Shown: piece by piece, positions 1 to 26,995 of the stretch | Layout of the letters: every line of letters begins with the position of its first letter | Numbering within the stretch: the first letter of the stretch is position 1 | Source of the DNA: a virus | Taxonomy: Duplodnaviria > Heunggongvirae > Uroviricota > Caudoviricetes | DNA length: 26,995 bases | Reading direction: 5' to 3' (one strand) | IMG/VR virus record: IMGVR_UViG_2724679542_000005 | Made by a program: the position numbers and the translations under genes | The notes under the pieces: generated by a model | What the model was told of the DNA's origin: nothing | Databases searched by the model: none | Seen by the model: the letters and a program-made list of their open reading frames with translations, nothing else

Positions 1-185
1 TTCATGGCCATATCAATGATTTTCTGGTGCGTACCGGGCTGAGAGGCGGTGTAAGTGAACTGTAGTTGCCATGTTTTACGGCAATGAGAGCAGAGATAGC
101 GCTGATGTCCGGCAGTGCTTTTGCCGTTACGCACCACGCCTTCAGTAGCGGAGCAGGAAGGACATCTGATGGAAATGGAAGCCAC
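1..185 (-). CDS. insA: IS1 InsA, 5' part only (GTG start at 185, gene runs off the window)
   Basis: Mirror image of the right-hand insA (26500-26775); same 55-nt offset from the IS1 end; GTG start inferred by symmetry. Confidence 0.8.
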
Positions 186-240
186 GCAAGCACCTTAAAA
201 TCACCATCATACACTAAATCAGTAAGTTGGCAGCATTACC
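1..240 (-). mobile_element. IS1 insertion sequence, partial (cut by window start); terminal inverted repeat ends at 240
   Basis: Reverse complement of 218-240 is the IS1 terminal repeat (ggtaatgctgccaacttactgat); region 1-240 is the reverse complement of 26445-26684, judged from identical ORF-track translations. Confidence 0.9.
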
Positions 241-260
241 CTTTATGCCATGTCCTTATT

Positions 261-289
261 GACCCCGTATATTACGGGGTCGTTTTTGT
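261..289 (+). terminator. Hairpin gaccccgta/tacggggtc followed by GTTTTTGTG; candidate intrinsic terminator just outside IS1
   Basis: Perfect 9-bp inverted repeat with a 3-nt loop and a T-run, seen directly. Confidence 0.4.
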
Positions 290-606
290 GCGGAATTAAA
301 AACGATATCCTGCTGAGAACATAAACACCCACGGATCGAGGCGTACGCTATCATGTTGCTGTGCACCGCCCAGCTTATAATTGGCGGTGGTATCGATATC
401 CATGTACCAGACTGACATGTTTTAAAAAATGCAATAAGACATTGTATCTGAAAGAAAAAACAGGATTTTGAGGCGCTTTTTTATACCGTTTTTCCGTGTT
501 TTTAACTGCCTGATTTTATTGAAATCTTTTTTAGTTTTGCAGAAAGGATTTTTTGCTCGATCGCTTTAATTTTATACATTCCTGATAACGGAAATTTTTT
601 TGCCCG

Positions 607-636
607 TTGACAGTTTTTGTTCTCCGGGGCTATATT
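607..636 (+). promoter_or_regulatory. Candidate sigma70 promoter, TTGACA (607-612), 18-nt spacer, TATATT (631-636)
   Basis: Consensus -35 and near-consensus -10 hexamers seen directly; about 240 nt upstream of the rha start. Confidence 0.4.
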
Positions 637-878
637 CCTCACACAACCGCAAAATCGGTTGTCGGGATTGGCGTCTCGGATAACATCACAACGCATAGCC
701 GCGTTTGCGGTTTTTTTTGCGTTAAGCATTGCCACATTCGCATTATGGTGGGGCGTGCAGGGGCGGAGAAATCCGCGCCGGGTTTTGTGATGACCGGTTA
801 CGCCAACCCTGTACGTCTCACCACCTCCCTGATTGGCGTCAGAGGTGGTGATCATCCAATTAATTGGAGTCATCACAT

Positions 879-1436
879 ATGAATACAGCTATAACTTTTT
901 CTAACGAGTCACCAAAAGTCTTTTTCAAAGATGGTCGCCTGGTTACCACCTCTCAAGCTGTTGCCGACTACTTCGATAAACAACATAAACACGTTTTAGC
1001 TAAGATTGACACACTCGACTGCTCTCCCGAATTTACATCAGCCAACTTTTCGGCCGATGTTCAGACTGTCGAAATTGGCAACGGCGCAGAACGTGAATCA
1101 CGATGCTACCTGATCACAAAAGACGGCTTCATGTTCCTCGTAATGGGATTTACTGGCAAAAAAGCAGCCAGACTAAAAGAAGCTTACATTGAAAAATTTA
1201 ACGCAATGGAAGAAGAACTCCACAAACGTCCTCCTGCAGCACAAAACTCCCCCGCCCCAAATAATGGATGCGCATTACTGATCCACTTCGATAAACACGG
1301 TCAGGTCGAGTTCACAGAAAAAGTCCCCGCCGATGCGATGGTATGCACGCTGGAACGGTTTAAATTTTATCTGGAGCAACATGGGTGGATCGTTGCCCGT
1401 AAAGAACAATTGGTGGAAAGGTTGATGCGGTTTTAA
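879..1436 (+). CDS. rha: Phage regulatory protein, Rha family (N-terminal Rha domain, unrecognised C-terminal half)
   Basis: ORF track 864-1436; ATG at 879 with GGAG 9 nt upstream. Rha-family motifs FDKQHKHVLAKIDTL and YLITKDGFMFLVMGFTGKKAARLKEAYIEKFNAMEEEL recognised from memory of that family. Confidence 0.75.
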   Translation: MNTAITFSNESPKVFFKDGRLVTTSQAVADYFDKQHKHVLAKIDTLDCSPEFTSANFSADVQTVEIGNGAERESRCYLITKDGFMFLVMGFTGKKAARLKEAYIEKFNAMEEELHKRPPAAQNSPAPNNGCALLIHFDKHGQVEFTEKVPADAMVCTLERFKFYLEQHGWIVARKEQLVERLMRF

Positions 1437-1445
1437 TGAATGCAA

Positions 1446-1476
1446 AACCCCGGATGATCACCGGGGTTAATTTTAT
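1446..1476. terminator. Bidirectional hairpin terminator (aaccccgg / ccggggtt) between convergent rha and the small minus-strand ORF
   Basis: 8-bp GC-rich stem with 7-nt loop; T-run on the plus strand and TTTTG on the minus strand. Confidence 0.5.
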
Positions 1477-1562
1477 CGAGCGTGATTGCCGCTAATCGCC
1501 ATCGCTCTGATTGAGCGTAAATCATTCAGGTTATTCAGTTCTTCCTTCTGCTCTCGCTGACG

Positions 1563-1733
1563 TCAATAAATCCCATCATTGCGATCAACCTCATCCTTAA
1601 CCATTGATGCGAGCAGTTCTTCCAGTTTCTGCGCTGACAGCTTTACCTGGTGATCTTCAGCATCTTCCCGGGCTATTGTGGTTCGCGCAGTGGCTGATTT
1701 TGCTGACATCACCACAGGGGGCAGACGGACCAT
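1563..1733 (-). CDS. Hypothetical small acidic protein (56 aa, or 48 aa from the ATG at 1709)
   Basis: Part of ORF-track ORF 1563-1844; start chosen at 1733 where GGAGG lies about 10 nt upstream; no recognisable domain. Confidence 0.3.
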   Translation of the reverse strand: MVRLPPVVMSAKSATARTTIAREDAEDHQVKLSAQKLEELLASMVKDEVDRNDGIY

Positions 1734-1797
1734 TGAACCATGGCCTCCGGAACAAATAAGGGCAAAAATAACAACCACTATCGAAAGCTCACAAACT

Positions 1798-2013
1798 AAC
1801 CGCAGCACGTTCCTGCATACGACGTGTCTGCGGCATAATCCCAATGATTACTCCCTGACAGGATTTGCAGGCCACTCAATATCAGGTGCAGTTGATGTAT
1901 CAACACGATTCAACAATACCCGATATTTATTCCATGCCTCCAGCAACGATCTTTCTTCCTCCGTTGCGATTTCCAGATCTACAGCATCCTGCAGTGGCGC
2001 AATATACTCACTG
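1798..2013. repeat. Direct repeat copy A (~216 bp): tfa 3' end plus downstream hairpin
   Basis: About 90% identical by eye to 2848-3062, including the ccgcagcacgt...acgtg(t)ctgcgg hairpin and the tfa C-terminal coding sequence. Confidence 0.85.
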
Positions 2014-2117
2014 AATTCCTGGATGTAGAACTGTGTGGTGACGGTCTTCCAGCCATTCGGCTCCTGCTGTATCGAAGCATACCAGGCTATTTCAATATCG
2101 CTATGCTGCGGCAGCAT
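1848..2117 (-). pseudogene. Tail fibre assembly gene fragment (C-terminal ~55 aa near-identical to Tfa, diverged N-terminal part, no full-length gene)
   Basis: ORF-track 89-aa product ends ...[51 protein letters not shown], almost identical to the Tfa C-terminus at 2897-3481. Confidence 0.7.
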
Positions 2118-2144
2118 TTAACCCCTTGTAATTCATCGCCATAA

Positions 2145-2173
2145 TTGATTTAATTCACAAATAAAACTATAAC
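2145..2173 (+). promoter_or_regulatory. Candidate sigma70 promoter for the methyltransferase gene, TTGATT-N17-TATAAC
   Basis: Hexamers seen directly; the -10 ends only 12 nt before the ATG at 2186, implying a very short leader. Confidence 0.3.
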
Positions 2174-2185
2174 ACGGTGAAATCA

Positions 2186-2842
2186 ATGAAAAAAAACACA
2201 GATGATGGGGCTAAAATTTACACACCACTTACCCTAAAGCTTTATGACTGGTGGGTTTTGGGAGTATCAAATCGGCTTGCATGGGGATGTCCTACAAAGG
2301 AACACCTTCTTCCACACTTTCTGGAACATGTAGGTAACAACCATCTGGATATTGGTGTTGGAACTGGGTTTTACCTTACTCACGTACCTGAGAGTAGTCT
2401 GATATCTTTAATGGATTTGAACGAAGCTAGCCTGAACGCGGCATCTACAAGGGCTGGGGAATCAAAAATTAAACATAAAATTAGCCATGATGTTTTTGAA
2501 CCTTATCCCGCGGCGTTACATGGTCAATTTGATTCCATTTCCATGTTTTACCTTCTTCACTGCCTGCCTGGAAATATATCTACAAAAAGCTGTGTAATAC
2601 GCAATGCGGCGCAGGCCTTAACTGACGATGGAACTCTATACGGAGCCACAATTCTTGGCGATGGAGTTGTGCACAATAGCTTCGGTCAAAAACTGATGCG
2701 CATTTACAATCAGAAAGGCATCTTTTCAAACACAAAAGATTCCGAAGAAGGCTTAACACATATACTCTCAGAGCATTTCGAGAATGTTAAAACCAAGGTT
2801 CAAGGTACTGTAGTAATGTTTTCCGCTTCAGGGAAAAAATAG
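2186..2842 (+). CDS. Putative class I SAM-dependent methyltransferase (low-GC cargo gene; substrate unknown)
   Basis: ORF track 2177-2842 (GTG); ATG at 2186. Glycine-rich SAM-binding motif I LDIGVGTG; no DPPY/NPPY or PC-type DNA methyltransferase motifs. Lower GC than the structural genes by eye. Arrangement recalls tfaD-ybcY-tfaX of the E. coli K-12 DLP12 prophage (from memory). Confidence 0.7.
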   Translation: MKKNTDDGAKIYTPLTLKLYDWWVLGVSNRLAWGCPTKEHLLPHFLEHVGNNHLDIGVGTGFYLTHVPESSLISLMDLNEASLNAASTRAGESKIKHKISHDVFEPYPAALHGQFDSISMFYLLHCLPGNISTKSCVIRNAAQALTDDGTLYGATILGDGVVHNSFGQKLMRIYNQKGIFSNTKDSEEGLTHILSEHFENVKTKVQGTVVMFSASGKK

Positions 2843-2847
2843 CATCC

Positions 2848-3062
2848 AACCGCAGCACGTTCTTGCTTAAGACGTGCTGCGGCATAATCCCAATGATTAC
2901 TCCCTGACAGGGTTCGTAGGCCACTCAATATCAGGTGCAGTTGATGTATCAACACGGTTCAGCAACACCCGATATTTTTTCCAGGCTTCCAGCAATGAGG
3001 TTTCTTCCTCCGTTGCGATTTCCAGATCTACAGCATCCTGAAGTGGCGCAATATGCTCACTG
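2848..3062. repeat. Direct repeat copy B (~215 bp): 3' end of intact tfa plus downstream hairpin
   Basis: See copy A. Confidence 0.85.
2850..2882. terminator. Long hairpin (ccgcagcacgt ... acgtgctgcgg) between the methyltransferase stop and the tfa stop; possible bidirectional terminator
   Basis: 11-bp perfect inverted repeat seen directly; the T-run on the minus strand is about 10 nt away, so termination efficiency is uncertain. Confidence 0.4.
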
Positions 3063-3481
3063 GCTACCTGCATCAGGCTGTTTTTTGTTTCTTCCGCCTC
3101 CCGGATCCGGAACAGTTTTTCTGCTTCTGCATCTTTCACCCAGGCTGTGCCGTTCCACTTCTGAAACTCCCCTTCCGGCGATAACCAGGTAACATTTTCC
3201 GGTAACGGACCGAGTTCAGAAATAAATAACGCGTCCCCTGACGCTACGTCATAAACCGTTTTACCCCGATGGTCTTCAACGAGATGCCACGATGCCTCAT
3301 CACTGTTGAAAACAGCCACGAAGCCTGCCGGAATATCTGGCGGTGCAATATCGGTACTGTTTGCTGGCAGACCTGTATGAGGCGGAATATATGCATCACC
3401 TTCACCAATAAATTCATTAGTTCCGGCCAGCAGATTATAAATTTTTATGGTCCGTGGTTGTTCACTCATTCTGAATGCCAT
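2897..3481 (-). CDS. tfa: Tail fibre assembly protein Tfa
   Basis: 194-aa ORF-track product matches lambda Tfa from memory; start ATG overlaps the stf stop (TAATG). Confidence 0.9.
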
Positions 3482-6400
3482 TATGCAAGCCTCACAATAT
3501 AGTTAAATGCGATGTTTTTGACGGTGTTTTCCGCGTTACCAGCAGCGTTAACGGTGATGGTATGTCCATGTGAACCAATCGCAACGGAGTGCGTATGAGC
3601 ACCAATACCGACAGTATGTGCGTGTGCACCTGCGCTTGCAGCAGTACCCGATACAGAGTGCGTATGAGCGCCTGCAGAAGAAGTGTTAACACTGTATTTA
3701 GAATAATCAGGTGATCCACTTCCCGGAGCACCACTGGAACCACCTGAAACAAATGTCATCGAATGGGTATGTGCACCGGCTGAAGCAGCCGTACCGCTAA
3801 CACTATGGGTATGCGCACCAGTGTTATTCGTGGATTTAGTGCCGTAATCAAACGACGATGTGGTTTTCGTCCCCAAATCCGTACTGGATACGCTGGCGCT
3901 GTGGGTGTGTGATTTAATGCCGTCCTGTTCCTGAGACAATACGGCTCGATCACTGGCGGGCTTGCCCTTAATCGTCCAGCCACGCATATCAGGGATCACG
4001 CCTGACGGATAAGCGGCTGCAAGTTTCGGGTAAGCAGATTTGTCAAAAGTCTGCCCCTGCATCAGGGCATAACCAGACGGAACGGTATCTGATGGCCACG
4101 GGATTGGTGCACCGACTGGATAAAACTCTGCAGGAGGATGAGCCGAGGTGTAAAGCTGCGCCCACGGCGACCAGTTTGCGTCGGTCGTATCCCGTCGTGA
4201 ACGAATAAATGCCGGAGCATGAGCACCGCTTGTACCACTCCAGCCGATGAGTAACTCACCTTCGCCAACGGCTGTCATCCCTTTCAGGTGAATGATATTT
4301 CCATACGCTGTTGGATATCCGTTGTTATACACCTCGTATAACTCAAGACCTGTTGCCCCCTGCGTATTGTCTGTCAGCGCGGTTACCCGACCTTTTGAAG
4401 ACAGATTAACTGATGATACTGCTGTTCCACCTGACGGTAACGCCCCGATCTCTGATGCCGTTGGCTTATTTCTGGAGTTATAGTCCCTTCGCCAGCCAGG
4501 TGAATAATCTGTTCCGTGATTAATATAGGTAAACTGGGCGTTAGTTGTTCCACCACCAGTGGAGGTGGTCGGTGTGGTAATGCGGATCGTCATCGCTGAC
4601 TTTATCCCCATTACTTCAATGACAGCTCCGGCGAGATGAATATTACCGCAGCCAGTATCAGTAATGATTTTATTATTGCCATAAGACCAGGAACCCTTGC
4701 ACATCCAGTATGGATGGTTAAATGCTCCCTGAGAATCCAGCCACTCGATAAACTGTGCAGTCGTCCAGTTTCCTGTTGTTGTGCTTACTGACCCACCGAA
4801 GGCACGGCAGGCACCAATATTTTTCGTAAAGGTGTCTTTGCCAGGGATATCCGCACCGTTCTGATCTTTCTGCAGACGTTTCTCAGCATTGTCATTGGCT
4901 GCTTTTACTGCCTTTGGCGTTGCCGCCAGCGTTTCAGACGTGCTGTTGGTCGCGCTGCTTAGCTGGATTATCCCTTTCTGTGCTGTCGTTGCATCCTGTG
5001 CGGTGTATTTCCCGTTAGCCAGGTCATACGCGGCCTTAACGGCTTTTGGCGTTGCCGCCAGTGACTCGGAAGTGCTGTTGGTCGCACTGCTGAGCTGTAC
5101 TATCCCCTTTTTCGTCGTGCTCGCATCCTCAAGCGCCACGGCGGATGCAATATCCTCTGCCCGTTTTGCCGCTGTCTCGGCGCGCGTTGCTGCAGATTCC
5201 GCCGTACTTTTGCTCTGAGCTGCCGCCGTCGCACTGCCAGCTGCCTCTGTCGCCTTCGTGGATGCCGTCGTGGCGCTACCCTTCGCTGCTGACGCCTGTC
5301 TGGTCGCCTCATCTTTTGAAGCAGACGCCGATGAGGCCGATGACGACGCCGAACTGGCTGACGATGCGGCAGCCGTTTTTGAGGATTCTGCGCTGGTTTC
5401 CGACGCTTTCGCGTTCGTTTCGGATGTCTTCGCTGCGGAAGCAGACCTCGCTGCTGCGCTGGCCTGTTCAGTGGCTTCGCCAGCCTTCGTTGTGGCTGTT
5501 GAAGCAGACGATGCGGCGCTTTCTGCCGATTTTCCGGCGGCGGTGGCACTGGCTGAGGCCTGCCCGGCACTTGTTGACGCTGCACTGGCAGACGACGCAG
5601 CCGCTGTTTTTGAGCCTGCCGCAGCCGAGGCGCTCTGTCCCGCTGCCGTTTCAGAAGACCTGGCGTTCGTCTCTGACGTTTTTGCCGCCTTCGCGGAATT
5701 TCCTGCCGCTGTTGCCGAGGAAGCTGCGCTACTGGCGCTCGAGGATGCGTTCGTTTCTGATGATTTTGCCGCCTCTTTTGAAGCCGCCGCATCCCGGGCT
5801 GAGGTGGCAGCTTCTGACGCTTTCGTAGTCGCGGTGGATGCAGAAGTGGCTGCTGATTGTTGTGACGCTGCAGCATTCGTTTCTGACGTTTTCGCGGCAC
5901 TGGCACTGGTAGCTGCCGCGCTTTTTGAGGACTCTGCAGCGGCAGCACTTTTTGATGCTTCAGTGGCCTTTGTTGATGCCGTTCCTGCGCTGGAAGTCGC
6001 TGACTGAGCCGACGACGCGGCCTGTCCGGCTGACGTGCTGGCTGCGCGTGCTGAGCCTGCAGCATCAGTCGCATGGGTTGCCGCCTCACGGGCTGATGTG
6101 CTGGCATCACTGGCTGACTTCTTCGCGGCTGCCGTGTTCTGTGCCACCACGGACGCGTTACGCGCCACCTCTTCCACCATCAGCTCAAAACGGCGCAGTG
6201 CCTCCGGACGGGCATCATCCTCCGTCATGGCACCGAGAAAATCATTCAGCGTACCGGGTCGGGAATCTTCATACACGGTGATGGTCCCGGCATGTGACGG
6301 CGGGAATCCTTCCACCAACAGAATAACGCTGTACTGACCGTACTCAACGTCCATGCTGTAACGCCCGGCTTCATCCGGATTTTCAGATGCCAGCGTGTTC

Positions 6401-6504
6401 ACCACCACCGTGGTACTGTTACGTTTTGCTTTCAGCTGGATTGTGCAGTTCTGTACCGGTTTTCCTGTGCCGTCTTTCAGTACACCTGAAATTTTTACTG
6501 CCAT
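3481..6504 (-). CDS. stf: Side tail fibre protein Stf (1007 aa, mosaic; intact reading frame)
   Basis: ORF track 3481-6510; ATG at 6504 gives [26 protein letters not shown]..., the lambda Stf N-terminus; C-terminus ...[31 protein letters not shown] with GAHTHS-type His repeats. Confidence 0.9.
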
Positions 6505-6514
6505 ATTCACCCCA

Positions 6515-6541
6515 CAAAAAAGCCCGCCTGAACCGGCGGGC
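6515..6541 (-). terminator. Intrinsic terminator after lom (gcccgcc stem followed by T6 on the minus strand)
   Basis: 7-bp GC stem and T-run seen directly, 28 nt past the lom stop. Confidence 0.6.
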
Positions 6542-6568
6542 TGTCATAACACTGTGTTACCTGGCTAA

Positions 6569-7168
6569 TCAGAATTTATAACCAACACCCACGATGAACC
6601 CGTCAGTGCGCCAGTCACCACTGCCGGAGCCTTCATAAGCGACATCAATGGCCACGGATTCGGTCGGGTTAAACTGCACGCCAGCTCCCCACGCCAGAGA
6701 CGTGTTGCTGTGGCGACCGTCATCACTTCCGGTCAGCACATCGTGCTTTTTCCCCTTGTTGTCAGTTACGCGGAGATAATCCCCGGAGAAAGTCGACACA
6801 CGGCTGTAAGCCACACCCGCCATCGCATACGCGCTGAACCATTCATTCACGCGCACAGACGGCCCCGCCATTACGCTGAACCAGCGGTTACGAACGGAAT
6901 CTTCATGCCAGCGGGTATCGCTGTAACGGGTAATCTGGCGATTCTTGTCTCCTGCATAGCTGAACGACGTCACCATCCCCAGTGTGTCCGTAAACTCATA
7001 ACGGTATTTCACGTTAATCCCGTTCAGATCATCACTGCCGGGAACGTTCGTCCGGGCATGAAGATACCCCGCGCTCAGCGTGGACTGATGTTCAGACGCC
7101 CATGCAGGCGCACCGGATACGGCCAGACAAATGGCTGCGGACAAAATGGCGGCATAAAGTTTACGCAT
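6569..7168 (-). CDS. lom: Outer membrane protein Lom (Ail/OmpX/PagC family moron)
   Basis: 199-aa ORF with signal-peptide-like N-terminus and C-terminal ...GVGYKF; matches lambda Lom from memory; GAGAGG ribosome-binding site upstream. Confidence 0.9.
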
Positions 7169-7190
7169 AATTACCTCTCGCTTTTCTGCA

Positions 7191-7216
7191 ATAAAAAAGG
7201 CGTCATTTCTGACGCC
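7191..7216 (-). terminator. Intrinsic terminator between J and lom (ggcgtca stem, T6 on the minus strand)
   Basis: Hairpin and T-run seen directly, 19 nt past the J stop. Confidence 0.6.
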
Positions 7217-7234
7217 CGTTCTGGGTTATAAAAT

Positions 7235-10636
<3,402 letters not shown>

Positions 10637-10655
10637 TCATGCTCCATAAACGATA

Positions 10656-10675
10656 AAACCGCCCGGAGGCGGTTT
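10656..10675 (-). promoter_or_regulatory. Stem-loop between I and J (aaaccgcc / ggcggttt), immediately upstream of the J ribosome-binding site
   Basis: 8-bp inverted repeat seen directly; function (attenuation or mRNA stability) is inferred. Confidence 0.3.
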
Positions 10676-10693
10676 CACATAAAACATTTTGCA

Positions 10694-11365
10694 TCAGCGA
10701 CCAATCACCACAACCTGACCACCGTCCCCTTCGTCTGCCGTGCTGATCTCCTGAGAAACCACGCGTGACCCCACGCGCATTTCACCGTACAGAACCGGCA
10801 GAACATTGCCCTGGGCAACCATGTTATCCAGTGAGGAGAAATAGGTGTTCTGTTTGCCGTTATCCGTTGTCTGTGTACGGGGAGTTCTGGCTTTCGGTGC
10901 CAGCATCTGCGCCACACCACCGAGCACCATACTGGCACCGAGAGAAAACAGGATGCCGGTCATACCACCGGCCCCAATGGCTGCCCCCCATGCTGCAAGG
11001 GTGGCTCCGGCGGTAAAGAATGATCCGGCAATGGCGGCAGCCCCCAGGACAATCTGGAATACGCCACCTGACTTGGCCCCGGCGACTCTGGGAACAATAT
11101 GAATCACAGCGCCATCAGGCAGAGTCTCATGTAACTGCGCCGTTAACCCGGACGTGCTGACGTCCCGCCCGGCAATCCGTACCTGATACCAGCCGTCGCT
11201 CAGTTTCTGACGAAACGCCGGGAGCTGTGTGGCCAGTGCCCGGATGGCTTCAGCCCCCGTTTTCACACGAAGGTCGATGCGGCGACCAAATCGTTGTAAA
11301 TCCCCGTAAAGGCAGATGCGCGCCATGCCCGGTGACGCCAGAGGGAGTGTGTGCGTCGCTGCCAT
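10694..11365 (-). CDS. I: Tail tip assembly protein I (223 aa)
   Basis: Position and length as in lambda; overlaps K by 103 nt as in lambda. Confidence 0.9.
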   Translation of the reverse strand: MAATHTLPLASPGMARICLYGDLQRFGRRIDLRVKTGAEAIRALATQLPAFRQKLSDGWYQVRIAGRDVSTSGLTAQLHETLPDGAVIHIVPRVAGAKSGGVFQIVLGAAAIAGSFFTAGATLAAWGAAIGAGGMTGILFSLGASMVLGGVAQMLAPKARTPRTQTTDNGKQNTYFSSLDNMVAQGNVLPVLYGEMRVGSRVVSQEISTADEGDGGQVVVIGR

Positions 11366-12006
11366 TTGTCGGTGTACCTCTCTCGTTTGCTCAGTTGTTC
11401 AGGAATATGGTGCAGCAGCTCGCCGTCGCCGCAGTAAATTGCGGCGTGATTCGGCACTGATGAACCAAAACAGCACAGCAGCACATCGCCCGGCTGTGCC
11501 GCTGACAACGGCACCTGATACAGCCCCGTCGCCTCCAGATTATCCAGATAGAGATTCTGGCCGTTACGCCACCAGTCATCCTCACGATAAAAGTCCGGCA
11601 TCTCAATCCCCGCCAGATGATAAGCATCCCGGAACAGTGTGTAACAGTCCGTCACACCGTGCTCAAAGCGCCGCCCGGTGAGATGCGGCACACAGCGGAA
11701 CTTATGAATCGTCCCCCGGCAGACCAGCCACCACGGCAAATCACTCTGCACCTGCAGCCGCCGGTCGGCCTCACTCAGCCAGGGCAGACCACCGGGGTGG
11801 CTGTGGACCAGCGCCACAATCTCACCCTGCATTTCTGCCTGCAGCCAGTCTTCCGGCGACATACGGAAATACGCCTCCGGCTCACCGGAGATATTCACGC
11901 AGGGAAAATATCTTTCCCCCTCCGGCGTGCTTACCACGAAGCCGCACGACTCCGCTGGCGCACATCGCCGGGCGTGCGCCAGAATCGCTGATTCTGTCTG
12001 TGTCAT
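11263..12006 (-). CDS. K: Tail tip assembly protein K (JAMM/MPN plus NlpC/P60 motifs)
   Basis: HSHPGG...SEAD (JAMM-type HxHx7SxxD) and DCYTL Cys motif seen in the ORF; ATG lies 6 nt after the L stop. The classical 199-aa K would start at the internal Met near 11862. Confidence 0.8.
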   Translation of the reverse strand: MTQTESAILAHARRCAPAESCGFVVSTPEGERYFPCVNISGEPEAYFRMSPEDWLQAEMQGEIVALVHSHPGGLPWLSEADRRLQVQSDLPWWLVCRGTIHKFRCVPHLTGRRFEHGVTDCYTLFRDAYHLAGIEMPDFYREDDWWRNGQNLYLDNLEATGLYQVPLSAAQPGDVLLCCFGSSVPNHAAIYCGDGELLHHIPEQLSKRERYTDKWQRRTHSLWRHRAWRASAFTGIYNDLVAASTFV

Positions 12007-12011
12007 GGGAT

Positions 12012-12710
12012 TTACTGCGAAAGTTTGTTAATGGAAAGGAAGCCGCCAAAGTTGCCGACGTTATTGCGGAACTTACAACCGCTCAGGCATTTGCTGCATT
12101 TATCCTTCGTGATATCGGACGTTGGCTGGTCATATTCATCCGCGACAGCCGGACCGCTATAACCGCACTCGTCACCGCGATAGGTCCAGGTGCAGGTGTT
12201 GGCCAGCATGATACGTCCCGGAAAAACAGCGCCATCCGTTTCCGTCGGCGTGGACAGTACAAAGGAGGCACTCACCGCGCTCAGTTCGCTGCACTGCTCA
12301 ATGCGCCAGCGGCTGATCACCTCCTGCTCCGGATCGGCGTAACTGTTTCCGTTGACGAAGTTCACCGCATCCAGAAAATGGGCGTAAACCTTACGCCGGA
12401 CCACCGTTCCGCCGACCAGACTCTGCATATCTTCCGCCATCCCGGTGACCATACCGTACAGGTTAGAAACCGTCAGCGTGGGGCGCGTACTGGTGCCTTT
12501 GCCATTCAGTTCAAAACCGCTCCCCTGAATGGGATACGGCTGATACTGTCGCCCCTGCCAGGTGACCGGCTCACCTTTTTCGTTCTGCTCATTACAGAAA
12601 AAATAACGTTCTCCACCGACCTCTGTCAGGTCGATTTCCCAGAGCACCACGCTGGCCGACTGCTCCGCACGGGTGCATTCATTCAGTGTTTCCTGCCGGA
12701 TATCCTGCAT
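12012..12710 (-). CDS. L: Tail tip protein L (232 aa)
   Basis: Length and order as lambda gpL. Confidence 0.9.
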   Translation of the reverse strand: MQDIRQETLNECTRAEQSASVVLWEIDLTEVGGERYFFCNEQNEKGEPVTWQGRQYQPYPIQGSGFELNGKGTSTRPTLTVSNLYGMVTGMAEDMQSLVGGTVVRRKVYAHFLDAVNFVNGNSYADPEQEVISRWRIEQCSELSAVSASFVLSTPTETDGAVFPGRIMLANTCTWTYRGDECGYSGPAVADEYDQPTSDITKDKCSKCLSGCKFRNNVGNFGGFLSINKLSQ

Positions 12711-13039
12711 CAGTTCACCACCTGTTCAAACTCTGCGCTGAACTCAACACGCAACATACTGACCCGCGACGACCATTTTGCGCAGGTCACCTTTATCTGC
12801 CGCCACTCATAAGGCGGCGTCCACAGAAAGGATTTCCAGCCCCCGTGCTCTTCCAGAAACGACTCCAGTACCGTGGCCTCCTCACGGGGGACAGAAAGCG
12901 TCACGCTGTACGTTTTCAGGTTGGCATTCAGCCCGGCAGGCGCTCGCTGAGAATAGCCATCACCAAAGCGCACCTTTCTTACAGAAGGGACCGAAGCCAC
13001 ATCCATACCGGGTTTCACTTTCCAGCGGAAGGTCTTCAT
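12710..13039 (-). CDS. M: Tail tip protein M (109 aa)
   Basis: Length and order as lambda gpM; overlaps the H stop. Confidence 0.9.
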   Translation of the reverse strand: MKTFRWKVKPGMDVASVPSVRKVRFGDGYSQRAPAGLNANLKTYSVTLSVPREEATVLESFLEEHGGWKSFLWTPPYEWRQIKVTCAKWSSRVSMLRVEFSAEFEQVVN

Positions 13040-15597
13040 CGTCCACCTCCGGAGAACAGGCCACCATCACGCATCTGTGTCTGAATTTCATCACGGGCAC
13101 CCTTGCGGGCCATGTCATACACCGCCTTCAGAGCAGCCGGACCTATCTGCCCGTTCGTGCCGTCGTTGTTAATCACCACATGGTTATTCTGCTCAAACGT
13201 CCCGGACGCCTGCGACCGGCTGTCTGCCATGCTGCCCGGTGTACCGACATAACCGCCGGTGGCATAGCCGCGCATCAGCCGGTAAAGATTCCCCACGCCA
13301 ATCCGGCTGGTTGCCTCCTTCGTGAAGACAAACTCACCACGGTGAACAATCCCCGCTGGCTCATATTTGCCGCCGGTTCCCGTAAATCCTCCGGTTGCAA
13401 AATGGAATTTCGCCGCAGCGGCCTGAATGGCTGTACCGCCTGACGCGGATGCGCCGCCACCAACAGCCCCGCCAATGGCGCTGCCGATACTCCCGACAAT
13501 CCCCACCATTGCCTGCTTAAGCAGAATTTCTGTCATCATGGACAGCACGGAACGGGTGAAGCTGCGCCAGTTCTGCTCACTGCCGGTCAGCATCGCCGCC
13601 ATATTCTGTGCAATACCATCAAAGGTCTGCGTGGCTGCACTTTTTACCTGCGACATACTGTCCGTGGCGCTCTCTTCCCACTCACTCCAGCCGGACTTCA
13701 GGCCTGCCATCCAGTTCCCGCGAAGCTGGTCTTCAGCCGCCCAGGTCTTTTTCTGCTCTGACATGACGTTATTCAGCGCCAGCGGATTATCGCCATACTG
13801 TTCCTTCAGGCGCTGTTCCGTGGCTTCCCGTTCTGCCTGCCGGTCAGTCAGCCCCCGGCTTTTAGCATCAATGGCGGCCCGTTTTGCCCGTTGCTGCTGT
13901 GCGAATTTATCCGCCTGCTGCGCCAGCGCGTTCAGGCGCTCCTGATACGTAACCTTGTCGCCAAGTGCAGCCAGCTGGCGTTTGTACTCCAGCGTCTCAT
14001 CTTTATGCGCCAGCAGGGATTTCTCCTGTGCAGACAGCTGGCGACATTGCGCCGCCTCCTCCAGTACCGCGAACTGACTCTCCGCCTTCCACAAATCCCG
14101 GCGCTGCTGGCTGATTTTCTCATTTGCTCCGGCATGCTTCTCCAGCGTCCGGAGTTCTGCCTGAAGCGTCAGCAGGGCAGCATGAGCACTGTCTTCCTGA
14201 CGATCGCCCGCAGACACCTTCACGCCGGACTGTTTCGGCTTTTTCAGCGTCGCTTCATAATCCTTTTTCGCCGCCGCCATCAGCGTGTTGTAATCCGCCT
14301 GCAGGATTTTCCCGTCTTTCAGTGCCTTGTTCAGTTCTTCCTGACGGGCGGTATATTTCTCCAGCGGCGTCTGCAGCCGTTCGTAAGCCTTCTGCGCCTC
14401 TTCGGTATATTTCAGCTGTGACGCTTCAGTATCGCTCTGCTGCTGCGCATTTTTGTCCTGTTGAGTCTGCTGCTCAGCCTTCTTTCGGGCGGCTTCAAGC
14501 GCAAGACGGGCCTTTTCACGATCATCCCAGTAACGCGCCCGCGCTTCATCGTTAACAAAATAATCATCCTTGCGCAGATTCCAGATGTCGTCTGCTTTCT
14601 TAAACGCAGCCTCTGCCTTAATCAGCATCTCCTGAGCGGTATCAGGACGACCAATATCCAGCACCGCATCCCACATGGATTTGAATGCCCGTGCTGTCCT
14701 GTCTGCCCAGGTTTCCAGCGTGCCCATGTTCTCTTTCAGGCGTCGGGTCTGGTCATCAAACCCTTTCGTTGCGGCCTCGTTCGCCGCCTGCAATGCCCCG
14801 GCTTCATCGCCGGAACGCTGCAACTGAGCAACATACGCAATCTGCTCCGCCGTCACGTTATGGAACTGGCGTGCCATCGCCGTCAGCCCCGACGTCGGGT
14901 CTGTGGTCAGCTTCCCGAAGGCTTCAGCGACCTTGTCCACCTCCACGCCGGATGCAGAGGAGAAACGCGCCACACTCTGGCTGATGGACGCAATCTGAGC
15001 CTCACCGCTTACCCCCGCCTTAACCAGTGCGCTGAGTGACTCGCTGGTCTGGTTAAACGTCAGCCCTGCCGCCTGCCCGGCTCTGGACAGGACCAGCATA
15101 CGATCTGCCGTCAGTCCCGCCTGATTGCCGGAAAGGACCAGCGTTTTGTTGAAATCGGACAGGGTTGAGTTGCCCTGATACCAGGCATACGCCAGCGCTC
15201 CGGTCGCCACCGCCAGCGAGGTGGCCCCCACCATCGGCAGGGTGATCGCACCGGCAAGCCCCCGGAACATGGGGATCATCCCGCCGAAGGAGTCCTTCAC
15301 CTGACCCCCCTGTTGCAGCAGGATCAGCCACGGACTTTGCCCGCCTGCAAGCTGCGTGGCCACGTCAGTGAACTGCGCAGGCAGCATACGCATGGCGGCT
15401 TTATACTGCCCGACGGAAATTCCCACTTTCTGTGCAGCCAGCGCCTGCCGGTTCATCGACTGTTCAACGACTGCCGCTGTTTTTTTCGCATCACTTTCCG
15501 TACCGGAAAAATGACGCCTGACTCTGGCCATCTGCTCGTCAAATCTGGCCGCATCCAGACTCAAATCAACGACCAGATCGCCTACCGGTTCAGCCAT
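13036..15597 (-). CDS. H: Tail tape measure protein H (853 aa)
   Basis: Length and sequence match lambda gpH from memory; overlaps T by 8 nt as in lambda. Confidence 0.95.
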   Translation of the reverse strand: MAEPVGDLVVDLSLDAARFDEQMARVRRHFSGTESDAKKTAAVVEQSMNRQALAAQKVGISVGQYKAAMRMLPAQFTDVATQLAGGQSPWLILLQQGGQVKDSFGGMIPMFRGLAGAITLPMVGATSLAVATGALAYAWYQGNSTLSDFNKTLVLSGNQAGLTADRMLVLSRAGQAAGLTFNQTSESLSALVKAGVSGEAQIASISQSVARFSSASGVEVDKVAEAFGKLTTDPTSGLTAMARQFHNVTAEQIAYVAQLQRSGDEAGALQAANEAATKGFDDQTRRLKENMGTLETWADRTARAFKSMWDAVLDIGRPDTAQEMLIKAEAAFKKADDIWNLRKDDYFVNDEARARYWDDREKARLALEAARKKAEQQTQQDKNAQQQSDTEASQLKYTEEAQKAYERLQTPLEKYTARQEELNKALKDGKILQADYNTLMAAAKKDYEATLKKPKQSGVKVSAGDRQEDSAHAALLTLQAELRTLEKHAGANEKISQQRRDLWKAESQFAVLEEAAQCRQLSAQEKSLLAHKDETLEYKRQLAALGDKVTYQERLNALAQQADKFAQQQRAKRAAIDAKSRGLTDRQAEREATEQRLKEQYGDNPLALNNVMSEQKKTWAAEDQLRGNWMAGLKSGWSEWEESATDSMSQVKSAATQTFDGIAQNMAAMLTGSEQNWRSFTRSVLSMMTEILLKQAMVGIVGSIGSAIGGAVGGGASASGGTAIQAAAAKFHFATGGFTGTGGKYEPAGIVHRGEFVFTKEATSRIGVGNLYRLMRGYATGGYVGTPGSMADSRSQASGTFEQNNHVVINNDGTNGQIGPAALKAVYDMARKGARDEIQTQMRDGGLFSGGGR

Positions 15598-16428
15598 ACC
15601 GGACTCCTCCTGCGATCCCTTCTGATACTGTCATCAGCATTACGTCATCCTCCGTCATGTCCGCCACATCCGGGGAAGCGGGGATAACTTCATTCCCGTC
15701 CGGGCCAAAGCGGACGCCTCCGGCAAGCCCTGCCGCTTTCTGCATCAGCACATCATCTTCAGGCTCTTCGTCAGCCTCGCGCCGGTTCAGCAGACTGAAA
15801 TCCAGCGGATGCATATCCGGATCGCTGAAAAACAGGCTGAGTACGGTGTACGTCAGCCCGGAAAAGTGCATATCCAGCAGAACATCATGAAAATAATGGA
15901 TACTGTAAAAGCGGTGCCAGTCGGCATACTCCGTGGATGACATCCCGGCAAGCATGGCGCGCCAGTCGGGTCGCCCCATCTCACGCGCCAGTTTCAGGGC
16001 AAAACTCAGCTCACCGTCGAACACTTTCCCGCAGAAACAGGCTCTGCTGGCCCGGCGTCATCTGCCTGTTCAGGTGCATCATTCACAACAAACTCAGACA
16101 TACCGGACAGACGCATTACCACATTTTCAGCCTGAGCAATTGCCTCTGTGGGCCAGGTGGTAAGCACTTCCTGCTCAATTTGTTTAACGGCTTCATTCAT
16201 GGACGGCATCTTTGTCTTCTGCGGATGGCTATGCCACAGGGACATCGCCACCAGAAAAGCACCGGTTCTGACGAGATCTTCCACGCTCACCTGTCGATTG
16301 AGACTGGATCCCGCCTGTTCTGCCTGTCGTTTCAGCAGGGCGAGATGCTCAATTCGCTGCAGGGCTGACAGTTCAGAAAGCGTGACGCTCACACCGTTAT
16401 ATTCAAATGATTCGGTTTTCAGGAACAT
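15590..16428 (-). CDS. G-T: Tail assembly chaperone G-T fusion made by a programmed -1 frameshift (G alone is 16006-16428)
   Basis: G ORF (140 aa) and the overlapping T frame; slippery heptamer GGGAAAG sits at the end of G in the G frame. Confidence 0.85.
16006..16428 (-). CDS. G: Tail assembly chaperone G (zero-frame product)
   Basis: 140-aa ORF ending ...SAGKCSTVS, as lambda gpG from memory. Confidence 0.9.
   Translation of the reverse strand: MFLKTESFEYNGVSVTLSELSALQRIEHLALLKRQAEQAGSSLNRQVSVEDLVRTGAFLVAMSLWHSHPQKTKMPSMNEAVKQIEQEVLTTWPTEAIAQAENVVMRLSGMSEFVVNDAPEQADDAGPAEPVSAGKCSTVS
16024..16030 (-). promoter_or_regulatory. Slippery heptamer G GGA AAG for the G-T -1 ribosomal frameshift
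   Basis: Reverse complement of ctttccc at 16024-16030; in the G frame it reads GCG GGA AAG. Confidence 0.85.
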
Positions 16429-16443
16429 CGCTGACTCTCCGGA

Positions 16444-17184
16444 TTAACTGTCGGTGACGGTGATTTCTGCAACCACAGCAAGTTCACCATTACCGGATAC
16501 AACCGGAATGTTGACCTTGCCTGCAGCAACACCTTTCACGGTGATGGTCATACCACTGACCGACACGGTGGCTTTTGTTTTATCCGCAGACACCGCACGG
16601 AAGCTCTTGTCGGTTGCGCCTTCCGGCTGGAATGCCACGGTCAGCGTGGTGCTCTGCCCTTTCACCACCGAAGTGCTGGCAGGCGTCACGGTCATGCCGG
16701 TTGCCGCTGTTACCGTGCTGCGATCTTCTGCCATCGACGGACGTCCCACATTGGTGACCTTCACCGTGCGGGTAATCACTTCCTTCGCCGTCACCGCCTT
16801 ACCGATACTGCTGACCCAGCCACGGAACACATCGACCGTGCCGTTCGGGAAGCGGATTTTATAGGCACGGGTATCACCTTCATTAAACCACGCCAGCAGC
16901 GCCTGCTGCCCCTGCTCTCCGGGCATCCACGCCAGCGTGAAGCTGGTATCTCCGGCAGATTTCTGCCCCTGCCCGGTCGCAGTCCAGTCTGCATCTTTAT
17001 CATCGAGATAGCTGTCGTCATAGGACTCAGCGGTCAGTTCGCCGGGCGTCAGGTCTTTAACTTTTGCCAGACGCGACCAGTCAACGTCTGAAAGCGGGTT
17101 CGCATAAGGGTCACCGCTCCCCTTATAAACCCACAGGGTGGTCCCGGCACCTTTCACCGGCATTGTAGGATTTGGTACAGGCAT
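16444..17184 (-). CDS. V: Major tail tube protein V (246 aa)
   Basis: ORF track 16444-17214; start taken at the internal Met giving [22 protein letters not shown]..., the lambda gpV N-terminus. Confidence 0.9.
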
Positions 17185-17191
17185 AGCGTCC

Positions 17192-17587
17192 TCACATTTC
17201 ATAGGTAATGACATAAGTCAGATCGGCTGAACTCCACAGGCCCGCATCATCGTCGCGCCGGTAGTCATAGCCACTGGCCACCATACTGGTGATCAAATCT
17301 GACAGTGCCGGGATATCGCTCATCACCGGATAAATCCGGGACTCCATCCACGCATCCAGCTCTGAATCCGGCACCTGAGCAGGCAGGAAAACTTCAATAT
17401 GCAGCTCCGCCTGCCAGGTATCGCTGTCCAGCTCTTCGCCCGTGTATTCAGCGCCGGTGAGATAAACGGCAATTGCCGGAAAATCTTCCTCATCAAAAAC
17501 AGCGGGGCGACCATCAAAAAGCGTCGCCCCGGTGTCATGCTTCTCCAGTGCATCCAGTACGGCTGCACGGAGTTCAGTATGTTTCAT
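17192..17587 (-). CDS. U: Tail terminator protein U (131 aa)
   Basis: Matches lambda gpU in length and order. Confidence 0.9.
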
Positions 17588-18162
17588 CGCTTTATTACCA
17601 TTCTCAGTTGATGCTGCAGCGCATAGCCCAGCTCTTTCGGAAGACGTTCACGCCGTATCCGTTCAATATTCTGTTTAAACGCCGTGGTCAGCGGCACCGC
17701 CATCGGGATTTTCACCACATCAATGGGGTAACGGTTTTTCCCGGCCACACGCTGCATGACATGCCAGCGGCCATTTTTCAGTTGCTGAATAAACGCGCCG
17801 GGAATACGACGGTTTCCCACCACAAGCACGCTGCCGCCACCTTTCAGGGATGAACGCTGCCCCTTTTTACGACGCCTGCGGCGCGAAAGGACAACCCGCG
17901 CATTACCCAGCTTGATTACGGGCAAATCCCCCCGGTTAACTTTGATTCTGGCCTGCGGATTTTTGACCGTGGCCCTTTTCAGCCTGGCCCTTTCCTTTAC
18001 CAGTTTCCGGCGTACCTTTGTCTCACGAGCAACCTGTGACGCCGACTGCGATATCGCGGATGAAGCAACGCGGTTAATGGCCATTGCGGCGGCACCGGGC
18101 ACCGCCGTTTTACTGATACGGCTGAGGTTTTCAACGGCCTGCTCAAGACCTTTTATGGCCAT
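17584..18162 (-). CDS. Z: Tail completion protein Z (192 aa)
   Basis: Matches lambda gpZ in length and order. Confidence 0.9.
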   Translation of the reverse strand: MAIKGLEQAVENLSRISKTAVPGAAAMAINRVASSAISQSASQVARETKVRRKLVKERARLKRATVKNPQARIKVNRGDLPVIKLGNARVVLSRRRRRKKGQRSSLKGGGSVLVVGNRRIPGAFIQQLKNGRWHVMQRVAGKNRYPIDVVKIPMAVPLTTAFKQNIERIRRERLPKELGYALQHQLRMVIKR

Positions 18163-18173
18163 ACATCCCCCTT

Positions 18174-18527
18174 TCAGCGGCGACGGTTAACGGCAGGCGG
18201 TACGCCCCGCCCAAGCCAGAGATGACAGCTTCCGCCATCATCCGGCGAAATCCGGTCTATCCAGAAGTTTTCCTCACCGATGGTCAGCGTGTCGCCGCGC
18301 CGCAGCTGCCGCACCTCATCAGTCCGGACAAACAGGGACGGGCTGGAGCCTTCAACGCGTACGCCCTGTCCGGCATAGCTGATATTTTCAGGGTCATCAA
18401 AAACACCACGTATTACTGCGCCGGACTGCTCACCGGATGTCATGGTGGCTGACGTTCCCATGTACCCGCGTATCGTTTCATCGGCGCGGGCAATGGCAGC
18501 ATCGAACAGGTTATCGAAATCAGCCAC
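18174..18527 (-). CDS. FII: Head-tail joining protein FII (117 aa)
   Basis: Matches lambda gpFII in length and order. Confidence 0.9.
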   Translation of the reverse strand: MADFDNLFDAAIARADETIRGYMGTSATMTSGEQSGAVIRGVFDDPENISYAGQGVRVEGSSPSLFVRTDEVRQLRRGDTLTIGEENFWIDRISPDDGGSCHLWLGRGVPPAVNRRR

Positions 18528-18538
18528 AGCGCCTCCCG

Positions 18539-18934
18539 TTATTGCATTCTGGCCAGGCCGCGCTCTGTCATTTCAGCTGCCACACCGGCAGAGACACGGA
18601 ACGCCGTTTCCGGCAGCACAAATGCCACAGGTTCATCCCGCGTGGCGTGAAGTGCATCGGTATGCAGCGTCACCAGTGCCACAACCGTGACCAGAGCAGC
18701 CGCATCAGTCACGGTATCCGTCTGTGCTGATACCACCTCATTTTCATGTCCGGTCAGCGCATTTTCCGGTCTGAGAGGGGTATCCTGACCGGCAGCGTCA
18801 TCCGTGTCATCAAGCTCCTCTTCCAGCTCTGCCACACGGAGCGCCAGTTCTTCTTTCGTCCCCGTCAGGCTGACATCACGGTTCAGTTGCTCACCCAGCG
18901 ACCGGAGACGGACAATCAGTTCATCTTTCGTCAT
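18539..18934 (-). CDS. FI: DNA packaging protein FI
   Basis: ORF track 18539-18973; start taken at the ATG at 18934 (MTKDELI...) with GGAGGAG upstream, as in lambda gpFI. Confidence 0.85.
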   Translation of the reverse strand: MTKDELIVRLRSLGEQLNRDVSLTGTKEELALRVAELEEELDDTDDAAGQDTPLRPENALTGHENEVVSAQTDTVTDAAALVTVVALVTLHTDALHATRDEPVAFVLPETAFRVSAGVAAEMTERGLARMQ

Positions 18935-18957
18935 GGACTCCTCCACAGAGAGAAAAT

Positions 18958-18971
18958 GGCCCCGAAGGGCC
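18958..18971 (-). promoter_or_regulatory. Hairpin ggcccttcggggcc 5 nt after the E stop; possible partial terminator or stability element
   Basis: Inverted repeat seen directly; role inferred. Confidence 0.3.
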
Positions 18972-18975
18972 ACGA

Positions 18976-20001
18976 TTACGCCAGTTGTACGGACACGAAC
19001 TCATCAGGGTCAGCCAGCAGCATCAGCGGTGCTGACTGAATCATGGTGAACTCACGCGCCGGATCGCCGGTGGTCACCCAGTTTTTCGGGTAACGGGCAG
19101 AGGCGTTAATGCCTTCGCGCTGTGCGTCCGCATCCTGAATGCAGCCATAGGTGCGCAGACCGCGTGCCTGAGTGTTCCCCAGTACCATCGTGTTGTCCGG
19201 CAGGAAGTTCTTTTTGACGCCGTTTTCCACGTACTGTCCGGAATACACGACGATGGCCACATCGCCATACATCCCCTTATAGGACACCGCTTTACCCAGG
19301 TCTTTCACCGCTGTCTCCAGCTCGGAATGAGAGCCGCGACGGGTATCCAGCTTCTCCCTGACGGCTTTGAAGGAACGGAACAGCGCCCAGCCTTTCGGAT
19401 CAAACACGATGATATTCACCACGCCGCTGGCGTTCAGCGCGTAGGCTTCGATATCGTCGGTCGGGTCATACGTGGACTTGTCACGCTTGCTCCACTCCGT
19501 GCTGCCGGACTGCGTGATGTTGTTCGCCGCACTGCGGCCCATATCCACCTCAACCGGATCGAAGGCTTCACCGGTCATGGTGTATTTGCCCTTGAGCACG
19601 GCAGAAACGGCCTGCATCTCTTCGACCTGAGCAATGGCCAGCTCTTCGTCACGCATGTTCTGCATGATGATGCGACGGCGGCGGTAAGCCGGGTCCGCCA
19701 GATTCTGCGGATCTTCATCCGGCAGGCGACGCAGGGTCATCTGCGGATTCACTTCATGCTTCGGCTTGACATATCCCGGCGTAAATTCAGAGGTGGAGCC
19801 GCCACGGGAACGGATAACCTCACCGGAAACAATCGGCGAAACGTACAGCGCCATGTTTACCAGTCCCGGAATTTGTGAGAGATAGACTTTCTCCGTGGTG
19901 AAGGGATAGCTCTCACGGAAAAAGAGACGCAGAAACAGCGGATCAAACTTAAATTTCTGCTCATTTGCCGCCAGCAGTTGGGCGGTTGTGTACATCGACA
20001 T
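18976..20001 (-). CDS. E: Major capsid protein E (341 aa)
   Basis: ORF track 18976-20028; start at ATG 20001 gives MSMYTTAQLLAANEQKFKFD..., the lambda gpE N-terminus. Confidence 0.95.
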   Translation of the reverse strand: MSMYTTAQLLAANEQKFKFDPLFLRLFFRESYPFTTEKVYLSQIPGLVNMALYVSPIVSGEVIRSRGGSTSEFTPGYVKPKHEVNPQMTLRRLPDEDPQNLADPAYRRRRIIMQNMRDEELAIAQVEEMQAVSAVLKGKYTMTGEAFDPVEVDMGRSAANNITQSGSTEWSKRDKSTYDPTDDIEAYALNASGVVNIIVFDPKGWALFRSFKAVREKLDTRRGSHSELETAVKDLGKAVSYKGMYGDVAIVVYSGQYVENGVKKNFLPDNTMVLGNTQARGLRTYGCIQDADAQREGINASARYPKNWVTTGDPAREFTMIQSAPLMLLADPDEFVSVQLA

Positions 20002-20013
20002 AAAAAAATCCCG

Positions 20014-20035
20014 TAAAAAAAGCCGCACAGGCGGC
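20014..20035 (-). promoter_or_regulatory. Hairpin gccgcctgtgcggc plus T-run between D and E (terminator-like)
   Basis: Seen directly; lies in the 55-nt D-E gap. Confidence 0.35.
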
Positions 20036-20056
20036 CTTTAGTGATGAAGGGTAAAG

Positions 20057-20389
20057 TTAAACGATGCTGATTGCCGTTCCGGCAAACGCGGTCCGTTTTT
20101 TCGTCTCGTCGCTGGCAGCCTCCGGCCAGAGCACATCCTCATAACGGAACGTGCCGGACTTGTAGAACGTCAGCGTGGTGCTGGTCTGGTCAGCAGCAAC
20201 CGCAAGAATGCCAACGGCAGCACTGTCGGTGGTGCCATCCCACGCAACCAGCTTACGGCTGGAGGTGTCCAGCATCAGCGGGGTCATTGCAGGCGCTTTC
20301 GCACTCAATCCGCCGGGCGCGGTTGCGGTATGAGCCGGGTCACTGTTGCCCTGCGGCTGGTAATGGGTAAAGGTTTCTTTGCTCGTCAT
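20057..20389 (-). CDS. D: Capsid decoration protein D (110 aa)
   Basis: ORF track 20057-20395; ATG at 20389 gives [27 protein letters not shown]..., as lambda gpD. Confidence 0.95.
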
Positions 20390-20398
20390 AAACATCCC

Positions 20399-21004
20399 TT
20401 ACACTGGTGTGTTCAGCAAATCGTTAACGGCATCAGATGCCGGGTTACCTGCAGCCAGCGGTGCCGGTGCCCCCTGCATCAGACGATCCAGCGCAGTGTC
20501 ACTGCGCGCCTGTGCACTCTGTGGTGCTGCGGCCAGAATGCGGCGGGCCGTTTTCACGGTCATACCGGGGGTTTCTGCCAGCACGCGTGCCTGTTCTTCG
20601 CGTCCGTGAGCCTCCTCACAGTTGAGGATCCCCATAATGCGGCTGTTTTCTGCCGCAACCGCTGCGGTGATCTGCGCGTTCACGTCCGGCTGCGCCGCGC
20701 TGGCGTTCTCGCCCTCCGTCGCTGGCACCACGTCAGTAACGTCAGCCTGCGAAGCAGTGGCTGAAACAGTTGTTGATTGAGTCTCTTTGGTCATTCGCCC
20801 TCCTGAGAGACGGGATTTACGTGCATCCAGTGCATCACGCATGACGGTGATCGCATCGGTGCTGTTAACAAGTTCATCAGCCAGTCCGGCATCAATGGCC
20901 TCCTGACCGCTGTACACTGCAGCCTCGGTATCCAGCACAGCCTGCACGGACAGGCCGGTATATGCCGACACCTTCTGCGCAAACATCTGGCGGGTTGCGT
21001 CCAT
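20399..21004 (-). CDS. nu3: Scaffolding protein Nu3 (in-frame internal start within C)
   Basis: ATG at 21004 is in the C frame (MDATRQMFAQK...) and gives a 606-nt gene, the nu3 size I recall for lambda. Confidence 0.6.
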   Translation of the reverse strand: MDATRQMFAQKVSAYTGLSVQAVLDTEAAVYSGQEAIDAGLADELVNSTDAITVMRDALDARKSRLSGGRMTKETQSTTVSATASQADVTDVVPATEGENASAAQPDVNAQITAAVAAENSRIMGILNCEEAHGREEQARVLAETPGMTVKTARRILAAAPQSAQARSDTALDRLMQGAPAPLAAGNPASDAVNDLLNTPV

Positions 21005-21698
21005 CCGGGACTGCAGTGTCTCCCGGACGTCATCCGGAAGATGGCTGTAGGGGTTGCCATCCACCTTATGGCTGCCGCTGTAAATCAGCGTGATTTCCAC
21101 ACCCTGTTTCTCCAGCGCAGCACCGTAATTACTGTGAGCCATCATGACGCCGATGGAGCCTGTCCGGGCGGTCTGCGTGACCAGACGCCGGGAGGCGGCA
21201 CTGGCAAGCAACTGACCTGCACTGCAGTTCATGTCGTTGGCAAGCGCCCATACCGGTTTTATGTCACGCACACGGGCGATGATGTCAGCGCAGTCAAATG
21301 CCCCCGCCACCATCCCGCCGGGCGTGTCCATATCGAGCAGAATGCCGTCCACCATCGGATCGCTGGCAGCCTGTTGCAGACGGGCGATAATGCCGTTGTA
21401 ACCGGTCATCCCCGAGTACGGCTGCAGCGCCCGCGTCCGGCTGACCAGCGTGCCGGACACCGGCAGCACGGCGATGCCGTTCATGACCTGATAACTGCGG
21501 GCCTGTCGTGGTCCGTCATCATCACCGGATAATGCCAGCGTCGCGAGTGCCTCCTGGGCAGTCAGGCTGTCGCCGGACACCGCATCCGTCAGGCGGCTGA
21601 TCCCAAGCTGGCCTGCAAGCGCACAAAAGAAAACCCGCGCATAGGCGGGTTCAAGCATCAGCGGCTCATTAAAGGCCATGCTGGCAATATGCGGGAGA

Positions 21699-21718
<20 letters not shown>
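20399..21718 (-). CDS. C: Capsid assembly protease / scaffold C (439 aa, GTG start)
   Basis: ORF track 20399-21853; start placed at the GTG giving (M)TAELRNLPHIASMAFNEP..., the lambda gpC N-terminus; overlaps the end of B by 20 nt as in lambda. Confidence 0.8.
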
Positions 21719-25399
<3,681 letters not shown>

Positions 25400-25425
<26 letters not shown>

Positions 25426-25945
25426 TCAGCAACCCCGGTATCAGTTCATCCAGCGCGGCTGCTTTGTTCATGGCTTTGATGATATCCCGTTTCAGGAAAT
25501 CAACATGTCGGTTTTCCAGTTCCGGAAAACGCCGCTGCACCGACAGGGGGATCCCGTCGAGAATACTGGCAATTTCACCTGCGATCCGCGACAGCACGAA
25601 AGTACAGAATGCGGTTTCCACCACTTCAGCTGAGTCTCTGGCATTCTTCAGTTCCTGTGCGTCGGCCTGCGCACGCGTAAGTCGATGGCGTTCGTACTCA
25701 ATAGTCCCTGGCTGGAGATCTGCCTCGCTGGCCTGGCGCAGTTCTTCAACCTCCCGGCGCAGCTTTTCGTTCTCAATTTCAGCATCCCTTTCGGCATACC
25801 ATTTTATAACGGCGGCAGAGTCATAAAGCACCTCATTACCCTTGCCACCGCCTCGCAGAACGGGCATTCCCTGTTCCTGCCAGTTCTGAATGGTACGGAT
25901 ACTCGCACCGAAAATGTCAGCCAGCTGCTTTTTGTTGACTTCCAT
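25400..25945 (-). CDS. nu1: Terminase small subunit Nu1 (181 aa)
   Basis: MEVNKKQLADIFGASIRTIQNWQEQGMPVL... matches lambda Nu1; 26-nt overlap with A; starts 177 nt from cosN as in lambda. Confidence 0.95.
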
Positions 25946-26122
25946 TGTTCATTCCACGGCCAAAAACAGAGAAAGGAAACGACAAAGGCCCAAAAGTTCG
26001 TTTTCAGCACCTGTCGTTTCCTTTCTCTTCAGGGGGTATTTTAAATAAAAACATTAAGTTACGACGAAGAAGAACGGAAACGCCTTAAACCGGAAAATTT
26101 TCATAAATAGCGAAAACCCGCG
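25946..26122. promoter_or_regulatory. cosB: terminase (Nu1) binding region with three R-type elements
   Basis: GGAAACG at 25975-25981 and 26077-26083, CGTTTCC at 26015-26021; position between cosN and nu1. Confidence 0.7.
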
Positions 26123-26134
26123 AGGTCGCCGCCC
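26123..26134. other. cosN: 12-nt cohesive end site (reverse complement GGGCGGCGACCT)
   Basis: Exact reverse complement of the lambda cohesive end, read directly. Confidence 0.9.
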
Positions 26135-26357
26135 CGTAACGGTCTGGATCACCGGAAAGGACCCGCCAACGACTTTCGCGTGCAGGCATTAAAAATTTTG
26201 CAGTTCCATGCCTAGTTGAAACCTCGATTTCTATAACATCCAATTTTGTAAATTTAGATATAGCTCAACTTTTCCCAATGTTTTCAAGTGTATAAAAACA
26301 ATTGGCGTTACGCCATAACACTATACTTAGGATAAGTAAAGATTTTAAGGAGTTTTA

Positions 26358-26444
26358 ATGAGTCAACATCAATATTATCCACAGCTGAAATGGAAGCCTG
26401 CTGAATATGAATCTCTGATGCTTTTAGATCAAACTACGCTCTCT
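26358..26444 (+). pseudogene. 5' end (29 codons) of an AT-rich gene disrupted by IS1; product unknown
   Basis: AAGGAG 5 nt before the ATG at 26358; reading frame runs straight into the IS1 terminal repeat at 26445; peptide MSQHQYYPQLKWKPAEYESLMLLDQTTLS not recognised. Confidence 0.6.
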
Positions 26445-26499
26445 GGTAATGCTGCCAACTTACTGATTTAGTGTATGATGGTGATTTTAAGGTGCTTGC

Positions 26500-26775
26500 G
26501 TGGCTTCCATTTCCATCAGATGTCCTTCCTGCTCCGCTACTGAAGGCGTGGTGCGTAACGGCAAAAGCACTGCCGGACATCAGCGCTATCTCTGCTCTCA
26601 TTGCCGTAAAACATGGCAACTACAGTTCACTTACACCGCCTCTCAGCCCGGTACGCACCAGAAAATCATTGATATGGCCATGAATGGCGTCGGATGTCGC
26701 GCCAGTGCACGCATTATGGGCGTTGGCCTCAACACGGTTTTACGTCACTTAAAAAACTCAGGCCGCAGTCGGTAA
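26500..26775 (+). CDS. insA: IS1 InsA (91 aa, GTG start)
   Basis: ORF-track product [37 protein letters not shown]... is IS1 InsA; A6C frameshift motif at 26751-26757. Confidence 0.95.
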
Positions 26776-26995
26776 CCTCGCGCATACAACCGGGCAGTGA
26801 TGTGATTGTCTGCGCTGAAATGGACGAACAGTGGGGCTACGTCGGTGCTAAATCACGTCAGCGCTGGCTGTTTTACGCGTATGACAGGATACGGAGGACG
26901 GTTGTGGCGCACGTCTTCGGTGAACGCACTCTGGCCACACTGGAGCGTCTTCTGAGCCTGCTGCCGGCCTTTGAGGTCGTGGTATGGATGACGGA
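26694..26995 (+). CDS. insB: IS1 InsB, 5' part (runs off the window); expressed as InsAB' by -1 frameshift
   Basis: Frame translated by hand from ATG 26694: ...[40 protein letters not shown]..., matching InsB from memory. Confidence 0.85.

What the first reader, a model, noticed from the sequence alone, without database searches (positions are those of the whole stretch)
607..878. Promoter followed by a long structured leader, or small RNA, upstream of rha
A near-consensus sigma70 promoter (TTGACA-N18-TATATT) lies about 240 nt before the rha start. The intervening transcript would contain a hairpin at 645-660, a short GC stem followed by eight T residues at 699-718, and a second stem plus T-run at 761-789. 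This looks like an attenuator-controlled leader or a separate ~75-nt small RNA ending at the T8 tract.
Basis: seen in the sequence. Interest (0 to 1): 0.4.

Follow-up and report, generated by a model that had tools for sequence, protein, structure and literature searches.

The report
IsrK and C4 RNAs controlling rha
The stretch in front of rha is a real copy of a known phage RNA control cassette: a promoter, the ~75-nt IsrK small RNA with its terminator, and a C4-type antisense RNA, which together keep an antirepressor-type gene silent. It is genuine but ordinary, already-described biology.

Summary
TTGACA-N18-TATATT (607-636) is the only such site in the window. It is followed by two hairpins, then a stem plus U8 terminator ending at 718.

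Rfam places two curated families here, both above their gathering scores: IsrK (643-717, 72 bits) and C4 antisense RNA (741-828, 76 bits). The "second stem plus T-run" at 761-789 is the inside of C4, not a terminator.

The layout is the same as the studied Gifsy-1 isrK-orf45-anrP locus and the P1 immI operon (a1 b1 – c4 – a2 b2 – gene). That includes a 45-codon ORF whose stop overlaps the rha ATG.

In 21 non-identical loci, the variable C4 loop is complementary to its own IsrK linker and to a site at its own downstream ribosome-binding site (0 of 20,000 permutations do as well). The constant site also covaries three ways. The downstream genes are antirepressor types: Rha, ORF6N, Bro-N, KilA-N, AntA and P22_AR_N.

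No transcript data exist for this locus. The exact order of the RNA-RNA events is inferred.

The parts
607..636 (+). Sigma-70 promoter: -35 TTGACA 607-612, 18-nt spacer, -10 TATATT 631-636. Predicted start at A643, 7 nt after the -10.
   Evidence: The same hexamers and spacing occur in Gifsy-1 PisrK. TTGACA is exact in 20 of 23 aligned loci.
643..718 (+). IsrK-type small RNA (75-76 nt): hairpin 1, hairpin 2, linker, terminator.
   Evidence: Rfam RF01394 scores 72.2 bits (gathering 50) over the full model 1-77. RF03163 c4-a1b1 scores 43.8 bits over 630-682, just under its gathering score of 46.7.
643..662 (+). IsrK hairpin 1: stem 643-649 with 656-662, loop CAAAAU. GCAAAAUC is invariant in all 23 loci.
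   Evidence: 95% of cells paired, and 5 of 7 pairs carry compensatory changes.
663..678 (+). IsrK hairpin 2, presenting site a1 (AUUGGCGU, 667-674) in its loop.
   Evidence: 100% paired; duplex with a' is -17.5 kcal/mol (3 of 1000 shuffles as good); three-way covariation.
684..691 (+). Site b1 (CAUCACAA) in the variable IsrK linker, complementary to the C4 loop at 785-792.
697..718 (+). Intrinsic terminator of IsrK: stem 697-702 with 707-712, U8 at 711-718. A competing upstream hairpin at 690-705 shares bases 701-705.
741..828 (+). C4-type antisense RNA. Outer stem 746-762 with 807-823; hairpin 763-776; hairpin 777-798 with its 12-nt loop at 782-793; single-stranded 799-806.
   Evidence: Rfam RF01695 scores 75.9 bits (gathering 45) over the full model. 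The MFE equals the model structure, z = -5.2. Covariation.
785..794 (+). Site b' (UUGUGAUGAC) in the C4 loop. This is the variable specificity determinant.
800..807 (+). Site a' (ACGCCAAC), the single-stranded stretch of C4.
745..882 (+). orf45 equivalent: ATG at 745, 45 codons, TGA at 880-882 overlapping the rha ATG (ATGA).
   Evidence: Gifsy-1 has the same length and the same overlap, and there the ORF is translated and needed for anrP translation (PMC4825925).
829..842 (+). Small hairpin presenting site a2 (AUUGGCGU, 832-839) in its loop.
   Evidence: (helix 7, 3 of 4 pairs compensatory).
845..876 (+). Predicted hairpin that sequesters the rha Shine-Dalgarno (GGAG 866-869) and most of site b2.
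   Evidence: MFE of the 643-890 leader. This is a prediction only.
869..877 (+). Site b2 (GUCAUCACA), between the Shine-Dalgarno and the rha ATG. It is a perfect 9-nt complement of the C4 loop at 786-794.
   Evidence: -13.0 kcal/mol (1 of 1000 shuffles as good); cognate versus non-cognate test.
879..1436 (+). rha: a 185-aa protein with an N-terminal Phage_pRha domain. Its C-terminal ~65 aa resemble Gifsy-1 AnrP.
1446..1468 (+). Terminator-like hairpin after rha; probable end of the operon.
   Evidence: -14.3 kcal/mol, z = -3.0. No isrJ match.

Best explanation
Positions 607-878 hold an immI-type RNA control cassette for an antirepressor-class gene. It is homologous to the Gifsy-1 isrK-orf45-anrP locus and to the P1/P7 c4 system.

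Proposed working:
1. A constitutive-looking sigma-70 promoter starts transcription at about 643.
2. Most transcripts stop at the U8 terminator and give the ~75-nt IsrK RNA. This RNA displays sites a1 (a hairpin loop) and b1 (the linker).
3. A fraction reads through and carries the C4 RNA (sites a' and b'), a second copy of the sites (a2 in a hairpin loop, b2 on the rha ribosome-binding site), and rha.
4. On the read-through RNA, rha is silent. Its ribosome-binding site is folded away or covered by the C4 loop. C4 may act in cis, or in trans after processing.
5. Free IsrK carries the same a and b sites. It competes for C4 and refolds the leader. The 45-codon ORF that runs through C4 is then translated, and its ribosomes reinitiate at the overlapping rha ATG.

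Shown here: family membership, architecture, conserved structure, and three-way covariation of the pairing sites. Taken from Gifsy-1 and P1 experiments: read-through, activation by IsrK in trans, translational coupling, and repression by C4 at a2/b2. Inferred: that these steps operate at this E. coli locus, and that Rha acts as an antirepressor.
For: Family matches:
- Rfam IsrK and C4 both score above their gathering scores over the full models. c4-a1b1 is just below its gathering score.
- The P1 immI region gives the same three Rfam matches in the same order. P1's own annotation lists a1, b1, c4, a2, b2, then icd overlapping ant1.

Match to Gifsy-1:
- The promoter hexamers are the same as in Gifsy-1.
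- With the start set at 643, the Gifsy-1 bases shown by compensatory mutation to pair (G28-C162, G31-C159) fall on G670-C804 and G673-C801, which also pair here.
- orf45 has the same 45 codons and the same ATGA overlap.

Comparative evidence:
- 23 non-identical loci share the same order of parts.
- 28 of 49 base pairs carry compensatory changes, and no shuffle of 500 reaches this.
- The C4 loop's longest complementary run with its own b1 averages 7.5, against 3.9 for non-cognate pairs. With its own b2 it averages 8.05, against 4.8. In both tests 0 of 20,000 permutations do as well. In 19 of the 21 loci b2 ends 2-14 nt before the ATG; in L009 it runs across the start codon, and the L045 start call is unreliable.
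- The two variable bases of site a covary in a1, a' and a2 in all 23 sequences, including P1.
- Downstream genes in other loci carry Rha, ORF6N, Bro-N, KilA-N, AntA or P22_AR_N domains.
Against: - There are no transcript, processing or protein data for this locus.
- The terminator hairpin is weak, and isolated IsrK has an alternative MFE fold (-24.0 against -20.5 kcal/mol for the canonical fold) that other loci lack.
- The a'-a2 duplex is not better than shuffles on its own (143 of 1000).
- The orf45-type coupled ORF is absent from many family members. Coupling therefore cannot be the general mechanism.
- The Gifsy-1 authors did not see a structural change at the anrP ribosome-binding site, and their cis mutants in the IsrK middle raise translation rather than lower it. 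This does not fit a simple decoy model.
- Unlike Gifsy-1, the cassette is not downstream of a Q antiterminator gene. It sits at the prophage end, next to an ompW fragment.
- Rha and AnrP share only a C-terminal ~65 aa at 32% identity.
Confidence: 0.85

Rival explanations
1. The leader is a purely cis-acting transcriptional attenuator. An upstream hairpin (690-705) competes with the terminator (697-712) and sets how much transcription reaches rha. No trans-acting small RNA has a role.
For: A hairpin whose 3' arm overlaps the terminator's 5' arm can be drawn in 16 of 21 loci by the automatic test, and by eye in the others. Its 5' arm abuts or overlaps b1. The Gifsy-1 authors raise the idea that the C4-region RNA could modulate the IsrK terminator, as P4 CI RNA does.
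Against: The competing hairpin is less stable than the terminator (mean -5.1 against -9.0 kcal/mol) and hardly better than shuffles (mean z = -1.2). In the enterobacterial loci only 1-2 nt overlap. This model explains neither the a2/b2 sites at the ribosome-binding site nor their covariation. In Gifsy-1, IsrK works in trans.
Confidence: 0.15
2. The stretch encodes a protein: the 91-aa 'ash family protein' that RefSeq annotates over 607-882.
For: An ORF is open from TTG 607 to TGA 882. PGAP annotates it. Pfam PF10554 Phage_ASH matches with E = 2.9e-14. 20 of 22 loci have some frame open across the region.
Against: Its TTG start is the first three bases of the -35 hexamer, so it lies upstream of the predicted transcript. 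The invariant nucleotide blocks are read in different frames in different loci: frame 0 here, frame 2 in Gifsy-1. Substitutions are compensatory for RNA stems. Two RNA covariance models explain the conservation. Only the last 45 codons have experimental support as a translated ORF in Gifsy-1.
Confidence: 0.03
3. It is a late-promoter (PR'-type) leader. The short terminated RNA is a by-product of Q-dependent antitermination, like lambda 6S RNA.
For: In Gifsy-1, isrK lies directly downstream of the Q-like gene antQ. One paper describes IsrK as coming from an antitermination-regulated promoter (PMC7547250).
Against: Here the promoter lies about 185 nt from an ompW fragment that marks the prophage end, with IS1 beyond it. 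No Q gene is upstream. The same cassette precedes antirepressor genes in P1 and in many unrelated contigs. The covarying antisense sites are not explained.
Confidence: 0.04
4. It is an inert relic. The cassette is intact in sequence but no longer functions, because the prophage is defective.
For: The window's copy has IS1 inserted just outside the prophage end. Truncated tail-fibre-assembly genes lie next to rha.
Against: Every functional element is intact and pairs as in the active relatives: promoter, both RNAs, all six sites, orf45, the ATGA overlap and the rha ORF. 445 E. coli genomes hold at least 80% of 242-1500, and the listed copies are 99.8% identical.
Confidence: 0.1

Closest known systems
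Gifsy-1 isrK-orf45-anrP locus of Salmonella Typhimurium (Hershko-Shalev et al. 2016, PMC4825925)
   Same: - Same promoter hexamers and spacing.
- IsrK of about 75 nt with the same three hairpins.
- A C4-type RNA (their orf45 / STnc1160 region).
- A 45-codon ORF ending in ATGA on the next gene's start.
- The experimentally paired bases G28/C162 and G31/C159 are conserved and pair here.
- 75% nucleotide identity over 619-852.
   Different: - The downstream protein has a Rha N-domain instead of ORF6N; only the C-terminal ~65 aa are alike.
- The b-site specificity sequence differs: UGUGAUGA here, CGGUGAU in Gifsy-1.
- There is no Q-like gene upstream and no isrJ downstream. The cassette sits at the prophage end beside ompW'.
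- There is one orf45 AUG, not two.
P1/P7 immI operon: c4 antisense RNA with a1 b1 / a2 b2 targets, icd, ant1/2
   Same: Same order: promoter, a1 b1, C4, a2 b2, coding region. Rfam finds C4 and c4-a1b1 above their gathering scores and an IsrK-like element below its gathering score in P1. Site a covaries with P1's UUGACAG / CUGUCAA. A small ORF overlaps the antirepressor start by 4 nt.
   Different: - In P1, b2 precedes icd (73 aa, a cell-division inhibitor), which lies downstream of c4. Here b2 sits directly on the rha ribosome-binding site, and the small ORF runs through C4 itself.
- The P1 promoters carry a C1 operator; none was identified here.
- The downstream protein families differ (Ant versus Rha).
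P4 immunity: CI RNA with seqA and seqC
   Same: A processed small RNA lies between two copies of its own target sequence on one transcript. The Gifsy-1 authors call IsrK a structural homologue of the seqA RNA.
   Different: P4 CI acts by causing premature transcription termination of replication genes. Termination control was tested here only by folding and is inconclusive. No P4 sequence was compared.
P22 sar antisense RNA controlling ant
   Same: A small phage RNA that blocks translation of an antirepressor at its ribosome-binding site (review PMC12197685).
   Different: sar is transcribed from the opposite strand of its target (true cis-antisense). Here all the elements are on the same strand. 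There is no sequence or structural relation.

Membership tests
IsrK (Rfam RF01394) | Matches the covariance model at or above the gathering score over its full length | tested here: met
   72.2 bits against 50, model positions 1-77, window 643-717.
IsrK (Rfam RF01394) | Own sigma-70 promoter, and an intrinsic terminator giving an RNA of about 75 nt | tested here: met
   Promoter 607-636 and terminator 697-718. The resulting length of 75-76 nt is a prediction; no RNA ends were mapped.
IsrK (Rfam RF01394) | Middle part pairs with the downstream orf45/C4 region (Gifsy-1 helix b-I: G28-C162, G31-C159) | tested here: met
   G670-C804 and G673-C801 pair. The a1/a' duplex is -17.5 kcal/mol and the b1/b' duplex is -10.5 kcal/mol.
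IsrK (Rfam RF01394) | Followed by a small ORF translationally coupled to an antirepressor-like gene | tested here: met
   orf45 at 745-882 with an ATGA overlap on rha. Whether coupling actually happens was not tested.
IsrK (Rfam RF01394) | Hfq binding and activation of the downstream gene in trans | not testable with these tools
   Needs experiments.
IsrK locus as in Gifsy-1 | Located directly downstream of a Q-like antiterminator gene whose expression it feeds back on | tested here: not met
   Upstream are an ompW 3' fragment and IS1. The cassette is the outermost prophage feature.
C4 antisense RNA (Rfam RF01695, clan CL00128) | Matches the covariance model at or above the gathering score; long outer stem enclosing two hairpins and a single-stranded stretch | tested here: met
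   75.9 bits against 45. The MFE structure is identical to the model structure, z = -5.2.
C4 antisense RNA (Rfam RF01695, clan CL00128) | Two exposed sites (a', b') complementary to a2/b2 at the ribosome-binding site of the downstream gene | tested here: met
   b' at 786-794 is a perfect complement of 869-877, next to Shine-Dalgarno 866-869. a' at 800-806 complements 833-839 (7 bp), within site a2 at 832-839. The cognate versus non-cognate test gives 0 of 20,000.
C4 antisense RNA (Rfam RF01695, clan CL00128) | Upstream a1/b1 copy of the targets (Rfam RF03163 c4-a1b1) | tested here: inconclusive
   43.8 bits against a gathering score of 46.7 (E = 1.5e-9) at 630-682. The sites themselves are present and covary.
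C4 antisense RNA (Rfam RF01695, clan CL00128) | Processed from the precursor transcript to a stable ~77-nt RNA that represses in trans | not testable with these tools
   Known for P1. The involvement of RNase P is recalled from memory and was not checked here.
Classical terminator/antiterminator attenuator | A mutually exclusive, comparably stable antiterminator hairpin that is conserved | tested here: inconclusive
   A competing hairpin at 690-705 exists (-5.1 against -8.1 kcal/mol). Overlap with the terminator is seen in most loci, but the mean z is only -1.2.
Ash protein family (Pfam PF10554) | A translated protein with a conserved reading frame | tested here: not met
   The HMM matches. 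However, the start codon lies in the -35 hexamer, and the conserved blocks are read in different frames in different loci.

The most novel reading that the evidence does not exclude
C4 RNA may be the actual repressor in the IsrK-type cassettes of lambdoid prophages, occluding the antirepressor ribosome-binding site at a2/b2 as in P1. IsrK would then be a dedicated decoy carrying the same two sites. The hypervariable b site (IsrK linker, C4 loop, ribosome-binding site) would be an immunity-specificity code. It would decide which co-resident or superinfecting phages can silence or unleash each other's antirepressors. On this reading the orf45 coupling seen in Gifsy-1 and here is a lineage-specific add-on, because many members lack it.
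Probability: 0.35. Interest if true: 0.45.

Novelty: new member of a known kind. Interest (0 to 1): 0.2.

Why it matters
It shows that an E. coli prophage integrated at ompW, present in about 8% of complete E. coli genomes, carries an intact copy of the RNA switch that triggers prophage induction in Salmonella Gifsy-1. Here the switch is wired to a Rha-type protein.

The comparative result is the useful by-product. The C4 loop, the IsrK linker and the ribosome-binding site of the downstream gene change together across distant phages. This links the Gifsy-1 and P1 models and points to specificity classes.

It also flags the RefSeq 'ash family protein' call at this position as most likely an RNA region.

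For the scan itself, this is a correct call of a known element, not a discovery.

Tried and rejected
- Protein-coding reading ('ash family protein'): rejected. See the rival explanations.
- Second terminator at 761-789: rejected. It is C4 hairpin 1 plus the loop of hairpin 2.
- tRNA or tmRNA: none found.
- isrJ-like RNA after rha, as in Gifsy-1: not found at E up to 1.
- An antiterminator formed by the IsrK 5' end (645-653) pairing with 705-713. This is the MFE of isolated IsrK in the window, but it is absent from the other 20 loci, which fold canonically. I treat it as idiosyncratic.
- My first labelling of the a and b sites was the reverse of P1's nomenclature, and some coordinates were off by 1-2 nt. 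Both were corrected after reading the P1 record and re-indexing (note).
- The broad pattern scan of viral contigs returned mostly chance matches. I filtered them by requiring a T-run and a GCCAA site downstream.
- The first duplex-energy version of the cognate test included the GC-rich hairpin stem and was noisy. I replaced it with a loop-only test.
- The scripts failed part-way. One search is the usable version, but it mis-assigns the terminator in L008, L010, L011, L028 and L067.
- The plasmid hit CP054240 turned out to be another chromosomal-type copy next to trpB, not the source of the window.

Full report
**What is in the sequence**

TTGACA-N18-TATATT lies at 607-636 (11 of 12 consensus positions). 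It is the only such site in the window at up to one mismatch, with 0.05 expected from shuffles.

Seven bases after the -10 hexamer, at 643, a 7-bp hairpin begins (643-662, loop CAAAAU). A 5-bp hairpin follows (663-678, loop UUGGCG). Then come an 18-nt linker and a 6-bp stem followed by U8 (697-718), which the terminator scan reports.

After a 22-nt gap there is a very stable fold at 741-828 (-47.4 kcal/mol, z = -5.2). It is followed by a 4-bp hairpin at 829-842, again with loop UUGGCG. Then come GGAG at 866-869 and the rha ATG at 879.

The one exception is that the "stem plus T-run" at 761-789 is not a terminator. It is an internal hairpin of the 741-828 fold plus four U in the next loop.

**Identity**

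A scan of the window against Rfam gives two matches here above the curators' thresholds:
- IsrK (RF01394), 643-717, 72.2 bits against 50, full model.
- C4 antisense RNA (RF01695), 741-828, 75.9 bits against 45, full model.

A permissive scan adds c4-a1b1 (RF03163, "a1, b1 targets of C4 antisense RNA") at 630-682 with 43.8 bits, just under its 46.7 threshold.

The downstream gene has a Phage_pRha domain (E = 3e-27).

**Comparison with the studied relatives**

Gifsy-1 is 75% identical over 619-852. It has the same promoter hexamers, IsrK, C4 and a downstream gene.

Hershko-Shalev et al. (PMC4825925) reported the following:
- PisrK drives a short terminated IsrK and a read-through isrK-orf45-anrP mRNA.
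- That mRNA is translationally silent because the middle of IsrK pairs with the 3' part of orf45 (G28-C162 and G31-C159, proven by compensatory mutants).
- IsrK supplied in trans opens this structure.
- orf45 translation then allows anrP translation through an AUGA overlap.
- AnrP raises antQ expression and induces the prophage.

With the start set at 643, those four bases are G670, G673, C801 and C804 in the window, and they pair. The window also has a 45-codon ORF (745-882) ending in ATGA on the rha start.

P1 shows the same architecture. Its record annotates the promoters, a1, b1, c4, a2, b2, and icd overlapping ant1. Rfam finds C4 and c4-a1b1 above threshold there, plus an IsrK-like element at 35 bits.

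In P1's nomenclature the window sites are:

| Site | Sequence | Coordinates |
|---|---|---|
| a1 | AUUGGCGU | 667-674 |
| b1 | CAUCACAA | 684-691 |
| b' | UUGUGAUGAC | 785-794 |
| a' | ACGCCAAC | 800-807 |
| a2 | AUUGGCGU | 832-839 |
| b2 | GUCAUCACA | 869-877 |

**Comparative test**

I collected 23 non-identical loci with the same order of parts: Gifsy-1, an E. coli chromosome, and viral contigs from very different samples.

- Structure. On 21 distinct sequences the named structure is 78% paired, against 65.5% in shuffles. 28 of 49 pairs carry compensatory changes (0 of 500 shuffles reach this), and the register control peaks sharply at zero. MAFFT misaligns the terminator and the second C4 hairpin, so their low pair counts reflect the alignment. 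Folded one by one, each of the 21 sequences shows a hairpin, or room for one, just before its T5-8 run. In five of them (L008, L010, L011, L028, L067) the MFE prefers a competing hairpin.
- Site b. The linker, the C4 loop and the stretch before the start codon are the most variable parts, and they vary together. The C4 loop's longest complementary run averages 7.5 with its own linker against 3.9 with others, and 8.05 with its own pre-ATG region against 4.8 with others. In both tests 0 of 20,000 permutations do as well. In 19 of the 21 loci the b2 match ends 2-14 nt before the ATG; in L009 it runs across the start codon, and the start codon called for L045 is unreliable.
- Site a. The two variable bases of site a covary in a1, a' and a2 in all 23 sequences including P1: GU/AC, CG/CG, GA/UC, AG/CU and AU/AU.
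- This window. b'/b2 is a perfect 9-bp duplex (-13.0 kcal/mol; 1 of 1000 shuffles as good). a'/a1 is -17.5 kcal/mol (3 of 1000). b'/b1 is -10.5 (40 of 1000). a'/a2 is -10.3 and is not significant alone (143 of 1000).
- Downstream genes. In other loci they carry Rha, ORF6N, Bro-N, KilA-N, AntA or P22_AR_N domains. All are antirepressor-type N-terminal domains.

**How it most likely works**

Shown by homology and covariation: IsrK, C4 and the rha ribosome-binding site interact through two pairs of sites.

Taken from experiments on relatives: the read-through transcript is translationally off, IsrK in trans turns it on, and orf45 translation is needed (Gifsy-1). C4 bound at a2/b2 blocks translation (P1; annotation, reviews).

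Predicted for this locus: the leader's MFE hides the Shine-Dalgarno sequence and most of b2 in a hairpin at 845-876. The 5' strand of that hairpin (GGUGGUGAU, 844-852) can instead pair with the 3' strand of the C4 outer stem (CACCACC, 819-825). Opening C4, whether by IsrK or by ribosomes on orf45, could therefore be relayed to the rha start. This relay is my inference.

The coupled ORF is missing from many family members, whereas the RNA sites are universal. Antisense control at b2 is therefore the more general feature.

**Attenuation**

A hairpin at 690-705 shares bases with the terminator, and its 5' arm overlaps b1. Similar arrangements can be drawn in most loci. They are weaker than the terminators and barely better than shuffles (mean z = -1.2).

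C4-assisted termination in the manner of P4 CI RNA remains possible but unsupported. The Gifsy-1 authors' own test did not favour it.

**Context**

- The window's first 241 bases are an IS1 end (InsA).
- 296-421 on the minus strand encodes the last 41 residues of OmpW.
- In E. coli GN04592 the same sequence lies between yciE and lambda-like tail-fibre genes. The cassette is therefore the outermost feature of a prophage integrated at ompW.
- 445 of 5,426 complete E. coli genomes hold at least 80% of 242-1500, and the listed copies are 99.8% identical.
- RefSeq annotates 607-882 as an "ash family protein". Its TTG start is the -35 hexamer, and the conserved blocks are read in different frames in different loci. 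The annotation is most likely an RNA region read as protein, apart from the orf45 part.

**Verdict**

The interpretation (small RNA and/or regulated leader) is right in substance but incomplete.

The element is a new member of a known kind. It differs from Gifsy-1 in the b-site sequence, in the N-domain of the controlled protein, and in its genomic position.

What cannot be settled here:
- whether the RNAs are made and processed in this strain;
- the order of the RNA-RNA events;
- what Rha does.

Noticed in passing
window 1-241: This is the end of an IS1 element (InsA N-terminus on the minus strand, 3-185; Pfam Zn_ribbon_InsA E = 2e-20). It sits where E. coli GN04592 has yciE, so the window's copy of the prophage junction has an IS1 insertion right beside it.
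   Followed up: partly
window 296-421 (-): This encodes the last 41 residues of OmpW (Pfam E = 2e-15). It is the duplicated 3' end of ompW that marks the prophage attachment site. Nearly all E. coli genomes match this part of the query.
   Followed up: partly
window 607-882 (+): RefSeq/PGAP annotates an 'ash family protein' here, and Pfam PF10554 matches. The ORF starts in the -35 hexamer and lies over two RNA genes. The Pfam family may be largely built from translated IsrK/C4 regions.
   Followed up: partly
window 650-655, and all 23 aligned loci: The hairpin-1 loop sequence GCAAAAUC is invariant in all 23 loci (P1 has GCAAAUUC), while the stem below it covaries freely. I found no conserved complementary partner. 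Its role is unexplained; it could be a protein-binding site or a host target.
   Followed up: no
window 2177-2842 (+): A class I SAM-dependent methyltransferase gene is inserted on the opposite strand between two tail-fibre-assembly gene pieces (1848-2117 and 2897-3481, both Caudo_TAP). It looks like a cargo ('moron') gene.
   Followed up: no
window 2940-3138 (-): Rfam IS009 matches strongly (227 bits), but the match lies entirely inside the coding sequence of the tail-fibre-assembly gene at 2897-3481. The 'sRNA' family may simply reflect conserved coding sequence.
   Followed up: no
window 3481-6510 (-): This 1009-aa tail-fibre protein has a long run of Ala/Ser/Thr-rich near-repeats (…[12 protein letters not shown]…) in its N-terminal half.
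   Followed up: no
window 645-653 with 705-713: In this locus only, the 5' end of IsrK (AACCGCAAA) is a perfect 9-nt complement of the terminator's 3' side (UUUGCGGUU). This gives an alternative fold of isolated IsrK that is 3.5 kcal/mol better than the canonical one. The other 20 loci lack it.
   Followed up: partly
L009 827-1123 (-): One related viral contig has a ryfA RNA (Rfam 143 bits) a few hundred bases upstream of its IsrK-C4 cassette.
   Followed up: no

What the first reader, a model, noticed from the sequence alone, without database searches (positions are those of the whole stretch)
879..1436. Rha-family regulator with an unrecognised C-terminal half in the tail-distal accessory region
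Residues ~5-115 carry the Rha-family signature. Residues ~120-190 (Pro/Ala-rich linker, then ...CALLIHFDKHGQVEFTEKVPADAMVCTLERFKFYLEQHGWIVARKEQLVERLMRF) do not resemble a domain I can name. Lambda has no rha at this position, so this is an insert relative to lambda. The C-terminal effector part is the piece worth characterising.
Basis: partly seen in the sequence, partly recalled or inferred. Interest (0 to 1): 0.4.

Follow-up and report, generated by a model that had tools for sequence, protein, structure and literature searches.

The report
RNA-gated Rha antirepressor cassette in prophage
The gene is a real Rha-family phage regulator whose unnamed C-terminal half is a recurrent small domain shared with the Salmonella Gifsy-1 prophage inducer AnrP, and it is the cargo of a known kind of antisense-RNA-controlled switch, so it is a fairly ordinary member of a partly studied system.

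Summary
ORF 879-1436 (+) encodes 185 aa. Residues 11-117 are a Rha domain (Pfam E 3e-27), followed by a disordered Pro/Ala linker and a roughly 58-aa C-terminal module with no Pfam, NCBIfam or PDB match.

The module is not an orphan. A profile search finds it in 99 protein clusters. It is always C-terminal or stand-alone, and it sits behind six different antirepressor-type N-domains: Rha, Bro-N, KilA-N, ORF6N, P22_AR_N and AntA. One carrier is Gifsy-1 AnrP, whose expression induces that prophage.

The upstream "ash family" ORF is really a sigma-70 promoter, an IsrK/c4-a1b1 sRNA (643-717) and a C4-type antisense RNA (741-828). A 45-codon orf45 overlaps the rha start codon as ATGA. The C4 loop is complementary to IsrK and to the rha ribosome-binding region. 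Across 18 specificity types in related prophages these three sites covary.

So this is a P1 immI / Gifsy-1 isrK-anrP type cassette carrying a Rha-headed cargo, a new member of a known kind. What the C-terminal domain does biochemically remains untested. Repressor binding is my favoured guess. A link to GftA-type small antirepressors is only suggestive (hhalign 21%).

The parts
607..636 (+). Sigma-70 promoter of the cassette (-35 TTGACA 607-612, 18-nt spacer, -10 TATATT 631-636)
   Evidence: 11 of 12 consensus matches. It aligns with the isrK promoter of Gifsy-1, whose activity was shown experimentally in PMC4825925.
643..717 (+). IsrK-like sRNA, equivalent to the c4-a1b1 element. Two hairpins, a spacer and an intrinsic terminator (697-717). 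It carries a1 (UUGGCGU, 668-674) and b1 (CAUCACAA, 684-691).
   Evidence: Rfam isrK RF01394, 72.2 bits (GA 50). Rfam c4-a1b1 RF03163, 43.8 bits at 630-682, just under GA 46.7. Terminator. Complementarity to the C4 element.
741..828 (+). C4/CI-type antisense RNA. Hairpin-2 loop b' is UUGUGAUGAC (785-794). Single-stranded a' is ACGCCAA (800-806).
   Evidence: Rfam C4 RF01695, 75.9 bits (GA 45), full-length match. The MFE fold reproduces the structure, z = -4.9.
745..882 (+). orf45: a 45-codon ORF that starts inside the C4 element. Its TGA stop (880-882) overlaps the rha ATG (879-881) as ATGA.
   Evidence: Direct reading of the sequence. Same length and same overlap as Gifsy-1 orf45. In Gifsy-1, orf45 translation is needed for anrP translation (PMC4825925).
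833..877 (+). Downstream target sites: a2 (UUGGCGU, 833-839) and b2 (GUCAUCACA, 869-877). b2 lies between the rha SD (GGAG, 866-869) and the ATG. The region also folds into a local hairpin that sequesters the SD.
   Evidence: Exact complementarity of 7 nt (a2) and 9 nt (b2) to the C4 element. Local hairpin. Covariation of b', b1 and b2 over 18 types.
879..1436 (+). rha-type cargo gene, 185 aa. Rha winged-helix domain: aa 11-117 (nt 909-1229). Disordered Pro/Ala linker: aa 118-128 (nt 1230-1262). AnrP-type C-terminal module: aa 129-185 (nt 1263-1433).
   Evidence: Pfam and NCBIfam. AF2 model built with an MSA: pLDDT 81.5 overall, linker below 50, C-module 82-89. C-module family.
1446..1478 (+). 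Intrinsic terminator that closes the cassette (stem AACCCCGG/CCGGGGTT followed by a T-rich tail)
   Evidence: direct reading.
607..882 (+). The CDS that PGAP annotates as 'ash family protein'. It is mostly a translation of the promoter, IsrK and the C4 RNA. Only its last 45 codons (orf45) have experimental support for translation, and that support comes from a homologue.
   Evidence: Pfam Phage_ASH, E 2.9e-14. Its TTG start is the -35 hexamer itself. The RNA genes lie inside it.

Best explanation
Window 607-1478 is a self-contained, RNA-gated antirepressor cassette. It is of the kind known from the phage P1/P7 immI operon (c4-icd-ant) and the Salmonella Gifsy-1 isrK-orf45-anrP locus. It lies at the tail-distal end of a lambdoid E. 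coli prophage integrated in ompW.

Proposed sequence of events:
- A strong sigma-70 promoter makes a short IsrK-like sRNA that ends at a leaky terminator.
- Read-through transcripts continue through a C4-type RNA element, orf45 and the Rha gene.
- The C4 element has two exposed segments, a' and b'. They can pair with a1/b1 in IsrK or with a2/b2 at the rha ribosome-binding region.
- This pairing, in cis or after processing in trans, keeps the cargo untranslated until the balance of short IsrK to long transcript changes.
- Translation then enters through orf45 and is coupled into rha by the ATGA overlap.

The cargo protein has an N-terminal Rha winged-helix domain, a flexible linker and a roughly 58-aa beta-hairpin/helix module. 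Gifsy-1 AnrP carries the same module behind an ORF6N domain.

What is shown here: the anatomy, the homologies, the complementarity and its covariation, and the modular distribution of the C-domain. What is shown only in the Gifsy-1 homologue: promoter activity, read-through, the a1-a' pairing (by compensatory mutations), orf45 coupling, and prophage induction when AnrP is expressed. What is inferred: that this Rha protein likewise induces or derepresses a prophage, and that the shared C-terminal module is the part that engages the target (a phage repressor), with the interchangeable N-domains as accessory modules.
For: RNA leader:
- Rfam hits above gathering score for isrK and C4 lie inside the 'ash' ORF. 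c4-a1b1 scores 43.8 bits.
- The promoter matches 11/12 and two terminators are present.
- The leader aligns with Gifsy-1 isrK-orf45 at 79% column identity, including the promoter and the 45-codon ORF.
- Exact complementarities of 7-9 nt link the C4 element to IsrK and to the rha ribosome-binding region.
- In 18 loop types from IMG/VR prophages, the cognate loop-to-TIR (translation-initiation region) match averages 8.7 nt against 4.5 nt for non-cognate pairs.
- Duplex energy is -13.1 kcal/mol cognate against -7.1 non-cognate for the TIR, and -12.9 against -6.1 for IsrK. The cognate ranks first in 13/18 (TIR) and 17/18 (IsrK) cases.
- The published compensatory mutations isrK-G28A/orf45-C162U and G31A/C159U (PMC4825925) fall, by my numbering, exactly in the a1-a' helix.

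C-terminal domain:
- 32% identity to the AnrP C-terminus, E 3e-6.
- AnrP is ORF6N plus this module.
- The profile finds 99 clusters, always C-terminal or stand-alone.
- N-terminal partners are Rha 13, Bro-N 10, KilA-N 7, ORF6N 7, P22_AR_N 4, AntA 3.
- Stand-alone forms are the same domain (hhalign 99.3%, E 2.5e-20).
- The domain is confidently folded (pLDDT 82-89).
- Among close alleles the core is conserved while the linker varies.
- Relatives with 85-89% identical Rha domains carry C-modules only 13-14% identical, as expected for a specificity determinant.

Function of the homologue: AnrP expression raises antQ-operon transcripts and induces Gifsy-1 (PMC4825925).
Against: - No experiment exists on this protein or on the isolated C-domain.
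- 'Antirepressor' is itself only a predicted label for AnrP. The authors showed induction, not repressor binding.
- In Gifsy-1, constitutive co-expression of the C4-like species (STnc1160) did not relieve IsrK toxicity but enhanced it. A simple model in which C4 represses and IsrK acts as its decoy may therefore be wrong in sign or detail.
- The window's b'-b2 duplex is only rank 3 of 18.
- Many leaders of this family carry Rha cargos with a different, helical C-terminus, so the C-module is not obligatory for the cassette.
- The same cassette in strain AR_0086 sits in a prophage whose repressor is a self-cleaving LexA/S24 type, which does not strictly need an antirepressor.
- No structural neighbour was found that would indicate a binding function.
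Confidence: 0.6

Rival explanations
1. The protein is a conventional DNA-binding transcription factor. The Rha winged-helix domain binds phage or host promoters directly, as activator or repressor. The C-terminal module is only a dimerisation domain, and no repressor is contacted.
For: Databases label the family 'transcriptional regulator'. The N-domain model resembles winged-helix DNA binders (TFIIE, PadR, AbfR2), though weakly. [quoted passage not shown] A small beta-hairpin/helix module is plausible as a dimeriser.
Against: The same C-module follows six unrelated N-domains and also exists alone as 56-100 aa proteins. That is odd for a mere dimeriser of a DNA-binding head. It diverges far faster than the Rha domain. 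All partner N-domains are those typical of phage antirepressors.
Confidence: 0.22
2. The cassette is a weapon or defence in inter-phage conflict rather than a switch for its own prophage. The cargo would inactivate repressors of other resident prophages (cross-induction of competitors), or derail lysogeny or development of incoming phages.
For: Gifsy antirepressors act in trans on other prophages (PMC3121763). The cassette is a moron-like unit with its own promoter and terminator. It lies outside the immunity region and points against the late operon. The host prophage in AR_0086 already has a RecA-cleavable S24 repressor. RNA specificity types and cargos recombine freely.
Against: There is no match to any PADLOC defence model. 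There are no data on targets. This reading is compatible with the main explanation, since it uses the same biochemistry and differs only in the target.
Confidence: 0.12
3. The cassette is a decaying remnant with no current function, carried along in a partly defective prophage.
For: The neighbouring region holds pseudogene fragments (DUF4376, truncated tail-fibre-assembly genes). In AR_0086 the prophage has a frameshifted gpJ and an IS21 insertion.
Against: The ORF is intact. Promoter, RNA elements, complementary sites, SD and terminator are all preserved. The 1.1-kb region is present at >=80% coverage in 443 complete E. coli genomes, mostly at >=99% identity. The C-domain core is conserved among alleles while the linker varies.
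Confidence: 0.06

Closest known systems
Gifsy-1 isrK-orf45-anrP locus of Salmonella Typhimurium (Hershko-Shalev et al. 2016, PMC4825925)
   Same: The promoter, IsrK sRNA, C4-like element (STnc1160) and 45-codon orf45 with its stop overlapping the cargo start are all homologous at the DNA level. The cargo ends in the same C-terminal module.
   Different: The cargo N-domain is Rha here and ORF6N in AnrP. The b' specificity loop and its targets differ (UUGUGAUGA here, CGGUGAU in Gifsy-1). The cassette lies at the tail-distal prophage end rather than just downstream of the Q antiterminator gene. No isrJ follows it.
immI operon of phages P1 and P7 (c4 antisense RNA - icd - ant1/ant2; Citron & Schuster 1990, cited in PMC8201110, plus established knowledge)
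   Same: A C4-family RNA is embedded in the leader of the operon it controls. a1/b1 sites lie upstream and a2/b2 sites at the downstream ribosome-binding region. A small upstream ORF is coupled to an antirepressor-type cargo. Specificity is set by the loop sequence.
   Different: Here the small ORF starts inside the C4 element itself, and b2 lies at the cargo's own SD/ATG. The cargo is unrelated to P1 Ant. RNase P processing and Rho-dependent polarity were not tested. The host is a lambdoid prophage, not P1.
Phage P4 immunity (CI RNA with seqA/seqC) and the 'Ash' protein family (Pfam PF10554)
   Same: Same RNA clan (CL00128). The Gifsy-1 authors called IsrK a structural homologue of seqA. The Ash Pfam model matches the translation of this leader.
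   Different: P4 uses the RNA to terminate transcription of its replication genes, not to gate an antirepressor. The 'Ash' ORF here begins in the -35 hexamer and is most likely not a protein.
Small LexA-controlled antirepressors GftA/GfoA/FsoA of Gifsy and Fels prophages (Lemire et al. 2011, PMC3121763)
   Same: They are about 70 aa, bind repressors and induce prophages. A beta-hairpin followed by a helix aligns with the C-module over 37 columns.
   Different: The profile-profile probability is only 21% (E 1e-3). GftA lacks the conserved Gly-strand-helix tail. It has a different regulation (LexA box, dinI operon). Homology is not established.

Membership tests
Rha family (Pfam PF09669 / TIGR02681) | Match to the family HMM above the curated cutoff | tested here: met
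   PF09669: 95.3 bits against a cutoff of 29.9, full-length 1-91/91. TIGR02681: 81.3 bits against 45.95.
C4-antisense-RNA-controlled antirepressor operon (P1/P7 immI type) | A C4-family RNA in the operon leader | tested here: met
   RF01695: 75.9 bits against GA 45, model positions 1-87/87, at 741-828.
C4-antisense-RNA-controlled antirepressor operon (P1/P7 immI type) | Upstream a1/b1 sites complementary to C4 | tested here: met
   a1 at 668-674 and b1 at 684-691 are exact complements of a' and b'. isrK model 72.2 bits (GA 50). c4-a1b1 model 43.8 bits, just under GA 46.7. The cognate IsrK site ranks first in 17/18 types.
C4-antisense-RNA-controlled antirepressor operon (P1/P7 immI type) | Downstream a2/b2 sites at the ribosome-binding region of the controlled ORF | tested here: met
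   a2 is at 833-839. b2 is at 869-877, between SD 866-869 and ATG 879. It covaries with the loop in 18 types. In P1 the site covers the RBS of icd; here it covers that of the cargo itself.
C4-antisense-RNA-controlled antirepressor operon (P1/P7 immI type) | C4 RNA released by processing and repressing the cargo in vivo | not testable with these tools
   This needs northern blots, RNA-seq and reporter fusions. In Gifsy-1 a stable STnc1160 species is seen, but its role is unresolved.
C4-antisense-RNA-controlled antirepressor operon (P1/P7 immI type) | Cargo binds and inactivates the primary phage repressor | not testable with these tools
   No interaction data exist.
Gifsy-1 isrK-orf45-anrP locus | Homologous leader with a 45-codon orf45 overlapping the cargo start | tested here: met
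   79% column identity. orf45 has 45 codons and a 4-nt overlap in both.
Gifsy-1 isrK-orf45-anrP locus | Cargo orthologous to AnrP over its whole length | tested here: not met
   Only residues 119-182 align (32% identity, E 3e-6). The N-domain is Rha here and ORF6N in AnrP.
Gifsy-1 isrK-orf45-anrP locus | Position downstream of the Q antiterminator, followed by isrJ | tested here: not met
   The cassette lies next to the ompW' prophage end beyond the tail fibres. There is no isrJ hit in the window.
Named antirepressor C-terminal domains (ANT/KilAC PF03374, P22_AR_C PF10548, ORF6C PF10552) | HMM match of the C-terminal half | tested here: not met
   No such hit at E<=10 for the isolated C-terminus, nor in nine other carriers of the module.
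GftA/GfoA-type small antirepressors | Detectable homology to the GftA family profile | tested here: inconclusive
   hhalign of stand-alone C-module alignment A6 against GftA alignment A5: probability 21%, E 1e-3, 37 columns. A1 against a single GftA sequence: probability 1.6%.

The most novel reading that the evidence does not exclude
The roughly 58-aa C-terminal module may be an unnamed, autonomous repressor-inactivating domain. It may be distantly related to the GftA/GfoA small antirepressors. Enterobacterial prophages would then deploy it either alone or behind any of six interchangeable 'antirepressor N-domains'. If so, the much-annotated N-domains (Rha, Bro-N, KilA-N, ORF6N, AntA, P22_AR_N) are accessory modules, and this small module is the actual effector. 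The isrK/C4 leaders would supply at least 18 orthogonal RNA 'immunity' specificities that recombine freely with the cargos.
Probability: 0.25. Interest if true: 0.55.

Novelty: new member of a known kind. Interest (0 to 1): 0.3.

Why it matters
The result corrects an annotation that is repeated in hundreds of E. coli genomes. The 'ash family protein' CDS is a translated RNA leader, and the 'Rha family transcriptional regulator' is the gated cargo of an antisense-RNA switch. It also gives the unnamed C-terminal half a family: about 100 clusters, six fusion partners and stand-alone forms, with a functional anchor in the Gifsy-1 inducer AnrP. If the module proves to be the repressor-binding part, it would explain what the variable halves of many 'antirepressor-like' phage proteins do. 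It would also give a handle on SOS-independent prophage induction in E. coli and Salmonella. As it stands, this is a modest annotation and classification gain, not a new kind of system.

Tried and rejected
- Single-sequence AlphaFold gave an unusable model (pLDDT 41). It was replaced by an MSA-based model.
- Foldseek against PDB gave no hit below E 0.1. BFVD hits were driven by the Rha N-domain and say nothing about the C-module.
- PDB sequence searches with the protein and with the C-module profile found nothing.
- tblastn of the C-module against 50,697 phage records found nothing at E<=1e-3.
- The word-indexed protein search with the 61-aa C-terminus returned only near-identical fragments. 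The exhaustive profile search was needed.
- A LexA box was sought as in the Gifsy gftA genes. Only a 1-mismatch site at 448-463 was found, about 145 nt upstream of the promoter, and the window-wide count is near chance. LexA control was rejected.
- Two papers retrieved through the term 'Rha' were false leads, because the term matched 'rhamnose'.
- PADLOC found no defence model.
- I tried to find the window's own genome so as to read its immunity region. The best whole-window match, NZ_AP027902.1, lacks the cassette and is the DLP12/argU locus. The repressor type was therefore taken from strain AR_0086, which carries the identical cassette at the same site.
- Homology of the C-module to GftA was tested and remains inconclusive.

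Full report
**1. The observation**

The ORF is real and lies where stated. It runs from ATG 879 to the stop at 1434-1436 and encodes 185 aa. A GGAG Shine-Dalgarno sits at 866-869. PGAP annotates the identical CDS as a Rha family transcriptional regulator.

Pfam Phage_pRha matches residues 23-112 (E 3.4e-27, 95 bits against a cutoff of 29.9). TIGR02681 matches residues 11-117.

The isolated C-terminus has no Pfam hit even at E<=10 and no NCBIfam hit. It has no PDB relative by sequence or by fold.

An AlphaFold model built on a 50-sequence alignment gives:
- a well-folded Rha domain;
- a disordered linker (residues 121-128, pLDDT below 50);
- a confidently folded C-terminal module (block means 82-89) made of a beta-hairpin (133-137, 143-148), a helix (158-167) and a terminal helix (175-184).

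The only correction is that the protein has 185 residues, not about 190.

**2. Where it sits**

The first 420 nt of the window hold the 3' end of trpA and a truncated ompW copy. The cassette starts about 190 nt further in.

In strain AR_0086 the same 1.1 kb is 100% identical and sits at the same site. There the prophage is a 54-kb lambdoid element. Its integrase lies next to the intact ompW at the far end. It also carries a LexA/S24-type repressor, a Cro-like protein and a Q-like antiterminator.

The cassette points inward, against the late operon. It lies beyond the tail-fibre genes, in the equivalent of the lambda b region.

The 1.1-kb segment occurs at >=80% coverage in 443 of 5,426 complete E. 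coli genomes, mostly at >=99% identity.

**3. The upstream 'ash family protein' ORF is an RNA leader**

Rfam finds two RNA genes inside the annotated ash CDS (607-882). One is isrK at 643-717 (72 bits, GA 50). The other is a full-length C4 antisense RNA at 741-828 (76 bits, GA 45). With relaxed thresholds the c4-a1b1 model ('a1, b1 targets of C4 antisense RNA') also matches 630-682 at 43.8 bits, just under its GA of 46.7.

The TTG 'start codon' of the ash CDS is the first base of a near-consensus promoter: TTGACA, 18 nt, TATATT, 11 of 12 matches. That promoter places the transcription start at about 643, the first base of the isrK match. IsrK ends in an intrinsic terminator (697-717). A second terminator follows the rha stop (1446-1478).

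The whole leader aligns with the Gifsy-1 isrK region at 79% column identity. The alignment includes the promoter hexamers and an ATG at 745 that opens a 45-codon ORF. The stop of that ORF overlaps the rha ATG as ATGA. This is the same length and the same overlap as Gifsy-1 orf45.

**4. What is known for the homologue**

In Gifsy-1 (PMC4825925):
- the isrK promoter drives isrK-orf45-anrP;
- part of the transcripts read through the IsrK terminator;
- the long mRNA is translationally silent;
- short IsrK acting in trans opens it;
- orf45 translation is needed for anrP translation;
- AnrP expression raises antQ-operon transcripts and induces the prophage.

A stable RNA downstream of IsrK (STnc1160) was noted and compared to the P4 CI RNA. 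By my numbering of the Gifsy-1 sequence, the published compensatory pairs isrK-G28A/orf45-C162U and isrK-G31A/orf45-C159U lie exactly in the helix formed by a1 (UUGGCGU) and a' (ACGCCAA).

For P1, C4 RNA and Icd control synthesis of the antirepressor Ant (PMC8201110). The a1b1/a2b2 geometry in P1 is established knowledge (Citron & Schuster 1990).

**5. Pairing logic in the window and its covariation**

The C4 hairpin-2 loop (b', 785-794) is exactly complementary to 8 nt in the IsrK spacer (684-691). It is also complementary to 9 nt at 869-877, between the rha SD and the ATG.

The single-stranded a' (800-806) is complementary to the IsrK hairpin-2 loop (668-674) and to 833-839. The order a then b in the targets, and b' then a' in C4, fits antiparallel pairing of both sites at once.

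The rha SD is additionally buried in a local hairpin.

To test whether this is more than chance, I scanned IMG/VR with the conserved 3' half of the C4 element. That gave about 120 prophage loci with 18 different hairpin-2 loops. Results:

| Measure | Cognate | Non-cognate |
|---|---|---|
| Longest Watson-Crick match, loop to downstream TIR (translation-initiation region) | 8.7 nt | 4.5 nt |
| RNAduplex energy, loop to TIR | -13.1 kcal/mol | -7.1 +/- 2.5 kcal/mol |
| RNAduplex energy, loop to IsrK spacer | -12.9 kcal/mol | -6.1 kcal/mol |

The cognate partner ranks first among 18 in 13 cases (TIR) and 17 cases (IsrK). For the window itself the rank is 3 for the TIR and 1 for IsrK.

Loop, upstream site and downstream site thus change together. 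This is the signature of P1/P7-type RNA immunity specificities.

Whether the C4 element acts in cis within the long mRNA or in trans after processing cannot be decided here. In Gifsy-1, co-expressed STnc1160 enhanced rather than relieved IsrK toxicity. The sign of its effect is therefore uncertain.

**6. The C-terminal module**

All close Rha homologues carry a C-terminus with the same pattern: a hydrophobic strand, a Gly turn, a strand, 'PGE', a strand, a helix ending in an invariant Gly, a strand and a helix.

Divergence is extreme. Relatives with 85-89% identical Rha domains have C-modules only 13-14% identical. Some fragments with an ORF6N head share the window's linker and C-module almost exactly. 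Recombination therefore happens at the linker.

A profile of the module, searched exhaustively against 1.84 billion representatives, finds 99 clusters. The module is always at the C-terminus of 160-300-aa proteins, or alone in 56-100-aa proteins. A few giant repeat proteins also scored, and I regard those as spurious.

Pfam typing of 45 carriers gives these N-terminal partners:
- Rha: 13
- Bro-N: 10
- KilA-N: 7
- ORF6N: 7
- P22_AR_N: 4
- AntA: 3
- 'Ash': 4 (translated leaders)

Gifsy-1 AnrP is ORF6N plus this module. Stand-alone forms are the same domain (hhalign 99.3%, E 2.5e-20). They are annotated 'hypothetical' in E. coli, Klebsiella, Pantoea, Kluyvera and Leclercia. One E. coli example lies in the early-left operon of another prophage, between the S24 repressor and the integrase.

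PHROGs already group these proteins (995, 2379 'anti-repressor', 25059, 340).

The module is not obligatory for the cassette. Large groups of leaders carry Rha cargos with a different, helical C-terminus. One RNA specificity type (loop UUCCUUUU) is found with either an ORF6N or a Rha cargo.

**7. A possible link to proven antirepressors**

The 73-aa GftA of Gifsy-1/-2 binds its repressor and induces the prophage. I identified it as the GUG-initiated ORF between the dinI homologue and irsA (PMC3121763).

GftA aligns with the hairpin-helix core of the module in single-sequence and profile comparisons. The statistics are weak:
- hhalign 1.6% with one sequence;
- 21% probability and E 1e-3 with a 7-sequence GftA alignment against the stand-alone family;
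- phmmer scores of 11-13 bits.

GftA also lacks the conserved Gly-strand-helix tail. I record this as a lead, not a finding.

**8. Interpretation**

The best-supported reading is an RNA-gated antirepressor cassette of the P1 immI / Gifsy-1 isrK-anrP kind, with a Rha-headed cargo.

The shared C-module is the only protein part common to this gene and AnrP, and AnrP is the one experimentally active relative. It is the part that evolves like a specificity determinant, and it can exist alone. I therefore favour it as the target-engaging, probably repressor-binding, part. That step is inference.

The main rival is a DNA-binding regulator with a C-terminal dimeriser. A role in inter-prophage competition is a variant of the main reading. 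Decay is unlikely, because every element is intact and widely conserved.

No defence-system model matches the protein.

**9. Novelty and score**

Both the RNA leader (Rfam C4, isrK, c4-a1b1) and the cargo class (PHROG families, AnrP) are already catalogued, and one homologous locus has been dissected.

What is added here:
- the link between the two for this E. coli gene;
- the observation that the 'ash' CDS is a translated RNA leader;
- a delineation of the unnamed C-terminal module with its six fusion partners;
- a quantitative demonstration of three-way covariation over 18 specificity types.

This is a new member of a known kind. Interest is 0.3.

Noticed in passing
window 607-882 (+): The PGAP 'ash family protein' CDS starts with the TTG of the -35 hexamer and is made of the promoter, IsrK and the C4 RNA. 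Pfam Phage_ASH (PF10554) matches this translation (E 2.9e-14). It also matches the N-termini of 227-283-aa 'Ash-Rha' fusions in other prophages. The Pfam family may therefore largely model translated C4/CI-type RNA leaders rather than a protein.
   Followed up: partly
L084, L093, L020 and similar IMG/VR loci (leader types GGUCAUGUGCGA, GUUCUAUGUUGA): In these relatives the ATG inside the C4 element is in frame with the Rha gene. This gives 227-233-aa ORFs, so gene callers report fused Ash-Rha proteins. In other relatives the small ORF stops 27-85 nt before the cargo start. The orf45-to-cargo coupling geometry is therefore not conserved across the family.
   Followed up: partly
L088 versus L089/L012: The same RNA specificity loop (UUCCUUUU) precedes an ORF6N-headed cargo in one prophage and a Rha-headed cargo in another. 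Leader and cargo recombine independently.
   Followed up: partly
window 2940-3138 (-): A full-length Rfam IS009 match (227 bits, GA 117) lies inside the tail-fibre-assembly gene 2897-3481. The match could be a real sRNA or simply conserved coding sequence.
   Followed up: no
window 1848-2117 (-), 2177-2842 (+), 2897-3481 (-): A class I SAM-dependent methyltransferase gene on the opposite strand sits between a complete tail-fibre-assembly gene and a truncated copy. The two copies share the same C-terminal 60 or so residues. It looks like a moron inserted by recombination between tfa copies. It has only a marginal PADLOC hit (mad2, E 0.009).
   Followed up: partly
window 1-231 and 296-418 (-): The 3' end of trpA is followed by a C-terminal fragment of ompW. 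In AR_0086 the intact ompW lies next to the integrase at the other prophage end. The phage therefore integrates into the 3' end of ompW and restores the gene.
   Followed up: partly
window 3481-6510 (-): The 1009-aa tail fibre has a stretch of about 350 residues that is almost only Ala, Ser, Thr, Lys, Glu and Gly, in imperfect repeats.
   Followed up: no
window 1563-1844 (-): A DUF4376-type pseudogene fragment lies directly after the cassette terminator. This points to earlier rearrangements at this end of the prophage.
   Followed up: no
L126 5001-5198 (E. coli contig AASRLR010000022.1): A 65-aa stand-alone copy of the C-terminal module is encoded in the early-left operon of a different prophage. 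It lies between an S24 repressor gene and the integrase, next to an HNH endonuclease gene.
   Followed up: partly
window 448-463 (+): A LexA-box-like sequence, CTGAAAGAAAAAACAG (one mismatch to CTGT-N8-ACAG), lies about 145 nt upstream of the cassette promoter. The window-wide count of such matches is close to chance, so it is probably meaningless.
   Followed up: yes

Follow-up and report, generated by a model that had tools for sequence, protein, structure and literature searches.

A methyltransferase gene between direct repeats of the tfa 3' end in a lambda-like prophage, a probable patchwork of successive recombinations

Described systems at the end of tail-fibre operons

The moron is an established concept in lambdoid phages (Juhala/Hendrix), and cargo loci occur downstream of tail-fibre genes, as in the exchangeable effector loci of O157 prophages. 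Tail-fibre switching by invertible segments is known from the G segment of Mu, the C segment of P1 and the P segment of e14. Here we analyzed a 26,995-nucleotide stretch of DNA from a virus of the class Caudoviricetes (IMGVR_UViG_2724679542_000005, the whole of which is referred to as the window), in which a methyltransferase gene is enclosed by direct repeats of the end of tfa, the tail fibre assembly gene.

A sequence-only reading of this DNA had likened it to the layout tfaD-ybcY-tfaX of prophage DLP12 of E. coli K-12. The K-12 block (NC_000913, 581,6xx-583,1xx) exists and is 97.5% identical at the nucleotide level to positions 1871-3335 of the window, with the same gene order and strands, tfa (-), methyltransferase (+) and a tfaX-like ORF (-), and with the divergent ybcY/tfaX spacer and its promoter hexamers in common. 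The architecture is therefore recurrent, as had been suspected, and the unique core of the cassette was found at 4893 places in 3844 of 5426 complete E. coli genomes (~70%) and in 14 phage records. The two loci differ in their state of preservation, as ybcY of K-12 is a pseudogene (ATA at the conserved ATG, and one A fewer) whereas the methyltransferase gene of the window is intact, and tfaX of K-12 is cut to 61 aa by a premature stop whereas the corresponding chimeric ORF of the window is intact at 89 aa. In addition, the N-terminal part of tfaD is rearranged in K-12, where the distal tfa copy is cut at the equivalent of position 1871 and followed by appY/ompT DNA; unlike it, the distal copy of the window runs through its stop codon and hairpin into a DUF4376 remnant at the end of an ompW-site prophage.

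The b region of lambda offers a second parallel, in which a homologous hairpin follows tfa and recurs in direct orientation at 24,161-24,219, where it retains its native downstream flank; the two copies enclose ea47, which is on the opposite strand. Lambda differs in that the repeat spans only ~42-59 nt and leaves out the tfa coding sequence, that ea47 takes the place of the methyltransferase as cargo, and that there is no fragment of the small gene that we call X (see below). As with morons, the window has a single gene of atypical GC content with its own predicted promoter and a flanking hairpin, in a variable region after the tail-fibre genes, and its cassette is present in some related prophages and absent from others. 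It differs from them in lying within the scar of a fusion and in having its hairpin in common with tfa, which is not a simple insertion between phage genes. The invertible segments of Mu, P1 and e14 likewise have tfa-family genes and repeats at the end of the tail-fibre operon, but with inverted repeats, a serine invertase and alternative stf C-termini, whereas the window has direct repeats, no invertase and no second stf.

Anatomy of the repeats, the chimeric ORF and the methyltransferase gene

The block follows stf (3481..6510, - strand), which encodes a side tail fibre of 1009 aa with Pfam domains phage_tail_N, Phage_fiber_2 and Collar and is named by PGAP 'prophage tail fiber N-terminal domain-containing protein' in a near-identical annotated locus (L001), and an intact tfa (2897..3481, - strand; 194 aa; Caudo_TAP, E 3e-45), which together with its downstream hairpin is 93% identical to lambda at the nucleotide level. 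On the other side lies a DUF4376 pseudogene remnant (1473..1797, - strand), annotated by PGAP in L001 and in cassette-free loci and containing an internal stop in translation, this being what natively follows tfa in prophages of this type.

The proximal repeat (2848..3062, - strand), found by repeat search and alignment, comprises the last 54 codons of tfa, the stop codon (2897-2899) and a hairpin; the distal repeat (1798..2012, - strand) comprises the last 54 codons of a second tfa allele, its stop codon (1848-1850) and a hairpin at 1800-1833. In both copies the codons correspond to positions 75-130 of Pfam Caudo_TAP. A repeat search of the window paired 1828-2024 with 2877-3073 (91% identical) and 1798-1826 with 2848-2876 (90%), and between 1798-2024 and 2848-3073 205 of 227 aligned columns are identical (90.3%). 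MAFFT alignment showed one 1-nt indel near 1827, after which similarity is lost abruptly. In a codon-level comparison the homology proper stops at 2012/2013 and 3061/3062, the 11 further bases of the repeat search being chance matches. The sequence-only reading, which had estimated by eye two ~215-bp direct repeats about 90% identical, each with the last ~55 codons of tfa and a long hairpin, was thus accurate also in its coordinates, and the similarity extends beyond the hairpin through the tfa codons. An Rfam match to IS009 (2940-3138), for which only the proximal copy reached the threshold, was rejected as an explanation of the repeat, as it falls wholly within tfa coding sequence.

The 54 shared codons differ by 9.5 synonymous and 4.5 non-synonymous changes (dS 0.31, dN 0.037, dN/dS 0.12). 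These values mark the copies as separate alleles of tfa whose divergence took place under purifying selection. The copies contain three identical runs of 35-40 bp each. The part of the distal repeat at 1798-1868 matches cassette-free tfa genes of the DUF4376 context, and its variants at 1908-2012 were found in none of eight full-length tfa genes examined. The distal repeat of the window may date from the fusion itself, or it may be a subsequent recombinant in which a DLP12-type tfaX passes into a native tfa end, with the switch in the interval 1869-1907.

The distal tfa tail belongs to a TfaX-like chimeric ORF of 89 aa (1848..2117, - strand; phrog_2341, E 4e-61), which opens with X' (2013..2117, - strand), 35 codons from the start of a phrog_3893-family gene that continue in frame into the tfa tail. 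Residues 3-37 match phrog_3893 (E 3.3e-7) and residues 29-87 match tfa families. BLASTP aligned X' with a 79-aa protein of Klebsiella phage Kp4882-3 (53% identity, E 2e-13), and tblastn matched it to Ayreon, Klebsiella phages and HK225_029. The sequence-only reading had taken the ORF for a tfa fragment with a differing N-terminus; the C-terminal tfa tail holds, whereas residues 1-35 match phrog_3893, HK225_029 and the Kp4882-3 protein and not Caudo_TAP, so that an alternative tfa allele was discarded. No microhomology was evident at the X::tfa junction. The first 61 residues of the ORF are exactly those of K-12 TfaX. Besides the premature stop of K-12, other carriers show a frameshift (IAI39), a replaced C-terminus (PhiR26, ev243) or no ORF at all (KKo009), and the chimeric ORF is most likely a decaying by-product and not a working gene. 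The name "TfaX" and the PGAP pseudogenes called "tail fiber assembly protein, missing N-terminus" thus designate the start of a phrog_3893 gene fused to a tfa tail. A PGAP "DinI family" fragment annotated in IAI39 (+ strand, ~2019-2099) was rejected as an antisense translation of X; the over-long 160-aa "DinI" CDS of phage Eeyore is the same artefact.

Between the repeats, on the opposite strand, is an intact ORF for a YbcY-family class I SAM-dependent methyltransferase (2186..2842, + strand; 218 aa from the conserved ATG, with an alternative in-frame GTG start at 2177). Its GC content, 41.2% compared to 54.8% for the whole window and 48-55% for tfa, stf and window, bears out the description of a low-GC gene. 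The product matches phrog_2132 (E 4e-157) and Pfam families Methyltransf_12, 23, 25 and 11, is 99% identical to the main E. coli cluster of 6589 sequences, and is annotated YbcY in the copy of phage PhiR26_1. An AF2 model (pLDDT 91) had as its top 50 structural neighbours lipid, small-molecule and natural-product methyltransferases, the best with TM 0.62-0.66 at ~15% identity, and none of the 50 was a DNA-acting enzyme. In Pfam only generic small-molecule methyltransferase families matched; PADLOC gave one marginal match (mad2, E 0.0096) and no stretch above its cut-off; and searches of NCBIfam and PDB sequences gave only sub-threshold matches (CpaM, RquA, PmtA, JHAMT, UbiG). A role as a DNA methylase (anti-restriction) or in defence is unsupported by Pfam, NCBIfam, PADLOC and the structure search alike, and the enzyme probably acts on a small molecule or a lipid. 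Our literature searches found no functional study of ybcY or tfaX.

Upstream of the gene is an AT-rich divergent spacer (2118..2185; 29% GC) carrying a candidate ybcY promoter, TTGATT-17-TATAAC at 2145-2173 (+ strand), which was read from the sequence; a promoter consensus scan made no call there. Identical hexamers in the K-12 ybcY/tfaX spacer are listed as an RpoD-holoenzyme SELEX site with H-NS (PMC3946193). Expression would be from its own predicted, H-NS-silenced sigma-70 promoter, and the gene is most likely a moron-type cargo gene.

The proximal hairpin (2850-2882), between the convergent tfa and methyltransferase genes, starts 8 nt past the methyltransferase stop codon and folds at -23.9 (+) and -28.5 (-) kcal/mol (z -5.6 and -4.3), compared to -18.5 and -24.1 kcal/mol for the distal one. 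Lambda retains the hairpin after tfa with one compensatory stem pair. The proximal hairpin is a probable terminator common to both genes, a role that we word as putative because there is no canonical adjacent U-run on either strand and a terminator scan called nothing at this copy and only a short inner stem at the distal one.

Origin of the block and exchange among prophages

Intermediate arrangements were found in other genomes. A Citrobacter locus matches window positions 2031-2854 at 92% identity and contains a full-length X (80 aa), a UmuD-like ORF, the methyltransferase gene and then DinI, with no tfa sequence on either side of the methyltransferase gene. X encodes a small phrog_3893 protein, with a UmuD-like gene following it in Eeyore and Kp4882-3; a spacer with a LexA-box-like palindrome precedes X in HK225, Eeyore and Kp4882-3, and in HK225 and Eeyore the far side of this spacer is occupied by DinI. 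In Salmonella and Enterobacter the methyltransferase orthologues (56-65% protein identity) are stand-alone chromosomal genes: an Enterobacter copy with non-phage neighbours is 69% identical to window positions 2124-2813 and has upstream an exact TTGATT with a diverged -10 element (TGTTAC), and a Salmonella copy (L014) is likewise chromosomal. The earlier proposal that the gene was captured by recombination between tfa alleles does not withstand these tfa-free loci; because of them we place capture into the DinI/X region first and the repeats later. The Citrobacter arrangement could instead be derived, with a full-length X regained via recombination.

We consider it probable that the region is a patchwork of successive recombinations in the variable accessory region that extends from the tail-fibre genes to the end of the lambda-like prophage, and not a purpose-built cassette. 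In a first step, a methyltransferase gene of enterobacterial origin, stand-alone and equipped with its own promoter, would have entered a phage accessory module between the divergent DinI and X. Loss of DinI would then have left the gene converging on tfa, with the hairpin in common to both. Third, an illegitimate crossover may have fused X, at codon 35, to the tfa of a second phage, at codon 141, importing the tfa tail, hairpin and downstream DNA of the latter and thereby creating the ~215-bp direct repeat. Lastly, the conserved tfa 3' end would have served as a homology patch for RecA- or Red-type exchange between co-resident prophages, moving the block among them and swapping flanks on both sides. 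The order of these steps rests on parsimony.

Breakpoints that bear on the last step were observed on both sides. Homology to the window ends distally at 1871 (DLP12, Kati) or 1893 (PhiR26, ev243, IAI39, O157-like) and proximally at 2882 and 2888 (Kati and the O157-like locus, where the methyltransferase gene keeps its hairpin) or 3016 (ev243, IAI39). The window differs from L001 by one base over 600-2962, with mismatches starting at 2963, within the proximal repeat. In the O157-like locus yciGFE and catalase lie between tfa and the hairpin, as does a DNA invertase in Kati, between tfa and the methyltransferase block; in Ayreon the methyltransferase gene is deleted. Lambda is known to recombine with the 88-96% identical stf-tfa segments of Rac and Qin via Red-beta or RecA (PMC3945230). 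The mosaic breakpoints inside the repeats support later exchanges of the block, as read from these sequence comparisons.

The repeats might alternatively be a device for deletion and exchange, with homologous recombination popping the methyltransferase gene out or in and leaving cassette-free tfa-DUF4376 loci as its products, a reading that we regard as unlikely. A synthetic deletion product was matched in one piece, end to end, in 20 genomes, which also shows, with the carriers above, that related prophages exist with and without the insert; all four loci examined are distal-type to 1868 and proximal-type from 1908, the pattern that a crossover in the 39-bp identical run 1869-1907 would give, and recombination of lambdoid phages at such divergence has been demonstrated experimentally (PMC3945230). 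One cassette-free locus (L028) has the same tfa protein allele as L001 (WP_130060636.1). On the other hand, three identical runs of 35-40 bp were on offer, but a single one of them contains the switch of all four loci, and the pattern recurs in a far more divergent prophage at another chromosomal site (L009; left flank 92.4%, tfa 5' part 85%). All eight full-length tfa genes examined are proximal-type at nearly all informative sites from 1908, so that the cassette-free loci look like ordinary tfa alleles. These loci lack the ash-Rha module and differ from cassette-bearing ones by 2-8% in the neutral left flank (~2% for those at the ompW site), where the window is identical to L001 and to the cassette-bearing loci. 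Given these diverged flanks, no recent repeat-mediated deletion is documented among the four cassette-free loci whose flanks were compared; of the suggestion that the repeats could delete or exchange the cassette, exchange is the part that the breakpoints support.

It is very improbable that the repeat arose in situ, by long target duplication or replication slippage at insertion of the methyltransferase gene with the spare copy decaying. The repeats are direct, abut the insert and have the same hairpin, but their ~10% difference is mostly synonymous, fitting divergence as two working genes, a piece of a foreign gene precedes the tfa tail in the distal copy, and in Citrobacter the methyltransferase gene adjoins an intact X without any tfa repeat; the low dN/dS and the foreign N-terminus led us to reject this duplication. 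There is also no transposase or integrase nearby among the window ORFs or in the L001 annotation. A transposable or integron-type cassette, which would have identical target duplications or attC, is likewise not supported by repeats of 215 bp that are 90% identical and differ mainly at synonymous sites. We give practically no credence to the distal piece as a relic of a second stf-tfa set, tandem or once invertible as in Mu, P1 or e14 and mostly replaced by the methyltransferase gene, although Kati has an invertase, as do HK225 and Eeyore in the same accessory region. The repeats of the window are direct, no inverted repeat lies nearby other than the hairpin stem, positions 1-7,000 of the window and L001 contain no recombinase ORF, no stf fragment occurs in 1-3480, and upstream of the distal tfa tail is X and not tfa or stf.

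Significance for lambda-like prophages

The block is already known: it is annotated in K-12, and most E. coli genomes carry it. It is an ordinary scar left by mosaic recombination among phages. Three small points are clarified here, namely the fused make-up of "TfaX", the antisense nature of the PGAP "DinI family" fragment, and the probable source of the methyltransferase gene, the enterobacterial chromosome via a DinI/X accessory module. It is doubtful that accessory genes of lambda-like phages dock preferentially at the tfa 3' end with its hairpin, and that this end is more than one survivor of random illegitimate recombination. On that reading, its duplicates would have come to bracket opposite-strand cargo, namely ea47 (lambda) and ybcY (DLP12-like and ompW-site prophages), with the modules of the O157-like locus and Kati lying between tfa and the hairpin, and a specific mechanism would be implied, for example a switch of template or a break at the hairpin. 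YbcY might also be a functional enzyme of lysogenic conversion with a lipid or small-molecule substrate, which the pseudogene state of the K-12 copy would have kept from notice; if the methyltransferase were active in conversion in wild E. coli, this would be of moderate interest. The locus provides a clean natural example of a conserved gene end guiding later prophage-prophage exchange.

Anatomy of the locus

The minus strand of the window reads as the end of a lambda-like prophage (J, lom, stf, tfa), with the side tail fibre gene stf at 3481-6510 (-) and the tail fibre assembly gene tfa at 2897-3481 (-). A repeat search returned two direct matches, 1828-2024 versus 2877-3073 (91%) and 1798-1826 versus 2848-2876 (90%), and pairwise alignment of the distal and proximal copies (1798-2024 versus 2848-3073) gave 205 identical positions out of 227 (90.3%), a single 1-nt indel and an abrupt drop in similarity beyond the repeat end. 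When the codons are read, homology proves to stop at 2012/2013 in the distal copy and 3061/3062 in the proximal one, so that the repeats of about 90% identity described in the sequence-only reading (1798-2013 and 2848-3062) are real and accurately placed. Also as described there, either copy carries the tfa 3' end, comprising the final 54 codons, the stop and a strong hairpin (proximal, 2850-2882, -23.9/-28.5 kcal/mol, z -5.6/-4.3; distal, 1800-1833), and between them, on the opposite strand, lies a low-GC gene, an intact class I SAM methyltransferase (2186-2842, +; Pfam Methyltransf_12/23/25/11; 41.2% GC versus 54.8% for the whole window). An 89-aa ORF (1848-2117, -) ends in the tfa tail.

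The window starts within an IS1 copy (1-240), whose terminal inverted repeat ends at about 240 and which adjoins a 3' remnant of ompW (296-418, -) that marks the attachment site of the prophage, next to the trp operon. Two RNAs, isrK (RF01394) and C4 antisense (RF01695), immediately precede genes of the ash and Rha families (643-717, 741-828 and 864-1436, all +). Together they form at the prophage end a P1/Gifsy-type antirepressor control module that is absent from prophages L006-L008, which are cassette-free and lie at the ompW site. A match to Rfam IS009 (RF02111) spans the whole family at 2940-3138 (-), with 227 bits, wholly within tfa coding sequence; what is listed as an "sRNA" family appears to be conserved coding DNA of tfa.

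The methyltransferase and the chimeric ORF

The AlphaFold model of the methyltransferase is confident (pLDDT 91), and its nearest solved structure is a bacterial phosphatidylethanolamine N-methyltransferase (E 8e-12, TM 0.62-0.66), followed by juvenile hormone acid methyltransferase, NodS, phosphoethanolamine methyltransferases and natural-product methyltransferases; no DNA-acting enzyme was found among these nearest structures. Sequence-family searches gave sub-threshold matches only, and PADLOC a single marginal match. The best reading is a putative moron-type cargo enzyme with a small-molecule or lipid substrate. The hexamers of a candidate ybcY promoter, TTGATT-17-TATAAC, are found at 2145-2173, and in K-12 the same hexamers are listed as an RpoD-holoenzyme SELEX site where H-NS also binds (PMC3946193). 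Positions 2174-2176 read ACG in the window, where related loci have ATG, the start used by PGAP. The methyltransferase is probably unaffected, because translation more likely begins at the ATG at 2186, which the Enterobacter and Salmonella orthologues share.

The distal fragment had been taken for a tfa with a differing N-terminal part, an assignment that its matches contradict. Caudo_TAP (Pfam) covers only residues 31-86 of the 89-aa ORF; residues 3-37 match phrog_3893 (E 3.3e-7), share 53% identity with the beginning of a Klebsiella phage Kp4882-3 protein 79 aa long (E 2e-13) and more weakly match HK225_029 and relatives. The fragment is a chimera of the start of a small phrog_3893-family phage gene, here called X, and the tfa tail, joined in frame at F35|S36 (2012/2013). 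X is divergent from DinI in HK225 and Eeyore, with a LexA-box-like palindrome in the intervening spacer; a LexA-box-like spacer likewise precedes X in Kp4882-3, and a UmuD-like gene comes after X in Eeyore and Kp4882-3. The PGAP call "DinI family, missing C-terminus" in IAI39 (window 2019-2099, +; L019 3495-3575) was rejected as an antisense translation of the X start, and the 160-aa "DinI" CDS of Eeyore is over-long through the same artefact. The chimeric ORF has not stayed intact in all carriers: it is stopped in K-12 (61 aa), frameshifted in IAI39, replaced at its C-terminus in PhiR26 and ev243, and missing from KKo009.

In Salmonella and Enterobacter, homologues of the methyltransferase at 56-65% protein identity stand alone in the chromosome, with non-phage neighbours; the Enterobacter locus aligns with 2124-2813 and has retained TTGATT upstream, while its -10 element has diverged. 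A Citrobacter freundii contig (DADEYN010000063, L022) carries 2031-2854 at 92% identity, and at 3700-5000 one of its strands encodes a UmuD-like ORF together with full-length X (80 aa), while the methyltransferase and then DinI run divergently on the other. Neither side of this unit holds tfa sequence, nor do tail-fibre genes occur within 4 kb. This is the arrangement expected before the X::tfa fusion, and a methyltransferase standing free of tfa repeats contradicts the proposed capture by recombination between tfa alleles.

Exchange and possible deletion at the tfa end

Over the 54 shared codons the proximal and distal tfa ends show dS 0.31 and dN 0.037, a dN/dS of 0.12, which means that the two had already diverged as functional genes by the time they came together. 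Homology of the window to other carriers stops inside the repeats or at a repeat edge: at 1871 (DLP12, Kati), 1893 (PhiR26, ev243, IAI39, the O157-like locus), 2882 (Kati, with an invertase beyond), 2888 (the O157-like locus, with yciGFE-like genes and a catalase between tfa and hairpin) and 3016 (ev243, IAI39, with a different fibre module beyond). In the O157-like strain ERL06-2497 (L021, 4366-7148) the yciG/yciF/yciE-like stress module and manganese catalase, placed between tfa and the hairpin-methyltransferase unit, are another cargo at the same tfa/hairpin boundary.

The near-identical annotated prophage locus L001 occupies the same chromosomal site (ompW/trp) and differs from the window by one base across 600-2962; mismatches start at 2963, within the proximal repeat, and the tip of stf is different. 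At 3634-4300 the C-terminal (receptor-binding) region of stf differs sharply between these otherwise near-identical prophages, which points to a recent swap of the fibre tip. Red- and RecA-dependent exchange of lambda with the 88-96% identical Rac and Qin stf-tfa segments has been measured experimentally (PMC3945230). The distal repeat copy of the window may be either the original fusion product or a later recombinant.

Loss of the cassette through the repeats was the other suggested outcome. A synthetic deletion product was matched end to end, as a single piece, in 20 genomes. The four cassette-free loci inspected, of which three lie at the ompW site and one at uspF/ompN, are all distal-type to 1868 and proximal-type from 1908, consistent with a crossover somewhere in the identical 39-bp stretch 1869-1907. 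Against this, identical stretches of 35 bp and of 40 bp were available too, the switch interval coincides with the breakpoints of DLP12 and PhiR26, the eight full-length tfa genes compared all carry proximal-type variants at almost every informative site from 1908 onward, and in the neutral left flank the cassette-free loci depart by 2-8% from the window and L001, themselves identical there. For these reasons the cassette-free loci look, from their sequences, like either ordinary alleles of tfa or the outcome of old events; exchange is borne out by the homology breaks within the repeats, and recent deletion is not. Phage Ayreon lost the methyltransferase through an internal deletion of 2148-2806 that was not mediated by the tfa repeats; what its locus (L010, 2739-3087) retains is a remnant of the 3' end of tfa with the hairpin, the terminal ~36 nt of the methyltransferase gene and the beginning of X.

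Lambda (NC_001416) has the same bracketing motif in miniature. Its tfa and following hairpin align with 2848-3579 at 93% identity, and the hairpin occurs twice in direct orientation (22,575-22,608 and 24,161-24,219), bracketing ea47 on the opposite strand. Both copies fold, differing by one compensatory stem pair; the second has a stem-loop identical to the distal hairpin of the window and retains its native downstream flank.

Spread of the block and probable order of events

The K-12 layout cited in the sequence-only reading was correct: DLP12 is annotated tfaD(+), ybcY (-, pseudogene), tfaX(+) and aligns with 1871-3335 at 97.5% identity. The architecture is also recurrent, as proposed, since the unique core of the cassette (2025-2847) is present in 3844 of 5426 complete E. 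coli genomes, at 4893 places and at most four per genome. Among complete E. coli genomes, 373 cover at least 80% of the 2.2-kb segment 1400-3600, 1503 have the junction of methyltransferase, hairpin and long tfa (2700-3200), and 1679 have a distal junction of the window type (1700-2200). The gene is found in 14 phage records, all Escherichia (at least 97.7% protein identity), including ev243, 2G7b, the PhiR series, Kati and Turner.

In the best-supported mechanism, a chromosomal methyltransferase would have been captured into a DinI/X accessory module, one illegitimate X::tfa join would have made the repeat, and homologous exchange at the conserved tfa end would have followed. The window architecture is the already annotated, very widespread tfaD-ybcY-tfaX block, and the locus represents ordinary lambdoid mosaicism of a kind already known.

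Follow-up and report, generated by a model that had tools for sequence, protein, structure and literature searches.

Three kinds of described systems lie close to the gene studied here. Lambda-type morons, or lysogenic-conversion genes, such as lom, bor, and the ompT/appY cargo of DLP12-like phages, are compositionally foreign, sit at the edge of the late region, are associated with H-NS, and are transcribed separately. Phage-borne orphan DNA methyltransferases are common, and those of the Dam-like and Dcm-like types are SAM-dependent and lack a cognate nuclease. Small-molecule class I methyltransferases, including JHAMT, BioC, UbiG/UbiE, NodS, bacterial PmtA, DhpI, and BelI/CysG, combine a Rossmann fold with SAM-binding motif I and an acidic residue that ends strand β2. 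The gene is itself already known. As ybcY, it is annotated in thousands of genomes and is among the commonest prophage cargo genes of Escherichia coli, and the literature we found on ybcY mentions the gene but contains no study of its function.

Here we describe a copy of this gene in a 26,995-nucleotide stretch of viral DNA, referred to as the window. A preliminary description, which drew on the DNA sequence alone, had read the gene as an orphan SAM-dependent methyltransferase carried as a moron. Our results support that interpretation, and its object is the long-annotated gene ybcY. The gene shares with lambda-type morons a foreign composition, a place at the edge of the late region, and an association with H-NS, and, judging from its promoter region, would share separate transcription as well; lom itself is carried together with the methyltransferase gene in the window. 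In contrast to lom, bor, and ompT, which encode envelope proteins with known phenotypes, ybcY encodes a cytoplasmic-type enzyme.

The methyltransferase gene and its K-12 counterpart

The plus-strand open reading frame begins at GTG 2177 or ATG 2186 and ends at the stop codon TAG (2840-2842). RefSeq places the start at GTG 2177, which yields 222 amino acids. The start at ATG 2186, which yields 218 amino acids and is preceded by a Shine-Dalgarno-like GGTGA, is common to essentially all homologs in our alignment. A run of eight A (2189-2196) directly follows this ATG. The protein is identical to RefSeq WP_000240999.1 and matches PHROG 2132, annotated as function unknown, over its full length (positions 1-218 of 218, E = 3.9e-157). 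The cluster at 90% identity that contains the identical protein has 6,589 members and is named "class I SAM-dependent methyltransferase."

A search against Pfam methyltransferase families, as proposed in the preliminary description, placed four of them (Methyltransf_12, _23, _25, and _11) above their curated cut-offs. Methyltransf_12 (PF08242) scored 37.6 bits against a cut-off of 30 and was matched over profile positions 1-98 of 98. The SAM-binding motif I pointed out earlier, LDIGVGTG, was recovered by a regular-expression match, and its residues D55, G57, V58, G59, T60, and G61 are invariant across 31 homologs. Both marks of class I (Rossmann-fold) membership, motif I and a seven-stranded α/β Rossmann-like fold, were found.

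The window and the K-12 ybcY locus share 98.7% nucleotide identity over 743 nt, promoter region included, and their junctions and upstream region align base for base. K-12-derived genomes carry the gene at ~581 kb, in the annotated order nohD, terminase fragment, tfa pseudogene, frameshifted class I SAM-dependent methyltransferase, tfa pseudogene, appY, and ompT, which corresponds to the tfaD-ybcY-tfaX region of DLP12. The ybcY/tfaX spacer (PMC3946193) and the ompT-ybcY adjacency (PMC6854850) given in published work agree with these names. In K-12, a 2-nt deletion removes the G of the ATG, and there are a handful of substitutions. The deletion sits at the boundary between the ATG and the run of eight A. 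The gene in the window is therefore an intact allele of ybcY (b0562), which in K-12 DLP12 is annotated as a pseudogene of a putative SAM-dependent methyltransferase. The possibility that the gene is a frameshifted pseudogene, raised in the preliminary description, thus applies to K-12 ybcY and not to the window copy, which is intact and full length when compared with 30 homologs. The two loci share the flanking order of tfa (tfaD), ybcY, and truncated tfa (tfaX), identical promoter hexamers, and the direct-repeat structure described below. They differ in that the start-less K-12 copy lies in a degraded DLP12 remnant next to appY and ompT, whereas the intact window copy belongs to a prophage with full tail and head modules.

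The 743-nt segment comprising the gene and its promoter was present in 3,798 of 5,426 complete E. coli genomes (~70%), at a coverage of at least 80%, with identities of 98-100% and up to four copies per genome. The gene also occurs in 14 coliphage records. In phage ev243, it lies close to ompT and an alpha/beta hydrolase gene, so the ompT-ybcY neighborhood of K-12 DLP12 is also found in at least one sequenced lambdoid phage. In phage Kati, it lies in a cargo region between the integrase and an invertase; a nearby 750-nt gene labeled "transcriptional regulator" may be appY-like. Copies with ~99-100% identity also appeared in Bacillus and Planococcaceae metagenome-assembled contigs and in a Bacillus thuringiensis plasmid record (HM037272.1), and these most likely reflect contamination or mis-binning rather than real transfer.

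Prophage setting, flanking repeats, and expression signals

The window represents the late region of a lambdoid prophage, with terminase, portal, head, and tail genes on the minus strand (Table 1). RefSeq annotates the truncated tfa as a pseudogene without its N-terminus, and its junction is the same as that of K-12 tfaX. To the left of this gene lie a DUF4376 pseudogene or fragment, rha and ash on the plus strand, and the ompW fragment. Related genomes carry the same prophage between yciE, beside the trp operon, and an ompW remnant, and the phage therefore appears to integrate into ompW. In the window, the IS1 end abuts the ompW remnant where related genomes carry yciE.

Table 1. Positions of the methyltransferase gene, its signals, and neighboring features in the window
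Feature	Position	Strand	Evidence or remark
IS1 end (terminal ~238 nt)	1-238		Matches IS1 copies of thousands of plasmids at 100% identity
ompW 3' fragment, marking the prophage end	296-421	-	Phage appears to integrate into ompW
Left direct-repeat copy (hairpin and tfa 3' end)	1798-2024		Repeat families D1 and D3; aligned with K-12 tfaX and tfaD copies
Truncated tfa, equivalent of K-12 tfaX	1848-2117	-	Caudo_TAP positions 75-130 of 131 only
Alternative promoter-like TTAACC-16-CATAAT	2118-2145	+	Consensus scan, 9/12 positions; site count not above shuffles
Sigma-70 promoter-like TTGATT-17-TATAAC, assigned to ybcY in K-12	2145-2173	+	Read from the sequence; hexamers 2145-2150 and 2168-2173
Class I SAM-dependent methyltransferase CDS (218 aa), intact ybcY allele	2186-2842	+	ORF, Pfam, PHROG, RefSeq, K-12 identity, AlphaFold2 model
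SAM-binding motif I LDIGVGTG (residues 54-61)	2345-2368	+	Regular-expression match
Right direct-repeat copy (hairpin and functional tfa 3' end)	2848-3073		Repeat families D1 and D3; aligned with K-12 tfaX and tfaD copies
Strong hairpin between the convergent stop codons of the methyltransferase gene and tfa	2850-2882		Terminator-like, without a U-tract directly after the stem
Full-length tail fiber assembly gene tfa, convergent with the methyltransferase gene	2897-3481	-	Pfam Caudo_TAP 1-130 of 131, E = 3.2e-45
Side tail fiber gene stf	3481-6510	-	Late region
lom	6569-7168	-	Late region
J	7235-10633	-	Late region

The methyltransferase gene is bracketed by a ~227-nt direct repeat, the two copies of which share ~90% identity at a spacing of 1049-1050 nt. 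Each unit consists of the strong hairpin and the last ~177 nt of tfa. The cassette resembles what recombination inside the conserved 3' end of tfa would leave behind. The repeat copies could serve as homology arms that move the methyltransferase cassette between phages, and recombination between them would precisely excise it. We also considered whether the tfa duplication forms an invertible tail fiber segment. This was rejected because the tfa ends are direct rather than inverted, and no invertase was present among the ORFs and Pfam hits examined from the left end of the window to lom.

Within stf, positions 4800-6200 encode a long Ala/Ser/Thr-rich low-complexity stretch with a GC content of 60-63%, an AT skew of about -0.4, and several long spurious ORFs in the other frames. 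Near the 3' end of stf, three ~20-nt direct repeats (3584-3777) encode repeated His-rich (S)AGAHTHS(V/M) peptide motifs close to the C-terminus of the fiber.

The methyltransferase gene has a GC content of 41.2% and a GC3 of 35.6%, compared with a GC content of 54.8% for the whole window and with 54-61% GC and 60-68% GC3 for the head and tail structural genes. The spacer on its 5' side (2118-2185) has 29% GC. The base composition of the gene thus deviates from that of the surrounding phage genes, as is expected of a moron, and agrees with both the lower GC content and the moron status that had been ascribed to it.

Within the window, the candidate promoter noted earlier is no more than a consensus match: our consensus scan found 2 promoter-like sites compared with 2.8 expected by chance from shuffled sequences. 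Support comes from outside the window. In their genomic SELEX study of RpoD holoenzyme, Shimada et al. list in Table 1 both a holoenzyme-binding site and an H-NS site for the K-12 ybcY/tfaX spacer, with TTGATT-17-TATAAC as the best ybcY promoter (PMC3946193). Both hexamers are unchanged between the window and the K-12 tfaX-ybcY spacer. Transcription from this promoter is predicted to start just ~5-6 nt before the ATG, and GGTGA would be lost from the transcript; the TTAACC-16-CATAAT match would yield a ~35-nt leader that includes GGTGA. Either the mRNA has almost no leader, or the gene is really transcribed from the weaker match at 2118-2145. Silenced xenogeneic DNA typically takes the form of AT-rich cargo to which H-NS binds.

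The hairpin between the convergent stop codons has a predicted folding energy of -23.9 kcal/mol (z = -5.5) on the plus strand and -28.6 kcal/mol (z = -4.0) on the minus strand. A terminator scan of the window returned no sites, this hairpin included. A 45-amino-acid ORF on the minus strand (2787-2924), labeled "hypothetical protein" or "nucleocapsid protein" in RefSeq, overlaps the hairpin and the 3' end of the methyltransferase gene and is probably a spurious gene call.

Protein fold and family relatives

An AlphaFold2 model built with 31 homologs (pLDDT 92, pTM 0.88) has a Rossmann methyltransferase core and an N-terminal helical cap. When compared with the PDB using Foldseek, its top matches, at TM scores of 0.55-0.67, were juvenile hormone acid methyltransferase, PE N-methyltransferase, SgvM, NodS, a polyketide synthase C-methyltransferase domain, phosphoethanolamine methyltransferases, and CouO/NovO. 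Its resemblance to small-molecule methyltransferases is generic only. The structure prediction and fold comparison proposed in the preliminary description therefore gave a methyltransferase fold and no match to a DNA methyltransferase. Sequence searches of the PDB, run both with the protein alone and with a profile of 50 sequences, gave a match confined to the methyltransferase core (residues ~50-155). A fold search of the viral BFVD set returned generic methyltransferases only.

Profile searches were similarly generic. The NCBIfam models for BioC, UbiE, UbiG, PmtA, RquA, NodS, and CpaM scored 13-18 bits against cut-offs of 162-390, and none reached its cut-off. For the window protein, the sub-threshold matches were CpaM, RquA, and PmtA (16-18 bits against cut-offs of 175-390). 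Across 50 family members, sub-threshold matches were most commonly to BioC (36 of 50), with CpaM, UbiE/MenG, RquA, and NodS also among the commonest. The PADLOC defense models gave no significant match; mad2 alone was returned, at 12.8 bits and E = 0.0096, and none of its matched stretches passed individually.

The protein shares with the small-molecule class I methyltransferases the Rossmann fold, motif I, and the acidic residue at the end of β2, which is D77 here. It differs from them in that identities are 11-21%, with the similarity limited to core residues ~50-155, and in that its N-terminal cap (YDWWVL..SN..AW.C) and C-terminal third are specific to the YbcY family. Alignment of 50 sequences, down to 34% identity, revealed that Y20, W33, H53, G57, D77, S117, H125, G153, and D185 are invariant, and that Y12, D21, C35, N79, C126, K134, Y174, N175, and N182 are conserved in at least 90%. 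H125 lies just after β4 and aligns with a His of JHAMT in the phmmer alignment. Many O-, N-, and C-methyltransferases have their catalytic His at this post-β4 position. Conservation across the family extends to a single basic residue, and the conserved cap is aromatic; these features favor a substrate that is small and rather hydrophobic, as opposed to nucleic acid. The family is mildly basic (median pI 8.9), which leaves RNA or membrane association possible.

A profile search of 1.84 billion cluster representatives recovered 1,750 clusters at E ≤ 1e-3 and 418 at E ≤ 1e-30, some of them fungal. Species-representative genomes contain 270 stretches that encode relatives, and the 80 best of these come from Enterobacterales, Pasteurellaceae, Pseudomonas, Xanthomonas, and Dyella, among others. 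Relatives with 50-65% identity occur throughout Gammaproteobacteria as stand-alone genes on the chromosome. For the 80 best loci, we called the ORFs of the neighborhoods ourselves and clustered them by all-against-all BLAST. Among these loci, copies beside tfa or stf were confined to Escherichia, Shigella, and Escherichia albertii. In Cedecea and Erwinia, unrelated chromosomal genes surround a solitary copy, and in Testudinibacter a homolog lies next to ompW at the edge of an integrase-bearing element. That ompW is adjacent both in the window prophage and in Pasteurellaceae may be a coincidence. Neighbors were conserved within a genus only (enoyl-CoA-hydratase-like and CorA-like genes in Pseudomonas, ompW in Pasteurellaceae); no neighboring gene was conserved between genera at the 80 loci, and there was no guilt-by-association clue. 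The methyltransferase therefore seems to work alone. Purifying selection acts on the gene across genera, with a dN/dS of ~0.10 against the Citrobacter and Enterobacter orthologs, at a dS near saturation.

Two relatives have unusual surroundings. Escherichia albertii NBRC 107761 has two versions of the gene: a phage-type allele with tfa, stf, and lom as neighbors, whose product differs from the window protein by one amino acid, and, on a different contig, a paralog with 65% identity. A distant relative (P0218; L089, 5423-6955) is fused to an uncharacterized N-terminal domain of ~300 amino acids, and its operon partners are LuxE, NifU, cysteine desulfurase, U32 peptidase, flavin monooxygenase, and an MMPL transporter. 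This operon, a single case, fits small-molecule or lipid chemistry and may be a biosynthetic cluster. The guess that the N-terminal extension is a U32-type domain was set aside, as Pfam gave no confirmation, though the adjacent gene encodes a U32 peptidase.

Proposed role in the lysogen and alternatives

We consider it probable that ybcY is an H-NS-silenced passenger gene for a stand-alone methyltransferase whose substrate in the lysogen is a small metabolite or xenobiotic. As a moron, the gene occupies the distal end of the late operon, on the strand opposite the tail genes and between tfa and the truncated tfa. In the lysogen, its transcription would be separate from that of the late operon and would take place once silencing by H-NS is relieved. 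The enzyme would then transfer a methyl group from SAM to a small metabolite or xenobiotic, probably one that is hydrophobic or carries a carboxylate or hydroxyl group, bound under the family-specific aromatic N-terminal cap (Y12, Y20, D21, W22/W23, W33, C35). The invariant His125 and Tyr20, and possibly Asp185, would position or deprotonate the nucleophile, presumably with no need for a partner protein. The lysogen, and not virion assembly, would benefit, through detoxification or through modification of a metabolite. We see no sign of an unusual mechanism in the evidence at hand.

Several other roles were weighed against this one. One is that of an orphan DNA methyltransferase, which would shield phage DNA against restriction or have an epigenetic effect; such an enzyme would share motif I with the window protein. 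However, the protein lacks the catalytic motifs, the target-recognition domain, and the structural matches of such enzymes: regular-expression scans of the protein found neither a [DNS]PP[YFWH] motif, as in catalytic motif IV of N6-adenine and N4-cytosine enzymes, nor a PC dipeptide, as in the PC(Q) motif of C5-cytosine enzymes, in agreement with the absence of DPPY/NPPY and PC motifs noted earlier, and no structural match to a DNA methyltransferase fold or target-recognition domain was obtained. An ENV, the other sequence mark of C5-cytosine enzymes, is present at residues 199-201 but is not conserved among homologs. The neighbors within ~5 kb are the IS1 end, ompW fragment, ash, rha, DUF4376 fragment, truncated tfa, tfa, stf, lom, and J, with no nuclease or specificity gene among them; the earlier statements that no nuclease gene is nearby and that a restriction-modification component is unlikely both stand. 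These results show a non-DNA character and make a DNA methyltransferase extremely improbable. A service to the phage itself, such as methylation of tail fiber or assembly proteins, is scarcely more credible. It would account for the immediate tfa/stf adjacency in E. coli, Shigella, and E. albertii prophages, but that adjacency is explained by the duplicated tfa 3' ends as recombination arms rather than by a role in tail assembly. The gene lies on the strand opposite the late operon with its own promoter-like region and a composition foreign to the phage, its orthologs outside Escherichia and Shigella lie away from tail genes, and in ev243 (next to ompT) and Kati it is found among cargo genes.

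An RNA (tRNA or rRNA) or protein methyltransferase that alters translation, or that shields RNA from, for example, anticodon nucleases or ribosome-targeting toxins, seems unlikely rather than implausible. The 218-amino-acid AlphaFold2 model has no extra RNA-binding domain, the single conserved basic residue and the conserved aromatic cap argue against it, and RNA-enzyme NCBIfam models matched 2-7 of 50 members compared with 36 of 50 for BioC, all far under their cut-offs. Slightly less likely again is that the gene is a functionally inert hitch-hiker in E. coli, kept only by its place between recombining tfa repeats in a region of frequent exchange, silenced by H-NS, and decaying. The lost start codon of the K-12 copy, truncated variants such as a 161-amino-acid cluster (445 members) and a 130-amino-acid cluster (30 members), and the H-NS site in the promoter spacer are consistent with decay. 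So is the behavior of a K-12 ybcY mutant, which upon Hha overexpression grew like other unaffected prophage mutants, although the K-12 allele was already a pseudogene. However, the intact form dominates, with the 6,589 members of the full-length cluster, E. coli copies are 98-100% identical, dN/dS is ~0.1 between genera with invariant catalytic-type residues, and the gene is still intact in sequenced, separately deposited phages.

The preferred reading, a stand-alone enzyme acting on a small molecule in the lysogen, can be taken a step further. We tentatively suggest, as a rather long shot, that the YbcY family is a lysogenic-conversion enzyme with a real phenotype, which either inactivates a competitor toxin or antibiotic-like heterocycle or methylates a fatty-acid, lipid, or quinone-type metabolite. 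Rv0560c and TmtA are stand-alone methyltransferases that methylate and inactivate such compounds. If this were true, ~70% of E. coli genomes would carry a phage-spread chemical-resistance or signaling trait, one that would have escaped notice owing to the dead K-12 copy and to silencing of the promoter by H-NS. The gene encodes a conserved enzyme of most E. coli that is carried by lambdoid phages and was probably overlooked because the laboratory strain holds a dead copy. Identifying its substrate would close a small gap in the annotation of E. coli and could reveal a metabolic or resistance trait spread by phages.

Follow-up and report, generated by a model that had tools for sequence, protein, structure and literature searches.

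Mosaic tail fibres have been recognised across lambda, Mu, P1, P2 and T4 since the early 1990s. The side tail fibre (Stf) of Ur-lambda is a trimer, present as four fibres per virion, that makes adsorption faster; its residues 1-91 (StfN) form a dodecameric collar and residues 102-393 of lambda Stf form a coiled coil (PMC12617516). Functional chimeras of lambda Stf have been obtained by fusion at R393 and S528 (PMC11338833). The family of gp37/lambda-type receptor-binding domains with their chaperones, which diverges in the tip-loop region, has already been described (Magaziner & Salmond 2022, PMC9659904), and the host-range mutations known in T4 gp37 include G938V, T939I, V941E, G943S, Y953 and A955E (PMC5221442).

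The DNA analysed here (the window) is a stretch of 26,995 nucleotides from a virus of the Caudoviricetes (IMG/VR record IMGVR_UViG_2724679542_000005). The stf coding sequence lies at 3481..6504 on the minus strand and encodes 1007 amino acids plus the stop, as judged from the ORF list, the translation and Pfam. The ATG is at 6504 and the stop at 3483-3481, and the plus-strand translation of 3481-6504 is full of stops. This confirmed the intact 1007-codon frame reported in the first-pass annotation, which had given no strand. Translation from 6504 starts with MAVKISGVL, the same as lambda Stf; an in-frame GTG is found 6 nt upstream of the ATG. Pfam recognised phage_tail_N, two copies of Phage_fiber_2 and Collar in the protein. 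All coordinates below refer to features on the minus strand.

The genes are arranged in the order J (1132 aa), lom, stf and tfa; Pfam recognised J, Lom and Caudo_TAP among them, and the order of the ORFs around stf is that of lambda (J02459). From nu1 to tfa the late operon consists of long ORFs of lambda-like sizes, with individual checks made on Nu1, J, Lom, Stf and Tfa. Judged by gene order and similarity, stf sits in a lambdoid late operon and belongs to the lambda-type Stf/StfR family. The tail fibre assembly chaperone gene, tfa (2897..3481; 194 aa; Pfam Caudo_TAP, E 3.2e-45), follows directly, its ATG overlapping the stf stop (TAATG). Tfa shared 95% identity with lambda Tfa, 29% with T4 gp38 and, over 65 aa, 28% with D108 U'. 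In the gap between lom and stf, a consensus scan and the sequence itself gave a putative terminator hairpin (6521..6542), 16 nt upstream of the stf ATG.

The N-terminal tail-attachment domain (aa 1-134; 6103..6504) matched Pfam PF08400 with E 1.4e-71, and aa 1-94 matched a chain of the Ur-lambda tail cryo-EM structure (9E7M_Ta) with E 1.3e-51. The similarity of the N-terminus to lambda Stf noticed in the first-pass annotation was borne out: against the intact 774-aa version of lambda Stf (KT232076), the 25-aa bins of aa 1-125 were each 88-100% identical, and aa 1-352 as a whole 81%. Next comes a shaft rich in Ala, Ser and Thr (aa 135-455; 5140..6102), homologous to the proximal coiled coil of lambda; the composition of aa 120-455 is 37.5% A, 24.7% S and 12.5% T. 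The shaft was 96-100% identical per 25-aa bin to that of StfR of the Rac prophage (E. coli K-12, 1120 aa), and 80-96% identical to that of lambda up to aa ~300. At this point an extra segment (aa 304-408; 5281..5595) carries a third KTSETNA unit, as located by MAFFT alignment and motif positions. It is common to StfR and missing from lambda Stf, where blastn left a gap between lambda nt 909 and 899-1156.

The shaft is followed by two Phage_fiber_2 repeats (aa 459-494 and 503-538; 4891..5129; Pfam PF03406, two stretches). In the alignments the second repeat was a 44-aa insertion (aa 494-537) present in neither StfR, which has one repeat, nor lambda, which also has one. The duplication is visible at the nucleotide level as a 107-nt direct repeat of 77% identity with a spacing of 132 nt; Tandem Repeats Finder gave no meaningful tandem array in stf, the duplication showing only as this direct repeat. 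Stf is 233 aa longer than lambda Stf (1007 - 774), close to the earlier estimate of about 230, and the extra length includes the ~105 aa of shaft found in StfR and the 44 aa of the second repeat.

Compared with Rac stfR, the gene was 96% identical to gene nt 1482 and 87% to nt 1661, gave no match over nt 1662-2350, and was 89.7% identical thereafter. StfR shares the region of aa 1-553, including the 105-aa extra shaft, and on the 96% nucleotide identity of gene nt 1-1482 the backbone of Stf is nearer Rac StfR than lambda. The central region of StfR, from aa 522 to ~895 (~375 aa), is unrelated to the ~237 aa that stand in its place here. In lambda the hinge and distal domain (lambda aa ~394-528) are likewise replaced here by this central cassette, in which two modules, A and B, were distinguished.

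Module A (aa 554-685; 4450..4845) contains three cysteines and is of the Mu S'/P1 S'/P2 type. The cysteines of the whole protein are C20, C566, C602 and C619, and the Cys segment singled out earlier (GACRAFGG...YWMCKGSW) was indeed present, at aa 564-606. Its assignment to K-12 prophage fibres, on the other hand, did not hold: StfR is without it, StfQ has kept no more of the central region than its final ~84 aa, and sequence alignments of module A with StfR and lambda Stf showed no similarity. Its relatives were the variable S' parts of the myophages Mu/D108 and P1, plus a P2-type H protein, with identities of 76-92% to P1 Sv', 72-88% to P2-like H and 68-84% to D108 S'. In structural terms, aa 539-695 matched chain positions 178-334 of PDB 8JU3 (Mu S') with E 5e-69. 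No match to 8JU3 was obtained past chain position ~334, so that the C-terminal half (~335-488) is without a counterpart in this Stf.

Module B (aa 686-790; 4135..4449) is of the P1 Sv' type, 60-80% identical to P1 Sv' aa 47-153, and is predicted to be a small, all-beta, knob-like domain. P1 Sv' aa 47-153 correspond to aa 682-787 here, and P1 Sv' aa 168-358 to aa 501-687; P1 Sv' therefore carries the two modules in the reverse order. A PDB sequence search with module B gave nothing at E up to 10, and modules A and B scanned separately gave no Pfam match; over aa 540-800 Pfam gave only a sub-threshold Gp34_trimer (19.2 bits; cut-off 27). A homologue search with module B alone returned mainly short E. 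coli fragments of little diversity. The AF2 monomer of aa 540-800 was unusable (pLDDT 54, pTM 0.36), and Foldseek re-found only 8JU3 with it. Module B modelled as aa 676-800 had an overall pLDDT of 67.5, with 76-85 in the core, and its Foldseek neighbours were the T4 gp34 C-terminus, R-pyocin fibres and 8JU3, all at E >= 0.057 and suggestive at most.

The GC content was 46.7% in module A and ~62% in the shaft. A foreign origin was considered from this profile, and the profile was not decisive, as the contrast mostly reflects the content of Ala codons.

The distal part starts with the collar domain (aa 795-850; 3955..4122; Pfam PF07484, E 6.8e-12), which aligned with the collar of T4 gp37 (2XGF) and with the short tail fibre 9CUY. 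The first half of the needle (aa 851-914; 3763..3954), defined by alignment to T4 gp37, carries HxH motifs 1-3 (H866, H898 and H912), corresponding one to one with T4 883, 915 and 929. It leads to a hypervariable tip loop of 32 residues (aa 915-946; 3667..3762) equivalent to the T4 gp37 head domain. The second half of the needle and the C-terminus (aa 947-1007; 3484..3666) carry HxH 4-7 and were placed by the 2XGF match and the T4 gp37 alignment. Taken together, aa 794-1007 matched 2XGF with E 4.9e-86 and 69% identity to the T4 gp37 tip. The seven HxH motifs, at aa 866, 898, 912, 947, 961, 970 and 979, aligned one to one with those at T4 883-998 and are predicted to be iron sites along the needle.

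The His-rich C-terminal block, including its last 11 residues, resembled that of lambda Stf, as had been noted, with 80-100% identity over the last ~57 aa; over the whole of aa 795-1007 the identity to lambda Stf was 67% with gaps. From aa 951 on, identity per bin was 96-100% with StfR, 80-100% with lambda and 64-100% with T4. Rac StfR has a collar and needle 92-100% identical to those here and likewise seven HxH motifs, with a different tip loop of 36 aa. Lambda Stf shares the anchor, collar, needle and operon position, and differs in having one more FDYGTK unit, eight HxH motifs instead of seven, and a tip loop of 45 aa. T4 gp37 and gp38 show the same layout of collar, needle and head, with the HxH motifs in register and the chaperone gene directly downstream; the chaperone here is of the lambda Tfa type, whereas that of T4 is gp38, and the gp37-type tip sits here on a siphophage side fibre instead of a myophage long tail fibre. 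As far as these alignments go, the distal part is a T4 gp37/lambda-type tip with a downstream chaperone of the Tfa/gp38 type.

The tip loop was the least conserved part relative to all the relatives (32-68% identity in the bins of aa 901-950). Lying between HxH-3 and HxH-4, it aligned with T4 gp37 aa 932-965 at only ~32% identity, and was 32-40% identical to the loops of lambda and T4. The T4 gp37 host-range mutation sites fall in the region aligned with it. Because it aligns with the head domain that is the site of these mutations, the tip loop is the likely host-range part, and specificity is likely set by these 32 residues rather than by the central module. For host-range prediction, the loop is the first candidate. 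By analogy, the receptor would most likely be an OmpC-type porin and/or the LPS core. Lambda Stf binds OmpC; OmpC binding by this Stf would be an extrapolation, its tip loop being unlike that of lambda or T4, and for a related lambda-like Stf, that of Gifsy-1, the receptor is instead galactose of the LPS core (PMC12312913).

Compared with any characterised fibre, Stf is a mosaic of Rac StfR-like, Mu/P1/P2-type, P1-type and T4 gp37/lambda-type parts, and the exchange points could be mapped, as had been proposed, by alignment with lambda Stf and the K-12 prophage fibres. The identical tip loop was found on a 1116-aa StfR-type fibre in strain SH19PTE6, and the same central cassette was found with four other tip loops, in SPF_0923, mEp460, AP027902 and the K-12 StfQ remnant. 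Tip loop and cassette therefore reassort independently of each other among E. coli prophages. StfQ begins at the position aligned with aa 707 and can be recognised as a truncated remnant of this fibre type; its tip loop is the same as that of AP027902.

The mosaic probably arose by homologous recombination at short conserved linkers. The left linker would be the Phage_fiber_2 repeat with its KDQNGADIP motif, and the right one the start of the collar, where YTS/(Y/F) precedes a further 11 residues; tip loops could be exchanged through the flanking HxH repeats. The lambda chimera fusion points R393 and S528 are the same two junctions as the natural ones here. One lambdoid fibre contains three separately exchangeable units, namely shaft length, central knob cassette and tip loop, which is of use for annotation and, with natural junctions coinciding with engineered fusions, for fibre engineering.

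Stf was identical over 1007/1007 aa to RefSeq WP_024195673.1, a 'phage tail protein' of the Qin-site lambdoid prophage of MLI104K1 and many other strains, and of 5,426 complete E. coli genomes, 638 carried at least 80% of the gene. The fibre of Salmonella phage SPF_0923 was collinear over its full length at about 95.5-96% amino acid identity, and those of mEp460_ev081 and PhiR26_1 were also collinear, at ~97.5% nucleotide identity over 95% of the gene. All four have the same J-lom-stf-tfa context as the window, and the phage fibres differ chiefly in the tip loop, of 33 or 48 aa against 32 aa here. Collinearity with a single known Stf over the whole length, named in the first-pass annotation as the result that would refute its reading, was therefore found. 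This indicated that the mosaic is old and widespread; the fibre is an ordinary one, already known, and not the product of an event particular to the window. Current understanding is unchallenged by it.

In our reading, the product of stf is very probably a functional, homotrimeric side tail fibre that is put together from interchangeable modules and belongs to a lambda-like siphophage or prophage. Homology to the solved Ur-lambda structure shows that aa 1 to ~95 attach it to the tail, immediately above the tip; trimer assembly, four fibres per virion and faster adsorption are likewise expected by homology to Ur-lambda. The Ala/Ser shaft, ~105 aa longer than that of lambda, the two Phage_fiber_2 repeats and modules A and B would push the distal end outward, the two modules being presumably structural only. 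As shown by 69% identity to the gp37 tip of known structure, the distal 213 aa form a gp37-type collar, a six-stranded needle, predicted to be iron-stapled, and a small head. The head, made by the 32-aa loop, may make a reversible first contact with an outer-membrane receptor, and this contact may speed up adsorption before J meets its own receptor, as in lambda and T4. Folding and trimerisation of the tip would need Tfa, translationally coupled to stf, as suggested by lambda Tfa and T4 gp38. The gene is likely in use, as many genomes carry it intact and nearly unchanged, and so do sequenced phage records, laboratory E. coli strains such as K-12 MG1655 being given as hosts in some of the latter. 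Literature searches found no experimental work on this stf allele; those on mEp460 gave one unrelated correction notice, those on PhiR26 unrelated Pseudomonas phage papers, and the sole paper mentioning 8JU3 cites it in passing.

Alternatively, modules A and B, taken from those parts of Mu S' and P1 S' that vary and determine host range, might form a second, lateral receptor-binding site, perhaps for LPS core or O-antigen sugars, which would give a bivalent fibre with its host range set by the cassette and not by the tip. This was the reading implied in the first-pass annotation, and we consider it improbable. The start of module A coincides with that of the annotated variable S' fragment in D108 (Mu-like), and in P1 the module falls inside the variable part (Sv') of the C segment; modules A and B are exchanged as one block relative to StfR; and the Foldseek neighbours of module B include the C-terminal regions of R-pyocin fibres (6CL5 and 6CL6), as this reading would have it, but these matches are below significance. 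The receptor-binding region of a fibre is expected at the distal end, and the corresponding C-terminal half of Mu S' is the part lacking here, while a full gp37-type tip with its own hypervariable loop comes after the cassette. Moreover, module A is 72-92% conserved among fibres with unrelated distal ends (gp37_C, the Mu S' C-terminus, P2-type and collar/needle), which suits a structural adaptor and not a specificity determinant. The exchange of fibre modules stands, with the central module less likely than the tip loop to set host range. A variant, also unlikely, is that A and B are 'bead' domains whose order does not matter (A-B here, B-repeat-A in P1 S') and that one or other provides a lateral carbohydrate-binding site, making the fibre bivalent through tip and shaft knob; if true, the cassette would add a layer of host range now ignored when the gp37-type tip alone is considered.

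That stf is instead an unexpressed or non-functional prophage relic with no present role in adsorption, comparable to K-12 StfQ with its truncation or to lambda PaPa with its frameshift in stf, is very improbable. In many cases E. coli carries this fibre type in truncated or pseudogene form (for example K-12 stfQ, P15-25 and Z1323HEC0011), the hairpin lies just upstream, and lambda side fibres speed adsorption yet leave plaque titres unchanged (PMC12617516), but the frame here is intact, the late operon shows as long ORFs of lambda-like sizes, the best matches are 99.7-99.8% identical in nucleotides with the protein 100% identical in MLI104K1, and the same gene occurs in sequenced phage records. 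Late transcription in lambda is Q-antiterminated, and the hairpin need not stop expression of stf.

The S' fibres of Mu/D108 and P1 that share module A (and, for P1 Sv', module B) are encoded in the invertible G and C segments. A relic invertible segment at this locus was considered, as relatives carry pinQ/pinR, and rejected: no inverted repeats of at least 30 nt were present in window 1-7200, and a gix/cix/pix scan near stf/tfa gave a lone core-like match, inside the methyltransferase ORF and at chance frequency. The left-end ORFs examined were Rha, a methyltransferase, a tfa fragment and two others without Pfam match, with no recombinase or invertase among them. Unlike Mu and P1 S', this Stf has no invertible segment, crossover site, invertase, distal receptor-binding half or U'-type chaperone, the last being replaced by a lambda-type Tfa. 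Related prophages carry pinQ downstream; in MLI104K1 the fibre gene is followed by a 191-aa TfaQ and pinQ, whereas in the window the 194-aa Tfa is followed by a methyltransferase moron.

The side tail fibre gene (stf) was an open frame on the minus strand, running from an ATG at 6504 to a stop at 3483–3481 and encoding 1007 aa. The translation of the plus strand of 3481–6504 was riddled with stops. The first-pass annotation was right about the 1007-codon frame, once the strand was corrected to minus. Comparison with the intact 774-aa lambda Stf also bore out the lambda-like N-terminus and His-rich C-terminus that it had described, and put the extra length at 233 aa; the Cys-containing segment that it quoted lay at aa 564–606. 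The gene belonged to a minus-strand late operon of lambda type, which started at nu1 (25400–25945) and extended by way of J (7235–10633) and lom (6569–7168) to stf (3481–6504) and tfa (2897–3481). The start of tfa overlapped the stf stop (TAATG), and Tfa was 95% identical to lambda Tfa.

Pfam recognized phage_tail_N (aa 1–134), two Phage_fiber_2 repeats, the Collar domain (aa 798–845) and, weakly, Phage_fiber; aa ~550–795 had no Pfam match above threshold. A sequence search of the PDB placed four parts of the fibre on solved structures: aa 1–94 on the virion tail fibre chain of Ur-lambda (9E7M, E 1.3e-51), aa 490–568 on the Mu S constant part (5YVQ, E 6.2e-16), aa 539–695 on the Mu S/S' fibre (8JU3, E 5e-69) and aa 794–1007 on the receptor-binding tip of T4 gp37 (2XGF, E 4.9e-86).

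The mosaic was mapped by identity in 25-aa bins against nine references, with blastn for the junctions. Aa 1–494 resembled StfR of the Rac prophage (96.1% nt identity), and a shaft stretch of 105 aa (aa 304–408) had no counterpart in lambda Stf. Aa 494–537 formed a further Phage_fiber_2 repeat that neither StfR nor lambda has. Its nearest relative was a P2-type H protein, and the P2-type gene matched without a break across the repeats and module A (gene nt 1376–2048, 77%). Similarity to StfR stopped after ...KDQNGADIP (aa ~553) and came back at ...YTS (aa ~784). The block replaced relative to StfR (aa 554–784) consisted of two modules. Module A (aa 554–685) was 76–92% identical to P1 Sv', 72–88% to a P2-like H protein and 68–84% to D108 S'; module B (aa 686–790) matched P1 Sv' only among the nine references (60–80%). 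The collar and needle (aa 795–1007) were 92–100% identical to StfR, 80–100% to lambda and 64–100% to T4 gp37, except at aa ~901–950.

The order in the window fibre (4135–4997) was repeat, A, B. In P1 Sv' (L008, 3362–4919), on the other hand, the B homologue (aa 47–153) lay upstream of the Phage_fiber_2 repeat and the A homologue (aa 168–358), and the order was thus permuted. Judged from these sequences, such fibre domains can apparently change their order, besides being swapped. Both natural junctions, checked on the lambda Stf alignment, coincided with R393 and S528, the fusion points of functional engineered lambda Stf chimeras (PMC11338833). This supported a reading of these linkers as sites that tolerate exchange. 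Membership in the Mu/P1 invertible-segment system was rejected, as inverted repeats (of at least 30 nt, in window 1–7200), a crossover site, an invertase (among the left-end ORFs examined) and a U'-type chaperone were all not found.

Seven HxH motifs (aa 866, 898, 912, 947, 961, 970 and 979) corresponded one-to-one with the seven in T4 gp37, whereas lambda has eight. The 32 residues from HxH-3 to HxH-4 (tip loop, aa 915–946) aligned with T4 aa 932–965, the head domain, where host-range and receptor mutations are located (G938V, T939I, V941E, G943S, Y953 and A955E; PMC5221442). The loop had the lowest conservation of any stretch, even between otherwise near-identical fibres. This pattern agrees with two published accounts: a family of gp37/lambda-type receptor-binding domains with Tfa/gp38-type chaperones, divergent in the tip-loop region, has been described (PMC9659904), and OmpC-specific T-even phages have extensive allelic variation in this tip subdomain (bioRxiv 10.64898/2026.04.02.716166).

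The identical tip loop was found on an StfR-type fibre of 1116 aa in E. coli SH19PTE6. The central cassette (modules A and B) was paired with other loops in SPF_0923 (33 aa), mEp460 (48 aa) and AP027902 (49 aa), as well as in the StfQ remnant of K-12, which shares its 49-aa loop with AP027902. StfQ of the Qin prophage (320 aa; MG1655, L012 4886–5848) aligned with aa 707–1007 except for its own loop, and by this alignment stfQ is a 5'-truncated remnant of the window fibre type. An intact version occupied the stfQ chromosomal site in strain MLI104K1, where the Qin site carries a lambdoid prophage whose fibre (RefSeq WP_024195673.1) was 100% identical to the window Stf. At a coverage of at least 80%, the tip allele was present in 619, the cassette in 800 and the whole gene in 638 of 5,426 complete E. 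coli genomes. Counting the best-matching place per record, identity was at least 99% in 150 records. Collinear genes were present in SPF_0923, mEp460_ev081, PhiR26_1 and other sequenced phages.

The module exchange proposed by the first-pass annotation held in part: the fibre was confirmed as a mosaic against characterised reference fibres. At the database level it was collinear with a single known fibre, because of the identical RefSeq protein and the collinear phage genes. The fibre is not new: the allele is common and already catalogued, and the mosaic family to which it belongs is well known.

In Ur-lambda, the N-terminal domain is part of a dodecameric collar on the tail, and an Ala/Ser-rich proximal coiled coil is followed by a hinge and a distal domain (PMC12617516). 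By homology, the N-terminal domain here would join such a collar, and the Ala/Ser-rich region would form a proximal coiled coil longer than that of lambda. The lambda hinge and distal domain give way here to the additional repeat, module A and module B. We read the two modules as structural spacers. The homologue of module A is solved in the Mu fibre structure. The model of module B was a small beta domain, with pLDDT 76–85 in its core, and a structure search with this model gave fibre knob domains as all the best neighbours, with non-significant matches. A bivalent fibre, the cassette also binding a receptor, was disfavoured: module A was conserved in fibres whose distal ends are unrelated, and the Mu S' distal half was absent from the window Stf. 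Beyond the spacers, the gp37-type tip, folded with the assistance of Tfa, would make the reversible first contact. Its most likely target would be an OmpC-type porin, the LPS core or both; this is an extrapolation, because the loop was unlike those of lambda and T4, and Gifsy-1 Stf binds LPS core galactose (PMC12312913). That stf is a dead relic was unlikely, with the frame intact, the operon apparently intact and the gene carried by sequenced phage records.

Between lom and stf, a strong terminator-like hairpin (6521–6542, minus strand; 8-bp stem with 7 GC pairs, and a T-run) was predicted 16 nt 5' of the stf ATG. Expression of stf and tfa would need late-operon transcripts to read through it. 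J (7235–10633, minus strand) was 89% identical to lambda J overall but strongly diverged in the receptor-binding domain at its C-terminus, starting near aa 975 (the last ~150 codons, about 7238–7700). By this sequence, the central fibre of this phage is unlikely to use LamB as lambda does.

Opposite in strand to tfa, an ORF for a class I SAM-dependent methyltransferase (2177–2842, plus strand) had the full tfa on one side and, on the other, a duplicated 3' fragment of tfa (89-aa ORF, 1848–2117, minus strand). It was flanked, within 1800–3073, by a direct repeat of ~200 nt (1828–2024 and 2877–3073, 91% identity) that took in the post-tfa hairpin. This looks like a moron that recombination inserted at the 3' end of tfa. 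Phages PhiR26_1, PhiR30_1, ev243 and 2G7b had the same downstream arrangement. Beyond the tfa fragment lay an ORF for a Rha-family regulator (864–1436, plus strand). The closest whole-context match was in E. coli EC15, where the left end adjoined an ompW fragment and trpA. This suggested that the prophage boundary is probably no more than a few hundred bases from the start of the window (within 1–860).

What the first reader, a model, noticed from the sequence alone, without database searches (positions are those of the whole stretch)
26135..26444. AT-rich gene next to cos, cut after 29 codons by IS1
An ORF with a strong ribosome-binding site (AAGGAG, 5-nt spacer, ATG at 26358) starts 224 bp from cosN, reads opposite to the late operon in the position bor occupies in lambda, and is interrupted exactly at the IS1 terminal repeat (26445). 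The upstream region is AT-rich with several -10-like TATAAA elements. The 29-residue peptide is not one I recognise, so the intact gene elsewhere may be an uncharacterised moron.
Basis: seen in the sequence. Interest (0 to 1): 0.45.

Follow-up and report, generated by a model that had tools for sequence, protein, structure and literature searches.

The report
IS1-broken phage P4 beta-family gene
The short AT-rich gene next to the prophage packaging site is the first 29 codons of a known gene type (the "beta" protein of satellite phage P4, part of an anti-phage module), cut by an IS1 insertion; it is a dead remnant, not a new gene.

Summary
AAGGAG, a 5-nt spacer and ATG 26358 lie 224 bp from the lambda-type cohesive end. 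The frame runs 29 codons to the IS1 terminal repeat at 26445.

The intact gene exists. The same DNA (99.7-100% identical in the listed hits) continues into a 355-aa "beta family protein" (Pfam PF14350) in 127 of 5,426 complete E. coli genomes. There it converges on, and overlaps by 59 bp, a 206-aa "sce7726 family" gene (Pfam Phage_P4_cII). The pair fills the slot between cosQ and Rz that holds iss(bor)+ylcI in the closest prophages.

This is the beta/cII pair of satellite phage P4, which is also cos-adjacent, but without gop. P4 gop-beta-cII is a validated abortive-infection system. Predicted structures give a TIM barrel for beta and a PD-(D/E)xK nuclease with an intact E-D-ExK motif for the partner. 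The convergent pair recurs in Acinetobacter, Burkholderia, Klebsiella, Vibrio and actinophage elements.

In this window only 8% of beta survives, so it cannot function. The window is a whole draft contig that ends inside IS1 at both ends, so the rest of the gene cannot be seen.

"Unrecognised or uncharacterised" is only partly right. Interest is low to modest.

The parts
26123..26134 (.). cosN cohesive-end sequence (reverse complement of lambda GGGCGGCGACCT)
   Evidence: Read. The adjacent genes are Phage_Nu1 and GpA terminase. The lambda cos sequence itself is recalled from my own knowledge.
26158..26164 (.). cosQ-type heptamer (AGGACCC, the reverse complement of GGGTCCT). This is the last conserved phage backbone before the cargo.
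   Evidence: Homology to the iss/ylcI-type prophage of E. coli H10 (L007) ends at window 26165. Best whole-module matches end at 26166-26169. The identity of cosQ is from my own knowledge of lambda.
26166..26357 (+). AT-rich leader of the cargo cassette, about 33% G+C. It presumably holds the beta promoter, which is not identified.
   Evidence: Composition. 99.7-100% identical in intact loci. Only weak -10-like hexamers at 26232 and 26291. No Rfam family.
26347..26352 (+). Shine-Dalgarno AAGGAG, 5 nt before the ATG
26358..26444 (+). Codons 1-29 of a P4 beta-family gene (PF14350), which is 355 codons when intact. This is the pseudogene remnant.
   Evidence: Identical to the start of WP_106905866.1 (L002); the 55989 locus (WP_000077906.1, L001) matches the 309-nt query at 99.7%. 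Pfam match of the intact protein.
26358..26471 (+). 37-aa fusion ORF: 29 beta codons plus 8 codons read from the IS1 end, then a stop
   Evidence: On record only on this contig.
26445..26995 (+). IS1, partial: the insA-side terminal repeat (26445-26467), insA (26500-26775) and the start of insB. It is cut by the contig end.
   Evidence: Matching E. coli DNA is annotated "IS1 family transposase".
1..240 (-). Second IS1 copy, with the same insA-side end in inverted orientation. It is cut by the other contig end.
   Evidence: 240/240 identical to 26445-26684 after reverse complementing. It lies directly after the yciE stop codon.
25400..25945 (-). nu1 (terminase small subunit), the first late gene on the other side of cos. 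Context only.
   Evidence: PF07471.

Best explanation
Window 26358-26444 is the 5' remnant (codons 1-29 of 355) of a gene of the phage-P4 beta family, inactivated by an IS1 insertion.

Shown:
- In related lambdoid prophages the intact gene is one half of a 2.4-kb, low-G+C cargo cassette. The cassette sits directly after cosQ and extends into the 3' part of Rz.
- The cassette holds beta (355 aa) reading away from cos. It converges on, and overlaps by 59 bp, a 206-aa sce7726/P4-cII-family gene that reads with the late operon.
- This is the beta/cII pair of satellite P4, where it is also next to cos, but without the membrane toxin gop.
- Beta is predicted with high confidence to be a TIM barrel. 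Invariant Asp residues and other conserved polar residues sit at or near strand ends.
- The partner is predicted to be a PD-(D/E)xK nuclease with an intact E29 / D40 / E52-x-K54 motif.

Inferred:
- The intact pair is a self-contained anti-phage (abortive-infection or exclusion) module. The nuclease would be the effector. Beta would be an enzymatic sensor or regulator that licenses or restrains it.
- Convergent overlapping transcription may balance the two genes.

In this window beta is dead. Only strand 1 and the first short helices of the barrel remain, fused to 8 IS1-encoded residues. At most a promoter, a ribosome-binding site and a 37-aa peptide survive. Whether the rest of beta and the nuclease gene still lie beyond the IS1 cannot be seen, because the contig ends inside IS1.
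For: - The 309-nt query is 99.7-100% identical to intact loci in the listed hits, among 127 of 5,426 complete E. coli genomes that match it.
- Beta matches PF14350 at E 7e-56 over profile positions 1-342. The partner matches NF033832 sce7726 at 184 bits against a cut-off of 70.
- PADLOC models "beta" (6.8e-10), "cll" (3.8e-31) and PD-Lambda-2_C (6e-32) all hit.
- The P4 map is cos, gop, beta (355 aa), then convergent cII annotated as sce7726 family.
- Pairwise, P4 cII is 27% identical (E 9e-19) and P4 beta 21% over full length (E 7e-7). No gop homologue was found.
- AlphaFold2 gives pLDDT 91.8 for beta and 89.1 for the partner.
- Conserved catalytic-type residues are listed.
- The same convergent pair occurs in Rac-SA53, Gordonia and Mycolicibacterium phages, and in Acinetobacter, Burkholderia, Klebsiella, Vibrio and enterobacterial elements.
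- The slot holds iss+ylcI in the closest prophages.
- P4 gop-beta-cII protects against lambda and P1 (PMC9122126). A phage gene triggers it to kill the cell (bioRxiv 10.1101/2023.04.06.535777).
- The beta-like PD-lambda-2C is required for defence but not for neutralising the toxin (PMC9519451).
Against: - No experiment on a gop-less beta/cII pair was found, so the defence role is extrapolated from three-gene systems whose known toxins (gop; PD-lambda-2B) are absent here.
- The TIM-barrel matches are generic, so no chemistry can be assigned to beta.
- No convincing promoter was found upstream of beta.
- If beta were an antitoxin to the nuclease, an IS1 knock-out should be lethal unless the nuclease is also lost. 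Recurrent broken beta alleles in E. coli and Shigella argue against a strict antitoxin role, or else imply loss of the whole module.
- The state of the partner gene in this strain is unknown.
Confidence: 0.8

Rival explanations
1. The beta/cII pair is a restriction-modification-like system and not an abortive-infection system. Beta would be a TIM-barrel enzyme that modifies DNA or a nucleotide, in the manner of the TGT/DpdA base-exchange enzymes. The PD-(D/E)xK partner would cut DNA lacking that mark.
Against: Many unrelated TIM barrels score as high or higher, with identity of 10% or less. In P4, beta behaves as an antidote to gop. Knocking out a modification gene while keeping the nuclease should be lethal, yet broken beta alleles are frequent.
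Confidence: 0.1
2. The intact pair serves the phage's own life cycle and is not a defence against other phages. It might act in the lysogeny decision or in DNA processing near cos. P4 cII carries a lysogeny-type gene name, and some homologues are annotated "regulatory protein".
For: The gene name and the "regulatory protein" annotations. The position flush against cosQ. The nuclease gene is co-oriented with the late operon.
Against: The cassette is dispensable and replaceable: the closest prophages carry iss+ylcI there instead. In other elements the pair sits in unrelated places, next to the repressor, the integrase or a primase. P4 gop-beta-cII lies in P4's non-essential region and has measured anti-phage activity.
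Confidence: 0.07
3. The truncation is an assembly artefact. The gene would be intact in the real genome, and the contig was wrongly extended into a repeat.
For: The window is a complete short-read contig (LAJR01000047.1) that ends in IS1 at both ends.
Against: The switch falls exactly at the first base of the IS1 terminal inverted repeat. 551 bp of IS1 follow in one contig. Assemblers normally break inside repeats and do not invent junctions at element termini.
Confidence: 0.03

Closest known systems
Satellite phage P4 gop-beta-cII locus (DefenseFinder/PADLOC 'Gop_beta_cll')
   Same: Beta proteins of identical length (355 aa) in the same Pfam family. The partner belongs to the same family as P4 cII (RefSeq calls P4 cII "sce7726 family"). 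Beta and cII converge. The cassette lies within about 250 bp of cos.
   Different: There is no gop in the cassettes examined (tblastn negative, and no room in the 224-bp leader). Sequence identity is only 21% for beta and 27% for cII. The genes overlap by 59 bp instead of being separated by a terminator. The host element is a lambda-like prophage, not a P4 satellite. In this window only 29 codons remain.
PD-lambda-2 (Vassallo et al. 2022), component C
   Same: The C-terminal 200 residues of the intact beta match the PD-Lambda-2_C models (E 6e-32). Component C is needed for defence but not to neutralise the toxin (PMC9519451).
   Different: No HigB-like A gene or Xre-peptidase B gene is annotated next to the cassette. 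The match covers only residues 141-344. The partner here is a nuclease-fold protein.
Lambda bor / E. coli iss plus ylcI (Rz-to-cos morons)
   Same: Same slot between Rz and cosQ, and the same orientation against the late operon.
   Different: No sequence similarity. Homology to those prophages stops at window 26165. They encode a lipoprotein and a small protein, not an enzyme pair.
[quoted passage not shown] 2022)
   Same: Variable cargo directly abutting the packaging site. The cargo is drawn from the same gene families.
   Different: That paper describes P2 and P4 elements. Here the element has a lambda-type cos and terminase.
MmcB-like / restriction-endonuclease-like PD-(D/E)xK nucleases (for the partner gene)
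   Different: Nuclease activity has not been shown. About 60 residues of C-terminal helices (126-182) are specific to the family.

Membership tests
Pfam PF14350 Beta_protein (P4 beta family) | Full-length match to the family profile above the gathering score | tested here: met
   The intact allele (L001 8223-9290) scores 190.6 bits against a cut-off of 27, residues 6-342 on profile positions 1-342. The window holds only residues 1-29 of it, identified by nucleotide identity to the intact alleles (100% in 18 listed genomes, 99.7% in 55989).
Pfam PF14350 Beta_protein (P4 beta family) | Complete TIM-barrel domain with the family's invariant residues (Y6, D77, D161, D239, W328, H336) | tested here: not met
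   In the window only Y6, P8, L10, K11, E16, A19 and L20 are retained. All barrel strands after the first are missing. The copy here is a pseudogene.
P4 gop-beta-cII defence system | gop toxin gene upstream of beta | tested here: not met
   tblastn of P4 gop against L001, L002 and L004 found nothing. Only 224 bp separate cos from the beta ATG, whereas gop needs 402 bp.
P4 gop-beta-cII defence system | beta and cII homologues adjacent and convergent | tested here: met
   This holds in the intact relatives L001, L002 and L014-L017. In the window itself the cII side is not visible.
P4 gop-beta-cII defence system | Protects against phage, or kills the cell on a phage trigger | not testable with these tools
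   Reported only for the three-gene P4/ECOR59 loci (PMC9122126; bioRxiv 10.1101/2023.04.06.535777).
PD-lambda-2 | HigB-like A gene and Xre-peptidase B gene next to the beta-like C gene | tested here: not met
   The annotated neighbours are cos/terminase on one side and sce7726 plus lysis genes on the other.
NCBIfam NF033832 sce7726 / Pfam PF26915 Phage_P4_cII (partner gene) | Profile match above the cut-off, plus the PD-(D/E)xK motif and fold | tested here: met
NCBIfam sce7725 family (the usual named partner of sce7726) | Profile match of the beta protein | tested here: not met
   No NCBIfam model matched the beta protein at E up to 0.01.
IS1 family insertion sequence | Terminal inverted repeat GGTAATG... 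followed by insA | tested here: met
   26445-26467 is the repeat and 26500-26775 is the 91-aa InsA ORF. Matching DNA in E. coli is annotated "IS1 family transposase". The target-site duplication cannot be tested because the other end is off the contig.
Lambda bor/iss | Sequence similarity to bor/iss | tested here: not met
   Similarity to the iss-bearing prophage ends at 26165. The intact protein is a PF14350 member.

The most novel reading that the evidence does not exclude
The gop-less, convergent and 3'-overlapping beta/cII pair may be an autonomous two-gene immune module of a kind not yet tested. A TIM-barrel enzyme (beta) would make, destroy or sense a small molecule or a DNA mark, and so control a PD-(D/E)xK nuclease. 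It has spread across Proteobacteria and actinophages. In lambda-like phages it would occupy a cosQ-flush cargo hotspot equivalent to the P2/P4 cos hotspots. The window would then record an IS1 knock-out of its regulatory half.
Probability: 0.4. Interest if true: 0.5.

Novelty: new member of a known kind. Interest (0 to 1): 0.25.

Why it matters
For this window it mainly settles the annotation. The orphan ORF is a beta-family pseudogene created by IS1, not a new gene.

More widely, it points to an untested two-gene relative of the P4 gop-beta-cII defence system. That relative is common: about 2% of complete E. coli genomes carry this allele, including Stx2 prophages, and beta spans 3,765 50%-identity clusters. 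In lambda-like prophages it sits flush against the packaging site. This suggests that cos-adjacent cargo hotspots are not limited to P2 and P4.

The frequent breakage of beta could help decide whether beta is an antitoxin or a sensor.

Tried and rejected
- Nucleotide search of sequenced phages with the region found nothing. Protein search of phages found only distant pairs.
- The IS1 junction was not found in any complete E. coli genome, so no resolved copy of this insertion could be read.
- I tried to reach the other side of the IS1 in the same assembly through exact-protein look-ups of the partner gene and of truncated beta forms. None came from GCA_001184065.1. The 316-aa form (L017) is a start-region change, not an IS insertion.
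- Sequence search of PDB chains gave only noise for both proteins.
- The promoter scan gave no convincing sigma-70 site on the + strand.
- The Rfam scan of 25900-26500 gave only sub-threshold miRNA noise over the cosB-side repeat.
- The Ghisotti 1990 P4 paper (PMC249035) is not held, so statements about gop/beta toxicity rest on how Rousset et al. cite it.
- I considered and rejected membership of PD-lambda-2, of the full gop-beta-cII system, and of bor/iss (see the membership tests).

Full report
**1. What is in the sequence**

The window carries a lambda-type late region on the minus strand. Terminase genes nu1 (25400-25945) and A (23500-25425) come first, followed by portal, head and tail genes.

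The reverse complement of the lambda cohesive end lies at 26123-26134. The cosQ-type heptamer AGGACCC lies at 26158-26164 (the lambda cos and cosQ sequences are from my own knowledge).

From 26166 the DNA turns AT-rich: 33% G+C for 26170-26357, against 54.8% for the window. AAGGAG (26347-26352), five bases and ATG 26358 open a frame that runs 29 codons to 26444.

At 26445 the IS1 terminal repeat GGTAATGCTGCCAACTTACTGAT begins. The 91-aa InsA ORF follows at 26500-26775. Matching DNA in E. coli is annotated "IS1 family transposase".

Four points need correcting:
- Codon 30 is GGT both in IS1 and in the uninterrupted gene, so the junction is ambiguous by 3 nt.
- There is only one TATAAA (26291) and one TATAAC (26232), and no acceptable sigma-70 promoter match on the + strand.
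- 26135-26165 is conserved cos DNA and not the gene's leader.
- No known RNA family matches the region.

**2. The window is a whole contig**

An exact look-up of the 37-aa fusion peptide finds a single record, LAJR01000047.1 of GCA_001184065.1. It is 26,995 bp long, which is the window itself.

Its other end (1-240, reverse complement) is the same IS1 end, identical at 240 of 240 positions. That copy is inserted directly after the yciE stop codon, beside an ompW remnant that marks the prophage boundary.

The 26.2-kb prophage arm is therefore bracketed by two inverted IS1 copies at which the short-read assembly broke. What lies beyond the right-hand IS1 cannot be read.

None of 5,426 complete E. 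coli genomes carries this junction. My attempts to reach the sister contig failed.

**3. The intact gene**

Window 26136-26444 matches 127 of 5,426 complete E. coli genomes. 111 of these are at least 99% identical, and 18 listed genomes are 100% identical. In every listed hit the match lies under a gene annotated "beta family protein".

In E. coli 55989 and in strain 2012C-4221 (an Stx2j prophage) the gene is 355 codons long. It converges on a 206-codon "sce7726 family protein" gene, with a 59-bp overlap of their 3' ends. The pair lies between cos and the lysis gene Rz.

No sequenced phage isolate carries this DNA.

The prophages most similar to the window's structural genes (about 97% identity over 24 kb) lose similarity at 26166-26169. 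They carry iss(bor) and ylcI in the slot instead. The other boundary of the swap lies inside the 3' part of Rz.

The cassette is therefore about 2.4 kb of low-G+C cargo (41%) placed flush against cosQ.

**4. Family assignment**

- The intact protein matches Pfam PF14350 Beta_protein end to end (E 7e-56).
- The partner matches NCBIfam sce7726 (184 bits against a cut-off of 70). Newer Pfam calls the partner's family PF26915 Phage_P4_cII.
- PADLOC's "beta" and "cll" models, and PD-Lambda-2_C, also match.
- The P4 genome reads cos, gop (247-648), beta (651-1718, 355 aa), then convergent cII (1746-2540). RefSeq now names that cII "sce7726 family".
- Pairwise, P4 cII is 27% identical (E 9e-19) and P4 beta 21% identical over its full length (E 7e-7). 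No gop homologue exists in the E. coli cassettes, and the 224-bp leader has no room for one.

**5. What is known about the relatives**

- P4 gop-beta-cII lies in the cos-adjacent hotspot of P4-like satellites. It protects against lambda and P1, and gop is toxic without beta (PMC9122126).
- A phage accessory gene, orf184, triggers it to kill the cell (bioRxiv 10.1101/2023.04.06.535777).
- In PD-lambda-2, the beta-like third component is required for defence but not for neutralising the toxin (PMC9519451).
- I found no report on a two-gene beta/cII module. Searches for sce7726, sce7725 and PF14350 returned only genome-annotation mentions or nothing.

**6. Structure-based inference**

Across 36 diverse members including P4 beta, these residues are invariant: Y6, P33, D77, P108, D161, P200, D239, G323, W328 and H336. 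K11, E16, R133, R216, E218, Y240 and Y263 are nearly invariant. Several of these sit at or near strand ends, which suggests an enzyme or a ligand-binding pocket. That last step is inference.

**7. The pair is a conserved module**

The same convergent arrangement was seen in the elements below. The 3' overlaps in the E. coli-type and Klebsiella cassettes complete the observed range of 11-59 bp.

| Element | Position or context | 3' overlap |
|---|---|---|
| Phage Rac-SA53 | early region, near hok | 41 bp |
| Gordonia and Mycolicibacterium phages | not examined | about 29-56 bp |
| Acinetobacter prophage | beside the repressor | 41 bp |
| Burkholderia | chromosomal locus | 56 bp |
| Enterobacterial island | primase-bearing | 44 bp |
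| Klebsiella prophages | again between lysis and terminase genes | 11 bp |
| Vibrio prophages | next to the integrase | none (4-nt gap) |

A profile search finds beta in 3,765 50%-identity clusters. The listed best matches are almost all about 350-370 aa and match over nearly their whole length.

The varied positions argue for a self-contained cassette and against a role in the host phage's own cycle.

**8. Best explanation**

The finding is the IS1-inactivated 5' end of a beta-family gene. Its intact form belongs to a gop-less beta/cII cargo module.

The most likely function of that module is inter-phage defence, with the nuclease as effector and beta as an enzymatic sensor or regulator. This is inferred and not shown.

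In the window only 29 of 355 residues survive. These form strand 1 and the first short helices of the barrel, fused to eight IS1-encoded residues, so this copy cannot work.

Broken beta alleles are common. One cluster holds 44 short sequences, and the listed members are 62-96-aa N-terminal beta fragments. C-terminal fragments of 234-324 aa also occur in E. coli and Shigella. This fits decay of dispensable cargo and argues against beta being a strictly essential antitoxin.

**9. Rivals**

Three rivals are kept at low weight, for the reasons given in their entries:
- a restriction-modification-like reading, with beta as a TGT/DpdA-like modifier;
- a role in the phage's own life cycle;
- an assembly artefact.

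**10. Verdict**

A moron cut by IS1 is correct. But the gene is a recognisable, annotated member of the P4 beta family and is one half of a pair.

Novelty is "new member of a known kind". Interest is low to modest (0.25). The worthwhile lead is the untested two-gene module and its position flush against cosQ, both of which lie outside this window.

Noticed in passing
window 1-240 and 26445-26995: The window is an entire draft contig (LAJR01000047.1). Both ends are the same insA-side end of IS1, identical at 240/240 positions and in inverted orientation. The 26.2-kb prophage arm is therefore bracketed by inverted IS1 copies. An IS1-mediated inversion or deletion cannot be excluded.
   Followed up: partly
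window 237-420; L006 2990-3190: The left IS1 sits directly after the yciE stop codon, beside a 3' remnant of ompW. The lambda-like prophage is therefore integrated in ompW, downstream of trpA-yciG-yciF-yciE.
   Followed up: partly
window 2177-2842 (+), 1848-2117 (-), 2897-3481 (-): A class I SAM-dependent methyltransferase gene reads against the tail-fibre genes. It lies between a full tail-fibre-assembly gene and a degenerate duplicate of that gene's 3' part. This looks like another moron-type insertion in the same prophage.
   Followed up: no
L001 9232-9290; L004 6539-6579; L008 4551-4591; L010 4605-4660; L011 4539-4582: The convergent beta and cII-like genes overlap at their 3' ends by about 11-59 bp in almost every element examined. 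The exceptions are P4 (28-nt spacer with a terminator) and Vibrio (4-nt gap). In E. coli the overlap encodes a C-terminal tail of the nuclease that is predicted to be disordered (residues 192-206, pLDDT below 50). Antisense or transcriptional interference is possible but untested.
   Followed up: partly
protein clusters: The beta gene is broken repeatedly in E. coli and Shigella. One cluster holds 44 short sequences whose listed members are N-terminal fragments of 62-96 aa. C-terminal fragments of 234-324 aa also occur, and some N- and C-terminal fragments have neighbouring accession numbers, which suggests they come from the same genomes. Truncated sce7726 forms of 79-193 aa also exist.
   Followed up: no
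L002 (NZ_CP027437.1) 15888-16309: In strain 2012C-4221 the identical beta/sce7726 cassette lies in an Stx2j-converting prophage, about 6 kb downstream of stxB2.
   Followed up: no
L004 (phage Rac-SA53) 5070-5835: Rac-SA53 has an annotated IS1 166 bp upstream of its own cII-like/beta pair. This is a second case of IS1 beside this module.
   Followed up: no
L001 10185-10235: A hairpin followed by a T-run (on the Rz strand: GGAAAATGCCTCGCAGATGCGGGGCATTTTTG) lies just downstream of Rz, between Rz and the nuclease gene. I read it by eye as a likely terminator. Q-antiterminated late transcription would presumably read through it into sce7726, antisense to beta.
   Followed up: no
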